64,000 nucleotides of DNA, taken from Eledone cirrhosa (Eukaryota). Location of the stretch: the NCBI GenBank assembly GCA_964016885.1, contig OZ024740.1, positions 226,238,001 through 226,302,000 on the forward strand, in the 5' to 3' direction. The position numbers and the translations under genes were made by a program. This document shows positions 1 through 64,000 of this stretch, piece after piece (within the stretch, counting starts at the first letter, position 1; each line of letters opens with the position of its first letter). The notes below the pieces were generated by a model, which worked only from the letters and a program-made list of their open reading frames with translations, was not told the DNA's origin and made no database searches.

Positions 1-3
1 GGA

Positions 4-51
4 ACGATGTACTAGTTTCAATTTTGTTAGCTATCGTCAGCACCGTATACC
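4..51 (-). ncRNA. Type I hammerhead ribozyme (second family, partly degenerate helix II); element runs off the window start
   Basis: Minus strand reads ACGGUG-CUGACGA-uagcuaacaaaauu-GAAAC-UAG-UA^CAUCGU. Helix I ACGGUG/CAUCGU pairs 6/6 (one G.U), helix III is palindromic (ACUAGU), cleavage triplet GUA. Helix II has two mismatches. Confidence 0.7.
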
Positions 52-129
52 TTTCTGCCAGATGGTTGTCCGTTTGTTTACAAACAAACAAAGCGAGCAT
101 TATAATAAATGTTCAGTAAACTGATACGT

Positions 130-150
130 ACATATATATATGTGTGCCTG

Positions 151-215
<65 letters not shown>

Positions 216-267
216 GCTACTGTACGTCTATATACATATATGTATGTACGTATACATACATACTTAC

Positions 268-338
<71 letters not shown>
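130..338. repeat. Interrupted (TA)n microsatellite
   Basis: Directly visible; abuts the left end of the 310-bp array. Confidence 0.95.
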
Positions 339-345
<7 letters not shown>

Positions 346-3300
346 TTGGAATAAATGCTCTGAAATAGCGATATATATGTGAATATAGACATAGAATATT
401 CGAAAATATTCTGTATGTTTATAATAAACATTTTGAAGACCTAATCGCTATAGAATAGAATACGTCACGTATTACAATTAGATTCTCGATAAAAGCAAGG
501 GAAGTAATCTACGCGTTTCATTCTTGTTAGAAATCATCAGGACTACATATCCAGTGCTTTTATCGAGAATGACACAGCTAGAGACTTATAGAATACTTAG
601 CTGTGTACAGGAACTGGTTTGAAAGAGCGGTTGCCGGTCCGGCAGAAATTAGAAATTGGAATAAATGCTCTGAAATAGCGATATATATGTGAATATAGAC
701 ATAGAATATTCGAAAATATTCTGTATGTTTATAATAAACATTTTGAAGACCTAATCGCTATAGAATAGAATACGTCACGTATTACAATTAGATTCTCGAT
801 AAAAGCAAGGGAAGTAATCTACGCGTTTCATTCTTGTTAGAAATCATCAGGACTACATATCCAGTGCTTTTATCGAGAATGACACAGCTAGAGACTTATA
901 GAATACTTAGCTGTGTACAGGAACTGGTTTGAAAGAGCGGTTGCCGGTCCGGCAGAAATTAGAAATTGGAATAAATGCTCTGAAATAGCGATATATATGT
1001 GAATATAGACATAGAATATTCGAAAATATTCTGTATGTTTATAATAAACATTTTGAAGACCTAATCGCTATAGAATAGAATACGTCACGTATTACAATTA
1101 GATTCTCGATAAAAGCAAGGGAAGTAATCTACGCGTTTCATTCTTGTTAGAAATCATCAGGACTACATATCCAGTGCTTTTATCGAGAATGACACAGCTA
1201 GAGACTTATAGAATACTTAGCTGTGTACAGGAACTGGTTTGAAAGAGCGGTTGCCGGTCCGGCAGAAATTAGAAATTGGAATAAATGCTCTGAAATAGCG
1301 ATATATATGTGAATATAGACATAGAATATTCGAAAATATTCTGTATGTTTATAATAAACATTTTGAAGACCTAATCGCTATAGAATAGAATACGTCACGT
1401 ATTACAATTAGATTCTCGATAAAAGCAAGGGAAGTAATCTACGCGTTTCATTCTTGTTAGAAATCATCAGGACTACATATCCAGTGCTTTTATCGAGAAT
1501 GACACAGCTAGAGACTTATAGAATACTTAGCTGTGTACAGGAACTGGTTTGAAAGAGCGGTTGCCGGTCCGGCAGAAATTAGAAATTGGAATAAATGCTC
1601 TGAAATAGCGATATATATGTGAATATAGACATAGAATATTCGAAAATATTCTGTATGTTTATAATAAACATTTTGAAGACCTAATCGCTATAGAATAGAA
1701 TACGTCACGTATTACAATTAGATTCTCGATAAAAGCAAGGGAAGTAATCTACGCGTTTCATTCTTGTTAGAAATCATCAGGACTACATATCCAGTGCTTT
1801 TATCGAGAATGACACAGCTAGAGACTTATAGAATACTTAGCTGTGTACAGGAACTGGTTTGAAAGAGCGGTTGCCGGTCCGGCAGAAATTAGAAATTGGA
1901 ATAAATGCTCTGAAATAGCGATATATATGTGAATATAGACATAGAATATTCGAAAATATTCTGTATGTTTATAATAAACATTTTGAAGACCTAATCGCTA
2001 TAGAATAGAATACGTCACGTATTACAATTAGATTCTCGATAAAAGCAAGGGAAGTAATCTACGCGTTTCATTCTTGTTAGAAATCATCAGGACTACATAT
2101 CCAGTGCTTTTATCGAGAATGACACAGCAAGAGACTTATAGAATACTTAGCTGTGTACAGGAACTGGTTTGAAAGAGCGGTTGCCGGTCCGGCAGAAATT
2201 AGAAATTGGAATAAATGCTCTGAAATAGCGATATATATGTGAATATAGACATAGAATATTCGAAAATATTCTGTATGTTTATAATAAACATTTTGAAGAC
2301 CTAATCGCTATAGAATAGAATACGTCACGTATTACAATTAGATTCTCGATAAAAGCAAGGGAAGTAATCTACGCGTTTCATTCTTGTTAGAAATCATCAG
2401 GACTACATATCCAGTGCTTTTATCGAGAATGACACAGCTAGAGACTTATAGAATACTTAGCTGTGTACAGGAACTGGTTTGAAAGAGCGGTTGCCGGTCC
2501 GGCAGAAATTAGAAATTGGAATAAATGCTCTGAAATAGCGATATATATGTGAATATAGACATAGAATATTCGAAAATATTCTGTATGTTTATAATAAACA
2601 TTTTGAAGACCTAATCGCTATAGAATAGAATACGTCACGTATTACAATTAGATTCTCGATAAAAGCAAGGGAAGTAATCTACGCGTTTCATTCTTGTTAG
2701 AAATCATCAGGACTACATATCCAGTGCTTTTATCGAGAATGACACAGCTAGAGACTTATAGAATACTTAGCTGTGTACAGGAACTGGTTTGAAAGAGCGG
2801 TTGCCGGTCCGGCAGAAATTAGAAATTGGAATAAATGCTCTGAAATAGCGATATATATGTGAATATAGACATAGAATATTCGAAAATATTCTGTATGTTT
2901 ATAATAAACATTTTGAAGACCTAATCGCTATAGAATAGAATACGTCACGTATTACAATTAGATTCTCGATAAAAGCAAGGGAAGTAATCTACGCGTTTCA
3001 TTCTTGTTAGAAATCATCAGGACTACATATCCAGTGCTTTTATCGAGAATGACACAGCTAGAGACTTATAGAATACTTAGCTGTGTACAGGAACTGGTTT
3101 GAAAGAGCGGTTGCCGGTCCGGCAGAAATTAGAAATTGGAATAAATGCTCTGAAATAGCGATATATATGTGAATATAGACATAGAATATTCGAAAATATT
3201 CTGTATGTTTATAATAAACATTTTGAAGACCTAATCGCTATAGAATAGAATACGTCACGTATTACAATTAGATTCTCGATAAAAGCAAGGGAAGTAATCT

Positions 3301-3819
3301 ACGCGTTTCATTCTTGTTAGAAATCATCAGGACTACATATCCAGTGCTTTTATCGAGAATGACACAGCTAGAGACTTATAGAATACTTAGCTGTGTACAG
3401 GAACTGGTTTGAAAGAGCGGTTGCCGGTCCGGCAGAAATTAGAAATTGGAATAAATGCTCTGAAATAGCGATATATATGTGAATATAGACATAGAATATT
3501 CGAAAATATTCTGTATGTTTATAATAAACATTTTGAAGACCTAATCGCTATAGAATAGAATACGTCACGTATTACAATTAGATTCTCGATAAAAGCAAGG
3601 GAAGTAATCTACGCGTTTCATTCTTGTTAGAAATCATCAGGACTACATATCCAGTGCTTTTATCGAGAATGACACAGCTAGAGACTTATAGAATACTTAG
3701 CTGTGTACAGGAACTGGTTTGAAAGAGCGGTTGCCGGTCCGGCAGAAATTAGAAATTGGAATAAATGCTCTGAAATAGCGATATATATGTGAATATAGAC
3801 ATAGAATATTCGAAAATAT
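339..3819 (-). repeat. Left arm: 11 full + 1 partial copy of the 310-bp unit (ribozyme-sense on the minus strand)
   Basis: AGAAATTGGA recurs at 341, 651, 961 ... 3751. One variant seen (T>A at 2129). Confidence 0.98.
482..570 (-). ncRNA. Type I hammerhead ribozyme, first of 11 copies in the left arm (every 310 bp up to 3582-3670)
   Basis: Reverse complement of the motif at 4020-4108. Confidence 0.85.
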
Positions 3820-3838
3820 CTTCAAAATGTCTATTATA

Positions 3839-6800
3839 GGTCTTCAAAATGTTTATTATAAACATACAGAATATTTTCGAATATTCTATGTCTATATTCA
3901 CATATATATCGCTATTTCAGAGCATTTATTCCAATTTCTAATTTCTGCCGGACCGGCAACCGCTCTTTCAAACCAGTTCCTGTACACAGCTAAGTATTCT
4001 ATAAGTCTCTAGCTGTGTCATTCTCGATAAAAGCACTGGATATGTAGTCCTGATGATTTCTAACAAGAATGAAACGCGTAGATTACTTCCCTTGCTTTTA
4101 TCGAGAATCTAATTGTAATACGTGACGTATTCTATTCTATAGCGATTAGGTCTTCAAAATGTTTATTATAAACATACAGAATATTTTCGAATATTCTATG
4201 TCTATATTCACATATATATCGCTATTTCAGAGCATTTATTCCAATTTCTAATTTCTGCCGGACCGGCAACCGCTCTTTCAAACCAGTTCCTGTACACAGC
4301 TAAGTATTCTATAAGTCTCTAGCTGTGTCATTCTCGATAAAAGCACTGGATATGTAGTCCTGATGATTTCTAACAAGAATGAAACGCGTAGATTACTTCC
4401 CTTGCTTTTATCGAGAATCTAATTGTAATACGTGACGTATTCTATTCTATAGCGATTAGGTCTTCAAAATGTTTATTATAAACATACAGAATATTTTCGA
4501 ATATTCTATGTCTATATTCACATATATATCGCTATTTCAGAGCATTTATTCCAATTTCTAATTTCTGCCGGACCGGCAACCGCTCTTTCAAACCAGTTCC
4601 TGTACACAGCTAAGTATTCTATAAGTCTCTAGCTGTGTCATTCTCGATAAAAGCACTGGATATGTAGTCCTGATGATTTCTAACAAGAATGAAACGCGTA
4701 GATTACTTCCCTTGCTTTTATCGAGAATCTAATTGTAATACGTGACGTATTCTATTCTATAGCGATTAGGTCTTCAAAATGTTTATTATAAACATACAGA
4801 ATATTTTCGAATATTCTATGTCTATATTCACATATATATCGCTATTTCAGAGCATTTATTCCAATTTCTAATTTCTGCCGGACCGGCAACCGCTCTTTCA
4901 AACCAGTTCCTGTACACAGCTAAGTATTCTATAAGTCTCTAGCTGTGTCATTCTCGATAAAAGCACTGGATATGTAGTCCTGATGATTTCTAACAAGAAT
5001 GAAACGCGTAGATTACTTCCCTTGCTTTTATCGAGAATCTAATTGTAATACGTGACGTATTCTATTCTATAGCGATTAGGTCTTCAAAATGTTTATTATA
5101 AACATACAGAATATTTTCGAATATTCTATGTCTATATTCACATATATATCGCTATTTCAGAGCATTTATTCCAATTTCTAATTTCTGCCGGACCGGCAAC
5201 CGCTCTTTCAAACCAGTTCCTGTACACAGCTAAGTATTCTATAAGTCTCTAGCTGTGTCATTCTCGATAAAAGCACTGGATATGTAGTCCTGATGATTTC
5301 TAACAAGAATGAAACGCGTAGATTACTTCCCTTGCTTTTATCGAGAATCTAATTGTAATACGTGACGTATTCTATTCTATAGCGATTAGGTCTTCAAAAT
5401 GTTTATTATAAACATACAGAATATTTTCGAATATTCTATGTCTATATTCACATATATATCGCTATTTCAGAGCATTTATTCCAATTTCTAATTTCTGCCG
5501 GACCGGCAACCGCTCTTTCAAACCAGTTCCTGTACACAGCTAAGTATTCTATAAGTCTCTAGCTGTGTCATTCTCGATAAAAGCACTGGATATGTAGTCC
5601 TGATGATTTCTAACAAGAATGAAACGCGTAGATTACTTCCCTTGCTTTTATCGAGAATCTAATTGTAATACGTGACGTATTCTATTCTATAGCGATTAGG
5701 TCTTCAAAATGTTTATTATAAACATACAGAATATTTTCGAATATTCTATGTCTATATTCACATATATATCGCTATTTCAGAGCATTTATTCCAATTTCTA
5801 ATTTCTGCCGGACCGGCAACCGCTCTTTCAAACCAGTTCCTGTACACAGCTAAGTATTCTATAAGTCTCTAGCTGTGTCATTCTCGATAAAAGCACTGGA
5901 TATGTAGTCCTGATGATTTCTAACAAGAATGAAACGCGTAGATTACTTCCCTTGCTTTTATCGAGAATCTAATTGTAATACGTGACGTATTCTATTCTAT
6001 AGCGATTAGGTCTTCAAAATGTTTATTATAAACATACAGAATATTTTCGAATATTCTATGTCTATATTCACATATATATCGCTATTTCAGAGCATGTATT
6101 CCAATTTCTAATTTCTGCCGGACCGGCAACCGCTCTTTCAAACCAGTTCCTGTACACAGCTAAGTATTCTATAAGTCTCTAGCTGTGTCATTCTCGATAA
6201 AAGCACTGGATATGTAGTCCTGATGATTTCTAACAAGAATGAAACGCGTAGATTACTTCCCTTGCTTTTATCGAGAATCTAATTGTAATACGTGACGTAT
6301 TCTATTCTATAGCGATTAGGTCTTCAAAATGTTTATTATAAACATACAGAATATTTTCGAATATTCTATGTCTATATTCACATATATATCGCTATTTCAG
6401 AGCATTTATTCCAATTTCTAATTTCTGCCGGACCGGCAACCGCTCTTTCAAACCAGTTCCTGTACACAGCTAAGTATTCTATAAGTCTCTAGCTGTGTCA
6501 TTCTCGATAAAAGCACTGGATATGTAGTCCTGATGATTTCTAACAAGAATGAAACGCGTAGATTACTTCCCTTGCTTTTATCGAGAATCTAATTGTAATA
6601 CGTGACGTATTCTATTCTATAGCGATTAGGTCTTCAAAATGTTTATTATAAACATACAGAATATTTTCGAATATTCTATGTCTATATTCACATATATATC
6701 GCTATTTCAGAGCATTTATTCCAATTTCTAATTTCTGCCGGACCGGCAACCGCTCTTTCAAACCAGTTCCTGTACACAGCTAAGTATTCTATAAGTCTCT

Positions 6801-8236
6801 AGCTGTGTCATTCTCGATAAAAGCACTGGATATGTAGTCCTGATGATTTCTAACAAGAATGAAACGCGTAGATTACTTCCCTTGCTTTTATCGAGAATCT
6901 AATTGTAATACGTGACGTATTCTATTCTATAGCGATTAGGTCTTCAAAATGTTTATTATAAACATACAGAATATTTTCGAATATTCTATGTCTATATTCA
7001 CATATATATCGCTATTTCAGAGCATTTATTCCAATTTCTAATTTCTGCCGGACCGGCAACCGCTCTTTCAAACCAGTTCCTGTACACAGCTAAGTATTCT
7101 ATAAGTCTCTAGCTGTGTCATTCTCGATAAAAGCACTGGATATGTAGTCCTGATGATTTCTAACAAGAATGAAACGCGTAGATTACTTCCCTTGCTTTTA
7201 TCGAGAATCTAATTGTAATACGTGACGTATTCTATTCTATAGCGATTAGGTCTTCAAAATGTTTATTATAAACATACAGAATATTTTCGAATATTCTATG
7301 TCTATATTCACATATATATCGCTATTTCAGAGCATTTATTCCAATTTCTAATTTCTGCCGGACCGGCAACCGCTCTTTCAAACCAGTTCCTGTACACAGC
7401 TAAGTATTCTATAAGTCTCTAGCTGTGTCATTCTCGATAAAAGCACTGGATATGTAGTCCTGATGATTTCTAACAAGAATGAAACGCGTAGATTACTTCC
7501 CTTGCTTTTATCGAGAATCTAATTGTAATACGTGACGTATTCTATTCTATAGCGATTAGGTCTTCAAAATGTTTATTATAAACATACAGAATATTTTCGA
7601 ATATTCTATGTCTATATTCACATATATATCGCTATTTCAGAGCATTTATTCCAATTTCTAATTTCTGCCGGACCGGCAACCGCTCTTTCAAACCAGTTCC
7701 TGTACACAGCTAAGTATTCTATAAGTCTCTAGCTGTGTCATTCTCGATAAAAGCACTGGATATGTAGTCCTGATGATTTCTAACAAGAATGAAACGCGTA
7801 GATTACTTCCCTTGCTTTTATCGAGAATCTAATTGTAATACGTGACGTATTCTATTCTATAGCGATTAGGTCTTCAAAATGTTTATTATAAACATACAGA
7901 ATATTTTCGAATATTCTATGTCTATATTCACATATATATCGCTATTTCAGAGCATTTATTCCAATTTCTAATTTCTGCCGGACCGGCAACCGCTCTTTCA
8001 AACCAGTTCCTGTACACAGCTAAGTATTCTATAAGTCTCTAGCTGTGTCATTCTCGATAAAAGCACTGGATATGTAGTCCTGATGATTTCTAACAAGAAT
8101 GAAACGCGTAGATTACTTCCCTTGCTTTTATCGAGAATCTAATTGTAATACGTGACGTATTCTATTCTATAGCGATTAGGTCTTCAAAATGTTTATTATA
8201 AACATACAGAATATTTTCGAATATTCTATGTCTATA

Positions 8237-8240
<4 letters not shown>
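3839..8240 (+). repeat. Right arm: 14 full + 1 partial copy of the same unit in reverse complement (ribozyme-sense on the plus strand)
   Basis: TCTTCAAAAT recurs at 3841, 4151 ... 8181. One variant seen (T>G at 6096). Confidence 0.98.
4020..4108 (+). ncRNA. Type I hammerhead ribozyme, first of 14 copies in the right arm (every 310 bp up to 8050-8138)
   Basis: Helix I GUAGUC (4044-4049)/GAUUAC (4081-4086); core CUGAUGA (4050-4056); helix II UUCU-AACA-AGAA closed by U.U; GAAAC (4071-4075); palindromic helix III ACGCGU; cleavage triplet GUA, cut after 4080. Helix I is extended by a perfect 16-bp stem AUUCUCGAUAAAAGCA/UGCUUUUAUCGAGAAU. Confidence 0.87.

Positions 8241-8288
<48 letters not shown>
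8241..8288. repeat. (TA)n microsatellite
   Basis: Directly visible, between the array and the transposon TIR. Confidence 0.95.
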
Positions 8289-8291
<3 letters not shown>

Positions 8292-9597
8292 GGTGTGGAC
8301 GATATTTGTTCGCAGTTTTCAACTACTAATTCTATGAGAATTTTTTTTACTTCCGTTGTCACTCTTGTCTTCATAAAACAGTAACTATATTTCCCTTATT
8401 TATTTTCAGAATAATTGATTATGAATAATTTTGAACCTCCAAATTTGTGGATGAGACACGGAGTTCTTATTGGAATCCACCCCGGGAGGACAAATAAGGA
8501 CATTTCAGACTTTCTCAGCGTCGGCAGGAGAATGGTGTAAAAGGTCAGAAAGGAATTAGAAGATTCAGGATTCGACTACGAAGCAACATCAGAAAGGAAA
8601 ACACATGATCGACGATCTGACGCCTTCATAATGCCCGAGTTCGTCGCTGAAGTTCATGATATCATCAACAATGAACCTATAAAGTCGATGCGTGCCATTG
8701 CAAGCGAGAAAGACGTAGATGAAAAGCTCATTAGGCTGGTGGTTCATGAAGACATTCGCTACGTTTCATACAAGATGGGGAAAGAACAATTTCTTCCGAA
8801 GGCGATGCAAGAAAAGCGACTGAATCACGCACAGAAGCCGATCAACAAGTTGAAACACCCACTGGAGCCAGACAAGCTGTGGTTTTTCTCCGACGAGAAA
8901 AACTTCTGCCAAGACCAGAAGGTCAACTCCCAGAACAACAGGTGGCTCGCTGTCTCATCCAAAGACGTGCCCAGAGTCATGCAGATAAACTTTCCAGCGG
9001 CAACATTGGTCTTAGGTGTCGTCAGCAGTCAAGGTGACGTGATGCCACCTCACTTCTTCCCTGAGGGCCTCAAGCTGAAAACTGATGGCTACATCCGCGT
9101 TCTGAGTGAGGTAGTAAAGCCCTGGATCAACGAGGTAGCTGCAGGTAGGCCGTACGTGTGGCAGCAAGACTCAGCGCCCTGCCATACCAGCCGAAAAACC
9201 CAAGCCTGGCTGTCAGAGAACTTGGTCGACCACACTTCACCTGACATCTGGCCTCCCAGCTTGCCTGACTGCAACCCCCCCCCCCGACTTCTTTGTGTGG
9301 GGCGCAGTGGACGAGACACCAACAAATCTAGCTGCAATACGAAAGACGATCTGAAGGCCAGGATTACAAGTGCCTTTAGGGGCCTAAGTCGGGGGACAGT
9401 GACGAAGGCCTGTAGCCGGTTCCGAGGCCGCCTTGAGGCCGTCATCAAAGCCAATGGTGGGTTTATCGAGTGAGATCGAAAGAACAAGTCATGAAGTCAA
9501 ATTGACCCAAGTTTGATAAATATATCTTAAAAAATAAAACTACTGTGTTATTTTTTCATAGACAGTAATCTTGTGAACAAATATCGTCCGCACCCTG
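8289..9597 (+). mobile_element. Tc1/mariner superfamily DD37D (maT-type) DNA transposon, full length
   Basis: TIRs CAGGGTG(T/C)GGACGATATTTGTTC at 8289 and ending at 9597, TA on both sides, about 1.3 kb, internal transposase. Confidence 0.92.
8421..9473 (+). pseudogene. DD37D transposase, disrupted
   Basis: Motifs FFSDEKNF, WQQDSAPCH, WPPSLPDCNP. The ATG at 8421 is in frame but interrupted by TAA at 8538-8540. An 11-C run near 9275-9285 shifts the third Asp (D-FFVWG) out of frame. The reconstructed D2-D3 spacing is 37 aa. Confidence 0.88.
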
Positions 9598-9660
9598 TAT
9601 ATCATATATATGTTTATATATTATATGCATATATATATATGTGTGTGTGTGTATATATAT

Positions 9661-10345
9661 ATCAAGTAAAGCAATGGAGTAAAGGACTCGAGTTCAAAGG
9701 AAAAAGTTTTCCTGGGCACTTCAAAATACAATATAGAGAGAAAAAACACAGGTGAGTGTGTTTTCATTTATAGGAGCTATAAGACCACTAATGTGAAGAA
9801 CATATGAGCTACAAGAATTTTGGGAAATACAATATAATTAAAAGGATAAATTAAAATGAAATATCCCAACCTCATAACTAAATCACACATGTAAAGACTC
9901 ATAAGGAGAATGTTTCACCATGAAATTAGTGGGGACCAATTCAACCTAATAGATCATCAGCATGTGCTGAGCCAATATTGTCCTCACTACTAAGGATACC
10001 TAAAATAACTGACCTGTAGCACATGTAAGTAAATGGAAAGAGAATGCATGCATGAAGCAGTGACTACTGGTATGAATAGAACAAGAAGCTGCTAGAAATG
10101 GCAACTTATAACCATTCAATTTATAGTGCTCAACAAGCAAAAACACAAGGAGCTAATATCAAGTAAAGCAATGTAAATTTTGTAATTTAATGACCTTAAA
10201 GTAAAAAGTTTTTCTGGGTACTTCAAAATACAATATAGAGATATAAAACACAGGAGAGTGTGTTTTCATTATGTTCTTCACGCTCGTGGTCTTATAGCTC
10301 CTGTAAATGAAAACATACTCTCCTGTGTTTTTCCTCTCTATATTG
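9661..10345. mobile_element. Degenerate element with direct plus inverted terminal repeats (Penelope pseudo-LTR-like remnant)
   Basis: ATCAAGTAAAGCAATG...CACAGG(T)GAGTGTGTTTTCATT at 9661 and about 10158, followed by an inverted copy at about 10270-10345. TA tracts on both flanks. Confidence 0.45.
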
Positions 10346-10367
10346 AATCATATATATATATATAGAT

Positions 10368-12175
10368 ATCATCATCATCATCATCATTTTACGTCCGCTT
10401 TTCCCTGCTTGCAAGGGTGGGACGGGTCTTATTCAGCACAGCATCTCTTCACTCGTCACGGTCCCTCGTCATCTCCACCGTGAGCTTCAATGATCTGAGG
10501 TCTGTTCTCACCACCTCCGCCCATGTTTTTCGTGGTCTACCTCTACCACGTCTTCCTTCAACTGGCATTTCCTGGCACTTCTTCACCCATCGGTCATCCT
10601 CCATGCGCATCACATGTCCATACCACTTCAGTCTCCTCTCCCGTACACTACACTCTATCCCTCTCAGACACAGTTTCTCTCTCAACACATTTATGCTGGG
10701 TCGTTCACCACATTTACACTGCACGTCCAACGGAGCATGCTTGCCTCATTTCTCTCCAGCCGTCGCATATCCTCTGCAGTTGCTGCCCATGTCTCACTAC
10801 CATGCAGCATCGCGCTCCTCACACAGGCATCATACAACCAGCCTTTCTTACGCAGGGAGAAACCCTTCTTCGTCAACAGAGGAAGCAGCTCCCTAAACTT
10901 CTTCCAACCCGTCCTTATTCTAGATACTATGGCCTCGGAACACCCTCCTCCCATGCTAATCTGATCTCATAGGTACCGGAAGCTATCCACCACTTCTATA
11001 GCGCCCTCTTGCATTTGAAAAATGTGTCTATCAGTGTGACGTCTACTGTCTAATTTACCTGTACATCTACTGCATACATATTTCTCCCTACCTGTTAGTT
11101 TGCCTGCTATCCCGCTACATCTCTTGTGTACCCAGGATCTGCATTGTGTGCATTTTATAGAATTTATGCCAGTTCCTTTTCTGCATATCGAACATGGCCA
11201 TTTCCCTGAAGGAATCAGGGTTTTGTCCTCTTTTCTACTCATCAACACTTTTGTCTTAGCTAGATTCACTCTCAGTCCTCTTGCTTCCAACTGCTGTTTC
11301 CATAGCCAGAATTTATTCTCTAGCTCCTCTACTGATTCTGCTATAAGAACCAGATCGTCAGCATAGAGAAGTTCCTATGGACAGCCAGTCTTAAACTCCT
11401 CTGTTATGGCTTGGAGGACTATAATGAACAAGAGCGGGCTGAGGACCGAGGCCTGATGTACTCCTACTTGTATCTGGAATTCCTCACTAAACTCCATTCC
11501 TACCCTGACTTTACTGAGAGTACCTCTGTACAAAGTTTGCACTGTCCTCACAAGCCATTCCTCAACACCTAGCTTCCTTAGGGACCACCAGATGACAGAT
11601 CGGGGTACCCTATCAAAGGCCTTCTCTAGGTCAACAAAGGCTAAGTATAGTGGCTTATTCTTCTCTAAGAACCTCTCTTGCATTTGTCTCACCAAGAAGA
11701 GGGCATCTGTTGTACTCTTCCCAGGCACAAAACCAAACTGCATCTCATCTAGTTTGACCCTTTCTCTAATTAGTTGTGCTAAAATCCTTTCTGCCACTTT
11801 CATAACCTGATCTATCAGTTTTATACCCCTATAATTGCTCCTCTCCAAAGCATCCCCTTTACCTTTGTAGCAATTTATGAGAATACTGCTGCACCAGTCT
11901 TTGGGTATGACACCACCATATATAGCCTGATTGATGATGCATGCAACCAGTTTAGTGCCTACGTCCCCTGATGCCTTCAGCATCTCAGCAACTATTCCCG
12001 ATGGTCCGGCCGCCTTACCATTTTTCATTTCCCTAATCGCCTCTTGGACCCTATATTCGTCAATCTCAATAGCTGGTCCCTCTGTCGGATCTACCAAGGG
12101 TAATTTCTCTCTCTCCCATTCGTTCTCCACATTCATCAGTCTCTCATACTGACATTTCCAGGCCTCCTTTTTCAT
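10368..12175 (-). mobile_element. RTE-clade LINE, 5'-truncated, with disrupted RT and PHD finger
   Basis: RT motifs YRGIKL, QFGFVPGKST, FVDLEKAFDRV, GVHQASVLSPLLF, YADDL. Cys4-His-Cys3 segment in ORF 10967-11290. C-terminal RLKWYGHVMRM...RGRGRPRKTW. (GAT)n 3' tail. Premature stop at 11375. Confidence 0.93.
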
Positions 12176-14339
12176 TTATATATATATAAATGAAAGATAT
12201 AGAAAATATTGTAGCAAAAAGCCAACAGTATTCCATAATATATAATATATATATATATATATATCATCATCATCATCATTGTATTTTATGTCTGCTTTTC
12301 CATGCTTGCATGGGTTGGATGGGTCCTTCTCAGCACCGTATCTCTCCACTTGTCGTGTTACTTCATCATCTCCTCTGCCAGTATTAGAGATTTGAGGTCA
12401 ACTCTCACAACCTGATGGTGTTATTCCTTTTACTTTTTGTTTCATTAGACTCAAAACAAAGGTTTGTTGTTTGATACTTTATTATTAAATATAGCCACCA
12501 TCATAATGATACGAAAGGAACTGAGATAACAATATTGTCACAAAGTAACAATACATATCATGCTGTATATGATTATCCCTTTTAGAAAACGTTTATACTA
12601 GTTTACATTTTAATCACAAAAGTTTAAAAGAAATTTAATATCTGTTTAAAGTATATACTGCAAAAGCAGAAGCAAAAAAAAAAAAAAATAAAGAACAGAA
12701 GGAAAAGGTAAAAAGAGAAACTCTACATCTTTGATTGAACAGCATCTCCCAGTTATGCCACTTATAAATGATGCTATCAGCATTGTTACAAAGAATTAGC
12801 CATCAATATCCACTGAATTTGCTTGTCTACCTCACAGGGCTCCTTTTTCTGGTGTAATTTCAACCTGTTTTGCTAGAGAAAAGTGGCAGTCTGGAGACTA
12901 AGGACACTGTATGTCTCAACAACAACCAGTGCGTAACGGAATCTATCAATTCTGCACTTGAAAAAAGCATCATCGATGTTTAAGTTGTAACCAATGACCA
13001 ACACTTTGTTTTTAATCAATTGTTCTCTTTGTTTATTTCTTTCAACATCTATTTTACCCTTTACATGAGTAAAATATAAAACTACTTAGTATGAAATTAG
13101 ATGAAGTATTTGTGAATAAGAGCAGCACTTAATCTACCCCTGAATTTTTAAGTAGGTTTTATAAATACAACCTAAATACACTTCAGTTAGGCCAATGTGA
13201 GCATTAGTCATTTTATTTTCTTCATATAAACTACACTTAATTAAACTACACTTTATAATAATACTTGCATACAACTTTGTTCCTATTATCAAAGAGTTAC
13301 ACACCCACTTTTTTGCAATTATATCTTTAATATCTTTACTAGCTATTTAGTTATTCTATACACATCATTGCTTTTTCTCATTAGCACATTTGTGTATCAC
13401 ATTCACTAGGTCTCTTCCTAGCTATACTTTATATGTTGCTTCTAATTACAGCCTTCCTCTTTTCTCCTGTCTTTTCATCTTTCCATTCATTTCCCTTTTC
13501 TCTTACTGCTTCATCTGTCTTGGCATTCTGCCATTGTGATTATTGCTATCTTGCATGACCCTTGCTCTATTGACAAACTTCTCTATCTTGCTTATTTATC
13601 CCATGTTGTTGCTTCTTCTTGCTTCCGTAAGACTCTCTTGCAGCTGCTGAACAGAATCTAGTCCAATATAGTCATTTTTTCTAATATGTTCACTTATTAA
13701 TTATATGCTTTTTATATTCCTTTACAGTTGTAAATGCCATGTCATGTTCTGTAACCTTTGTGTCAGTACCGTATTCTGGAAATAACCCAAAGGTTTCTCT
13801 TACACTAAATGTTCACTAAAAATAATAGTTACAACTCTCTAACCATGTTTATATCATGGTAAAGCTTTATTTCGTTTTTAAGTCAGGCATGGAAATTCTA
13901 GCAATCAATTAATTTTTTATGATTTCATTTCTTTGGACATCTAATCATAAAACCTATCAGTTTACAAAGATGTGAGTAATGAGAGTAAAATAACTTGCCC
14001 TGAGTCTAAGCAGAATCAGGAGAATAGGCATAATTAAAAGTACAGAAATGTAATCAACATGGCCATCTAAGTACAGACCAGTTAAAGATCACATCAGAGA
14101 GAAAGAACTGAAAATGAAAAAGATCTGAAGTATCTTCTGTTTATTTGGATTATAAAACATATTCATGAGGGATCCTCCATCAATTTTCACGATGAGCTTT
14201 CAGTTGTTTGATCAACTGAGGTTCCAACTGAAATATCAACTTAAAGAGCTCAAATATATTATCCACAGTGAAATATTCATAAACATTGATAAGATTTTAT
14301 TTGATTTCACTTCAAGCGATAATCAGTGACGAACTAAAG

Positions 14340-14524
14340 TACCTTATATACTTGAATATAAGCCAAGGAATATGTGATACCCCAAAAAATAGATGATAAA
14401 ATGGGTGGGGGTGATTATATATGCCATCTAAACAATGGGATTTTGACTTTTGCTCATTTCTCAGACAAAGTTGGGAGAGGGGCAGCTTATATTCAGATCA
14501 GCTTATATTCGAGTATATACAGTA
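14340..14524. mobile_element. Short Tc1/mariner (Tc2/pogo-like) MITE
   Basis: Imperfect TIRs TATATACTTGAATATAAGC / GCTTATATTCGAGTATATA with TA flanks. Confidence 0.6.
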
Positions 14525-15349
14525 AATTATGTGATGATGATCCTCTACCATTTTTGATGATTAGCAATTGGTTGTTAGATAATCTGATTCCCAACACATG
14601 AATTAATGTGAAAGACTTTGGGTATCTTATAGATACGTGAACCCTCAATATAATTCCTAAACTGAATTAAGATAACAATATGTGACAAAGTCAGACCTTT
14701 GAATTACAGATACAATCCATCCAATGTTTCTATCTATCCCATTTCAGACACACAGACAAAAAGGCCCAGACCACACATACACAGACACACATAGATAAAA
14801 AGTGGCAGTCCACACTGTAAAATGGTTGTGTAGGTGTCATAACAAAGCACACAGTACACACTATAAATGTGGCTAGCATTATGAAGGGAATCAAGCTATA
14901 GAAACCAAACCAAACTCAGCCCTGTATGAGCAAGACACAATCTACTGATCTGGCTTGTTTCAAAATTGGACAACTCGTCTAACCCATGCTACCATGGGGA
15001 AATGGGTGTTAAATGGTGATGATAATACACACAAAAATATTCTGTCTTTGTGCCTATGTAAGAAATCAAGTACTCATTAATAGAATAGTAAGGAGAGTTA
15101 ATTCATTAACATTTAGCTGCCTCAATAGTTCTTACTATCTAGTTCTCTGGTTCACAGTTAGGAATATAACTCCTACTGAAATTAATTCTAACTTAAAGCC
15201 TATTTATCCTTGGCTACTTGTGGTCTTGTGTTATGAAAGTCACCTTTTTCTGTTCTTCTTACCAAGAAATGTAATATTTTATATCAATAGTAGAAATTGT
15301 ATGTATTATATTTCTTCCACCTTTGGAAAATATACAAACATTTCATGCT

Positions 15350-15632
15350 TATATAAGTATCAAATAAAAGGTTGAGAAGAGATTTCATTTCTGATAAGGA
15401 CACAGCTACTGTTCTAGTGCTGATGTCAAGACCAAATGCACTGAATACCCTCTGTAAAAGGGTTGGAATTACGAAGGGTATCCAGCCGTAGAAACATGTC
15501 AAAATAGAATATATTTATGCAAAATATCCAATATATCATAGCAGATGACTTGAACTGTAACAAGCTAAACAACCTATGCCAGCATGGCAAACATATGTAA
15601 AATGATGATGTTGATGATGATGATGATAATGA
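15350..15632 (+). mobile_element. RTE-type 3' tail fragment
   Basis: GAAGGGTATCCAGCCGTAGAAAC...CATGCCAGCATGG...(GAT)n, matching the other RTE/SINE tails in the window. Confidence 0.65.
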
Positions 15633-17084
15633 TCTTGTGTTATAAATCTTATCTCTTTCTGTTCTTTTCACCAAGAAATGTTATATTTTATACTAATAGT
15701 AGAAACAACAATTCTTCCACCTTTGGAAAACATGTGAACATTAGAGCTCTGATTATTCAACTCGCTAAAAATGTCGGAATACAAGCTTATGTAAGAATCA
15801 ATTATTTCCTTGTGTCTCCGACCGTTACAGTTCCATTAACCATGATGATGCAAATAGCTCCGAATTTTGCAAGCGCTAATTCAATTTATTTGAATACAAT
15901 AGAATACAATATTTCTTTTTATTTTCTCCAATAGTAAAAGATATTTTTCCAAAAGTAAAAGCTTTACAGAATTTTCAAAATTATAATATAGAATTAAATA
16001 TTGTTATGCATTGTGTGAATGTAAGAGAGAATAATAAAATGTAAAGTTAATTAAAGGAGAAACTGCAAATATATAATTTGTTATGAAGAATTACTTTAAT
16101 AGTTTGAAATAACTTATCAAAAGAGTTACTCAACTTGCACATTTGGAAGAATGATGCTATAAAATTTATGCACTTATATCATCATCATTTTTATGTCTGC
16201 TTTTCCATGCTTGCATGTGTTTGACAGATCTTCTTCAATACATATTCTTCTTCATTTGTCTCCTTCCTTTGTCATTTTCTCTGTGAGACTCCACATTCTG
16301 AGATCAGTTCTCACTACTTCTTTCTTGGTTTTCCTTGTTCATCTTCAGCAGATTCCTTCCAATATATACACACATATATGTATAACCATTTATTTTAGTT
16401 TGTTTTCCAATGGGTAGAACTGGTGATTCTGGTTAGTAAATGATGATGCAATAAATTAAAGCACTCAACATTGTGCAAATCATCCATGGTAGGTGCAGGA
16501 ACAGAGATGAATATAATTAAAAATAACAGAAGACCAGACTGGAAAATTTCTTTAAAATTTTAATTTCTCTTAGGAAACAAATGAAAACAAGGGAAAACAA
16601 AAAGCGTTTTTAAGGGGAACCTTAAAAAATTGTTTTTTGAAAAATAGAAACACAGAATTCCAGGGTCATCAGATGTTGAGATGGAATTTGGCAGTTTTGA
16701 ACCCTACCAATGGTACTGTTATTCCACCCAGGGTCAGAGCGTCTGAGACAAGCCAAACACTGTCCAGTGGAGTAAGCGACAAGAGACAAAACATTAATTC
16801 ATAGCTATTAAACTATAATAAGTACACATAGAATTTTATGTGACGTCAGGGAAAAGTGAGGTACTTTTTATAGTATGAAGGCCTTGGGAATGAAACAAAG
16901 AAGAAGAAAAGAAAAGTAATAAAAAAAACTAATAATATCATGTTAAAAAATGTAACCCATGTAAATTAAAGGGGGTGAAGAGATAACGTGTTTGTTTGTC
17001 ACAGATTATTAATGATAAACTTAAAATTAACAGAGAGGACAAGACAATGAACGAAAACAAGACGAAACAAAAAACAAATTATAT

Positions 17085-17578
17085 ATCATCATCATCATAC
17101 GTCCATTTATCTATGTTAGCATGGATTAGACAAGTTCTAGGTCAGGTGACCATGTCTTGTTCATACAGAATTAATTTTGTTGTGGGTAATGCTAGGTCAG
17201 ATGACCATGTCTTGTTCATACAGATTTAATTTTAACCTTGTTTCTACAGCTGGATGCCCTTCCTAATGCCAACCTAATTTACATTGAGTACTGGGTGCAT
17301 TTTGTCGTGACATCTACATGACCACTTTACAGTGTGGACTGGGTGCTTTTTGTCGTGACACCTACACAACCACTTTATAGTGTGGACTGGGTGCTTTTTG
17401 TCGTGACACCTACATGACCACTTTATAGTGTGGACTGGGTGCTTTTTGTCGTGACACCTACACAACCACTTTACAGTGTGGACTGGGTGCTTTTTGTCGT
17501 GACACCTACACAACCACTTTATAGTGTGGACTGGGTGCTTTTTGTCGTGACACCTACATGACCACTTTACAGTGTGGG
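17085..17578 (-). mobile_element. RTE/SINE 3' tail containing about 6 tandem 48-bp units
   Basis: (CAT)n at about 17086, GGATGCCCTTCCTAA motif, 48-bp unit CCACTTTAYAGTGTGGACTGGGTGCTTTTTGTCGTGACACCTACA repeated at 17280-17578. Confidence 0.75.
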
Positions 17579-17776
17579 ATGGGGCTTCAATGGATGTATA
17601 CTTCAGCCTGTCCTCATAGGAGATGTATGATTTTTTTTTTGCATAAGATAGATATAGCAATGAAGAACACCAGCAGTTTACTGGAGATCTCAGCAATTTC
17701 AGCTCACTTCCAACAATATAGTACCCTCCAGGAAATATATGAGCTTCTGTGTCCCCACCCACTCTATAATATGTAA

Positions 17777-17915
17777 AGGCATGTGGCCTAGTGGCTAGTG
17801 TGTTGGACATCTGATCATAATGTTGTGAGTTTGATTCCTGGAACTGGTGGCACATTGTGTTCTTGAGCAAAACACTTCATTTCACATTGCTCCAGTTCAC
17901 TCAGGTGAAAATGAG
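17777..17915 (+). mobile_element. tRNA-derived CORE-type SINE
   Basis: A-box TGGCCTAGTGG, B-box GAGTTTGATTCC, CORE-like TGTGTTCTTGAGCAAAACACTT. Confidence 0.7.
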
Positions 17916-18358
17916 AACCACTAGTAGCTGTGAATTAACACTGCAGTAGACTGGTATCTTGTCCAGGGGGAATTCTTGTACTTGTGGTTATATAACCCCA
18001 AGCAAACTGAGATAAGCATGAGCCTGATGAGTATCTAGTCTTAGGCAAGAAAACCCTTTATAATATGCTTTTTCACTGCATCATTCATGCTGCAACCACA
18101 TCAAACTCAATATAGCTGTAACCGCTCAACTATGTAATAGCTATTTTGTTTTACAACTTTCAGAGGATCTGTTCTTAGTTTTTATTAGTATCTGTGTCAG
18201 ACCTGTAATGAAGCATCTTTTTTTATCATCCCCTTCAGTTCTCTAATCTCTACTCTGCTCCTCTCCTAAATCCATAGCTTGCAAGGTAGGACATAGTGAA
18301 ATTAGTTACAAACCTGTGACATTCCACTTCATCTATGCTTCATTATTTATGCACACAA

Positions 18359-18578
18359 GGGTGGTGGATTGGCAGTATCGGGAGAGAGTTGGATCCCATG
18401 CTTTGCAGCATAAAGTTACGGTCCTTTACAGTCTGAGTTCAAATCCCGCCGAGGTTTACTTTGCCTTTCATCCTTACGGGATCGATAAAATAAAGCACCA
18501 GTAATGTAGTGGGGTCGATTTAATCGACTTTCACCGTACCCCAAATTACTGGTTTGTGCCTATACTAGAAATCATTAT
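18359..18578 (+). mobile_element. tRNA-derived SINE (GCCTTTCATCCTT...GATAAA central domain)
   Basis: B-box GAGTTCAAATCC. Flanking direct repeat of about 15 bp, ATTATT(T)TATGCACA (TSD). Same family as 32289. Confidence 0.75.
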
Positions 18579-19182
18579 TTATGCACATTAACATTACACA
18601 TCCAGCAGACTACACTTGATCCATTTCTTTCCAATCTTCATATCATCTGTATTCAATGCCCTTGTCTATACCATGCAGCATTGCACTTCATATGCAGGCA
18701 TCAAATCCAAATATTTTTTTCATAGTTGAGTAAAGAATGGATTATTTTTCCTATAGCAAATTCAGATCTTCACAATTCTGTACACAAATCCCATCGAGGT
18801 TCAACATTTTTTGTATATTTTATAATTCTTAAGTCAATAAAATAAAAGGTAGAAATATATTGAGGGTAGAAGGGTTGATTCATGAATTATATCCTTCTCT
18901 TTTCTTTACAAAAGTCATTCTTGAGCCAAATAAAAAAAATAGACAAATGTAGTTTCTCCAGTATATACCTTTCACTGCTTATCATAATCTTTGCAATGGA
19001 TGTCACCAGAGATTCTGCCACCAAGCAGATATATTCTATAGACTAATAGAATCCAGACTTTCTTTTTCAAATATTTTAAAATAATTTTGTTAGTTTTTGT
19101 TTTGCTGGTGAGGTGAAATGAAGAAATTGGTGTTTTCCTTATACAATACAGTTTGATTTATTTTTTTTTACATAGTGAATGA

Positions 19183-19860
<678 letters not shown>

Positions 19861-20046
19861 CTGTGTGTGTCTGTGGAAGTTCATAAGTTTATGTGAATGT
19901 TTATATTCATGAATATGTGTCTGTATCGATTTGTTTGTCACTGGTGGTATATATGTGTCTATCTGTACATTCATGTGTATCTATATATGTAGCTATGTAT
20001 GCATGTATCCCAGTGCATATGTGTGTATATATATATATATATATGA

Positions 20047-23000
20047 AGGCACATGGCTTAGTTTTTAGAGCATTGGGCTTGCAATCGAAAGGTTGTGAGT
20101 TCAATTGTCTTGAGCAAGACACTTTATTTCACATTGCTCCAGTTTACTCAGCTGTAGAAATGAGATGATAGGACTGGGGTCCCTATCATTCCACTGCAAA
20201 GTGGTCGTGGAGGTGCCACAGAAAAAAAGCACCCAGCCCAAACTGCAAAGTGGTCATGGAGGTGCCACGACAAGAAAGCACCCAGCCCACACTGTAAAGT
20301 GGACATGTAGGCGCCACGGCAAAAAAGCACCCAGCCCACACTGTAAAGTGGATGTGTAGGCGCCACGGCAAAAAAACACCCAGCCCACACTGTAAAGTGG
20401 ATGTGTAGGTGCCACGGCAAAAAAGCACCCAGCCCACACTGTAAAGTGGATGTGTAGGTGCCACGGCAAGAAAGCACCCAGCCCACACTGCAAAGTGGAT
20501 GTGTAGTTGCCACGGAAAAAAGGACCCAGCCCACACTGTAAAGTGGATGTGTAGGTACCACGGAAAAAAAGCACCCAGCCCACACTGTAAAGTGGATGTG
20601 TAGGCGCCACGACAAGAAAGCACCCAGCCCACACTGCAAAGTGGATGTGTAGTTGCCATGGAAAAAAAAGCACCCAGCCCACACTGCAAAGTGGATGTGT
20701 AGGTACCACGGAAAAAAAGCACCCAGCCCACACTGTAAAGTGGATGTGTAGGTACCACGGAAAAAAAGCACCCAGCCCACACTGTAAAGTGGATGTGTAG
20801 GCGCCACGGCAAAAAAGCACCCAGCCCACACTGTAAAGTGGATGTGTAGGCGCCAGGGCAAAAAAGCACCCAGCCCACACTGTAAAGTGGATGTGTAGGT
20901 GCCACGGAAAAAAAGCACCCAGCCCACACTGTAAAGTGGATGTGTAGGCGCCACGGCAAAAAAGCACCCAGCCCACACTGTAAGGTGGATGTGTAGGCGC
21001 CACGGCAAAAAAGCACCCAGCCCACACTGTAAAGTGGATGTGTAGGTACCACGGAAAAAAAGCACCCAGCCCACACTGTAAAGTGGATGTGTAGTTGCCA
21101 TGGAAAAAAAAGCACCCAGCCCACACTGTAAAGTGGATGTGTAGGTACCACGGCAAAAAAGCACCCAGCCCACACTGCAAAGTGGATGTGTAGGCGCCAG
21201 GGCAAAAAAGCACCCAGCCCACACTGTAAAGTGGATGTGTAGGTGCCACGGAAAAAAAGCACCCAGCCCACACTGTAAAGTGGATGTGTAGGCGCCACGG
21301 CAAAAAAGCACCCAGCCCACACTGTAAGGTGGATGTGTAGGCGCCACGGCAAAAAAGCACCCAGCCCACACTGTAAAGTGGATGTGTAGGTACCACGGAA
21401 AAAAAGCACCCAGCCCACACTGTAAAGTGGATGTGTAGTTGCCATGGAAAAAAAAGCACCCAGCCCACACTGTAAAGTGGATGTGTAGGTACCACGGCAA
21501 AAAAGCACCCAGCCCACACTGCAAAGTGGATGTGTAGGCGCCAGGGCAAAAAAGCACCCAGCCCACACTGTAAAGTGGATGTGTAGGTGCCACGGCAAAA
21601 AAGCACCCAGCCCACACTGTAAAGTGGATGTGTAGGTGCCACGGAAAAAAAGCACCCAGCCCACACTGTAAAGTGGATGTGTAGGCGCCACGGCAAAAAA
21701 GCACCCAGCCCACACTGTAAAGTGGATGTGTAGGCGCCAGGGCAAAAAAGCACCCAGCCCACACTGTAAAGTGGATGTGTAGGTGCCACGGAAAAAAAGC
21801 ACCCAGCCCACACTGTAAAGTGGATGTGTAGGCGCCACGGCAAAAAAGCACCCAGCCCACACTGTAAGGTGGATGTGTAGGCGCCACGGCAAAAAAGCAC
21901 CCAGCCCACACTGCAAAGTGGATGTGTAGGTGCCACGGAAAAAAAGCACCCAGCCCACACTGCAAAGTGGATGTGTAGGTGCCACGGAAAAAAAGCACCC
22001 AGCCCACACTGTAAAGTGGATGTGTAGGCGCCACGGCAAAAAAGCACCCAGCCCACACTGTAAAGTGGATGTGTAGGTGCCACGGCAAAAAAGCACCCAG
22101 CCCACACTGTAAAGTGGATGTGTAGTTGCCATGGAAAAAAAAGCACCCAGCCCACACTGTAAAGTGGATGTGTAGGCGCCACGGCAAAAAAGCACCCAGC
22201 CCACACTGTAAAGTGGATGTGTAGGTACCATGGAAAAAAAGCACCCAGCCCACACTGTAAAGTGGATGTGTAGGTACCACGGCAAAAAAGCACCCAGCCC
22301 ACACTGTAAAGTGGATGTGTAGGTACCACGGAAAAAAAGCACCCAGCCCACACTGTAAAGTGGATGTGTAGGCGCCACGGCAAAAAAGCACCCAGCCCAC
22401 ACTTTAAAGTGGATGTGTAGGCGCCAGGGCAAAAAAGCACCCAGCCCACACTGTAAAGTGGATGTGTAGGCGCCACGGCAAAAAAGCACCCAGCCCACAC
22501 TGTAAAGTGGATGTGTAGGCGCCACGACAAAAAAGCACCCAGCCCACACTGTAAAGTGGATGTGTAGGTACCACGGCAAAAAAAGCACCCAGCCCACACT
22601 GCAAAGTGGATGTGTAGGCGTCACGGCAAAAAAGCACCCAGCCCACACTGTAAAGTGGATGTGTAGGCGCCACGGCAAAAAAGCACCCAGCCCACACTGT
22701 AAAGTGGATGTGTAGGCGCCACGGCAAAAAAGCACCCAGCCCACACTGTAAAGTGGATGTGTAGGCGCCACGGCAAAAAAGCACCCAGCCCACACTGTAA
22801 AGTGGATGTGTAGGCGCCACGGAAAAAAAGCACCCAGCCCACACTGTAAAGTGGATGTGTAGGCGCCACGACAAAAAAGCACCCAGACCACACTGTAAAG
22901 TGGATGTGTAGGTACCACGGCAAAAAAAGCACCCAGCCCACACTGTAAAGTGGATGTGTAGGCGCCACGACAAAAAAGCACCCAGCCCACACTGTAAAGT

Positions 23001-23493
23001 GGATGTGTAGGCGCCACGGCAAAAAAGCACCCAGCCCACACTGTAAAGTGGATGTGTAGGCGCCACGGCAAAAAAGCACCCAGCCCACACTGTAAAGTGG
23101 ATGTGTAGGCGCCACGGCAAAAAAGCACCCAGCCCACACTGTAAAGTGGATGTGTAGGCGCCACGGCAAAAAAGCACCCAGCCCACACTGCACAAAAAAG
23201 CACCCAGCCCACACTGCACAAAAAAGCACCCAGCCCACACTGCACAAAAAAGCACCCAGCCCACACTGCAAAGTGGATGTGGAGGTGCCACAGAAAAAAA
23301 GCACCCAGCACTCACTGTAAATGAGGTTGGTGTTAGGAAGGGCATCAAGCTGTTGAAATCAAGCCAGAATCAGTTCCCGTATTAGCAAGACAAGGTCAGC
23401 CGACCGGACACTGCCCACAACAGGACAACCCGTCTAACCCATGCTAGCATGGAAGAACGGACGTAAAACGGTGATGATGATGATGATGATGAT
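20047..23493 (+). mobile_element. CORE-type SINE with RTE tail, internally expanded by a 49-bp array
   Basis: Head 20047-20190 matches the SINE at 52720. Tail with (GAT)n at 23320-23493. Confidence 0.85.
20190..23320. repeat. 49-bp tandem repeat, about 60-65 copies
   Basis: Unit CACCCAGCCCACACTGTAAAGTGGATGTGTAGGCGCCACGGCAAAAAAG. Three shortened units of about 29 bp at 23170-23260. Confidence 0.97.
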
Positions 23494-24277
23494 ATATATA
23501 TATAGTTTGCATATATGAAAACCTTTGTATGAATTATTTTTATGCATGTCTTTTTATATTTAAGAATGTTTTGTGTGCCTGTGTGCTTATATATATACTT
23601 ATATCCTATGCTGTGTGCATGTGTAAAGCTCTATGTTAGTATGTGTCTCAAAATTAATGTGTATGTCTAGTGTTTTATCTGTATGTAAGAATGTATTTTG
23701 TGTGTTTGTGTGCATATGTGTGTACATAGCATGCTGTATGCTTATGTAAATGTAAAGATTTCAAGATGTGTCACAGAATTTATGTGTATGTCAAGGTTTC
23801 TCTCTAATTCCCTCTCTTCATCCTGTTTTCCTATCATGTGATATCTATACAGCCATTTGTCTTTTGCTTTTGACTCACCAATCCTATGCTCACCTCTTGT
23901 AAGCTGTCTGTTGTCTCAACAACAAGGTACTTATTTACTACAAGTTTTTCCTATCATCAACAACAGCAACACCCACCCAAAAAACTGTTATTTATACAAG
24001 CCATCAGCAGCAAACACTGAACAGAAATGCACTGACAATCATGCACATGTATCCACACTCATGCATGTACATTCATACTTACATTCACACCAACACCACC
24101 ACCAATATCTCTGCCACCAGCCCCACTAGCACCAACATGACCAAGAACACCACCTTCCTCACCATTACCACTACCACCACCAAATGGTATGTCCAGAAAC
24201 ATATATCACCAGCTTCAGCGCATACCACAACGGGGTGAGGGGAACCAAGACACCACCACAACAAGCACTCATATATA

Positions 24278-24312
<35 letters not shown>

Positions 24313-24355
24313 GTAGACATGTATATTTATATATGTAGATATATATGTTTAAATA

Positions 24356-24394
<39 letters not shown>

Positions 24395-24890
24395 GTATGT
24401 GTATGTACATGTATGTGTATATATATGTATATAATAACCACCAACAGATTCCTCTTAGCTATATACATATATCATCACAAAGTGCACACCACTGTGAAAG
24501 GAACCACAAACCGCCAACACTAAAAACATCTCCATGACAAGCACAGATTGTCTCCACCTCATTTGTATATCACCACTAACACCAGTAGACAGCCAAGTCG
24601 TAAACACCAACCTCACACACTGCAGCTATACAACACACAACCACTACATACTATATACTAACACTACACCTTATGCATTAACACTACATCCTATGCACTA
24701 ACACTACATCCAATACACTATCAGTACCTCCTATACATTAACACTACCACAACGGTTACATACTATGCCTTACACACTGCCACTATCGTTAAACACTACT
24801 ACTACACCCTCATCATTAACACTGCACACTACCACTGTCATTACCAGCAGCCCCACTACACACTACAACTAAAAACTATAACACTAGCAT

Positions 24891-27800
24891 TACACATTAC
24901 ACACTACCACTAAATTCAACCACAGTACCATTGCCACTACACGCTACCACTACATTCTACCACAGTACTATTGCCACTACATGCTACCACTACATTCTAC
25001 CACAGTACCATTGCCACTACACGCTACCACTACATTCTACCACAGTACCATTGCCACTACACGCTACCACTACATTCTACCACAGTACTATTGCCACTAC
25101 ATGCTACCACTACATTCTACCACAGTACCATTGCCACTACACGCTACCACTACATTCTACCACAGTACTATTGCCACTACACACTACCACTAAATTCTGC
25201 CACAGTACCATTGCCATTACACACTACCACTAAATTCAACCACAGTACCATTGCCACTACACGCTACCACTACATTCTACCACAGTACTATTGCCACTAC
25301 ACACTACCACTAAATTCTACCACAGTACCATTGCCATTACACACTACCACTACATTCTACCACAGTACTATTGCCACTACACACTACCACTAAATTCTAC
25401 CACAGTACCATTGCCATTACACACTACCACTACATTCTACCACAGTACCATTGCCACTACACGCTACCACTACATTCTACCACAGTACCATTGCCACTAC
25501 ACACTACCACTACATTCTACCACAGTACCATTGCCATTACACACTACCACTACATTCTACCACAGTACCATTGCCATTACACACTACCACTACATTCTAC
25601 CACAGTACTATTGCCATTACACACTACCACTACATTCTACCACAGTACCATTGCCACTACAGACTACCACTACATTCTACCACAGTACCATTGCCATTAC
25701 ACACTACCACTACATTCTACCACAGTACCATTGCCACTACACGCTACCACTACATTCTACCACAGTACCATTGCCATTACACACTACCACTACATTCTAC
25801 CACAGTACCATTGCCATTACACACTACCACTACATTCTACCACAGTACCATTGCCATTACACACTACCACTACATTCTACCACAGTACCATTGCCACTAC
25901 ACACTACCACTAAATTCTACCACAGTACCATTGCCACTACACACTACCACTACATTCTACCACAGTGCCATTGCCACTACACACTACCACTACATTCTAC
26001 CACAGTACCATTGCCACTACATGCTACCACTACATTCTACCACAGTACCATTGCCACTACACGCTACCACTACATTCTACCACAGTACCATTGCCACTAC
26101 ATGCTACCACTACATTCTACCACAGTACCATTGCCACTACATGCTACCACTACATTCTACCACAGTGCCATTGCCACTACACACTACCACTACATTCTAC
26201 CACAGTACCATTGCCACTACACACTACCACTACATTCTACCACAGTACCATTGCCACTACACACTACCACTACATTCTACCACAGTACCATTGCCATTAC
26301 ACACTACCACTAAATTCTACCACAGTACCATTGCCATTACACACTACCACTAAATTCTACCACAGTACCATTGCCACTACACACTACCACTACATTCTAC
26401 CACAGTGCCATTGCCACTACACACTACCACTACATTCTACCACAGTACCATTGCCACTACACACTACCACTACATTCTACCACAGTACCATTGCCATTAC
26501 ACCCTACCACTACATTCTACCACAGTACCATTGCCATTACACACTACCACTACATTCTACCACAGTACCATTGCCACTACACACTACCACTAAATTCTAC
26601 CACAGTACCATTGCCACTACACACTACCACTACATTCTACCACAGTGCCATTGCCACTACACACTACCACTACATTCTACCACAGTACCATTGCCACTAC
26701 ATGCTACCACTACATTCTACCACAGTACCATTGCCACTACACGCTACCACTACATTCTACCACAGTACCATTGCCACTACATGCTACCACTACATTCTAC
26801 CACAGTACCATTGCCACTACATGCTACCACTACATTCTACCACAGTGCCATTGCCACTACACACTACCACTACATTCTACCACAGTACCATTGCCACTAC
26901 ACACTACCACTACATTCTACCACAGTACCATTGCCACTACACACTACCACTACATTCTACCACAGTACCATTGCCATTACACACTACCACTAAATTCTAC
27001 CACAGTACCATTGCCATTACACACTACCACTAAATTCTACCACAGTACCATTGCCACTACACACTACCACTACATTCTACCACAGTGCCATTGCCACTAC
27101 ACACTACCACTACATTCTACCACAGTACCATTGCCACTACACACTACCACTACATTCTACCACAGTACCATTGCCATTACACCCTACCACTACATTCTAC
27201 CACAGTACCATTGCCATTACACACTACCACTACATTCTACCACAGTACCATTGCCACTACACACTACCACTACATTCTACCACAGTACCATTGCCACTAC
27301 ACGCTACCACTAAATTCTACCGCAGTACCATTGCCATTACACACTACCACTACATTCTACCACAGTGCCATTGCCACTACACACTACCACTACATTCTAC
27401 CACAGTACCATTGCCATTACACACTACCACTAAATTCTACCGCAGTACCATTGCCATTACACACTACCACTACATTCTACCACAGTACCATTGCCACTAC
27501 ACACTACCACTACATTCTACCACAGTACCATTGCCACTACACACTACCACTACATTCTACCACAGTGCCATTGCCACTACACACTACCACTACATTCTAC
27601 CACAGTACCATTGCCACTACACACTACCACTACATTCTACCACAGTGCCATTGCCACTACACACTACCACTACATTCTACCACAGTACCATTGCCATTAC
27701 ACACTACCACTACATTCTACCACAGTACCATTGCCACTACACACTACCACTACATTCTACCACAGTACCATTGCCATTACACACTACCACTACATTCTAC

Positions 27801-30800
27801 CACAGTACCATTGCCACTACACACTACCACTACATTCTACCACAGTACCATTGCCACTACACACTACCACTACATTCTACCACAGTACCATTGCCACTAC
27901 ACGCTACTACTACATTCTACCACAGTACTATTGCCACTACATGCTACCACTACATTCTACCACAGTACTATTGCCACTACACACTACCACTACATTCTAC
28001 CACAGTACCATTGCCACTACACACTACCACTACATTCTACCACAGTACCATTGACACTACACACTACCACTACATTCTACCACAGTACCATTGCCACTAC
28101 ACACTACCACTACATTCTACCACAGTACCATTGCCACTACACACTACCACTACATTCTACCACAGTACCATTACCACTACACACTACCACTACATTCTAC
28201 CACAGTACCATTGACACTACACACTACCACTACATTCTACCACAGTACCATTACCACTACACACTACCACTACATTCTACCACAGTACCATTGACACTAC
28301 ACACTACCACTACATTCTACCACAGTACCATTGCCACTACACACTACCACTACATTCTACCACAGTACCATTGCCACTACACACTACCACTACATTCTAC
28401 CACAGTACCATTGCCACTACACACTACCACTACATTCTACCACAGTACCATTGACACTACACACTACCACTACATTCTACCACAGTACCATTGCCACTAC
28501 ACACTACCACTACATTCTACCACAGTACCATTACCACTACACACTACCACTACATTCTACCACAGTACCATTGACACTACACACTACCACTACATTCTAC
28601 CACAGTACCATTACCACTACACACTACCACTACATTCTACCACAGTACCATTACCACTACACACTACCACTACATTCTACCACAGTACCATTGACACTAC
28701 ACACTACCACTACATTCTACCACAGTACCATTACCACTACACACTACCACTACATTCTACCACAGTACCATTGACACTACACACTACCACTACATTCTAC
28801 CACAGTACCATTGCCACTACACACTACCACTACATTCTACCACAGTACTATTGCCACTACACACTACCACAGTACCATTGCCACTACACACTACCACTAC
28901 ATTCTACCACAGTACCATTGCCACTACACACTACCACTACATTCTACCACAGTACCATTGACACTACACACTACCACTACATTCTACCACAGTACCATTG
29001 CCACTACACGCTACCACTACATTCTACCACAGTACCATTGACACTACACACTACCACTACATTCTACCACAGTACCATTGCCACTACACACTACCACTAC
29101 ATTCTACCACAGTACCATTGCCACTACACACTACCACTACATTCTACCACAGTACCATTGCCACTACACACTACCACTACATTCTACCACAGTGCCATTG
29201 CCACTACACACTACCACTACATTCTACCACAGTACTATTGCCACTACACACTACCACTACATTCTACCACAGTACCATTACCACTGCACACCACCACTAC
29301 ATTCTACCACAGTACCATTGACACTACACACTACCACTACATTCTACCACAGTACCATTGCCATTACACACTACCACTAAATTCTACCACAGTACCATTG
29401 CCACTACACGCTACCACTACATTCTACCACAGTACCATTGACACTACACACTACCACTACATTCTACCACAGTACCATTGCCACTACACACTACCACTAC
29501 ATTCTACCACAGTACCATTGCCACTACACACTACCACTACATTCTACCACAGTACCATTGCCACTACACACTACCACTACATTCTACCACAGTGCCATTG
29601 CCACTACACACTACCACTACATTCTACCACAGTACTATTGCCACTACACACTACCACTACATTCTACCACAGTACCATTACCACTGCACACCACCACTAC
29701 ATTCTACCACAGTACCATTGACACTACACACTACCACTACATTCTACCACAGTACCATTGCCATTACACACTACCACTACATTCTACCACAGTACCATTG
29801 CCACTACACACTACCACTACATTCTACCACAGTACCATTGCCACTACACACTACCACTACATTCTACCACAGTACTATTGCCACTACACACTACCACTAA
29901 ATTCAACCACAGTACCATTGCCACTACACACTACCACTACATTCTACCACAGTACTATTGCCACTACATGCTACCACAGTGCCATTGCCACTACACACTA
30001 CCACTACATTCTACCACAGTACCATTGCCACTACACACTACCACTACATTCTACCACAGTACCATTACCACTGCACACCACCACTACATTCTACCACAGT
30101 ACCATTGACACTACACACTACCACTACATTCTACCACAGTACCATTGCCATTACACACTACCACTACATTCTACCACAGTACCATTACCACTACACACTA
30201 CCACTACATTCTACCACAGTACCATTGCCACTACACACTACCACTACATTCTACCACAGTACTATTGCCACTACACACTACCACTACATTCTACCACAGT
30301 ACCATTACCACTACACACTACCACTACATTCTACCACAGTACCATTGCCACTACACGCTACCACTACATTCTACCACAGTACCATTGCCACTACACACTA
30401 CCACTACATTCTACCACAGTACCATTGCCACTACACACTACCACTACATTCTACCACAGTACTATTGCCACTACACACTACCACTAAATTCAACCACAGT
30501 ACCATTGCCACTACACACTACCACTACATTCTACCACAGTACTATTGCCACTACATGCTACCACAGTGCCATTGCCACTACACACTACCACTACATTCTA
30601 CCACAGTACTATTGCCACTACACACTACCACTACATTCTACCACAGTACCATTGCCATTACACACTACCACTACATTCTACCACAGTACCATTGCCATTA
30701 CACACTACCACTACATTCTACCACAGTACCATTGCCACTACACGCTACCACTACATTCTACCACAGTACCATTGCCATTACACACTACCACTACATTCTA

Positions 30801-31560
30801 CCACAGTACCATTGCCATTACACACTACCACTACATTCTACCACAGTACCATTGCCATTACACACTACCACTACATTCTACCACAGTACCATTACCACTA
30901 CACACTACCACTACATTCTACCACAGTACCATTGCCATTACACACTACCACAGTACCATTGCCACTACACACTACCACTACATTCTACCACAGTACCATT
31001 GCCACTACACACTACCACAGTACCATTGCCACTACACACTACCACAGTACCATTGCCACTACACACTACCACAGTACCATTGCCACTACACACTACCACT
31101 ACATTCTACCACAGTACCATTGCCACTACACACTACCACAGTACCATTGCCACTACACACTACCACAGTACCATTGCCACTACACACTACCACTACATTC
31201 TACCACAGTACCATTGCCACTACACACTACCACAGTACCATTGCCACTACACACTACCACTACATTCTACCACAGTACCATTGCCACTACACACTACCAC
31301 TACATTCTACCACAGTACCATTGCCACTACACACTACCACAGTACCATTGCCACTACACACTACCACTACATTCTACCACAGTACCATTGACACTACACA
31401 CTACCACAGTACCATTGCCACTACACACTACCACTACATTCTACCACAGTACCATTGCCACTACACACTACCACTACATTCTACCACAGTACCATTGCCA
31501 CTACACACTACCACTACATTCTACCATAGTACCATTACCACTGCACACCACCACTACACC
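24891..31560. repeat. 40-bp minisatellite, about 165-170 copies, with 27-bp deletion variants distally
   Basis: Unit ACACTACCACTACATTCTACCACAGTACCATTGCCACTAC. Confidence 0.98.
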
Positions 31561-31759
31561 TTGCCACTATCACTACTATTACATATTGTCAGTACTACTA
31601 TATGCTACCAATACCATTACATACTACCACTGCCAATACACATTACCACTAAAATATAGCCCTAAACACTATTACTATCACTACATAATACACATTACTA
31701 CTACATTGGACACACTACTAACTACTACTATCATTACACATTTCAATACAAATATAGCT

Positions 31760-32195
31760 ACCACCAGAACCTCAACACTACCACAGCTACTACTGCCACC
31801 ATCACCACCACCACCACTGCCATTACTGCCACCACATCCACTACTGCCACCACCAACACTGCCATTACTGCCACCACAGCCACTACTGCCACCACCACCA
31901 CCACCACTACTGTCACCACAGCCACTACTGCCACCACCACCACCTCACCACCACCACCACCACCACAGCCACTACTGCTACCACCACAGCAGCCACTACT
32001 GTCACCACCACCACCACCACTGCCATTACTGCCACCACCACCACCACCACTGCCATTATTGCCACCACAGTCACGACTGTCACCACAGTCACGACTGCCA
32101 CCACCACCACCACCACCACTGCCACTACTACCACCACAGCCACTACTGCTGCCACCACAGCAGCCACTGCTGTTACCACCACTACCACCATTACC
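31760..32195. repeat. Degenerate (CAC/CTG/TAC)n trinucleotide repeat
   Basis: Directly visible. Confidence 0.9.
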
Positions 32196-32288
32196 AAAAC
32201 CATTACTTTCACGGCCATCATACAAACATATCAATTGATTGGTGTCTTTAGCTATGTCCGTCCTATCTTTATTATTTGTAAAACCAGA

Positions 32289-32748
32289 GGGCGGCGAATT
32301 GGCAGTATCGGTAGAGAGTCGGACGCCATGCTTTCCAGCATAGTTACATCCCTTTACGGTCTGAGTTCAAATCCCACCGAGTTTAACTTTGCCTTTCATC
32401 CTTACGGGGTCGATAAAATAAAGTACCAGTAATGTACTGGGGTAATTGCTGGCCTTGTGCCAAAAGTAGAAACAATTATTTGTAAAACCATTCAAACCCT
32501 AAAACGAGGTCAACTTTGCCTTTCATCCTTACAGGGTCCATAAAATAAAGTACCAGTAATGTACAGGTTAATTGCTGGCCTTGTGCCAAAAAGTAGAAAC
32601 AATTATTTGTAAAACCATTCTGAGTTCAAATCCCACCGAGGTTAACTTTGCCTTTCATCCTTACGGCGTCCATAAAATAAAGTACCAGTAACGTACTAGG
32701 TAATTGGTGGCCTTGTGCCGAAAGTAGAAACAATTATTTGTAAAACCA
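32289..32748 (+). mobile_element. tRNA-derived SINE with triplicated 3' half
   Basis: Head GGCGGCGAATTGGCAG. AACTTTGCCTTTCATCCTTAC...AAAGTAGAAAC present three times. TSD TTATTTGTAAAACCA. Confidence 0.8.
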
Positions 32749-35700
32749 AATTTTTTTTCCTGGTTTATTTTAGTGGAGTGGCAGAGTCTATGTCCTTTAC
32801 AATCAATCTAAAACTGGTAAGATTAATACAGTTTTTGTTCCACTTCAATATCTATGTAAGAAAAATGAGAGGAGAAAATGATTTCCAGAGGGTTCACACT
32901 AGGGAGACACGCTTATGTCAGTCCTGGATTACTCATTAATAAAAATAAGTTTTAGTGTTGATGTTTCACACAATAACCACACACAGTACACTCAGTAAAT
33001 TCGTTAGAGACAGGAAGGGCATCCAGCCATAGCAAGCGTGAGAAATAAAGGCTAGAAGAACTCTCAAGTGGTGTCAGAGAGATGACTAGCTTCTGAGTGC
33101 TAATGCCATGATAAAATGCACTAGATAGCTTTGGGAACATATGTATTGTAAGTGAGATATAGGCCCCCTGCCAATCTGAGAGGTCTGTAGCACGGCTTGA
33201 GTACTGACTTGGTTGATGAAAACCCAGTCAACTCTTAAGTGATGATAGTGATAATGAACTACGTGCTTAGGATCTCCAAATAATTAAAAGCCAATAAATG
33301 CTTTCATTTTTTGTGAGACTTGGTGTAAATATTTTAACAAGGGACCTCTAAGCTCAGTATCAATGAGGGCTTTGTCATGTTTTAATCTGACACTGGATTA
33401 TGTAATGGGATTATTGTGGGACTTAGGATGGAAACACAGTAGTGGTGTTGTGAGGATAGAATAGTGTTAGATGGTCACAGGTGGATGTGATATTCAATAA
33501 GTTAGGACAAAAAGAAACATTTTCAGAGTTAATTTCCTTGTTGGTTTGAAACCACAGTGAATCATTTTGCAGTAACACAGCTAATAGATGAGAGAAGGAA
33601 AATTTGAAAGAAGTTTTTCATCTGTGTGAAATAATCATTTTATAATCTGGAGAGACCGCAAAAAATTACCTTCACTTCATCTGTAAAAGCCACATCTTTC
33701 CTGATATTTCACATATAGGTTATTGCAACTGTATAAGCTTATCAGGATAATATATACTCAGATATAAATATAGATAACAAGAGAGAGAGAGGAGAAAGCC
33801 AGACAGATGGACAGAAAGACTAAGAGAGAACACAAGACCACAATAGAGTGGTGGGTATGGAGAGAAATGAAGACTAGAAAGCAGTAAACAAAAAGTAAAA
33901 ATATAACCAAATTATAAAGAAATAAAATCAAAGAGTAAACAAATATGTTTTTAAAGTCGTCTCTGATTGCATAAGTAGATCAAAGTAGATAAGTTGAAAT
34001 ATATTATTGATTCAAAATTTCATATTCTGTTGTATATATTTACAAACTGGCAGAGAGAAAAAGAAAGAATCTAGATGAAGCAGGGGAAGAAAAATAAAGA
34101 AAGAAGGGAAACAGTGAAGGGATGAACTCAACACTCTTAGTTGGGTGGTATATCTCTGTTGCATGCCACAGACAAGATGGTGAAAGTAATACTGCAGACT
34201 GCAGAGAAGAGCCATCAATATTCACTGTATCAGCCAGTCCTCTTCGATAAACTAATAGGAATAGGAAAGGAGTTGTGAACCTAGGTGAGCAGCGAAAGCT
34301 GATTGTTTGGATGGGAATGGCTGTTAATGAAACATTTATATTAATGGTTATCAAACATCTTTTGTCAGAGAACCCTTTTAAGATTTTCCCTAATTTGCAG
34401 AACCCATAACTATATTTCACAGACAATCCCTATCATACTAATTTTAGTAAGACAGTAACAATTTTTTATCATATTTCTAATGAAAGACATAACATAATCT
34501 TCAAATTATTTTGAAAATAATCAAGAATTTTAAGAGATTTAGTAATATAACTAATTTCTCATTATTTTTCTAATGTTTGGAACATATTGTTACAAAAGTT
34601 CTAACATGAAATTATGGTTAAAGGTTTGTAGATAAATATAAACTTTTTAAAACAAAGTTTTGTGTTACAGAACTATGAAGGGATTTGTTCATATATAAAA
34701 GATATATATAATAGACTTATTTAATATTTATTAAAAGAGACCTTATTTCGTGGAATGCCAGAATATTTTCCTGGAATCCACTTTGAAGAAAACTGATCTA
34801 TGCACACTTTATCTTGAGAGAAGTTTTGACATTAGAATAAAATATCAATTGGAATGAATAGTCGTTATATGTAACATATACAATAGTTACCACAAGTATT
34901 TTGGAGTTGTTTGAGGTTTACTAAGCAGTCAATGATTTTAATAAGGATATTGTGCTCAGCCAAGGATCATTATAGCTGTTTCAGAGAATAGTTTGTAGTG
35001 GCGCATGATAGTAGGTGTTTGGTTTATAGGAAAGGGGTTGAAGTCATCTAGTTAGAGGAGGCCATAGGATATTAAATTGAAATATAAACTGTGATATATT
35101 GAAATAGGAGTGTTAAGAAAAACATGTTTGTGTAATTACAGTTAAGTATCTCATATCATTAAGACTATTAGTACCATAATGAAAGAAACTGGCTATGATT
35201 TTCAAATAATTTTGAAAATAGTTAAGTATGTAGGGTGATTTATTAAACTAATCAGTTTGTCATTATGAAACTGGTGTGTGCATTACAAATTAATAAATGT
35301 TCTAATGTAAATTTGTAATGGAAGGTTTTGGGATAAATACAAACACTTTAAAATGAACAGCTTTTATAGTAGAACAGTTTCTGGCAGTTTGGTAAGAAAA
35401 GGGTTATAAAGCATGTAGCACAAATTCACATATATGACTTCAGTAATATTTGTCTGATTAAAAATAATTGTTTCTACTTTAGGCACAAGGCCAGCAATTA
35501 CCCAGTGCATTACTGGTACTTTATTTTATCGACCTCGTAAGGATGAAAGGCAAAGTAAACCTCGGCGGGATTAAAAATAATGGTTCTTATATATAATCCA
35601 ATATGGTAGATTAATCAGATACATTTTGTTGAAGGAAGCATTTAGGTTTAGGATAAAATAACAAGAGTCTGCAGCTATTTTAGATATTTGTCTATATCAT

Positions 35701-37939
35701 AAATGTTTAGTTATTGGAAATATCTTCTAGACATCCATGAGCTAAGAGTAAGCTAAGAGTAAATAAGCTAAGAGTAAAAGTCCATCTGATTAGCACCAAG
35801 AAATACCTGTCTTTAAAAGCCATTTGGTGTTTAAAGGAATATCTATATTTTTGCATTGTCTTTATTGCCTTGATATGCTATCTTCAAAATGGAGGTGTAT
35901 TGACAGAGTCATTAAAATGTGTGATCTTTATATTAAATAAATGACTAGATTTCTATTAACATGGATTATTTTTATTTTCTCTGTTATTCCTTTACTTGTG
36001 TCAATTATTAGACTATGGCCATGCTGAGGCACCATCTTTAAAGGATTTACTTGATTATATCAATCACAGCAGTTATTTTTTTAAAGTGTGGTACTTATTT
36101 CATTGATCTCACTTTTTTTTTTTGTTAAACCACTAAACCATGTAACATAAACAAGTATAGGCTTGGATACACACACACTATCATCATTTTACTTAGTGAC
36201 ATGGGTTATGACAGGCTTCCATACAGCTTTCATATACAAGATTGTAATATTGAGTAACAAATGCAGCAAGTTGGCCTTCATTGATGCTGTGCTTAACTTT
36301 CACTTTCATCCTTTCAGGTTTGTCAAACAAAATAACAGTCCAGGGCAATAGATTCTTAGAATTATTAAAGCATCTGATGAAATACCTTGTGGTATCTTTT
36401 TTCAACTTCACTAAATTAACCAACATAATCATTGCTGTCCTTTATTAATATTAAAGGTACCATGTCTGTTACCACTACAATTAATGTCAAAAGGATAGAT
36501 CCTATCACCACCATCATTATGTCACTTATAAAGGAATATATATTATATAGAAAGAGGGAGTGAAAATCAGAACATATCTACTATATATATGCATGTATAA
36601 GTTGCAAATTTTTCTATAAAAAATATGCGAAAAACCTGTATACGACTTATCTACTGTAAAACTACAAAAACACACACTAAGATTGGATGTCCTTCTTATC
36701 ATTTTAAAGTGTATACTGTGTGTATCTATTATGTAAATCATACCGTTAGAGAGGGTCTTATACTGATGACACAACTGAAGGACCCTATTAACTATTTTTG
36801 GCATGGTTCCTACAGCAAAAAGCCTTCCTATTGCCAACTACCTTACATAGTGTAGTGGAAGCATTTACATGAGGTTGTCAATCAACACACAAAAAGCAAC
36901 AGTCAAACAGTCAAATCTGAAAGCATTGTTCCAGATTAGTATTGGCTATGATTGCTACTAAACTAAATAACTAAGAAGGTTATTAGTATATGCATATATC
37001 TGTGTGTACTGTATATGTTTATATAAACATATATGCATATCATCATCATAGTCGTTTTAACATCCCCTGTCTCTGCTATAAGGCTTGGGCAGGTCTACAT
37101 AGACCATATCAATACTGAAGTAGGGTTACTGACTTCCCAGACAACCCAGAGATCTGAATCTTGCTTAGGTACAGTTTCACATTATATCAAGTGCAGAGGA
37201 GGGGTTGTCATGTCTTTGACCCAACTGAAGGGTCTGCCCAACCCTTTGTTTGGCAAGCTTTCTATGGTTGGATACCCTATTTATCACCAACCACTTTACA
37301 TATATATATATTATGTATTAGTTGGGGTGTTGGTTTCATGATTGTATAGTCGTGGATTTGATTAGTTTTCTGTGTAAGCTAATCACCAAAATAAAGAGTA
37401 CTACTTGAAGTATCGAGTAATTTATTCTGAAAGAGAGTAAAAGTGAAGACAACTTCAGTTCTAAATAGTAATTTATTAATCATGAAAGGGTGAAAGGCAA
37501 AGTTGACCTCAGCAAGATTTGATTCCAGGACACAGAGCACCAGAATGCATGCTGCAAAGCAGTCTGATACTCTAACAACTCTGCCAATTTACTGCCACAT
37601 ATGTGTGTGTGTTTTTGATAGACAGGTAGGGGATTGTTAATGTATCTTTATTAGAGGACAACTTTGTTTGTGTATATGTGTGTATGGATTTCTGTATAAG
37701 AAATAGTATCTGAGAGAAAGAGAGTGAGAGAGATGGAGAGTGAGCTGGTATATATGTAATACTAGACACAAATATGTTTGTGTCCATAGGTGTGTGTGTG
37801 TATGTGTGTATGTGTATATGTGTGTGAGTTTAAGCATCTATGCAGGAGAGTGTATAGTCTTGCATATATGTGTGCAAGTGAATGAATGTGTGTGTGTGTG
37901 TGTGAGAGCATGTGTACAGGAGAGTGTGTAGGCTGGTAT

Positions 37940-37962
37940 ATATATATATATATATATATTTA

Positions 37963-38035
<73 letters not shown>

Positions 38036-38070
38036 ATGTGTGTGTGTGTTTGCATGTGTGTGTGTGAGTG
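37940..38070. repeat. (TA)n/(GT)n microsatellite
   Basis: Directly visible. Confidence 0.9.
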
Positions 38071-38434
38071 AGTGTAAGTATGTGTGCAGGAGAGTGTGTA
38101 GGCTTGTATATATGTGTGCATGAATGAGTGAGTGTATAGGCTTGTGTGCAAGAGAGTGTGTAGCTTTCTATATGTTTATAATGACAAACAAAGTTGAATG
38201 CATGTATACGATTCACTAAACATTGCCCATTACAACCAAGTTACAATCTATCATAATAAATGTCCCAACTGACAAGCCAGAGCAGAGGCTGCTTATACTT
38301 AAAATAGATAGCTCATACACACACACACATACATACATATTTATATGTGTATATATATATATATATATATACATATATATACACACACAATAACAGACAT
38401 GGCTATGCATGCCCCTCCTCTCTCTCACTCTCTC

Positions 38435-38512
<78 letters not shown>

Positions 38513-38662
38513 TTTTTATAGGTAAGACTATGCTGCACTTGCAGCTAAGCCCTAACTCTTGTAAGAAATCCACAAGAAGGCTATCCCCATAACTACACCC
38601 ACCAATCAAGAGGAATGCTTTTCCATTGTAGTTTTATGATGTTGTTGTCGTCGTCGTCATCA

Positions 38663-38749
<87 letters not shown>

Positions 38750-38784
38750 AAGTAGTAGTAGTAGTAGTAGTAGAAGTAGTGGTG

Positions 38785-38869
<85 letters not shown>

Positions 38870-38875
38870 TAGTAA

Positions 38876-38935
<60 letters not shown>

Positions 38936-38961
38936 AAGTGGTAGTAGTAGTAGTGGTGGTG

Positions 38962-39012
<51 letters not shown>

Positions 39013-39020
39013 ATAGTAGT
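38663..39020. repeat. (TAG)n microsatellite with (GTG)n interruptions
   Basis: Directly visible. Confidence 0.97.
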
Positions 39021-39619
39021 AACTGACCCAGCTCAGCCCTGATTCAGCTCCTGATGATAAAAAGGGGGTTTAACGATGAACACACCCTCTTTTTATATAT
39101 CTAGAACTATAAAATCCAATATATATTTTATTTCATACAAAGACATAGTGTGCTTCATGGGAAATTTGACTATTACTTCTAAATGAGGAATTTTGTATGT
39201 TTTTGCTGGAACTGCAAGATATAGTAGCAACATCTCCCTCAAATAATAACTTACTATTTTAGAAAAGGATGCATTAGATAATATGGTCCTGTGTTTTCTG
39301 TGTATAGGAGAAAGACAAATTGGTCACAGCTAGAATAGTTTTGATCATACATCATGGTTGACCTGGGGTGAAACAACAACATCAACTGCAGAGAGACACT
39401 TTTGTTGGCTTCTATGTTTTGGTTTTCCCAATTTCATATTTCTGAATCACTGGTTTTGGTTTTTTTCCCTCCCAATCTCTATAACCTCCAGGGGAATGAT
39501 GTGTCTCTGACTTCTCAATTTCAAAATCAGTTTTTAAACATATTTTTCATATTGTTTAGTCAGATAAGGAAAGACTGTGCACATGAATCTTTACAGGTCA
39601 TCTAAATATGGGGAGAAAT

Positions 39620-39814
39620 ACCATATATACTTAAATATAAGTCAAACTTCTCCTCCCATTTTAAGTCTAAGAAATGGACGAAAATCCAAACCCCATTTTT
39701 AAACCAAGGCAGCTAATCAACATTTTGTCTAGATGGCATATATAAGCCAACCTTCCAATTTTACCTTCGATTTTTTGGTCACATATTGCTCAGCTTATAT
39801 TTAAGTATATACAA
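39620..39814. mobile_element. Short Tc2/pogo-like MITE (same family as 14340, opposite orientation)
   Basis: TIRs ATATATACTTAAATATAAG / CTTATATTTAAGTATATA. Internal TAGATGGCATATATAA is the reverse complement of the segment at about 14415. Confidence 0.6.
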
Positions 39815-41896
39815 TAAGTAAAGTCTTCTAAAACTGGAGTCTTGTTCCAAAGGCTTGCAATAAAACAGGCTCCACTAAGAGCAACTAAATATCAGGTGGT
39901 GGCATGAAACCAGACAATGAATTAAGACTTCCACGAAAATTAGGCCAATCAAAATTGAATTCAGAATGCCAAGCATCTTGTCAATCACTCTAACAATACC
40001 ACAAATCCTTTACTGTGTGTTTGGACATTATTTTATCAGCCCCAAAATTTAAAAAGTTCAAGTTAATCTGAGTGGGATTTAACCTTCTTCCAGCTCTGTC
40101 TTCAAACAAAGCAGGAGTTTTAAATAAATATTATTCGTTTCAAGTGTATATACCATATGGCTGATCTTTCTTGTATAAAAGTTTAGAAAATAATGTCTTA
40201 TTGTTTTAAAATTCCTCATAACGTATATTCATATATATTGCTTTCTTTGCTATTTCTTTCTCAAGCTTTCTTCAATAGCTCTCAAAAATGGAACCTGCTT
40301 ATGGCAATCACAATACATTTAAGCTGAGCTAGCATTATTATTTTCAGTTCTCACTAAAAGTAGTTCAGTCATCTTTTCTGCTTATTATTGAAATATAACA
40401 TTTACACGAGGCCTCTAGTTTGGGTGAGAGGTCAAATAATACAACCTTAGTATTTGACTGATACTTTATTTTATAGATAACAGTTTTCTGACTTGTTCTT
40501 TACTACTGCCAGCTGTCAGCATTGGAACTATACTTCAGACCTTGTGTATAAACAGACTTCAAGCGGCAATAGTATACTTTCATATCAGCTATCTGTAGCT
40601 AATTAGCTTCGCATCACTGAGGTTGATATTTTGAAATATGGGGTAATTTAACAAACATTGCTGTTGCCTTCTGGTTATTTCAGGAAGCTTTGTACTTAAT
40701 TTTCTGTAAGAACATAGTACAGGTAATAGTGAATTTAAACACACTACATAGAAATAATATGAGAAACCTCTCAGCCTTATATTCATCTAAAACAATTGGT
40801 ATATGAGTGACCCTAGTGTTGATGTTAATAATGTGGCGTATTGAATCCCTGTTGTGCAAAGCATCTTGTTGAATACTCTAATAATACCACTAATATGCTG
40901 CTGTGGACTTGCACATTATTTTATCAACCCTAAAAAGATAAAAGGTAAAGTTAGCTTTAGTGGTTTTTGAACATCTTTCAGCTTGATCTTGAAACTAAAC
41001 AGGATCATGAAAATAGATGGAGTGAGAGTTTGATTAAAACCAATTTTTGTTAATTGTAATATTGTCCATCCTTACTAAATAAATACTGAAAACAAACAAT
41101 TATCAGATTATTATCTAAGAAAGTGCTTGCTATCAGTTGGTTTCCCTATGCAGGCAAACGTTTTCATATCTTACCATCTCTTCAAGGTTCCTGGTGTCTG
41201 AAAGTTTTACTTTACTACAAACAAACATAGAAGATAGTAAACTGTTTAAGAGATGAGAGTTGTCTTCTGATAAAAGTTTAAATTAGAAAGACTTATTGTT
41301 AATTGTCTTCTTAGCAAACTCTTACCTATGATCAGGAATCTTGGGTAATGACTGAAACATTATGAGTATGAATACAAGTAACTGAAATGAGGTCCCTCCA
41401 AAGTGTCTTTGGAGAAACATTACTTGATAGAGTGCATAGTTTGGAGTTCAGAGAGTCACTACATGTGGAGCTGCTACTTCTCTGAATTGACAGATAACAG
41501 CTCCATTACTATAGGTATGTGGTTAGAATGTCTCAGAAAAGAATTGCTGGAGAGATTTTATGGGCAAAACTAACTGGCAGGAGACCCAGGGTAGACCGTG
41601 AACAAGATGTGTGAATACATTCCATGAGTTTAGTTGTTCTTGCTTGGGGATGCAGTAAAATCAATTGAAGATGGTTGCTTCTGACAGGACTTACTGGAAG
41701 GGGTACTTGAGGACTCTGCCCCCGTGACCCCACAAGGAATAAGTGAGTAAAGAAGAAGTAGAAGCAATTCTGGTTTCCTGAGCACTAATATACATTACAT
41801 GAATGTCCACACTAGTTCAAAGATTATCAAACTATAGTCCAAAGAAGTGATTGTGGTCTGTTGGTGTCCTTATCAACTCTTACTAAACATTCAAGG

Positions 41897-43198
41897 TTTA
41901 GTGAATTGGTCACAGGGTTATTTACTTTGGTAAACGCCACTGCAGGCCAACAAGTAATTTAATTCGATACAGATATAATAAGGTTAACAAACTCGCTCGT
42001 GAGTGAGGCAATGACCGAATCAGCCAAGGTAGGTTCTGTAGCAAGAGTTGCCTCCCTTGTTATGACGATCACATCACCAGTAGCGCTCTCTAGACAGGAA
42101 GTAGCTGGAGTTACTTGAGGTGGCAGAACCTTCTTAGGAACTTCCGTCCGAGGGAACTATAAAGGAGAGAACTGAAAGCTAACTCCTTCTCTTTTAACCT
42201 GCCTGGCCCTTCGGCCAGGCGCGTTCCGCCAAGGGTATACTCTCTGGCAACCTGAACATGGTAATGTAAAGATCTCTTGGTCTCTTGCGCGCTGACTTCA
42301 AAACGGTAAGCAACTAACTTTAATTCATCCGTTCATCTCTCTTGGCATGTCAACTATTCTGCTCTACATAGCTCAACCTTGTTAAATAAACATTGTACAT
42401 ACAACCCAGTGTCCTGTTATAATTGGTGACCCCGAGTAAAAAATAATAGGATCTGGTGTTGTGTGAATATGAAAAAAAGAAAATTAATTAGCAGTATTTC
42501 AAAAAGAAAAAATTCCTCTAACAACATTCCACATGGATTTTGTCTACTACGAAAAATATAAGTAATCTTTTCCTGAGCAGCAAACAAACAAGAAACAATT
42601 TTGCTTTTCACCTCACGCGTTTACATCGTTTAAATGTGTTTCAATCACTGGATATATCCTTCGTCCGTCTCACAACGAACACTCAAAAAGACTTGGACTC
42701 CTGTATTCTTATATATTCAACATGTCAATTTTGATGAACATCACAGCTCGCTTACTCATTCAACTAAGCCTTTTTCGCTACTTTTTCATCACTTTCAAAA
42801 AAAAAATTTAACTCTCGCCATATACAAAGTGAATATAGCCTATCCTTCTTTTTCATCATATCTATTGCGCGAGAAAATGGCTCGAAAATGATAGTGCAAT
42901 AGGTCGTTGGCAGCCATTTTGAAAAATTTGTGTTCTAGAAAATTTCATAATTCTGTTCGCAGAGACAGCAATTTGTTCTATCGAACTGGTGTCAACTGTA
43001 TTCGCTAATATGGTTTGCACATTAGTTGGCAAACGGGAGAAGAATAACTTTTTTACGAAGGAACTGTCTTCGGGTGCAGCAACACTGAGTTCACGGATAT
43101 GCCATAAAAACTCTGTAGGAGTCAAACGCCATCTAAATTAGTGGTTGGCCTGCAGTGGCGTTTACCAAAGTAAATAACCCTGTGACCAATTCACTAAA
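41897..43198. mobile_element. 1.3-kb Gypsy-derived element with 65-bp terminal inverted repeats and a 4-bp TSD
   Basis: 41897-41961 is inverted at 43134-43198 (55 bp perfect). AAGG on both flanks. LTR-like TATAAA (42158) and AATAAA (42385). PBS-like TGGTGACCCCGA (42424-42435). Confidence 0.75.
42862..43125 (-). pseudogene. Gypsy-type gag fragment
   Basis: TPTEFLWHIREL...KKLFFSRLPTNVQTILA...IEQIAVSANRIM resembles the PSxLLRxMRxL...LWLQRLPxxVQxILA...LAxxADRI pattern of Gypsy gag (from recall, not searched). Confidence 0.6.
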
Positions 43199-44337
43199 AA
43201 GGTAGCTGGTACATGAAGGTTTCACCATATTGACTGAATGGCTACCAACTGTTCAGCAAACAACAAATAATCTTCTGATTAAAGCTGTTGGTTGAAATCA
43301 AAAGAATAGTTTTCATGTGATTAGTCACCATGCTGTATTTACAAACATATTTCCTTGAAATCAGACCCTACATCATCATCATCAGCAGCATAGTTGTTTT
43401 AATGTCTGCTTTCCCTTCAAGGGCTAGATGGGTCTATATAGTTGAAGTCAGTATTGAAGCAGGGATACTGATCTCCCAGACAAGCCATGGATCTGTCATC
43501 TCACTTATGTACAGTCTCACATTCTACCAAGTACACAGGAGAGGTTGTCAGGTCTTTGACACAACTGAAAGATCCTACGGACCGTTTCTTTGGAAAGCTT
43601 TCTATGGCTGGAATCCCTCACTTTCACAAACTACTTTACTGTGTGTACTGGGTCCATTTATCATGTAGATCACCAACACTAGGGAGGGTGTCATGTCCTT
43701 GACGTGACTGGGGGTCTTCCCAACCCTTTGTGAGGCAAGATTTCTATGGCTAGATGCCCTTCCTATTACCAAACACTTTACAGTGTGGACTTGGTTCGTT
43801 TATCATGTAGGTCACCAACACTAGGCTAGGGAGGCTGGCATGTCCTTGATGTGACTGAGGGATCGTCCCTACCTACTTAAAATAGATAATATAGTCTAAA
43901 TATTGTATTGTCTAAAAATAATATAGTTCAAAGATAGTATAGTCTCAGTAAACTGCAAATTAAAAATAAAATGAACCATACTCTTTGACTATAATTATAG
44001 GTGTGTTTGATCAAGGCTGATCTAGGCCTAAACAAAAAACATTAGATTTTTCTCTACAGTGTTAATATTCTATAGTGCAACAGTAGCTTTTTATTACTAG
44101 TTTGAGAAGTTTGATCTAAATATCAATCTAATGTTATATACTTTAATCAAATTTAAATATCTACTTATCTACATATTTATTCACCTACCTAGCTTTGTAC
44201 ATACAATAATACATACATATCTACGAACAGACAGACACATACATACATACACAAACACACATATACATACATGCATACATACATAAATGCATACATATAT
44301 AATACATATATACATACATGCTAATTGCTACTTCTTG

Positions 44338-45450
44338 TCAGAAGAATGCCATCCCTTCATTGAACATTGCACGATCATGGGAATGCAGGTGACTTTTCAG
44401 ACCCACTTTTGTTTTGCAGATATGTTGACAGATGTGATACTTGAAGTGTTTGTCTCCTAGTAAAACCAGCTGGGGTGTGTCTTCATGCATTTTACCATGT
44501 CTGGTCAGTCCACCCACTGACTTGCAAATTAAGCCACATACACTGCAAATGTATTATGGAGTGCGTGGCTGTAGAACCATCTCGCAAGTGGCTCAATTTC
44601 TCCCTGGCTCATGTGATTTCAGACGGATGACAAATCCAGCTCTTGTTAGAAGAAATCAGCCTCATACATTGCATTTCCATTCGTGCTGGATTTCTGGAAA
44701 CAGCTTAAAACAGTTTACAGTGCTGGAGCTGATATACTTGATCTTAAGAATACAAAACTCAGGCTGGTTTAATGATAATGGTGCTGCAATCAACATGCTC
44801 TTTATTGCCTTGTTGCAGAGGATCCAGTGTGGACCACCTTTGAGAAGACTTTCAAAGAAGCAAAGTCAAAACTGCAATGTAAATCTCTAAAGATGAAGAA
44901 TAACTGGTGGTCTGAGGTTTCAGCAGAGGGTTTTATAACATCAGAGACTTGAAAGCATTATATATACACACATACAGGCATGCATACATACACACACACA
45001 CATGTATGTACTTGTTGGCTGCTGCCAACTCACACTAAGCGTATTGCAATTGCTTATCAGATTCAGATGTGTGATGCTTGGATATGGCTTTTCAAGCCTG
45101 CTAGAGACTTGCACTCCTTACATATTGCTGACGACTATGGATTAAGTTGCCTGTGAACCTTCACAATACCATGGAGATCATAGTTCACCAGTTCTCTCTG
45201 AAGATGGCTGCGACTGTGGCTCCTGAAACCAGATTTGCTCAAGCAAATCTTTCCATACTCAGGGCACACTAATTCAATGGAGACATCGATTATTTCGAGA
45301 GATATACCACATCCCTTTTGATCTTTTTGTGCTCGATGCATCCGTCCTCAAAATTATTGACCTCATCAAACACAATTCCATGCCAAGTTTCTCTTTGAAG
45401 AGCTTCTATCTCCCAGTCAGCCATCATCAAACCAGTTTTTTTCAATGAGT
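44338..45450 (-). mobile_element. Rearranged LINE (RTE/BovB-like) C-terminal remnant with C2H2-like zinc fingers
   Basis: Minus-strand translations CSVCGLICKSVGGLTRHGKMH and YHICQHICKTKVGLKSHLHSH (44338-44553), and CPEYGKICLSKSGFRSHSRSH (about 45205-45270). Confidence 0.55.
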
Positions 45451-47505
45451 CCTTTACACAATCTTTGAATCGAGTTGTCGGCGACTAAACCGGCAACCCC
45501 ACCACGTTTGCTTGGTGAGGAGGGTGATATTTAGACACCCCGAGAGATGAAATACAAGACCCAGCAAAGTGCAGAGAAATTCAGCAGAGTCAACAGCCAT
45601 CCAAATAGTACTTTTTATGTATATACATACATACGTACATACATACATGTGTACGTACATACATACATGTGTATGCACATACATACATACATACATTCAT
45701 ACATACATACATACATACATACATACATACATACATGATGATGGTTGCCCCCTCGTTATCAAGTACGGCCATTGCACGATATATAATTATTAATAATTAT
45801 TATTAATTCTATTGTGCAATGCCTGTATGTGAAGATTTTTTTAAAGTGAGGAAAGACTGTGCACTGAGCCAATCCCACTCTCTGAGCGACAGTAGCTATA
45901 ACCCGAAAAGAAGAAAAGATCAACATCATCGGTAACTACTGAGCCACAGGTCTTATGTCAGAGTTATCCCAGTTTCCTGAGTTGCTTTCTCCTAGAAGAA
46001 TGCCCTGACAAAGGGTAGGTGTTCTTCACTCCCAGTGGTTTAACTACGCAATCTGGTTACTCAAACTCTCTTGATTCAAGCAAAGACACTATGTCACTTT
46101 GTTAATGACTGGGTTAAATTCTCCAAACAAGTTAAATAACAAAGAAAAACATATGTATATGCTTACCTGTATATCTATCTACCTAACAACTACTTGCCTA
46201 CATATTTATCTCTCTATTTATGTATTTATATACCTAGCTACCTATTCGATGAGTGTATGTGTATATGTGTGTGTGTATATCTCCATTCTGCTACTATCTT
46301 TAGTGTCTTTTACTCCAAGCTAAAATAATGGTTTGATATATGTGTTTAGTTGTATGTTTGATAATGTAATTATGTGAATTCGTATTTTAGTATATTATTC
46401 TCTTTCTCTGTCTCTCTCTCACACGTGCTATATACATACATACATACATACATATACACACACATATATATATATAATGTATGTATATTTGTGTGTGTGT
46501 ATCTATGTGATTGTATGCATGCTATATGAGAAAAAAAAGTTTTTGAATTGTTTTGGGATGACAAAACCAAAGACAAAAAAAAAATGCTCCGTATAATAGA
46601 GTCTAAAGAAGCAAGATTTAACAGAAGAATCATAGAAAAAGTTCTTATCTCTTCCACTAGCAAGCACCATAAATATTGAACTGGAAGTAATATATAAATA
46701 AAAAACAACTTCCCATTCTAACAGGCAGCTGAAGAAACAACATTTAATGACATGGAATCTGGAAGAAGTTTTTCTTTTGAATCACCAACCATCCCACAAA
46801 AAAATTATAAAGAAAATCACACCCACATTTTTTTTAATGAACCGTTAATTCTTTTGTTTTCTACCAACAGAAATCAGATTTCACATGACTAAAACTATTC
46901 TTTGGATGTGTTAACTTGAATTGAAAACATTACAGTGTAGTTGGACATGTAAAATAATACTTACATATATAATTACCCTCTTGGGCATCAACAGAATGGA
47001 TACAACATTGACTGGAGAGGACTCTGTTGCTATATGGGGAGAAGGCAACCTCTCCAGTGTTTATGCCATGTTAAGTGCACCTAGTAAACTATATAAAGTT
47101 GTTAGCAATAAAACATAGGTAACATAGTTTTGTTGACGACATGCAAACCTCTCTAGTGCTGGTGCCACATTACAGTGCACCGAGTACACTCTGTTATGTG
47201 GTTGATGTTAGGATATCCACCCAGCCACAGAAACCGTGCCCAATATTAATATGTACCACAATAAATAAATAAATAAATGAAAGGTGCGTGGCTGAGAGAT
47301 TAGAGAATTGGATTCACAACCTCATGGTTGTGAATCCGGCTGAAGCAAGACACTTTGTTTCACATTGCTCCTTCTGCCATGATTTGCGACCGACAGATAG
47401 CATTAGCAATTGGAAAGACATATGAAAACATTATTTCCTTGGTCCAATTTGATGAGCTCCACCCCACTTGTTAAGCGAATGAGCTCTGAGATCTTGTTGA
47501 AGCTG

Positions 47506-47584
<79 letters not shown>

Positions 47585-47834
47585 ATGTTTACAAAAATCA
47601 TTGATATTAACTTAACAGTCTCTGGCCAATGTTTCACCCACTCACTAAATCTGCTAGATTGCAGTAATGCCACTGGAATCAGCAGTTTGGTGTGCACATA
47701 TTTTAGTTAATAGCAAGTATGGTGGCTGTGTTTTGGTTGAGATACATTATATATCCTGCTCCTGGATTAATTTGTTTTTTTCAGTGCAACATACTTCACA
47801 GTTGCAGATGTTAAATCTGCAGTGTTCAGAAAAT

Positions 47835-49205
47835 TACTTGCGGAGGTTGTACAAGCCATACATAAGAGAGCAGTCAGCAAAGTTACAATTAACAATGACT
47901 ATAGAGAGGAAATTAAGATGCAGGTTGGCGTCCACCATGGCTCTGTTCTTAGCTCTCTCCTGTTTATTACAGGGAAGTGGCTTTGCGCAGTATGTAGAAA
48001 AGGTGGAGGTAGATATTCCATCCACTGACCCAAATGCAAACTACGGGTATATGAGACGTAGTGGGATCTCAGGTAGTTTAGCTAAAAACATATAAGCTTT
48101 ACATGAAGCTGTTGCACTGGAGCTGTAAGCAGCAAACAACCACAATAAACAAGTGCTATCATATTCTGGAAAGGTTCGGCAGAAGTAGTAGACAGCTTCT
48201 GCTACCTGGGTGACCAAATTAGCAGTGGGGTGTGTGCTCCGAAAGTATAGTAGCCAGGGTGAGAACTGGATGGAAGAAGTTCAGGGAATGACTACCACTG
48301 CTAGCAACAAAAGGCTTTAACCTCAAAATGAAAGGCAGACTTTATGATGCTTACATACAAACATCAATGCTGCATAGTAGTGGGTCATGGGCACTGTGTG
48401 CAGAGGACTGGCATGGATTGCAAAGAAATGAAGCTTGCATGCTCTGATTTATGTGTAATAATAATATATTTGAACAGCAAAGCATAAATGAACTGAGAGA
48501 GTAACTAGGCATAAAAGGAATCAGATGGAGTGTACAGAAGAGGAGACTGCATTGGTATGGATATGTGATATGTTTGAAGAATGACAGCTGTATAAAAAGG
48601 TGCAGAGTGCTCAAAATCGATGGAAGCCATGGTGTTTGAAGACCCAGGAAGACTTGGGAAGGGTTGATAAAAGCTGACGTTGCACAATTACATCTCTCAA
48701 AGGCGATGACACAGTACCAAGATCTCTAACGCTATGCAGTAATACAGAAGAGTTGCCTCCTCATGAACACAGGTTGAAGCACACATACAGTATGCCTCAC
48801 CTTCACCTCTACCCCACCACCTGCCATACACTTTCCATGAGCACAAGCTCAATTTTACATCTAATATGCACCAACTTTACCTCCACCCCCTTCCATTTAC
48901 ACCCTACGTCCTAATACTCCACATCTCATAAAATGTCTAAATACACACCTAAATACCCATACACCTCTCCCACCAATGTCCCCAGACTACACAGTAAAGT
49001 GGTTATGTATGTGACACAACAAAAAGCACCCAGCACAATCTGTAAATGCGGTTGGCATTAAGAAGGGCATCCAGCTGTAGAAACCAAGCCAAAATCAGTT
49101 CTGTATGAGCAAAGCAGGGTCACATGACCTGGTATTTCTCACAGCAGGACAACTCGTTAAAACCCATGTTAGCATGGAAAAATGGACATTAAACGGTAAT
49201 GATGT
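47835..49205 (+). mobile_element. Degenerate RTE LINE (PHD-containing family) with 3' UTR and tail
   Basis: VGVHHGSVLSSLLF, GKWLCAVCRKG, VRTGWKKFRE, tail CCCATGTTAGCATGG...GATGATG. Many stops. Confidence 0.8.
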
Positions 49206-49347
49206 TGGTGATATATATATATATAATATATGTGTGTGTGTATATCTTAGTATTATCATCAACATCATCATGTATCCATTTTCCATGCTAGCCTGTGTGG
49301 ATGTATATATATATGTATATATGTATATATATATGTATATATATATG

Positions 49348-49378
<31 letters not shown>

Positions 49379-49380
49379 AT

Positions 49381-49672
49381 ATCATCATCATCATCATCAT
49401 CGTTTAACGTCCATCTTCCACGCTCGCATGGGTTTGGACGGGAGTTTTCCCACTTGAGGCAAGATTGGTTGTCCTGCTCGTATAGGACTGTCTGGCGGGT
49501 TTTCTATGGCTGGATGCCCTTCCTAACACCAACCACGTTTACAGTGTGGACTGGGAGGTTTTTACCGTGTACCTACATGGCTACAATACAGCGTAGACTG
49601 TGTTTTTTTGTCGTGACACCTACACGACCTCATTTGTTTCGGACTGGATGTTGTGGTACCAACATAACTTCA
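49381..49672 (-). mobile_element. RTE 3' UTR/tail fragment
   Basis: Near-identical reverse complement of 60045-60330. Confidence 0.85.
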
Positions 49673-49686
49673 AGACCGGCTGCCTG

Positions 49687-49720
<34 letters not shown>

Positions 49721-49731
49721 CATATATATAT

Positions 49732-50265
49732 ATATTGTTATACTTGGGGAGGGTCATATTTGTGTAATAGTATTGCCAGAATTAATAACAGAACACACTC
49801 ACTGTTTGGTTGGTTTTCGCTTCTGTGTCTTTTATATCGGTTAATTTAATTATTTTTATTTGGTCCTCAATGTTACTATTGACTGAATAAATAAATAAAT
49901 AAATAAACAGACTAAATAAAGATGGCGTAGGCATGCAATACAACGGGAGGAAACATAATAGCACCACTGACGATGTTGCAGATGTGCAACGAAAGAACTT
50001 TGTTAGACTATATATATGTGTTTGTGTTTATATTATATCTGTATTTTTTACCGTTGGTAAGTCAATGCTAACATTGAGGACCGAATAAAAAAAATTAAAT
50101 TAACCGATATAAAAGACACAGAAGCGAAAACCAACCAAACAGTGAGTGTGTTCTGTTATTAATTCTGGCAATACTATTACACATATATGACCCTCCCCAA
50201 GTATAACAATATTTGTTTCGACACACGATTTCATATAAAAAACCTCGCAAAACTAATTCATCGCC

Positions 50266-50266
<1 letters not shown>
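49732..50266 (+). mobile_element. Non-autonomous Penelope-like pseudo-LTR with inverted arms of about 150 bp
   Basis: 49732-49884 is inverted at 50060-50212. Termini are homologous to those of the PLE at 55306-57167. TA flanks. Confidence 0.75.
49965..50002 (+). ncRNA. Minimal type I hammerhead motif (PLE-associated)
   Basis: CUGACGA-U-GUUGCA-gaug-UGCAAC-GAAAGAACUU. Helix I is weak (2 bp). Confidence 0.6.
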
Positions 50267-50326
<60 letters not shown>

Positions 50327-51669
50327 ATATATATATATATATATACACACACATATATACATATCAGAGATGATGATGATTATGATATATGTATATAAAC
50401 TAAACATGAAGCAGATAGAGGTAACACACCAGGGCTCCACCTTCAATATGACTACAAAGTGTTTCTATTCTAGCATGAAAAGGTATTGATAATAAATAAC
50501 AAGATGCAAAATAGCATCTTAGAGTCATTTCTATTTCAGTAGTGGATATTTGTCTAAATAATATCCATAAACATAATATATAAAGAAATATATATATATC
50601 TTATGAAAACTAACCAAAATTTCAAAAGAATTCATTTTATTACATCTGATACCTATATAGAAAGAAAAAAATCCAAAAAATAATAGTCAAACATAAAGTT
50701 TGGATAGAAAATATCAACAGAAATATTTGGTTTTTCTTTTAGCAAAAAAAAAAAACACAAAATAAGGGAGAGAATAATATTTTGTCACGTATCCTTTATG
50801 TCTTTTGAAGTGTTGTATGTCTTGTGCTGGACAGAACAGCAGGAATTATTTGCTTGCTCTGCCTAGAGGTAGTTATAGATGGTTGTGGAAAGGAAGATGA
50901 ATATTGAAAGCCACCCTGATGTGATTGAAAGCGGGAGGATGAGATGGAGAGTAACTTTGATGATTTCAATTCAAAGTTAGGTGTTGAATTCATGCAGACA
51001 CATGCATACACGCATACACAATTGATGTCACAAACACAAATATACATACACCACACTCTCAAACACATATATATTATGTATGTAGGGAAAATATAGATGT
51101 TAATGTTCGATTTTAGATTTATAGTTGTAAAAATTACTTCAAAAAATTACTTCAAACTGATGGGGTGACTCAATATATTTTTCTTGGTTGTCTGATAGTT
51201 GAGTACTAGTTAACTAAGATATATTGAAAATATGTATACATATGTTAATATATATAACCTATTGTTTACATGCTTGACTCATACCATCATCATCATCATC
51301 ATCATTTTATAAATCGTATAGATCCATATGTAGTAGTGAGGAATAAATCCTTATGTCCAAAGAGTGCTCAACAAAACAGGCAGATTAACCCTTTAGCATT
51401 TACATTACTCTATATTTACTATTACATATTTGTGGTAAAGTCTTTACCTCACATAATATCGAATCTATGAAATTTTGATATTATTTATTTTGAGAACAAT
51501 ACCTTAATACCAGTATGAGCAGTCGGATATGGCCGGTTTGAACAGAAAAAGGTGAGAGAAATCTGGCAGGATATGGTCGGTTTAAATGCTAAACAACTGA
51601 TGCAGGTAATTTGTTCCATGCTTGAGCATGAAAAAAGGTTTACAAAAGTCATGGTAGCTGTGCTTTTTT

Positions 51670-51880
51670 CTGACTTTGATGCCTGCATAGCATTCAGCAA
51701 TGAGATCTGTGCATTCTTTGGGATCGTCAGTAATGTGGCTTGTGTGGGGATTGCAAAGAGGACCAACTGGAGAGTGAGGTCTCTGCTTTGAATGTACATA
51801 TTTCCAGAACACTTTACTGTCAGAGTTGGTTGTTATGCATTGTTCAAATTCAAGCACTGCTTTTTTTATCACCTGCTTGA
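51670..51880 (-). mobile_element. CR1/L2-type LINE ORF2 linker fragment
   Basis: SKVFWKYVHSK...VGPLCNP...ITDDPKECTDLIAECYA resembles the EN-RT linker of CR1/Jockey-group LINEs. Confidence 0.55.
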
Positions 51881-52184
51881 GATGGTTGGTTGGATGATTT
51901 ATGTTAATATTCTTCAGTTGTCTCCTCCCACTCATTAGATATTCAGTCTTTCACCATCTCCTTTCTTAAATTCAAGCTTTTTACTCCAATAAATGTCAAT
52001 GTTTACATTCATGAATTATTCTGAGATGGATCTAGATCTCTGTGCCAAATAATTTAAGATTCATTGAAAAATGGTGACATTGTTTTAAGACAGACAAACC
52101 TTCACTCTTATTATATGTGTGAATTTGTGTTTGTGTGTGAATATATATATATGTGTGTGTTCGTGTATATGTGAATATATGTGG

Positions 52185-52220
<36 letters not shown>

Positions 52221-52719
52221 GCACAGGCATACACATATGTATGTGTGTATGTATGTTGAAAGATTTTACTATTTTGACATTTAAACACCGAGGAGTAGAA
52301 ATTCTGCAGAGAGACAAAGAGAGCCTGCCACTCATTATGACAAAATGTTTTTTGTGATGGTAAGGTTTGAGCATCAAGATTCCTATGACAGTAGCTGTCA
52401 AAGTTGGGATACACACTAAAAAAGGTCTGTAGAAACATGTTGATATTTTCAACAAAAGAAAACATCAAGATTACTTTCAGGTTCATGACAGTAGTATAAG
52501 ATTCTGAATTCAACAGTTTGTAGACATACTGAATACTAAACTTAATGAGGCTCTCACACACACACACTCATACACATATACTAGCATGTGCATAAATACA
52601 CATACAAATAAAAAAAATATATAAGTACTTACTTTTCTGTCTATCTATCAATCTATAAACACAAACACACACACACTTACATACATACACACACATATAT
52701 TTATATACATTATATATAT

Positions 52720-53063
52720 GGAGGCACATGGCTTAGTGGTTAGAGCATTGGCCTTGCAATCGAAAGGTTGTGAGTTCAATTCTCAGACTGGGTGATGTGT
52801 TGTTTCCTTGAGCAAGATACTTTATTTCACATTGCTCCAGTTTACTCAGCTGTAGAAATGAAATGATAGGGACCCAGTCCCTATCATTCCACTGCAAAGT
52901 GGTCGTGGAGGTGCCACGGCAAAAAAGCACCCAGCACTCACTGTAAATGAGGTTAGTGTTAGGAAGGGCATCCAACTGTAGAAATCAAGCCAGAATCAGT
53001 TCCTGTCCCACCCTTGTAAGCAGGGAAAAAGCGGACGTAAAATGAAATGATGATGATGATGAT
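52720..53063 (+). mobile_element. CORE-type SINE with RTE tail (unexpanded sibling of 20047-23493)
   Basis: A/B boxes, CORE-like segment, one copy of the 49-bp unit, tail nearly identical to the RTE end at 10368-10425. Confidence 0.85.
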
Positions 53064-53129
53064 GTGTGTGTGTGTGTGTGAATGTATATATAATAGAAAA
53101 AACGAGGAAGTATTTCACCATACTACCTA

Positions 53130-53169
<40 letters not shown>

Positions 53170-53893
53170 ATATGTATATATATATATGTATATATGTATA
53201 TATATATATATATATATAGTGTAGGTAGTATGGTGAAATACTTCTTCGTTTTTTCTATTATATATATATATATATACACATACATTCACACACACACACA
53301 TATATATATATATATACATATACACATGCACATATTAATACATATATAGCTATATACAGAGAAAGTGTGGAGAGGAGAACGTGACAGAAAGAAATAAAAT
53401 AGATACCTCATTTCTCTGCTAAACTTTAGTATATGCCATCAATGTCTGATTATTTCTAGTTGCAAACTGTATTTAAATATTTATGTATTTATATATATAT
53501 ATATAGGAATTATTGATATGTGTATGAGTGTGGCCCTGTGTGTGAGTGCATATAATAGAATATAGAAAAAAGCTAAAACTATCTTTATTTTATTTTTTCA
53601 TATTTCCTATATATATATATATATATAGGAACGAGTAGGACCCCAACGGCTGAGCTCAAGCCATTTCGACGGCTAATTCTGGACTGAATTAGCCGTCGAA
53701 ACGGCTTGAGCTCAGCTGTCGGGGTCCTACTCGTTCCTATTACCCACTCTACTACCCTAAGTATTGAGTACTTTGGTGCATTATGGTCCACCTAGTTCCT
53801 TACCACATTTCCTTCGTTATATATATATATATATATAAACAAACATACATATATATGTGTGTGTCTATATACATATGTATGTATATCTGTATG

Positions 53894-53933
<40 letters not shown>

Positions 53934-54867
53934 TAGATAGATGTATATATGTGTGTGTGTACATAGTTGTGTGTATACATACATATTCTTAGGCACTAAA
54001 TACGTACACACATTCCTTCACACACAATGGGTTCTCATGAATGCTCCAGTTTTCTAATTCAACAACAGAATTTCAGTAAGTCTGTTTGCAATATTTTTTC
54101 AATTACCTTGATGTAGATAAAGAAACAGCATAGAATCAAGGCAAGAAACTGGGCAGGTAAATGGTATGTGACAGACAATCTAGACACCATATCAATCAAA
54201 GATTTGACAAAAAATTGAAGGGGAAGATGACAACAATACAGGTTTAATTACAAAAACAAACAGATTGGATTGAAATATGTAACAATACATATTTTAAAAT
54301 TAAGAAAAATATAAAAGCTAAAAGCTTTTATATTCTTCATCAAAAGACATCCAATGCAAATGAGAACCAAGGAAAATGGTAGTTTGAATGAAAGTGAAAA
54401 AAACAAAATAACAACAGTTTGAAATATGAGTCAAGTTTGGTCAGACCAAACATAGCTGAAAGACCCATTTTATCATATTCTTTTGGAATTGCTGTGTAAC
54501 ATAGAAACAGGAAGAATAAGCAAAATAATTGTAATATCAACTTGAATGGAATTTAAATGAAAATAGAGGAGACAACAATGATTTATCGAAACAGCATTTC
54601 AGAAAACAAAGAAATAATTTAAGGTAGTAAAAGAAGTGAAATGCATGCAACACAAACCAAAACTAAAACCAACCTCCACTGTATATATATATATATGTGT
54701 GTGTATATATGTATATATATATTTATATATATATATATTTATATATATATATGTATATATATATTTATATATATATATATACATATGTATTTATCTATAT
54801 GTATTTATATATATATGTGTATATATATATATTTGTATATATATGTATTTATATATATATATATATA

Positions 54868-54931
<64 letters not shown>

Positions 54932-55429
54932 AGTATTGAAGTTTCCGTTGAAAATTGAAAAAGTCATAGGAGTGAAGAGTGCTCTATGTAAGTACCAGAG
55001 CTAAATTTAATGTATAATAAACAATACAATATAATTACCTCATTACCAGAGGTTTCCTGAATAAGACGAATACAAAAAACGTCCTCATTCGTTCATCGGA
55101 CAATGCAGTGTATTGCCTTGCCTGATGAACGAATTAGGACGTTTTTCGAATGGTCCTTTGTCATCTGCTCGGTGAGCTTCAGCGATCTGAGGCCTGCTCT
55201 CACCACCTCCGCCCATGTTTTACGTGGTCTACCTCTACTACGTGTTCCTTCTACTGGGATTTCTTTACACTTCTTTATATATATATATATATATATATTT
55301 CATTTCTGAATTTGTTAGCAAGATTCTTTATCTGAAAACGTGTGTTGAAACCGATATTGTTATGCTTTGGGAGGGTCATGTTGCCAGTTGCTTTCACTCC
55401 AATTTATTATAAATTAAATTGCACATGCG

Positions 55430-56770
55430 GTGGGGGCCAGTATAAAATTAACCCTTAAAGAACATATGTTCAAATTTAATGGAAAAACATATGCCCAAGA
55501 GGAGGGAGCAGCCATTGGTGTTAACATTGCAGGTGACATAGCTAACCTATTCATGGTATGGTGGGACAATAAACTTAAACTTAAACTTAAAGAACAATTA
55601 GAAGACAGCAATCTCTTAACCCTGATAATGTACTCCCGCTACATTGATGATATAAACATCGTAGTAAAAACACCCCCACTAGAGAACAGTCAGGAATTAG
55701 AGAAAAACACCATGAAAAGCATCCAGCAAATAGCTAACTCCATCCACCAGAGTATTAGAGTTACTATAGACTACCCAAGCAAACACCCCAACCATCGATT
55801 ACCTGTACTAGACACAGAGCTCTGGTTAGAAACCATTAATAACAAAAAACAAATCCTCCATTCCCATTATGCGAAACCCATGACTTCCAAATATCTGATC
55901 CACCGAAACTCAGCTGTTTCGGATCACACCAAAATCAATATATTGATTGTGGATTTGGTATGGGTGATGAGAAACGTGTCCCGCATGTGCAACTCCAAAA
56001 AACTAGAGAGACACATACAACACTTCATCCACCGTATGAAGTTCTCTGGTTATAATCAGAGAGATAAAATTAGAGTATATAGAGGAGCCAGAACCAAGTG
56101 GGAAAAAATGGTAAATAATGATACAAATGGGACCTGCCCCTTGTATAGGAGCAAATGTTGGAATAGAATAGAAAGAACTAGGAATAAGGTTAATAGAATA
56201 AACTCATGGTATGATAGCAATAAATACCAGAGTGTAATGTTCATCAATACAACCCCTAGAGGTGAATTAGCTTACAAATTTAGAAGGGCCCTTGATAAAC
56301 ATAAACTCAATATTAAGATAGTAGAAAGACCAGGTACCTCCATAAAAACACTTATTAGCAATACATACCCTTTTCAAAGACCTCCCTGTATAGATAAGAA
56401 ATGCATAATCTGTAAACTAAGCCCCCATATTAACTGTAAAACTAGAAATGTAGTATATAGCATACGATGTACTGAAGGACAATGTAAAGATAAGAATATA
56501 GTGTACATAGGTGAGACAGCTCATGGTATAGGAAAACGGTTAAATGAACACTGGCAAGAACTTCAAGATAAAAAAGAATCATCAATACTCCACCAACATG
56601 CTAAAATAGAACATGAGGGCAAATTAGAGAACATAGAAATAAAAATAGAATCTACACACAGAAAAGACGCAATGTTTAGACAAATTACAGAGGCAATAAA
56701 CATAAACGAACTCCAACCAAAATTAAATAGAAAACATGAATCGAATAGCAACATCACAACTTACAATTAA
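55430..56770 (+). CDS. Penelope-like reverse transcriptase (C-terminal half) + GIY-YIG endonuclease, uninterrupted 446 codons
   Basis: FKFNGKTYAQEEGAAIG, YSRYIDDI, LPVLD, CIDKKCIIC linker, NVVYSIRC...VYIGET...RLNEH...HAKIEH...EA...PKLN. The start codon is an artefact of truncation. Confidence 0.9.
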   Translation: MGASIKLTLKEHMFKFNGKTYAQEEGAAIGVNIAGDIANLFMVWWDNKLKLKLKEQLEDSNLLTLIMYSRYIDDINIVVKTPPLENSQELEKNTMKSIQQIANSIHQSIRVTIDYPSKHPNHRLPVLDTELWLETINNKKQILHSHYAKPMTSKYLIHRNSAVSDHTKINILIVDLVWVMRNVSRMCNSKKLERHIQHFIHRMKFSGYNQRDKIRVYRGARTKWEKMVNNDTNGTCPLYRSKCWNRIERTRNKVNRINSWYDSNKYQSVMFINTTPRGELAYKFRRALDKHKLNIKIVERPGTSIKTLISNTYPFQRPPCIDKKCIICKLSPHINCKTRNVVYSIRCTEGQCKDKNIVYIGETAHGIGKRLNEHWQELQDKKESSILHQHAKIEHEGKLENIEIKIESTHRKDAMFRQITEAININELQPKLNRKHESNSNITTYN

Positions 56771-56968
56771 GGACAAAATGAAAACACACACACACATAGA
56801 ACAAACAACCAACCAGTAACATGTAAATAAACAAATAAATAAACAAATATAAACATACACAGACACCTGGATGTAACACATGTGCAAACAAAGCACACAA
56901 CACACACAAAAACAAGATGGCATAGGACAGAACAAAGGAGAGGCACAAAACAAAGAAAAGAATCCCCA

Positions 56969-57011
56969 GTCACTGAAGAGGTCACAGAATGTGTGACGAA
57001 AGAACTTTGAC
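56969..57011 (+). ncRNA. Minimal type I hammerhead ribozyme in the PLE pseudo-LTR
   Basis: GUCA-CUGAAGA-G-GUCACA-gaaug-UGUGAC-GAAAGAACUU^UGAC. Helix I 4/4, helix II 6/6. Confidence 0.72.
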
Positions 57012-57227
57012 AATATATGAACAACTGTCCGGTTATGTAACCAACCAACCAACCGGAAATTTATAAATTCTTAAATTTATAAATTTAATTTATAATAAAT
57101 TGGAGTGAAAGCAACTGGTGCGTGTGTTTCTTATTGGCAACATGAACCTCCCAAAGCATAACAATATATATATATATATATGTATGTATATGCATGTATA
57201 TATATTTGTATTTTTATATATATGTAC

Positions 57228-58080
57228 AGAATCAAGAGGACTGGGAGTGAACCTAGCTAAGACAAAAGTGTTGATAAGTAGAAAAGAGGACAAAATCTGA
57301 TTCCATCAGCGAAATGGCCATGTTCGATATGTAGAAAAGGAGCTGGCATAAATTCTATAAAATGTACACAATGCAGATCTTGGGTACACAAGAGATGTAG
57401 TGCGATTGTGGACAAACTAACAAGTACGGAAAACTACGTATGCAGTAGATGTACACGGAAATTTGACAGTAGGAGTCGCAATGATAGACACATTTTTCAA
57501 ATGCAGGTAGGTTCTATGGAAGTGGTTGATAGCTTCTGGTATCTGGCTGACCAAATTAGCATGGGAGGGGGGTGTTCCGAGGCCATAGTATCTAGAATAA
57601 GAACAGGTTGGAAGAAGTTTAGGGAGTTGCTTCCTCTGTTGACAAAGAAGGGTTTCTCCCTGCGTACGAAAGGCCGGTTATATGTTGCCTGTGTGAGATG
57701 TGTGATGCTGCATCGTAGTGAGACATGGGCAACAACTGCAGAGGATATGCAATGGCTGGAGAGAAATGAAGCAAGCATGCTTCATTGGATGTGTAATGTC
57801 AATGTGTATAAGTGACCAAGCATGTATGAGTTGAGAGAGAAACTGTTTATAAGAGGGATAAGTTGTAGGGCATGTGGTGCACATGGAGGATGACACAGTA
57901 GAGGAAGACCATGAAAAATATGGGCAGAGATGGTGAGAGCAGATCTCAGATCGCTGAAGCTCAAGCTCACGGAGGAGATGAGGAAGGACCATGACAAGTG
58001 GAGAGATGCTGTGCTGAATAGGACCCATCCCACTCTGCAACCAGGGAAAAGCAGACATAAAAGGATAATGATGATGATGA
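57228..58080 (+). mobile_element. RTE LINE 3' fragment (same subfamily as 10368-12175)
   Basis: GLGVNLAKTKVL, PHD remnant, SRIRTGWKKFRELLPLL, (GAT)n tail. Confidence 0.88.
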
Positions 58081-58804
58081 TATATATATTTATATATATA
58101 TATGCATTTATATGCATGTATATATATATATGTATGTGTGTATATATATATATATATATCTTAGTCTTACATTCTTCTGCACCTTTTGGCGCATTGAGCA
58201 GTAATTCGTCTCCAACAGTCACAATCAGTGGCAGCTTTTCCACGGCCATGCCAAATGATGTTGGCTGCCATCAGGTCTTTTTGGAACAATAATCACCAGG
58301 TGATCCTGGGGCAGGCCCGCTTCCATTTGCCACCAGGTGGAGTCCAGTTCATTGCAGTTTTCGAGTGAATTCATCGCACGTGTATATATACATATATATA
58401 TATATACGATAATAACAAATGGAAACTATATTTATAAAACCATATTTATTTTATTATACATATTTCAAGGACATCAATATATTGTCAAATATGTATAATA
58501 AAATAAATATGGTTTTATAAATATAGTTTCCATTTGTTAATATCGTATATTTACTCCAAATACTTGTTGAGTGCTTTATATCAGTTATAAAAATATTTGC
58601 TTCTGGTATCCCAACAATTTAAATAGAACTTTCCAATATATATATATGTACAATGATATTAAATAAATGGAAACTATATTTATAAAACCATATTTATTCT
58701 ATTATATATATTTCAAGGGTACGCTCTCATCAGATAAAATACAAAGTTTGTTTTATAAATATTGACATAACCAGGAAGAAGATCTTAATGCTTCAAGTTT
58801 TTCA

Positions 58805-60328
58805 TCATGATCATCATCATCATCGTTTAACGTCCATCTTCCACGCTTGCATGGGTTTTCCTGGATAGTAAAGATAGTTTAGCGTAAAAGTTGGTGTTCA
58901 TCAGGGCTCCGTTATTAGCCCCCTACTATTTATTATTGCCCTTCAGGCTATAACAGAGGAGTTTAAGACCAGCTTTCCATGGGAACTCCTATACGCAGAT
59001 GATCTAATGCTCATAGCTGAATCAATAGCTGAACTAGAGAAGAAATTCCAAACATGAAAGCATGGCCTAGAATCAGAAGGCCTTAAAGTTAACTTGTCTA
59101 AGACTAAAGTTCTAGTTTGTAGGAAGGAAAATAGGGCACCGGTCCCATCTGGGAAATGGCCATGCTCAGTGTGTAGGAAAGGAGTAGGCAGAAACTGCAT
59201 TTTATGTCCCAAATGCAAAGTATGGGTGCATAAAACATGTAGTGGGATCACAGGTAAGCTAAGTAAGAATATAGATTTAATATGTGGCCGGTGCTCTGGT
59301 GCAATAAGTAGCAGCAAGTGCCCACTGAATACTAGCTCATTCCATTGCACAGATGGTTCTATAGAAATAGTGGACACCTTCCGTTACCTGGATGACAAAA
59401 TCAGCAGTGGGGAAGGGTGCTCTGAAAGTACAGTAGCTAGAATCAGAACGGGATGGAAAAAGTTCAGAGAGCTTATACATCTATTGGCCGCTAAAGGATT
59501 CTGTCTAAAAATGAAAGGCAGGCTGTATGATGCCTGCATACGAACAGCAATGTTACATGGCAGTGAGACCTGGGCATTGTGTGCAGAGGATATATGCAGA
59601 CTGGAGAGGAACGAAGCTTTCATGCTCCACTGGATATGTAATAGTAATATATGTGAACGGCAAAGCATAAATGAACTAAGGAAAAAATTAAGAATAAGAG
59701 GGATCAGATGTTGTTTACTCGAGAGAAGGCTACGTTGGTACGGTCACGTGATGCGCATGAAAGACGACAGCTGTATAAAAAAGTGCAGGGCGATAAAAAT
59801 AGTTGGTAGCCACGGAGTAGGCAGACCCAGAAAAACCTGGGACGACTTGATAAATTCCGACCTCACACACTTACACCTCTCCAAGACAATGTCACTGGAC
59901 CGAGATCTTTGGTGCTACACAGTAATAGAGAAGACCCGCCTTACCTAAGTACAAAGCGAAACCTACAGTCAGTAGGCACCTCTAACAAAAATACACCCCT
60001 ATCCCACTACCTCACCCCATCCACACCACCCCCTTCAATGTAAAGTTATGTTGGTACCACAACATCCAGGCCGAAACAAATGAGGTCGTGTAGGTGTCAT
60101 GACAAAAAAACACACAGTCCACGCTGTAATGTGGCCGTGTAGGTAACACGGTAAAAACCTCCCAGTCCACACTGTAAACATGGTTGGTGTTAGGAAGGGC
60201 ATCCAGCCGTAGAAAACCCGCCAGACAGTCCTATACGAGCAAGACAACCAATCTTGACTCAAGTTGGAAAATTCCCGTCCAAACCCATGCTAGCGTGGAA
60301 GATGGACGTTAAATGATGATGATGATGA

Positions 60329-60332
<4 letters not shown>
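58805..60332 (+). mobile_element. RTE LINE 3' half (PHD family, second subfamily) with an inverted tail copy at its 5' end
   Basis: GVHQGSVISPLLF, YADDL, ORF 59094-59948 with C4HC3 and RLRWYGHVMRM, 3' UTR and (GAT)n. Confidence 0.9.
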
Positions 60333-60373
<41 letters not shown>

Positions 60374-62482
60374 ATCTATGTATATTTATAGTTAATATGA
60401 AGTATTGTGAGATATGTAATAAAAGGTGGATATGTTTCAAGAAGTTGCTTCAGAGCAGTAGAAATATATAAAGGGCAACATCATATTTCAGGGCTGTACC
60501 CTGTTTTCAAATGTAAAGCAGAAGCAGTCCAAATCAAAAATAAAAACAAATAATCGATGAGTTCTTCTTTACTGGTCTAAGTGACTGAAATACACATGCA
60601 TGAAGTTGTTATAGTAGCCAATCTGCTTAAGACATTTCTTATCAATTATCTATCTAAGGTTTTTCCCGATAATATTGTAAATATGATCCTAAATATTTAT
60701 TTTGTTGTGTTTTTTAGTTTAATCTAAATCTAGTCACAGAAATAAGGGAAGTTAAAACACAAGTTTATTCATTAGTAATATATTTTAAGATTTTAGTAAC
60801 CTTTGTTTAATGATTTTGAAAATATCTTGAAGGAGAAAATTGTACCCACATATTAGAATGAACTGTGAATACGGCACTGATATTTGATCCATTATTAATC
60901 TTTCAAGATGATATAAAGTTTCTATGGTTTTCTATCTTTCTTGTAAAATCTACCAATAAGGCTTTATCAGTTTCTATTACCTTCATCCATTTAAGCTCGA
61001 TAAAATGTACCAGTCTAGTTCTGGGGTTGATTCTTCCACTATATCTCTTTCTCACTTCTTTTCTCTCCCTCTTTATCTTTCTCTGGAAGAAATCTCCTAC
61101 ATTCAGACCTGGAGAGGAGATGGGCTGCGTCAGATTTTAAAATGCTCTAGAAATGCTGTATGTCAATATGATGCGCCTATTACTCCCTCAGGAATTACAG
61201 ATTCTTAATAAAAATTACATGCAGGATTTTTCCAATTCCTTTTGCTCTGCTAGAATAACATAAACACTGATTTTTTTTGTAACTATTCTTTTATTGTGTT
61301 TTTCTTTTTATATCAAATTTCAGATTTTCTCTACTTACATGTGGTTGATGTTTTTAACATGGGGATTTAATGATTTGTGATTCTATAGAATATTAATATG
61401 TATTAGCAGGTTTCAAGCCATGTTGTATAGCTGAATACCTTCTGGATTATCTGTGAACTATCTATCTAGTTTATGTTATTGAAATCCAAACATTTATACT
61501 CAACCATCACAGTTACTCTTACATCAGATTGTTTAATTTCAAGACAACTTAATCTGTCATTTGGTTTTACTCCACCGCCTGTCACGTGGGTCTCTTTGAT
61601 GGAGTTCACTCATTTAAAAACATTCTAATTAGGTCTCTTGTTTGAAGACACTTTCTTCACTCCCAACTGTCACAGGGACGCTGGAAAAGGTCATAGGCAC
61701 TGCTCTTCTTTCCTCTATAAAACAGTAAAAAGGAATTTAATTAAATAAAAATTCAACGTTTGTTCAAACATTTTTGTTTAGAACTGTATCTACCTGGAAT
61801 TGTTTTTCTAGTCCTGCTTTATGGAAAAGCTTTAAGCCCAACATTTGACATCATTGATTTTACCAGCCTAAAGGACATCCAAAGATCATGGATTCTGCTC
61901 CACTCCTGATTAAATAGTTAAAATAAAACCATAGAAGTTTATAATTCAGCCAGTATGAAAACCCCAAAATCAAATTCCTGGTTATTTAAATATTCTGCTC
62001 ACCTCTTAACATTTTGCAAGTGATATGATAACTGATTCTCTTTTTATGACATAACTGTTGACAATATTTTTTAGATTGCCAAATACTGTGCTGCCAGTAC
62101 TTTCCCTAGCATGCAATTCTTAACCTAGGGGGCACTTTTTCAGCAGAGAAATCTTAAGATTCCAGGAGGAGATTTTGGGATTCCACTGAAGAAATTGTTT
62201 TAGGGTGAAAAAGTATTTATCATTATTTGTACTGTATCTGCTAAATTTATTTTTCCAAATGTTGATTTTTTTTTAAGGATGTTAATGTTTAGTTAATAGA
62301 ATCCTGTTAATGTGATTTACCAAATCGTGTTGTATATAAAGCTACTTCTTTCTTATCATATGTTAGAAATGTGAACTGATAAAGTGAGGAAATAAAAGGA
62401 AAAGAGATGAAAAGACTTTGGTGTACTTCAGTTATGCCTCCCACTCTTTTCCTTATGTATATTAACTCTTAACGCCCAATGA

Positions 62483-62820
62483 AGGCATGTGGGTTAGTGC
62501 TTTGAGCCTTCAGTTCACAACTGTAAGGTTGTGAGTTTGAATCCCAGACCAGTGCATTGTGTTCTTGAGTAAAACACTTTATATCACATTGCTCCTGTTT
62601 ACTCAGTAGTAGCAATGAGTTTTGATGTCAATGGTGCTGAGCTTTATCAACCATTGTCTTTCCCATGGACAACATCGGTAGTATGAAGATGGGAGACTGG
62701 CATGCATGGGCAATGGCTGGTCTTCCACAAACACACCTTGCCCAGACTTGTGCCTGCCTCAGAGGGGAGCTTTCTATGTGCGAAACCATGGGCATTCATA
62801 ACTGAAGAGGGTCTTCTTAA
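62483..62820 (+). mobile_element. CORE-type tRNA-derived SINE
   Basis: GGCATGTGGGTTAGTG, GAGTTTGAATCC, TGTGTTCTTGAGTAAAACACTT. Confidence 0.7.
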
Positions 62821-63639
62821 TGACCCATAAAACCACATTAGAAAGACATTCTTGAAAAGTACAAAACAATACAATGACTTTATCTCATTGAAATTTATGA
62901 AAGTCTTTCTACTAGTACTACAAATGTTTACAATGATTTTATGATATTGTGTTCTTGAACAGTTTGTGTAATTCATTTGACATTCACTGTTGAAGTGGGT
63001 GTCAAACAGTTAGTAGACAAATAGAACTTATCTTCTATAAAAAATAATGTATCATGTTATCGAGTGAGTTAAGTTAATGTCTGGGATTTTCTTCAACAGT
63101 TCAATATGTATGGATCTTCTTTGATTAAGGTGTAGAATTCTTGTCAGATATTTAAGATTTCATTTCAGATCTGTTGACATTATAAAATACTATAAAATTA
63201 TAGTATTTGAATTAACAAACATTTGAATTAACAAACCCATTTTTAGATATTTTCTGCTAAAATATTACAAAATATTAAGAGTTCGTTATCTGCTTACTGT
63301 TAGTTCTAACCACATCCACTGCTACCCATATTATACTGACCAAATCTTTTTTTATTAACCTTTTCCAATATGTTGCTTCTATGAATGAATATCTGAATAA
63401 CATCCTCCAATGGAGTCGCAACAACCATATTTGATTAAATGCTACAACAAAATGTTTGTTATAAACAACAAAATAAAATCGCTATACATATTTATGAAAC
63501 AGATTTGCCCATAAGGGTGCAAAATACATCAGGTAAAGACTACAAACATACTACAAATGCTAGACCTTAACATTTCTGATGATCATATAAGTACACTGTA
63601 GAGTTGAGAAAACTCTTCAGTCTTACCATGTGAATGAGA

Positions 63640-63917
63640 TCATTTATGATAAAATGCACCCAATACACTCTATAAAACATAGTACTGGTGCCATGATAAA
63701 ATGCATCCAGTACACTCTGTAATGTATTAGTTCTAGCGCTGATAAATTGCACTCTGTAAAGTGATTGGTCTTCGGAAAAGCATCCAGCTGTTAAAACCAT
63801 ACCCAAATATGGAATTATAAGCATGGCATTATTATCTGACCCCTTTTGTCTCAGATCATAGCAGCCTATCCAACTCATGTTAGCATGAAAAGGGATTGTA
63901 AAATGATGATGATGATT
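63640..63917 (+). mobile_element. Degenerate RTE/SINE 3' tail
   Basis: GCATCCAGCTGTTAAAACC, CATGTTAGCATG, (GAT)n. Confidence 0.6.
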
Positions 63918-64000
63918 ATAATTTCACAAAGTAAGATTGCTCCGTATTCTTGTGGAAATTTGTCTCTGATCAAGTTCAAAATTAACACAACAGCATCTAT

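Follow-up and report, generated by a model that had tools for sequence, protein, structure and literature searches.

What kind of element leaves a 310-bp unit in tandem on both strands of one locus, and how do the two arrays come to stand head to head? We addressed this question for a window of 64,000 nt (the whole stretch of DNA analysed) from Eledone cirrhosa, in which a sequence-only reading had proposed a hammerhead retrozyme, that is, a viroid-like circular RNA encoded as about 25 genomic tandem copies.

The locus is one two-armed insertion

TRF returned a period of 310 in two blocks, one of 11.2 copies (338-3819) and one of 14.2 (3837-8249), with 99% matches, and 21 of the 23 cut-to-cut units are identical, the remaining two differing by one substitution each; the proposed unit length thus holds. 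Likewise recovered were the claimed strand counts, with 14 hammerhead cores on the plus strand (4050...8110) and 11 on the minus strand (3640...510). The reference monomer, from whose first nucleotide (4081) unit positions are counted, has 34% G+C and no ORF, its longest stop-free frame spanning 59 codons, as the sequence-only reading had it. While the copy number of about 25 stands, the notion of a single array does not: the copies form one two-armed insertion among ~2,000, with Penelope-like ends that had been missed (Table 1). A Tc1 frame neighbours the locus, and the haemocyanin of the host identifies it as a cephalopod.

The arms begin and end at different unit positions. Arm B runs from unit position 101 at its 5' end to position 172 at its 3' end (the long end, with the 'tail'), where it enters (TA)n at 338. 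Arm A runs from position 67 to position 130, the latter being ambiguous to 139 because a short TA run of the unit matches the target there. The junction insert probably represents an imperfect re-copy of unit positions ~72-88 via a template slip.

Table 1 Features of the retrozyme locus (window coordinates).
Feature	Position	Strand	Details
Left (TA)n target microsatellite	151..337	.	
Arm B	338..3819	-	11.2 units, sense on minus
Head-to-head junction	3820..3836	+	17-nt insert
Arm A	3837..8240	+	14.2 units
Right (TA)n target microsatellite	8241..8288	.	
Extended stem	4020..4108	+	16 perfect bp, 4020-4035 with 4093-4108
Type I hammerhead, first plus unit	4044..4086	+	helix I 4044-4049/4081-4086; CUGAUGA 4050-4056; helix II 4058-4061/4066-4069, U.U 4057/4070 at its base; GAAA 4071-4074; helix III 4074-4079, palindromic; predicted cut after A4080 (GUA)
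Reference cut-to-cut monomer	4081..4390	+	310 nt
Putative internal RT start sites A (130-139) and B (165-172), with the tail between	4210..4252	+	unit 130-172

Each unit carries a type I hammerhead

The motif is present as the sequence-only reading wrote it, with a CUGANGA...GAAA...UH core, three helices and an open helix I. Its description as 'complete' is overstated, given that helix III has no more than 2 bp, closing a palindromic loop of 2 nt, and that a U.U replaces G10.1-C11.1 at the base of helix II. Because of these two features the predicted fold is the dimer form, and a stretch with two ribozymes indeed has the double hammerhead as its minimum-energy fold (z -7.1). Similarly, the 16-bp stem said to extend helix I is perfect, but two internal loops and a 3-bp helix intervene.

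In a search against Rfam, the check proposed earlier, nothing in the window reached the gathering score of a hammerhead family; Hammerhead_1 was not listed, and the top score, 19.2 bits (E 0.045), went to Hammerhead_HH9, which has a cut-off of 52. Rfam matches to Fluoride and MIR8562 were discarded as chance. The hammerhead itself is not a chance motif, since the circular unit folds at -67.8 kcal/mol as compared to -46.6 +/- 3.6 in 100 shuffles, and its 43-nt core occurs 4,177 times in exact form across the genome, against none for the reversed control. As the core pattern is confined to a single polarity of the unit, 'viroid-like' may describe a small hammerhead unit, but not in the sense of self-replication. 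We infer that the unit RNA is cleaved into 310-nt pieces and circularised.

A young family with an older relative

The family is dispersed and multi-copy, with 18,359 cores genome-wide, 1,242 exact A ends and 776 B ends in forward orientation (the usable figure, the reverse count of 2,971 being inflated by overlapping matches). Its ~2,000 two-armed insertions are near-identical, diverging by 0.05%, and the family is very young and non-autonomous. Tandem 310-bp units, a ribozyme in each, 34% G+C and no ORF are the hallmarks of non-LTR retrozymes. In each of runs X1, X3 and X6, from three organisms, a single contig of 340 nt is identical to the unit (depth 10-15), as expected from a circle or a collapsed array alike; these contigs were left out of the evidence.

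A second family (family B), 65-68% identical to the unit, had been considered as a PLE end; this was rejected, and it turned out to be an older, homologous retrozyme. Its helix I and its outer stem both show double changes, four of them in the extended stem of Table 1, and its helix II is a different one, while RNAalifold on 11 family-B copies recovered outer stem, helix I and helix II. The helix covariation that the sequence-only reading asked for is therefore found, as pairing-preserving double changes in family B, and none of the 30 fixed substitutions of the young family breaks pairing or core. Such structure-preserving variation, the compensatory changes in the older family and the insertion anatomy described below bear out the assignment to non-LTR retrozymes with a type I hammerhead, and to an RNA-level element as opposed to a plain satellite.

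Insertions resemble those of Penelope-like elements

Two arms were resolved at 73 of 93 sampled loci. All 73 are divergent, head to head, and pair one A end (unit position 130-139) with one B end (165-172), each in (TA)n; A/A, B/B or convergent arm pairs numbered zero among them. The same held in two subsets not selected as pairs: 10/10 resolved loci were divergent A/B among 13 picked by the core, as were 30/30 among 40 picked by the A end, where five more were single-armed and five extended beyond the stretch. Every closed 3' end (163/163) enters a TA-type repeat. A target-site duplication is unreadable owing to (TA)n on both flanks. An inverted copy, a one-sided tail, a microsatellite target and 5' truncation are found together, and judging from this anatomy, two-armed, fixed-end insertions into (TA)n are the signature of Penelope-like elements (PLEs).

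With respect to a possible source of enzyme, the genome contains PLEs with open RT+GIY-YIG frames (938, 844 and 1,096 codons), and the search for an autonomous partner found three Neptune-like PLE groups (CX4CxxC linker) that have hammerheads of their own. No nucleotide sequence or pLTR homology to the unit was found among 36 GIY-YIG loci (150 scored of 10,595 candidates); the best 3'-region likeness, at the PLE locus L110, was equalled by 15/300 shuffles. L110 is itself a divergent palindrome with arms 99.7% alike; its ends, which lie in (TA)n, are unequal, at ~123 and 150+ nt beyond a hammerhead which, as in the retrozyme unit, has a U.U at the base of helix II.

A probably borrowed reverse transcriptase and its template

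On balance, we consider it probable that the retrozyme, being non-autonomous, borrows a PLE RT-GIY-YIG protein, which would start cDNA synthesis at two places on the same RNA molecule, in most cases a monomer circle, and copy it in rolling fashion. An array would be transcribed, and neighbouring hammerheads are modelled to pair via the palindromic helix III as a double hammerhead, releasing 310-nt monomers. These would be ligated into circles, as by RtcB in other animals (PMC7229834). A PLE protein, probably a dimer, would then nick both strands of a (TA)n run and prime cDNA at two internal sites 30-40 nt apart, the A and B ends lying on opposite strands. Both RTs would copy the one RNA—presumably the circle—repeatedly and stop at random, which fits the tandem arms, their shared haplotype and their random 5' ends. 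Finally, the cDNA ends are joined by microhomology or a short insert, giving the head-to-head palindrome. A minority of insertions may stem from templates that were switched or spanned several units, and later expansion at the DNA level may affect some of the longest arms.

The position of the starts bears on the template. They lie 130-172 nt downstream of the cut, so that a linear monomer yields at most 172 nt of cDNA; arms, in contrast, reach up to 27 units, and 161/171 cross the cut site, with only 2/163 5' ends falling within 5 nt of it. We count such arms in favour of a template other than the linear monomer. Haplotypes add to this: 34 were distinguished among 79 loci, each fixed along its array, and the two arms agree at 48/51 loci (chance 0.10 per pair), although the same agreement is expected if one donor locus dominates per germ cell. 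Against this stands locus L071, where the two arms start with unlike alleles at position 276. Arms of 9-19 units can consist throughout of a rare haplotype (L037, L034b, L062, L065 and L078), which requires copying from monomer to multimer.

In a stronger form, which is possible though doubtful, an RT dimer, bound at two fixed sites with one for each nicked DNA strand, would make many turns on one covalently closed 310-nt RNA and the family would evolve at the RNA level, the ribozyme being selected in each cycle and A-to-I edits in stems of the circle being written into the germ line. A>G changes make up 9/30 fixed but 7/90 private substitutions (p 0.004), and 7/9 of the fixed ones fall in predicted stems. 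The change 276A>G (UAG context, helix I) is present in 850 copies, mixed within some arrays, and occurs on five haplotype backgrounds defined by sites merely 8-19 nt distant. The A>G excess over T>C among fixed changes (9 vs 4) is not significant (p 0.07), and the tolerance of A-U to G.U changes accounts for part of the A>G excess.

Alternatively, two-site PLE priming may use an uncleaved linear read-through transcript of the donor array, any circles being a side product. At three loci (L081, L145, L158), ordered unit-private variants do occur in both arms at equal distance from the 3' start, a pattern not derivable from a monomer circle without a joint template switch. Slow cleavage is predicted from the weak helix III and the U.U; 8/9 Xenopus dimers remained uncleaved (bioRxiv 2026.07.22.740005), and hammerhead cleavage was dispensable for an Anolis PLE in vitro, which used mainly unprocessed RNA (PMC11167929), a finding that counts against the circle. 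However, the shared variants account for 12 of 74 testable private events, the other 62 not being common to both arms, and copying from a linear template can neither make an array longer nor carry a mutation of one unit over 10-19 units, as the array-wide haplotypes would demand. Substitutions breaking core or stem number 0/30 among fixed but 18/90 among private changes (Fisher p 0.006; 18.6% expected; distinct variants were counted, which are not fully independent), and this sequence variation indicates that the ribozyme core is under purifying selection among transmitted variants. We therefore regard an uncleaved template as unlikely.

Growth at the DNA level, whereby PLE retrotransposition would give a short birth of 1-2 units per arm and unequal crossing-over or slippage would do the rest, appears improbable. 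It would suit the 40/163 closed arms shorter than two units, as well as four long arms (L034b, L036, L055, L140) with private variants recurring at multi-unit periods; yet recurring private variants are confined to arms of at least 14.8 units (two chimeric loci apart), of the 96 private substitutions found where an arm has 3+ units, 83 sit in a single unit, and 51/103 arms have none. Moreover, an exponential describes the arm lengths well (mean 1,495 bp, KS p 0.20), and ~2,000 loci would need to have expanded before gaining 0.05% divergence.

Lastly, the view that the palindromes are assembly or read chimeras, or an ordinary satellite that DNA repair has rearranged and that owes its hammerhead-like motif to descent alone, is very improbable and already largely refuted: inverted tandem arrays assemble poorly and one sampled locus (L068) is duplicated next to a gap, but unequal A and B ends are fixed at 73 loci, variation preserves structure, and contigs of public run X2—possibly not independent of the assembly—contain TA loose ends and at least 15 minus-to-plus joints at differing places (depth 3-27; unit ~200,000).

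The two-armed insertions are a source of testable clues to how a borrowed RT handles a small RNA, probably a circle. Since 2014 (PMC4209133) and 2020 (PMC7229834), hypotheses have existed on the way in which animal retrozymes move and on an origin of tandem, inverted and tailed PLE insertions in circular RNA; ~2,000 near-identical insertions with haplotype tags and fixed ends render them testable by counting, and the 310-nt unit offers a substrate for in vitro work on PLE RT. The family also loads the genome with ~5.7 Mb (0.19%) of long perfect inverted repeat, likely a source of dsRNA and assembly error.

Comparison with known systems

The element belongs to a known class, and the insertion anatomy is its informative part. 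Animal non-LTR retrozymes of coral, mussel and axolotl were described in 2020 (Cervera & de la Pena, PMC7229834), where expression, cleavage and circles were shown. As given there, they share with our unit the type I hammerhead, tandem repeats of 150-450 bp, low G+C, lack of an ORF, a self-paired unit, thousands of copies and PLEs in the host genome. The U.U at the base of helix II recurs in HHR_Amex2, and the weak palindromic helix III with dimer dependence, here predicted from the fold, in HHR_Amex1. The main text of that study describes neither insertions with two arms nor fixed A/B ends nor targeting of (TA)n, and the words 'inverted', 'microsatellite', 'octopus' and 'cephalopod' are absent from it; our literature search found no report of a cephalopod retrozyme.

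Vertebrate retrozymes, with units of similar size, have been argued to be non-autonomous PLE derivatives, based on PLE co-occurrence and pLTR homology, with local DNA amplification favoured and 1/9 Xenopus dimers cleaved in vitro (Li, Clavereau, Pollet, bioRxiv 10.64898/2026.07.22.740005). Molluscs, tails and palindromes do not feature in that preprint, and here the link to PLEs is insertion anatomy, pLTR homology being absent among the 36 GIY-YIG loci.

EN+ PLEs of the Neptune/Naiad type leave an inverted 5'-truncated copy, a one-sided tail of 30-40 bp and a (TA)n bias (Craig et al. 2021, PMC8557442), while in Anolis Poseidon the RT starts at two internal sites, each strand being nicked and then extended (Frangieh et al. 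2024, PMC11167929). Our insertions share the head-to-head, inverted 5'-truncated copy, a tail of 30-40 bp that is confined to one end, targets of (TA)n or AT-rich sequence, a pair of putative internal RT starts that lie downstream of where the hammerhead cuts and, in the proposed model, nicking and extension of both strands. Unlike these PLEs, the retrozyme encodes no protein and repeats a 310-nt unit up to 27 times per arm, and it pairs one A with one B end strictly, whereas the Anolis starts were alike on both strands in vitro.

With viroids and plant LTR retrozymes the unit has in common that it is small, structured, non-coding and hammerhead-bearing; it differs from them in its one-polarity ribozyme, its genomic encoding, and the lack of LTR structure and of signs of RNA-to-RNA replication. 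In twin-primed LINE-1 insertions, priming on opposite target strands gives a head-to-head inversion joined by microhomology; such events concern a minority of LINE-1 insertions and combine priming at the poly(A) end with priming at an internal site that varies. In the retrozyme, by contrast, the two starts keep to fixed internal positions, and the majority of insertions have two arms.

The arrayed unit is a dispersed hammerhead retrozyme

The sequence-only reading had claimed tandem copies of a 310-bp unit, each with a type I hammerhead and without an open reading frame, and all three points stood up to analysis. The arrays are real, 21 of 23 cut-to-cut units are identical, and the longest open frame spans 59 codons. 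Both arrays are bounded outside by (TA)n runs, one on each side. Core and helices bear out the ribozyme in every unit: helix I runs to 6 bp and helix II to 4 bp over a U.U pair, helix III consists of two pairs that enclose a palindrome, and self-cleavage is predicted. For two neighbouring ribozymes, the minimum-energy fold is a double hammerhead with the palindromes paired together (-109.4 kcal/mol, z -7.1). Against Rfam, the unit hammerhead scores below gathering level in the window.

Comparison with homologues upheld the ribozyme. Family B, an older, decayed retrozyme with 528 exact anchor matches (~314-bp unit, 65-68% identical to the 310-bp unit), retains the core; its helices have changed but still pair, the predicted cut site is GUU and helix III is longer. 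It forms divergent pairs with the same short (A) and long (B) 3' ends as the 310-bp family.

We take this 3.0-Gb animal genome to be that of a cephalopod, since a haemocyanin unit reaches 497-503 bits against squid and octopus structures (PDB 6r83, 4yd9 and 1js8) and at most 385 against gastropod ones (3j32 and 8tnv). Compared across the genome, the unit proved to belong to a dispersed, young family: a 43-nt core matches exactly at 4,177 sites and its degenerate form at 18,359, the controls at none, and the A end followed by (TA)n gave 1,242 exact matches. From ~9 units per sampled locus we estimate ~2,000 insertions, possibly with haplotigs counted in. The element is a member of the non-LTR retrozymes, a class already known; PMC7229834 covers these, their circRNAs and RtcB ligation. 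The full-text literature (most subscription journals, Repbase and the PMC7229834 supplement lying outside it) yielded no cephalopod retrozyme.

Each unit also contains a small palindromic hairpin whose TGACGT core is CRE-like, a candidate internal promoter or protein site; family B has another hairpin at the equivalent place. A further hammerhead repeat with a 511-bp period, showing U.U at the helix II base, a palindromic helix III and a predicted GUA cut site, is probably a third retrozyme or a family of pLTRs, the terminal repeats borne by Penelope-like elements (PLEs). A short near-perfect palindrome adjoining (TA)n recurs at several unrelated loci; its arms contain a hammerhead-like core whose helix II nearly matches that of the 310-bp unit.

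Features of the window and of other fetched stretches of the same genome (L-numbers)
Feature	Location	Strand	Details
310-bp unit array	window 338-3819	minus	11.2 copies
310-bp unit array	window 3837-8240	plus	14.2 copies
CRE-like hairpin	window 4117-4132		unit 37-52, counted from predicted cut
Tc1/mariner-type element	window 8289-9473		transposase frame, 310 codons
LINE-type reverse transcriptase fragment	window 11375-12175	minus	266 codons
Minisatellite	window 17270-17577		48 bp
Minisatellite	window 20192-23190		49 bp, 61 copies
Minisatellite	window 24853-31558		40 bp, ~165 copies, extreme C/G skew
tRNA-like Rfam match	window 52727-52790		29.9 bits
Family B copies	L085:2436-2881, L120-L139
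511-bp-period hammerhead repeat	L115:9060-9620
~130-bp palindrome	L116:3198-3326, L114:8573-8705, L109:1683-1708
Insert between arms	L036:3099-3370		272 bp, G+C-rich
Switching arms	L158:300-1233, 1229-6701
Neptune-like PLE group 1 (L104 group)	L104, L105, L109, L113, L114, L117
Neptune-like PLE group 2 (L110 group)	L107, L108, L110, L112, L119
Neptune-like PLE group 3	L111, L116, L118, L085, L180-L183

The Tc1/mariner-type element lies immediately after the right (TA)n run, its open frame 75% to the nearest database matches. We take the LINE-type fragment to be RTE-like. The 48- and 49-bp minisatellite units are seemingly related, in opposite orientation, and the tRNA-like match, barely over cut-off, is probably the leading part of a SINE derived from a tRNA.

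Insertions are two-armed

We sampled 93 loci, every one on a single contig (C1): 13, including the window, chosen by core; 40 from end lists, a biased set because many were chosen as pairs; and 40 from the first 100 listed short ends, chosen blind to the opposite side. A duplicate locus (L068b) and a 129-bp internal fragment (L044) were left out before counting. Two resolved arms were present in 73 loci, in all 73 head to head with one A and one B end; in 5 more the second arm runs beyond the fetched stretch, and 15 showed a single arm (2 interrupted by a gap or stretch end). A arms terminate at unit position 130-139 and B arms at 165-172 (49 of 75 at 165), and all 163 closed 3' ends enter TA-type repeat. 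The 5' ends are scattered over the whole unit, with an excess in the first half (KS p 0.0002); 2 of 163 lie near the cut. Microhomology of 1-17 nt is present at 42 of the 78 arm junctions and an insert at 26; the other 10 are blunt. Contigs of a public run (X2) contain at least 15 minus-to-plus joints at low depth; such junctions therefore exist outside the long-range layout of this assembly. No two-armed retrozyme insertions appeared in the full-text literature, most subscription journals and Repbase lying outside it. One junction carries a foreign insert, possibly a template switch onto another RNA, with no second copy among the fetched loci.

Arms were copied from a circle or multimer

The putative starts of reverse transcription lie 130-172 nt downstream of the predicted cut. 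A linear monomer released there cannot explain the 161 of 171 arms that cross it, in the extreme 27 times; these must have been copied from either a circle or an uncleaved multimer. We lean towards the monomer circle as the main template because the 34 haplotypes among 79 loci are each fixed along their array and common to both arms (48 of 51 loci; chance 0.10), rare ones filling arms of 9-19 units; because arm lengths are exponential and private changes mostly confined to one unit; and because two distinct insertions are fixed directly adjoining the cut site. Arm agreement has three exceptions: a threshold effect explains L175, the two L158 arms switch identically, and L071 is left as the one true difference.

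An uncleaved multimer may instead have served: at L081, L145 and L158 (12 of 74 testable events), private variants occur in both arms at equal distance from the start. In each L158 arm the first two units belong to one haplotype and later units to another, reflecting either a chimeric linear donor or two reverse transcriptases switching template jointly. Circle and multimer routes may both be in use. Private variants repeated within four of the longest arms point to later DNA-level duplication.

Fixed variants spare the ribozyme

None of 30 fixed substitutions breaks core or stem, as against 18 of 90 private ones (p 0.006). Fixed changes fall at the free N7 position (twice) and in loop II (four); others turn U.U into A-U or exchange G.U pairs in helix I. 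A>G is over-represented among them, and 276A>G recurs on five haplotype backgrounds. Coleoids edit RNA heavily, and the pattern fits ADAR edits copied into DNA, which we offer as a lead only; wobble tolerance or recurrent reverse transcriptase error may also account for the excess.

Mobilisation probably resembles that of Penelope-like elements

This genome holds PLEs whose RT and GIY-YIG frames are open. One (L110) forms a young divergent palindrome with ends unequal as in the unit insertions, and its hammerhead has U.U at the helix II base; none of the PLEs compared here shares sequence with the unit. Three Neptune-like groups, with CX4CxxC preceding GIY-YIG, each carry a type I hammerhead of their own in the 3' repeat and end 120-190 nt beyond the cut, within (TA)n. 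L104-group hammerheads and the L085/L180 copies show a U3-A8 core swap, and the L110 group a swapped helix III pair with a predicted cut at CUU.

PLEs are proposed as candidate mobilisers of non-LTR retrozymes in PMC7229834, and PMC4209133 hypothesises PLE tandems from circle-templated, more-than-unit reverse transcription; a PLE origin of retrozymes is argued in bioRxiv 2026.07.22.740005. The PLE protein nicks and extends both strands, the tail being the stretch between two internal RT start sites (Frangieh 2024, PMC11167929). Mobilisation of the retrozyme by such two-site priming is, we believe, very likely. In Craig 2021 (PMC8557442), endonuclease-bearing PLEs leave an inverted 5'-truncated copy, a 30-40-bp tail at one end only and a (TA)n bias, and the unit insertions match this signature in their inverted truncated copy, one-sided tail and (TA)n.

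Follow-up and report, generated by a model that had tools for sequence, protein, structure and literature searches.

How did two arrays of one short repeat come to lie head to head in a (TA)n microsatellite, almost free of mutations? The locus that raises this question is part of a 64,000-nucleotide stretch of the Eledone cirrhosa genome (contig OZ024740.1), which is called the window in the following. An earlier note had proposed that both strands of a cut (TA)n tract primed cDNA synthesis on a circular template in one recent event. All positions are those of the window, and phase 0 of the unit is just after the predicted ribozyme cut, at position 4081. The insertion is composed as follows.

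271 to 337 (approximately), no strand: left part of the (TA)n target, belonging as TA flank to an older hammerhead element
338 to 3819, minus strand: left arm, 3,482 bp or 11.2 units; begins (5') at phase 100 and terminates (3') at phase 171 in site T, tail included; one substitution, at 2129
3820 to 3836, plus strand: templated central insert of 17 nt at the head-to-head junction, which differs from unit phases 71-87 by one change
3837 to 8240, plus strand: right arm, 4,404 bp or 14.2 units; begins (5') at phase 66 and terminates (3') at phase 129 in site S, tail lacking; one substitution, at 6096
8241 to 8288 (approximately), no strand: right part of the (TA)n target, followed by a Tc1/mariner inverted repeat

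Both arms are built from one tandem unit of 310 bp with 34% GC and contain 11 (left) and 14 (right) intact hammerhead sites. Mapping of the arms confirmed that the ribozyme-sense strands diverge from the centre and that both 3' ends lie in (TA)n. The 25 units carry just two single changes, exactly those reported before, and neither is mirrored in the other arm. The right arm indeed stops beside an internal tract of the unit, a TA-like sequence (phases 129-138) that matches TA at nine of ten positions. At the left arm end an overlap with the target exists, but only 2 nt are truly common to the unit and the TA tract, and not the four of the TAAT previously read there. The two flanks are unrelated to each other. 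The 17-nt insert is a feature absent from the earlier note. The functional parts of the unit are given for one copy in the right arm.

4020 to 4108, plus strand: helix I extension of 16 bp (4020-4035 paired with 4093-4108), which closes the ribozyme domain
4044 to 4086, plus strand: predicted type I hammerhead, one of 25, with a helix I of 6 bp, a helix II of 4 bp and a minimal palindromic helix III
4210 to 4219, plus strand: putative priming site S within the unit (phases 129-138), TA-like, 9/10 match to (TA)n
4220 to 4252, plus strand: tail (phases 139-171)
4245 to 4252, plus strand: putative priming site T (phases 164-171), with a match of 1-2 nt to the target

The predicted cut falls between 4080 and 4081. 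By inspection, the core positions and the three helices are all present at the 25 sites. The hammerhead fold has z=-5.8, and the match to Rfam HH9 reaches 19.2 bits, which is below the gathering score of 52. The longest stop-to-stop frame of the unit comprises 59 aa, an RT or GIY-YIG ORF is not among its frames, and a search for LTR structure yielded no terminal direct repeats besides the unit itself. Judged from its sequence, the locus is a young insertion of a non-LTR retrozyme family with a predicted hammerhead.

This family was surveyed in the genome by means of sequence patterns, and most loci were chosen via end patterns containing TA. It comprises about 16,500 units in about 1,750 insertions and is very young. 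Searching the genome for a 33-mer of the unit gave 4,568 exact matches, and for the reversed control none; the abundance of the unit is therefore not a matter of chance. The detailed sample consists of 131 entries out of the about 1,750 insertions, of which 111 are clean two-arm insertions, arranged head-to-head and 5'-truncated. In this partly TA-selected set, 3' ends lie in (TA)n at 99 of 111 loci. Unselected checks, which cover 10 + 4 loci, gave nine of ten insertions chosen by the ribozyme motif alone and four of four further ones, so that the expected microsatellite association is found at other loci as well. Among the 111 insertions examined, a target-site duplication is clear at one locus only (L034, 11-15 bp) and doubtful at a second (L188, 30 bp); that of the window is masked by (TA)n. 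In each of four runs under four other organism codes, the unit also appeared as a single closed contig of 340 nt. These contigs were not counted as evidence for circles or transfer, because one stray long read across a tandem array would produce an identical contig.

It might be argued that the window locus is an artefact of assembly or of a chimeric read, since no read or contig across its centre junction or flanks was found in the sequencing data searched. More than 100 other loci, each with its own flanks, have the same layout; as the flanks of the window insertion are moreover unrelated, a fold-back read artefact does not account for it, as far as the assembly shows. Furthermore, the ends in the window follow the rule of the family that is described below, and contigs of run X2 contain junctions between unit and TA at phases 138 and 169, although unit counts could still be off. 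The probability of an artefact is thus negligible.

The 3' ends sit at two fixed sites, S (129/138) and T (164-171), with a commonest offset of 35 nt and one site per arm. The proposed circular permutation of the arm ends was not borne out, as scatter is limited to the 5' ends. Four end lists were drawn independently, and 75 of their 76 divergent pairs consist of one S and one T (expected 0.50, p 7e-22), and the sole exception, L117, reads as T+S on sequence. All 111 mapped two-arm insertions combine one S arm with one T arm. Loci chosen by one end have the opposite type in the other arm, both when picked by T (12/12) and when picked by S (23/23). Fixed ends had been named beforehand as a result that would speak against twin priming; they were found, yet their S+T pairing is the strongest sequence-based evidence in its favour.

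Inverted arms could also arise if one cDNA (or antisense RNA) formed a hairpin and was copied back. The head-to-head geometry is compatible with such self-priming, which has been proposed for rotifer Penelope elements (PMC3846280), and at two loci (L079, L175) the 5' ends are perfectly symmetric. However, a hairpin is not expected to place the second end at a fixed position that shares just 1-2 nt with the target, and either arm may be the longer one (S in 50 of 111). Of the 60 lap-specific substitutions with mirror room, only two have a counterpart in the opposite arm, and one of these lies in the 3' register and not in the centre register; neither substitution of the window is mirrored. Fold-back copying was rejected as the main cause, and we consider it very improbable.

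Did one RNA serve both arms? The same majority haplotype occurs in both arms at 68 of 70 loci (both arms with more than two units; 27 haplotypes; chance 0.14). At three loci (L096, L119, L154) a lap-specific variant is repeated in register from both primed ends. Taken together, these observations indicate that one RNA served both primers. Haplotypes and S+T rule thus support the earlier claim of one recent event, in which both strands of (TA)n were primed on a common template. A protein dimer carrying two RNAs, one at S and one at T, would give a similar picture if one source dominated the RNA pool of the cell. Dual priming has been described as an alternative for L1 that is difficult to distinguish from twin priming (PMC2837659), the enzyme is a predicted dimer (PMC11167929), and the arms of L060 differ in haplotype over four laps. 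The agreement at 68 of 70 loci and the private variants present in both arms at 20 loci argue against two RNAs. In addition, the in-register single-lap variants of L096 would not be common to two molecules unless these came from one source array, and mosaic arms indicate that RNA pools are not always uniform. Two RNAs are therefore improbable.

The laps bear on the nature of the single RNA, and most of their features favour a monomer template. At 20 of 111 loci, both arms carry in all laps a variant that occurs at that locus only, over up to 11+13 laps. Note that a variant was called "private" if it turned up once in the 131 entries sampled from about 1,750 insertions; owing to this small sample, some of these variants may be rare inherited haplotypes. 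The 5' ends are distributed uniformly round the unit (chi-square p 0.30); 5 of the 222 fall no more than 5 nt from the cut, against about 8 expected, and lap-specific changes near the cut site amount to 3 in 1,121 passes. Arms range from 1 to 45 laps with a mean of 5, which corresponds to an estimated processivity of about 1.6 kb. Their lengths are near-exponential (CV 0.98), and the two arms are barely correlated (rho 0.16, p 0.10). Against this model, the lengths deviate from an exponential in the full, partly selected set (KS p 0.02; p 0.66 in the first 71). Coincident 5' ends of the two arms were observed in 4 cases versus 1.9 expected, no more than chance allows (p 0.11).

These data have to be weighed against twin priming on an RNA that is mostly an uncut linear multimer, i.e. 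an array transcript or an RNA-to-RNA copy, with circles as an occasional bottleneck. At L096, L119 and L154 a multimeric template is needed and a monomer circle is not possible; one of these loci has 2 laps of one haplotype followed by 16 of another, and the pattern of L154 is also compatible with centre mirroring. For the anole enzyme in vitro, uncut RNA is the main substrate (PMC11167929). Minimal hammerheads cleave poorly (PMC4209133), and one of nine tested elements cleaved according to the accessible part of a recent report (10.64898/2026.07.22.740005). On the other hand, these three in-register loci of 111 are opposed by 81 arm-only variants over 96 kb (to which two misaligned loci contribute 13) and by the 20 loci with private variants in all laps. 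Moreover, daughter arrays copied from a multimer could never outgrow the source length, and the 5' ends of the two arms do not coincide. Selection on the ribozyme would also be hard to explain if cutting were unnecessary: of 36 variants fixed across laps, 1 disrupts its core or helices, compared to 28 of 124 lap-specific variants (p=0.003). A mostly multimeric template is thus rather unlikely. The circular template proposed earlier, in the form of a 310-nt monomer, is favoured by most of the evidence, although three two-arm loci need a multimer. That fixed variants spare the ribozyme may point to a filter for an intact ribozyme at insertion.

The laps could also have been added later, by unequal crossing-over or slippage that expanded a small inverted insertion of 1-2 units per arm into satellite-like arrays. 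This model is favoured for retrozyme arrays in the accessible part of one report (10.64898/2026.07.22.740005), and four long arms show higher-order periods or repeated minor variants (a 27-unit period in L072, a 7-unit period in L035b, and L051 and L037). Nearly all other arms lack repeated minor variants, although 169 of 222 have at least two units. The density of lap-specific substitutions is 4e-4 per base and flat along the arms, and the two single changes in the 25 units of the window fit later growth poorly. Pure unequal crossing-over was rejected as the main cause, and later growth is extremely improbable here. The later tandem turnover in the four long arms means that unequal exchange does lengthen some arrays.

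We are left with twin priming on one RNA. Probably, a borrowed Penelope-like enzyme cut both (TA)n strands and extended both on the same RNA, which was presumably a 310-nt circle copied many times. Arrays would be transcribed, self-cut and ligated into circles. The enzyme, likely a dimer, would hold one RNA and nick both (TA)n strands; one 3'-OH would pair with the TA-like site S, and the other would come to lie at site T, some 35 nt further 3', where just 1-2 nt can pair. Each reverse transcriptase would then drop off at a roughly constant rate, in the window after 11 and 14 laps. The two cDNA ends may be joined at the centre by end joining via microhomology or a short templated insert, after which the second strands would be filled in. 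In a minority of events the template would be an uncut multimer, and roughly one event in ten would finish one arm only.

The involvement of Penelope-like machinery, which had been suggested before, is supported by a coding RT+GIY-YIG family of the same genome, in which 12 of 13 adjacent divergent pairs are S+T. The 13th pair lies inside a full-length copy as an internal repeat, and the outer ends of this copy are T and S. Moreover, both strands are cut and extended by a purified Penelope-like protein, which starts at two adjacent internal sites (PMC11167929). Against the model, both strands used both start sites of the anole element in vitro, and without homology (PMC11167929). Homology of the unit to coding elements was not found in 30 loci of the in-window family, the 30 best GIY-YIG loci and 9 long-ORF loci, a search that took in a small part of about 10,600 GIY-YIG candidates. 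Its matches were sister retrozyme families or short hammerhead fragments, and the partner element was not among them. A degenerate pattern aimed at relatives yielded mainly the retrozyme family itself. In Pfam, the in-window protein matched GIY-YIG only weakly, and its 1,238-aa copy had no match. On balance, we lean towards the view that coupled twin priming on one RNA is the default Penelope-type mode. The dimer would seat one cut strand per start site, which would lead to the inverted arms and the tail. Where the RNA is a circle made by the ribozyme, the two reverse transcriptases would roll round it and write multi-kilobase palindromic satellites in one step, with an intact-ribozyme filter at each insertion.

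If this is true, tandem satellite-like palindromes are born full-size via reverse transcription, and a strand-displacing enzyme writes kilobases from a tiny circle into both target strands. Retrozymes, tails and inverted insertions have already been published. The origin of tandem and inverted Penelope-like insertions and of the one-sided tail was stated to be unresolved (PMC8557442, PMC11167929), and the movement of retrozymes as circles copied by Penelope-like enzymes is a proposal, according to the accessible part of PMC7229834. Here, some 1,750 insertions that carry hardly any mutations and are marked by haplotypes constitute a natural experiment, which supplies a strict pairing rule, single-template evidence, the processivity estimate and exact priming sites.

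As far as the accessible parts of the two reports extend (PMC7229834; 10.64898/2026.07.22.740005), metazoan non-LTR retrozymes resemble the family in their non-coding, low-GC unit of 150-450 bp with one type I hammerhead each and no LTR, and are proposed to move as circular RNA copied to tandem cDNA by a Penelope-like RT. The tandems described there are all head-to-tail; inverted two-arm insertions, fixed priming sites, a tail and a microsatellite target are further features of the present family. The Penelope link is based on co-occurrence and pLTR homology in those parts, and here on the insertion footprint, no homologous pLTR having been found. Penelope-like insertions (PMC3846280; PMC8557442; PMC11167929) share the head-to-head inverted, 5'-truncated copy, the (TA)n or AT-rich target, a tail of 30-40 nt that is often present at one end only, and a hammerhead upstream of two RT start sites. 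Cutting and extension of both strands in vitro (PMC11167929) agree with the footprint. In contrast to these elements, the unit has no ORF and its arms comprise 1-45 laps of 310 nt; site S is homologous to the target, which is not the case for the anole element in vitro. Published readings vary: one paper invokes self-priming, one endonuclease resolution for the tail, and one leaves later steps open. The near-absolute rule of one S and one T and the single-RNA origin of both arms are absent from all three. MRC1-type non-autonomous Chlamys elements (PMC8557442) are likewise Penelope-dependent and form multicopy head-to-tail insertions; a canonical hammerhead is not reported for their clade, and the similarity to an autonomous 3' end seen there was not found here. 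L1 twin priming (PMC2837659) is alike in that both target strands prime cDNA on one RNA, and in the inverted structure with 5' ends joined centrally via microhomology or filler. For L1 this is a minority outcome that uses poly(A) and a variable internal site and gives non-overlapping pieces. In the window family it appears to be the default mode, with two fixed internal sites, arms that overlap by many laps, and no poly(A). By its sequence footprint, retrozyme insertion works like twin priming and is not an L1 product.

The window contains two head-to-head arrays of the 310-nt retrozyme unit and a coding Penelope-like element:

338-3819, minus strand: left array of the 310-nt unit, 11.2 units
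3837-8240, plus strand: right array of the 310-nt unit, 14.2 units
55357-57163: 5'-truncated coding Penelope-like element, RT end and GIY-YIG in a 450-aa frame

The arrays are separated by a 17-nt insert, and (TA)n bounds both on the outer side. If the position following the predicted cut is taken as phase 0, the left arm extends from phase 100 to 171 and the right arm from 66 to 129. Re-reading recovered the only two substitutions that the earlier note had listed (2129 and 6096) and no others; neither is mirrored in the opposite arm. Each unit contains a predicted type I hammerhead (helix I of 6 bp plus a 16-bp stem extension, helix II of 4 bp, minimal helix III) with a fold z of -5.8. Its Rfam match is sub-threshold (HH9, 19.2 bits vs 52), and the unit has no reading frame longer than 59 aa. 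On its left side the insertion is flanked by part of an older hammerhead element, namely its end (window 1-270; L041:8750-9270, at a sampled locus), which differs from the unit family, is also head-to-head and has a tail of about 57 nt in its left arm only. The window array was inserted into the TA tract at the short end of this element, and nesting in TA tracts at the ends of other Penelope-type insertions was common among the loci examined. The right flank is an element (8289-9597) bounded by terminal inverted repeats and containing a 310-aa frame (8541-9473), which we take from its motif pattern to be Tc1/mariner-like; a Pfam search of it gave no match. Long minisatellites with units of 49 nt and 40 nt occupy 20192-23190 and 24853-31558.

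Exact matches to a ribozyme 33-mer number 4,568 in the 3.0 Gb genome; a degenerate motif, which picks up a sister family as well, occurs 17,506 times. Given that 341 of 1,235 sampled units contain the exact 33-mer, the family size was estimated as 16,500 units, spread over about 1,750 insertions. Exact junctions between unit and TA occur 1,030 times at phase 164, 230 times at 166, 510 times at 138 and 1,223 times at 129; the phase-129 figure takes in internal units of a single haplotype, for which reason 21 of 100 listed sites were discarded. The sample comprised 131 entries, the window included, all from one contig (C1); L068 duplicates part of L154. It yielded 111 clean two-arm insertions, among which the window ranks fourth by length, and 14 one-arm insertions (12 S, 2 T, after the two classes of 3' end). 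Six entries were set aside: one assembly gap, one duplicate, one incomplete (S+T once completed), two split into three pieces and one whose second arm is tiny, the latter three also being S+T by eye. The family is very young, since lap-specific divergence per base is only 4e-4 family-wide and 2.5e-4 in the window, copying and assembly errors counted in. Older sister families (L034:8080-9001, L047:1550-2100, L193:2440-2870, L256-L261) have a unit of about 320 nt, 70-80% alike in blocks, and the same two-arm layout. The tail region and phases 59-100 are common to both and are likely enzyme recognition signals.

The array ends had been described as permuted; the survey of other loci instead revealed fixed 3' ends of two classes: S, at phase 129 or 138 in most cases and within a TA-like tract, and T, usually at 164 but also at 166, 169 and 171. 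S+T pairing holds for every one of the 111 mapped two-arm insertions, although many, including the last 40, had been chosen as known pairs. Cleaner tests are end-list pairing and loci chosen from one end. When ends from the four lists were paired by coordinate along the first 256 Mb, 75 of the 76 divergent pairs obtained were S+T (0.50 expected); the lone exception, L117, proved to be T+S when its sequence was examined. Two-arm loci chosen from one end carried the opposite end without exception (T-picked, 12 of 12; S-picked, 23 of 23). Ten insertions chosen by ribozyme motif alone included eight with two arms, all S+T. The S-T offset is the Penelope tail, described in PMC8557442 and PMC3846280 as an extension of 30-40 nt that is often confined to one end. 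In vitro, according to PMC11167929, the tail is the stretch between two RT start sites, and both target strands are cut and extended.

Both arms appear to have been copied from one template. The majority haplotype was the same in both arms at 68 of the 70 loci with more than two units per arm (27 haplotypes; chance match 0.14). L096 carries one change that is confined, in both arms, to the lap nearest the primed end, L154 shows a similar pattern, and at L119 both arms begin with two laps of one haplotype before changing to another. Such register from the 3' ends is expected if both primers sat on adjacent sites of the same molecule. L060 is a counter-example. Fold-back copying was rejected: the S arm is the longer in 50 of 111 insertions, and only 2 of 60 lap-specific substitutions with mirror room occur in the opposite arm. 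Twin priming on a single RNA by a Penelope-type enzyme is very likely. The earlier proposal of twin-primed reverse transcription into (TA)n, with both strands priming on one template, is supported by the S+T rule and the haplotypes; its rolling on a circle is only favoured. Central junctions at the 111 loci, approximate because of k-mer mapping, comprise 59 with microhomology, 14 blunt and 38 with inserts. Single loci show reiterated 10-nt copying (L110, 5' junction), repeated inversion junctions (L042, L157) or foreign inserts of 272 nt and 54 nt between the arms (L037, L109). These oddities point to slippage and template capture, which would occur as the two cDNA ends join.

The template type, circle or multimer, cannot be read directly at the window locus, where 25 units hold no shared variant. 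A monomer circle is favoured because at 20 of 111 loci both arms carry throughout a variant that is fixed at no other sampled locus, although such private variants may be rare inherited haplotypes. It is also favoured by 5' ends that are uniform round the unit without pile-up at the predicted cut, and by near-exponential arm lengths (mean 5.1 units; ten or more in 22 of 222) together with the non-coincidence of the two 5' ends of an insertion. Re-jumping on a linear monomer is counted against by only 3 lap-specific changes near the cut in 1,121 passes. Ribozyme core or helices are broken by 1 of 36 locus-fixed variants vs 28 of 124 lap-specific variants (p 0.003, with six problematically aligned loci excluded). 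Templates were therefore apparently filtered for an intact ribozyme domain, which again favours the circle, but the filter could stem from protein binding or stability. A multimer is needed by the three in-register loci, and uncut RNA was the main in vitro substrate in PMC11167929; later tandem turnover in four long arms is a further point against the circle. On balance, a monomer circle was probably the template of most events. Higher-order periods in the longest arms (L072 with L121, L035b, L051; 27, 7, 21 units) reflect early satellite-type turnover or large multimeric templates.

The unit is present in twenty runs from 16 studies, none recorded as RNA. Contigs of run X2, possibly not independent of the assembly, contain unit-to-TA junctions at phases 138 and 169, and none spans the window locus. 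Four runs with other organism codes (X1, X3, X8, X10) each gave a single closed contig of 340 nt that matches the unit exactly over the aligned part, at depth 10-34 and without flanks or variants. The simplest reading is stray long reads from cross-contamination; shared circular RNA is possible.

The coding RT and GIY-YIG family also ends in (TA)n at S and T sites of its own, and 12 of its 13 adjacent divergent pairs are S+T; the thirteenth is an internal repeat whose element has T and S as outer ends. At its ends the family is unrelated in sequence to the unit, which makes it a model, not a proven partner. Some copies have open frames of more than 1,200 aa. In the window copy a hammerhead lies near 56975-57010, the left side has a short, tailed inverted arm and the right end is tail-less; another hammerhead-like motif occurs on both strands at 55090-55150, close to a TA tract that lies upstream of the element.

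The window locus is a real insertion of a non-LTR retrozyme; it is very young and bears a Penelope footprint. Our literature search, mostly of open-access main texts, found neither inverted two-arm retrozyme insertions nor Penelope-like twin priming. The retrozyme class and each structural feature on its own are already known. Retrozymes (PMC7229834, PMC4209133), the circle-plus-Penelope proposal (PMC7229834), tail and inverted copies of Penelope-like elements (PMC3846280, PMC8557442, PMC11167929) and twin and dual priming (PMC2837659) are described; 10.64898/2026.07.22.740005 derives retrozymes from pLTRs and favours later tandem growth, and PMC13282606 annotates octopus repeats without mention of ribozymes. 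New and testable are the strict S+T rule, the single-template evidence and the ribozyme filter.
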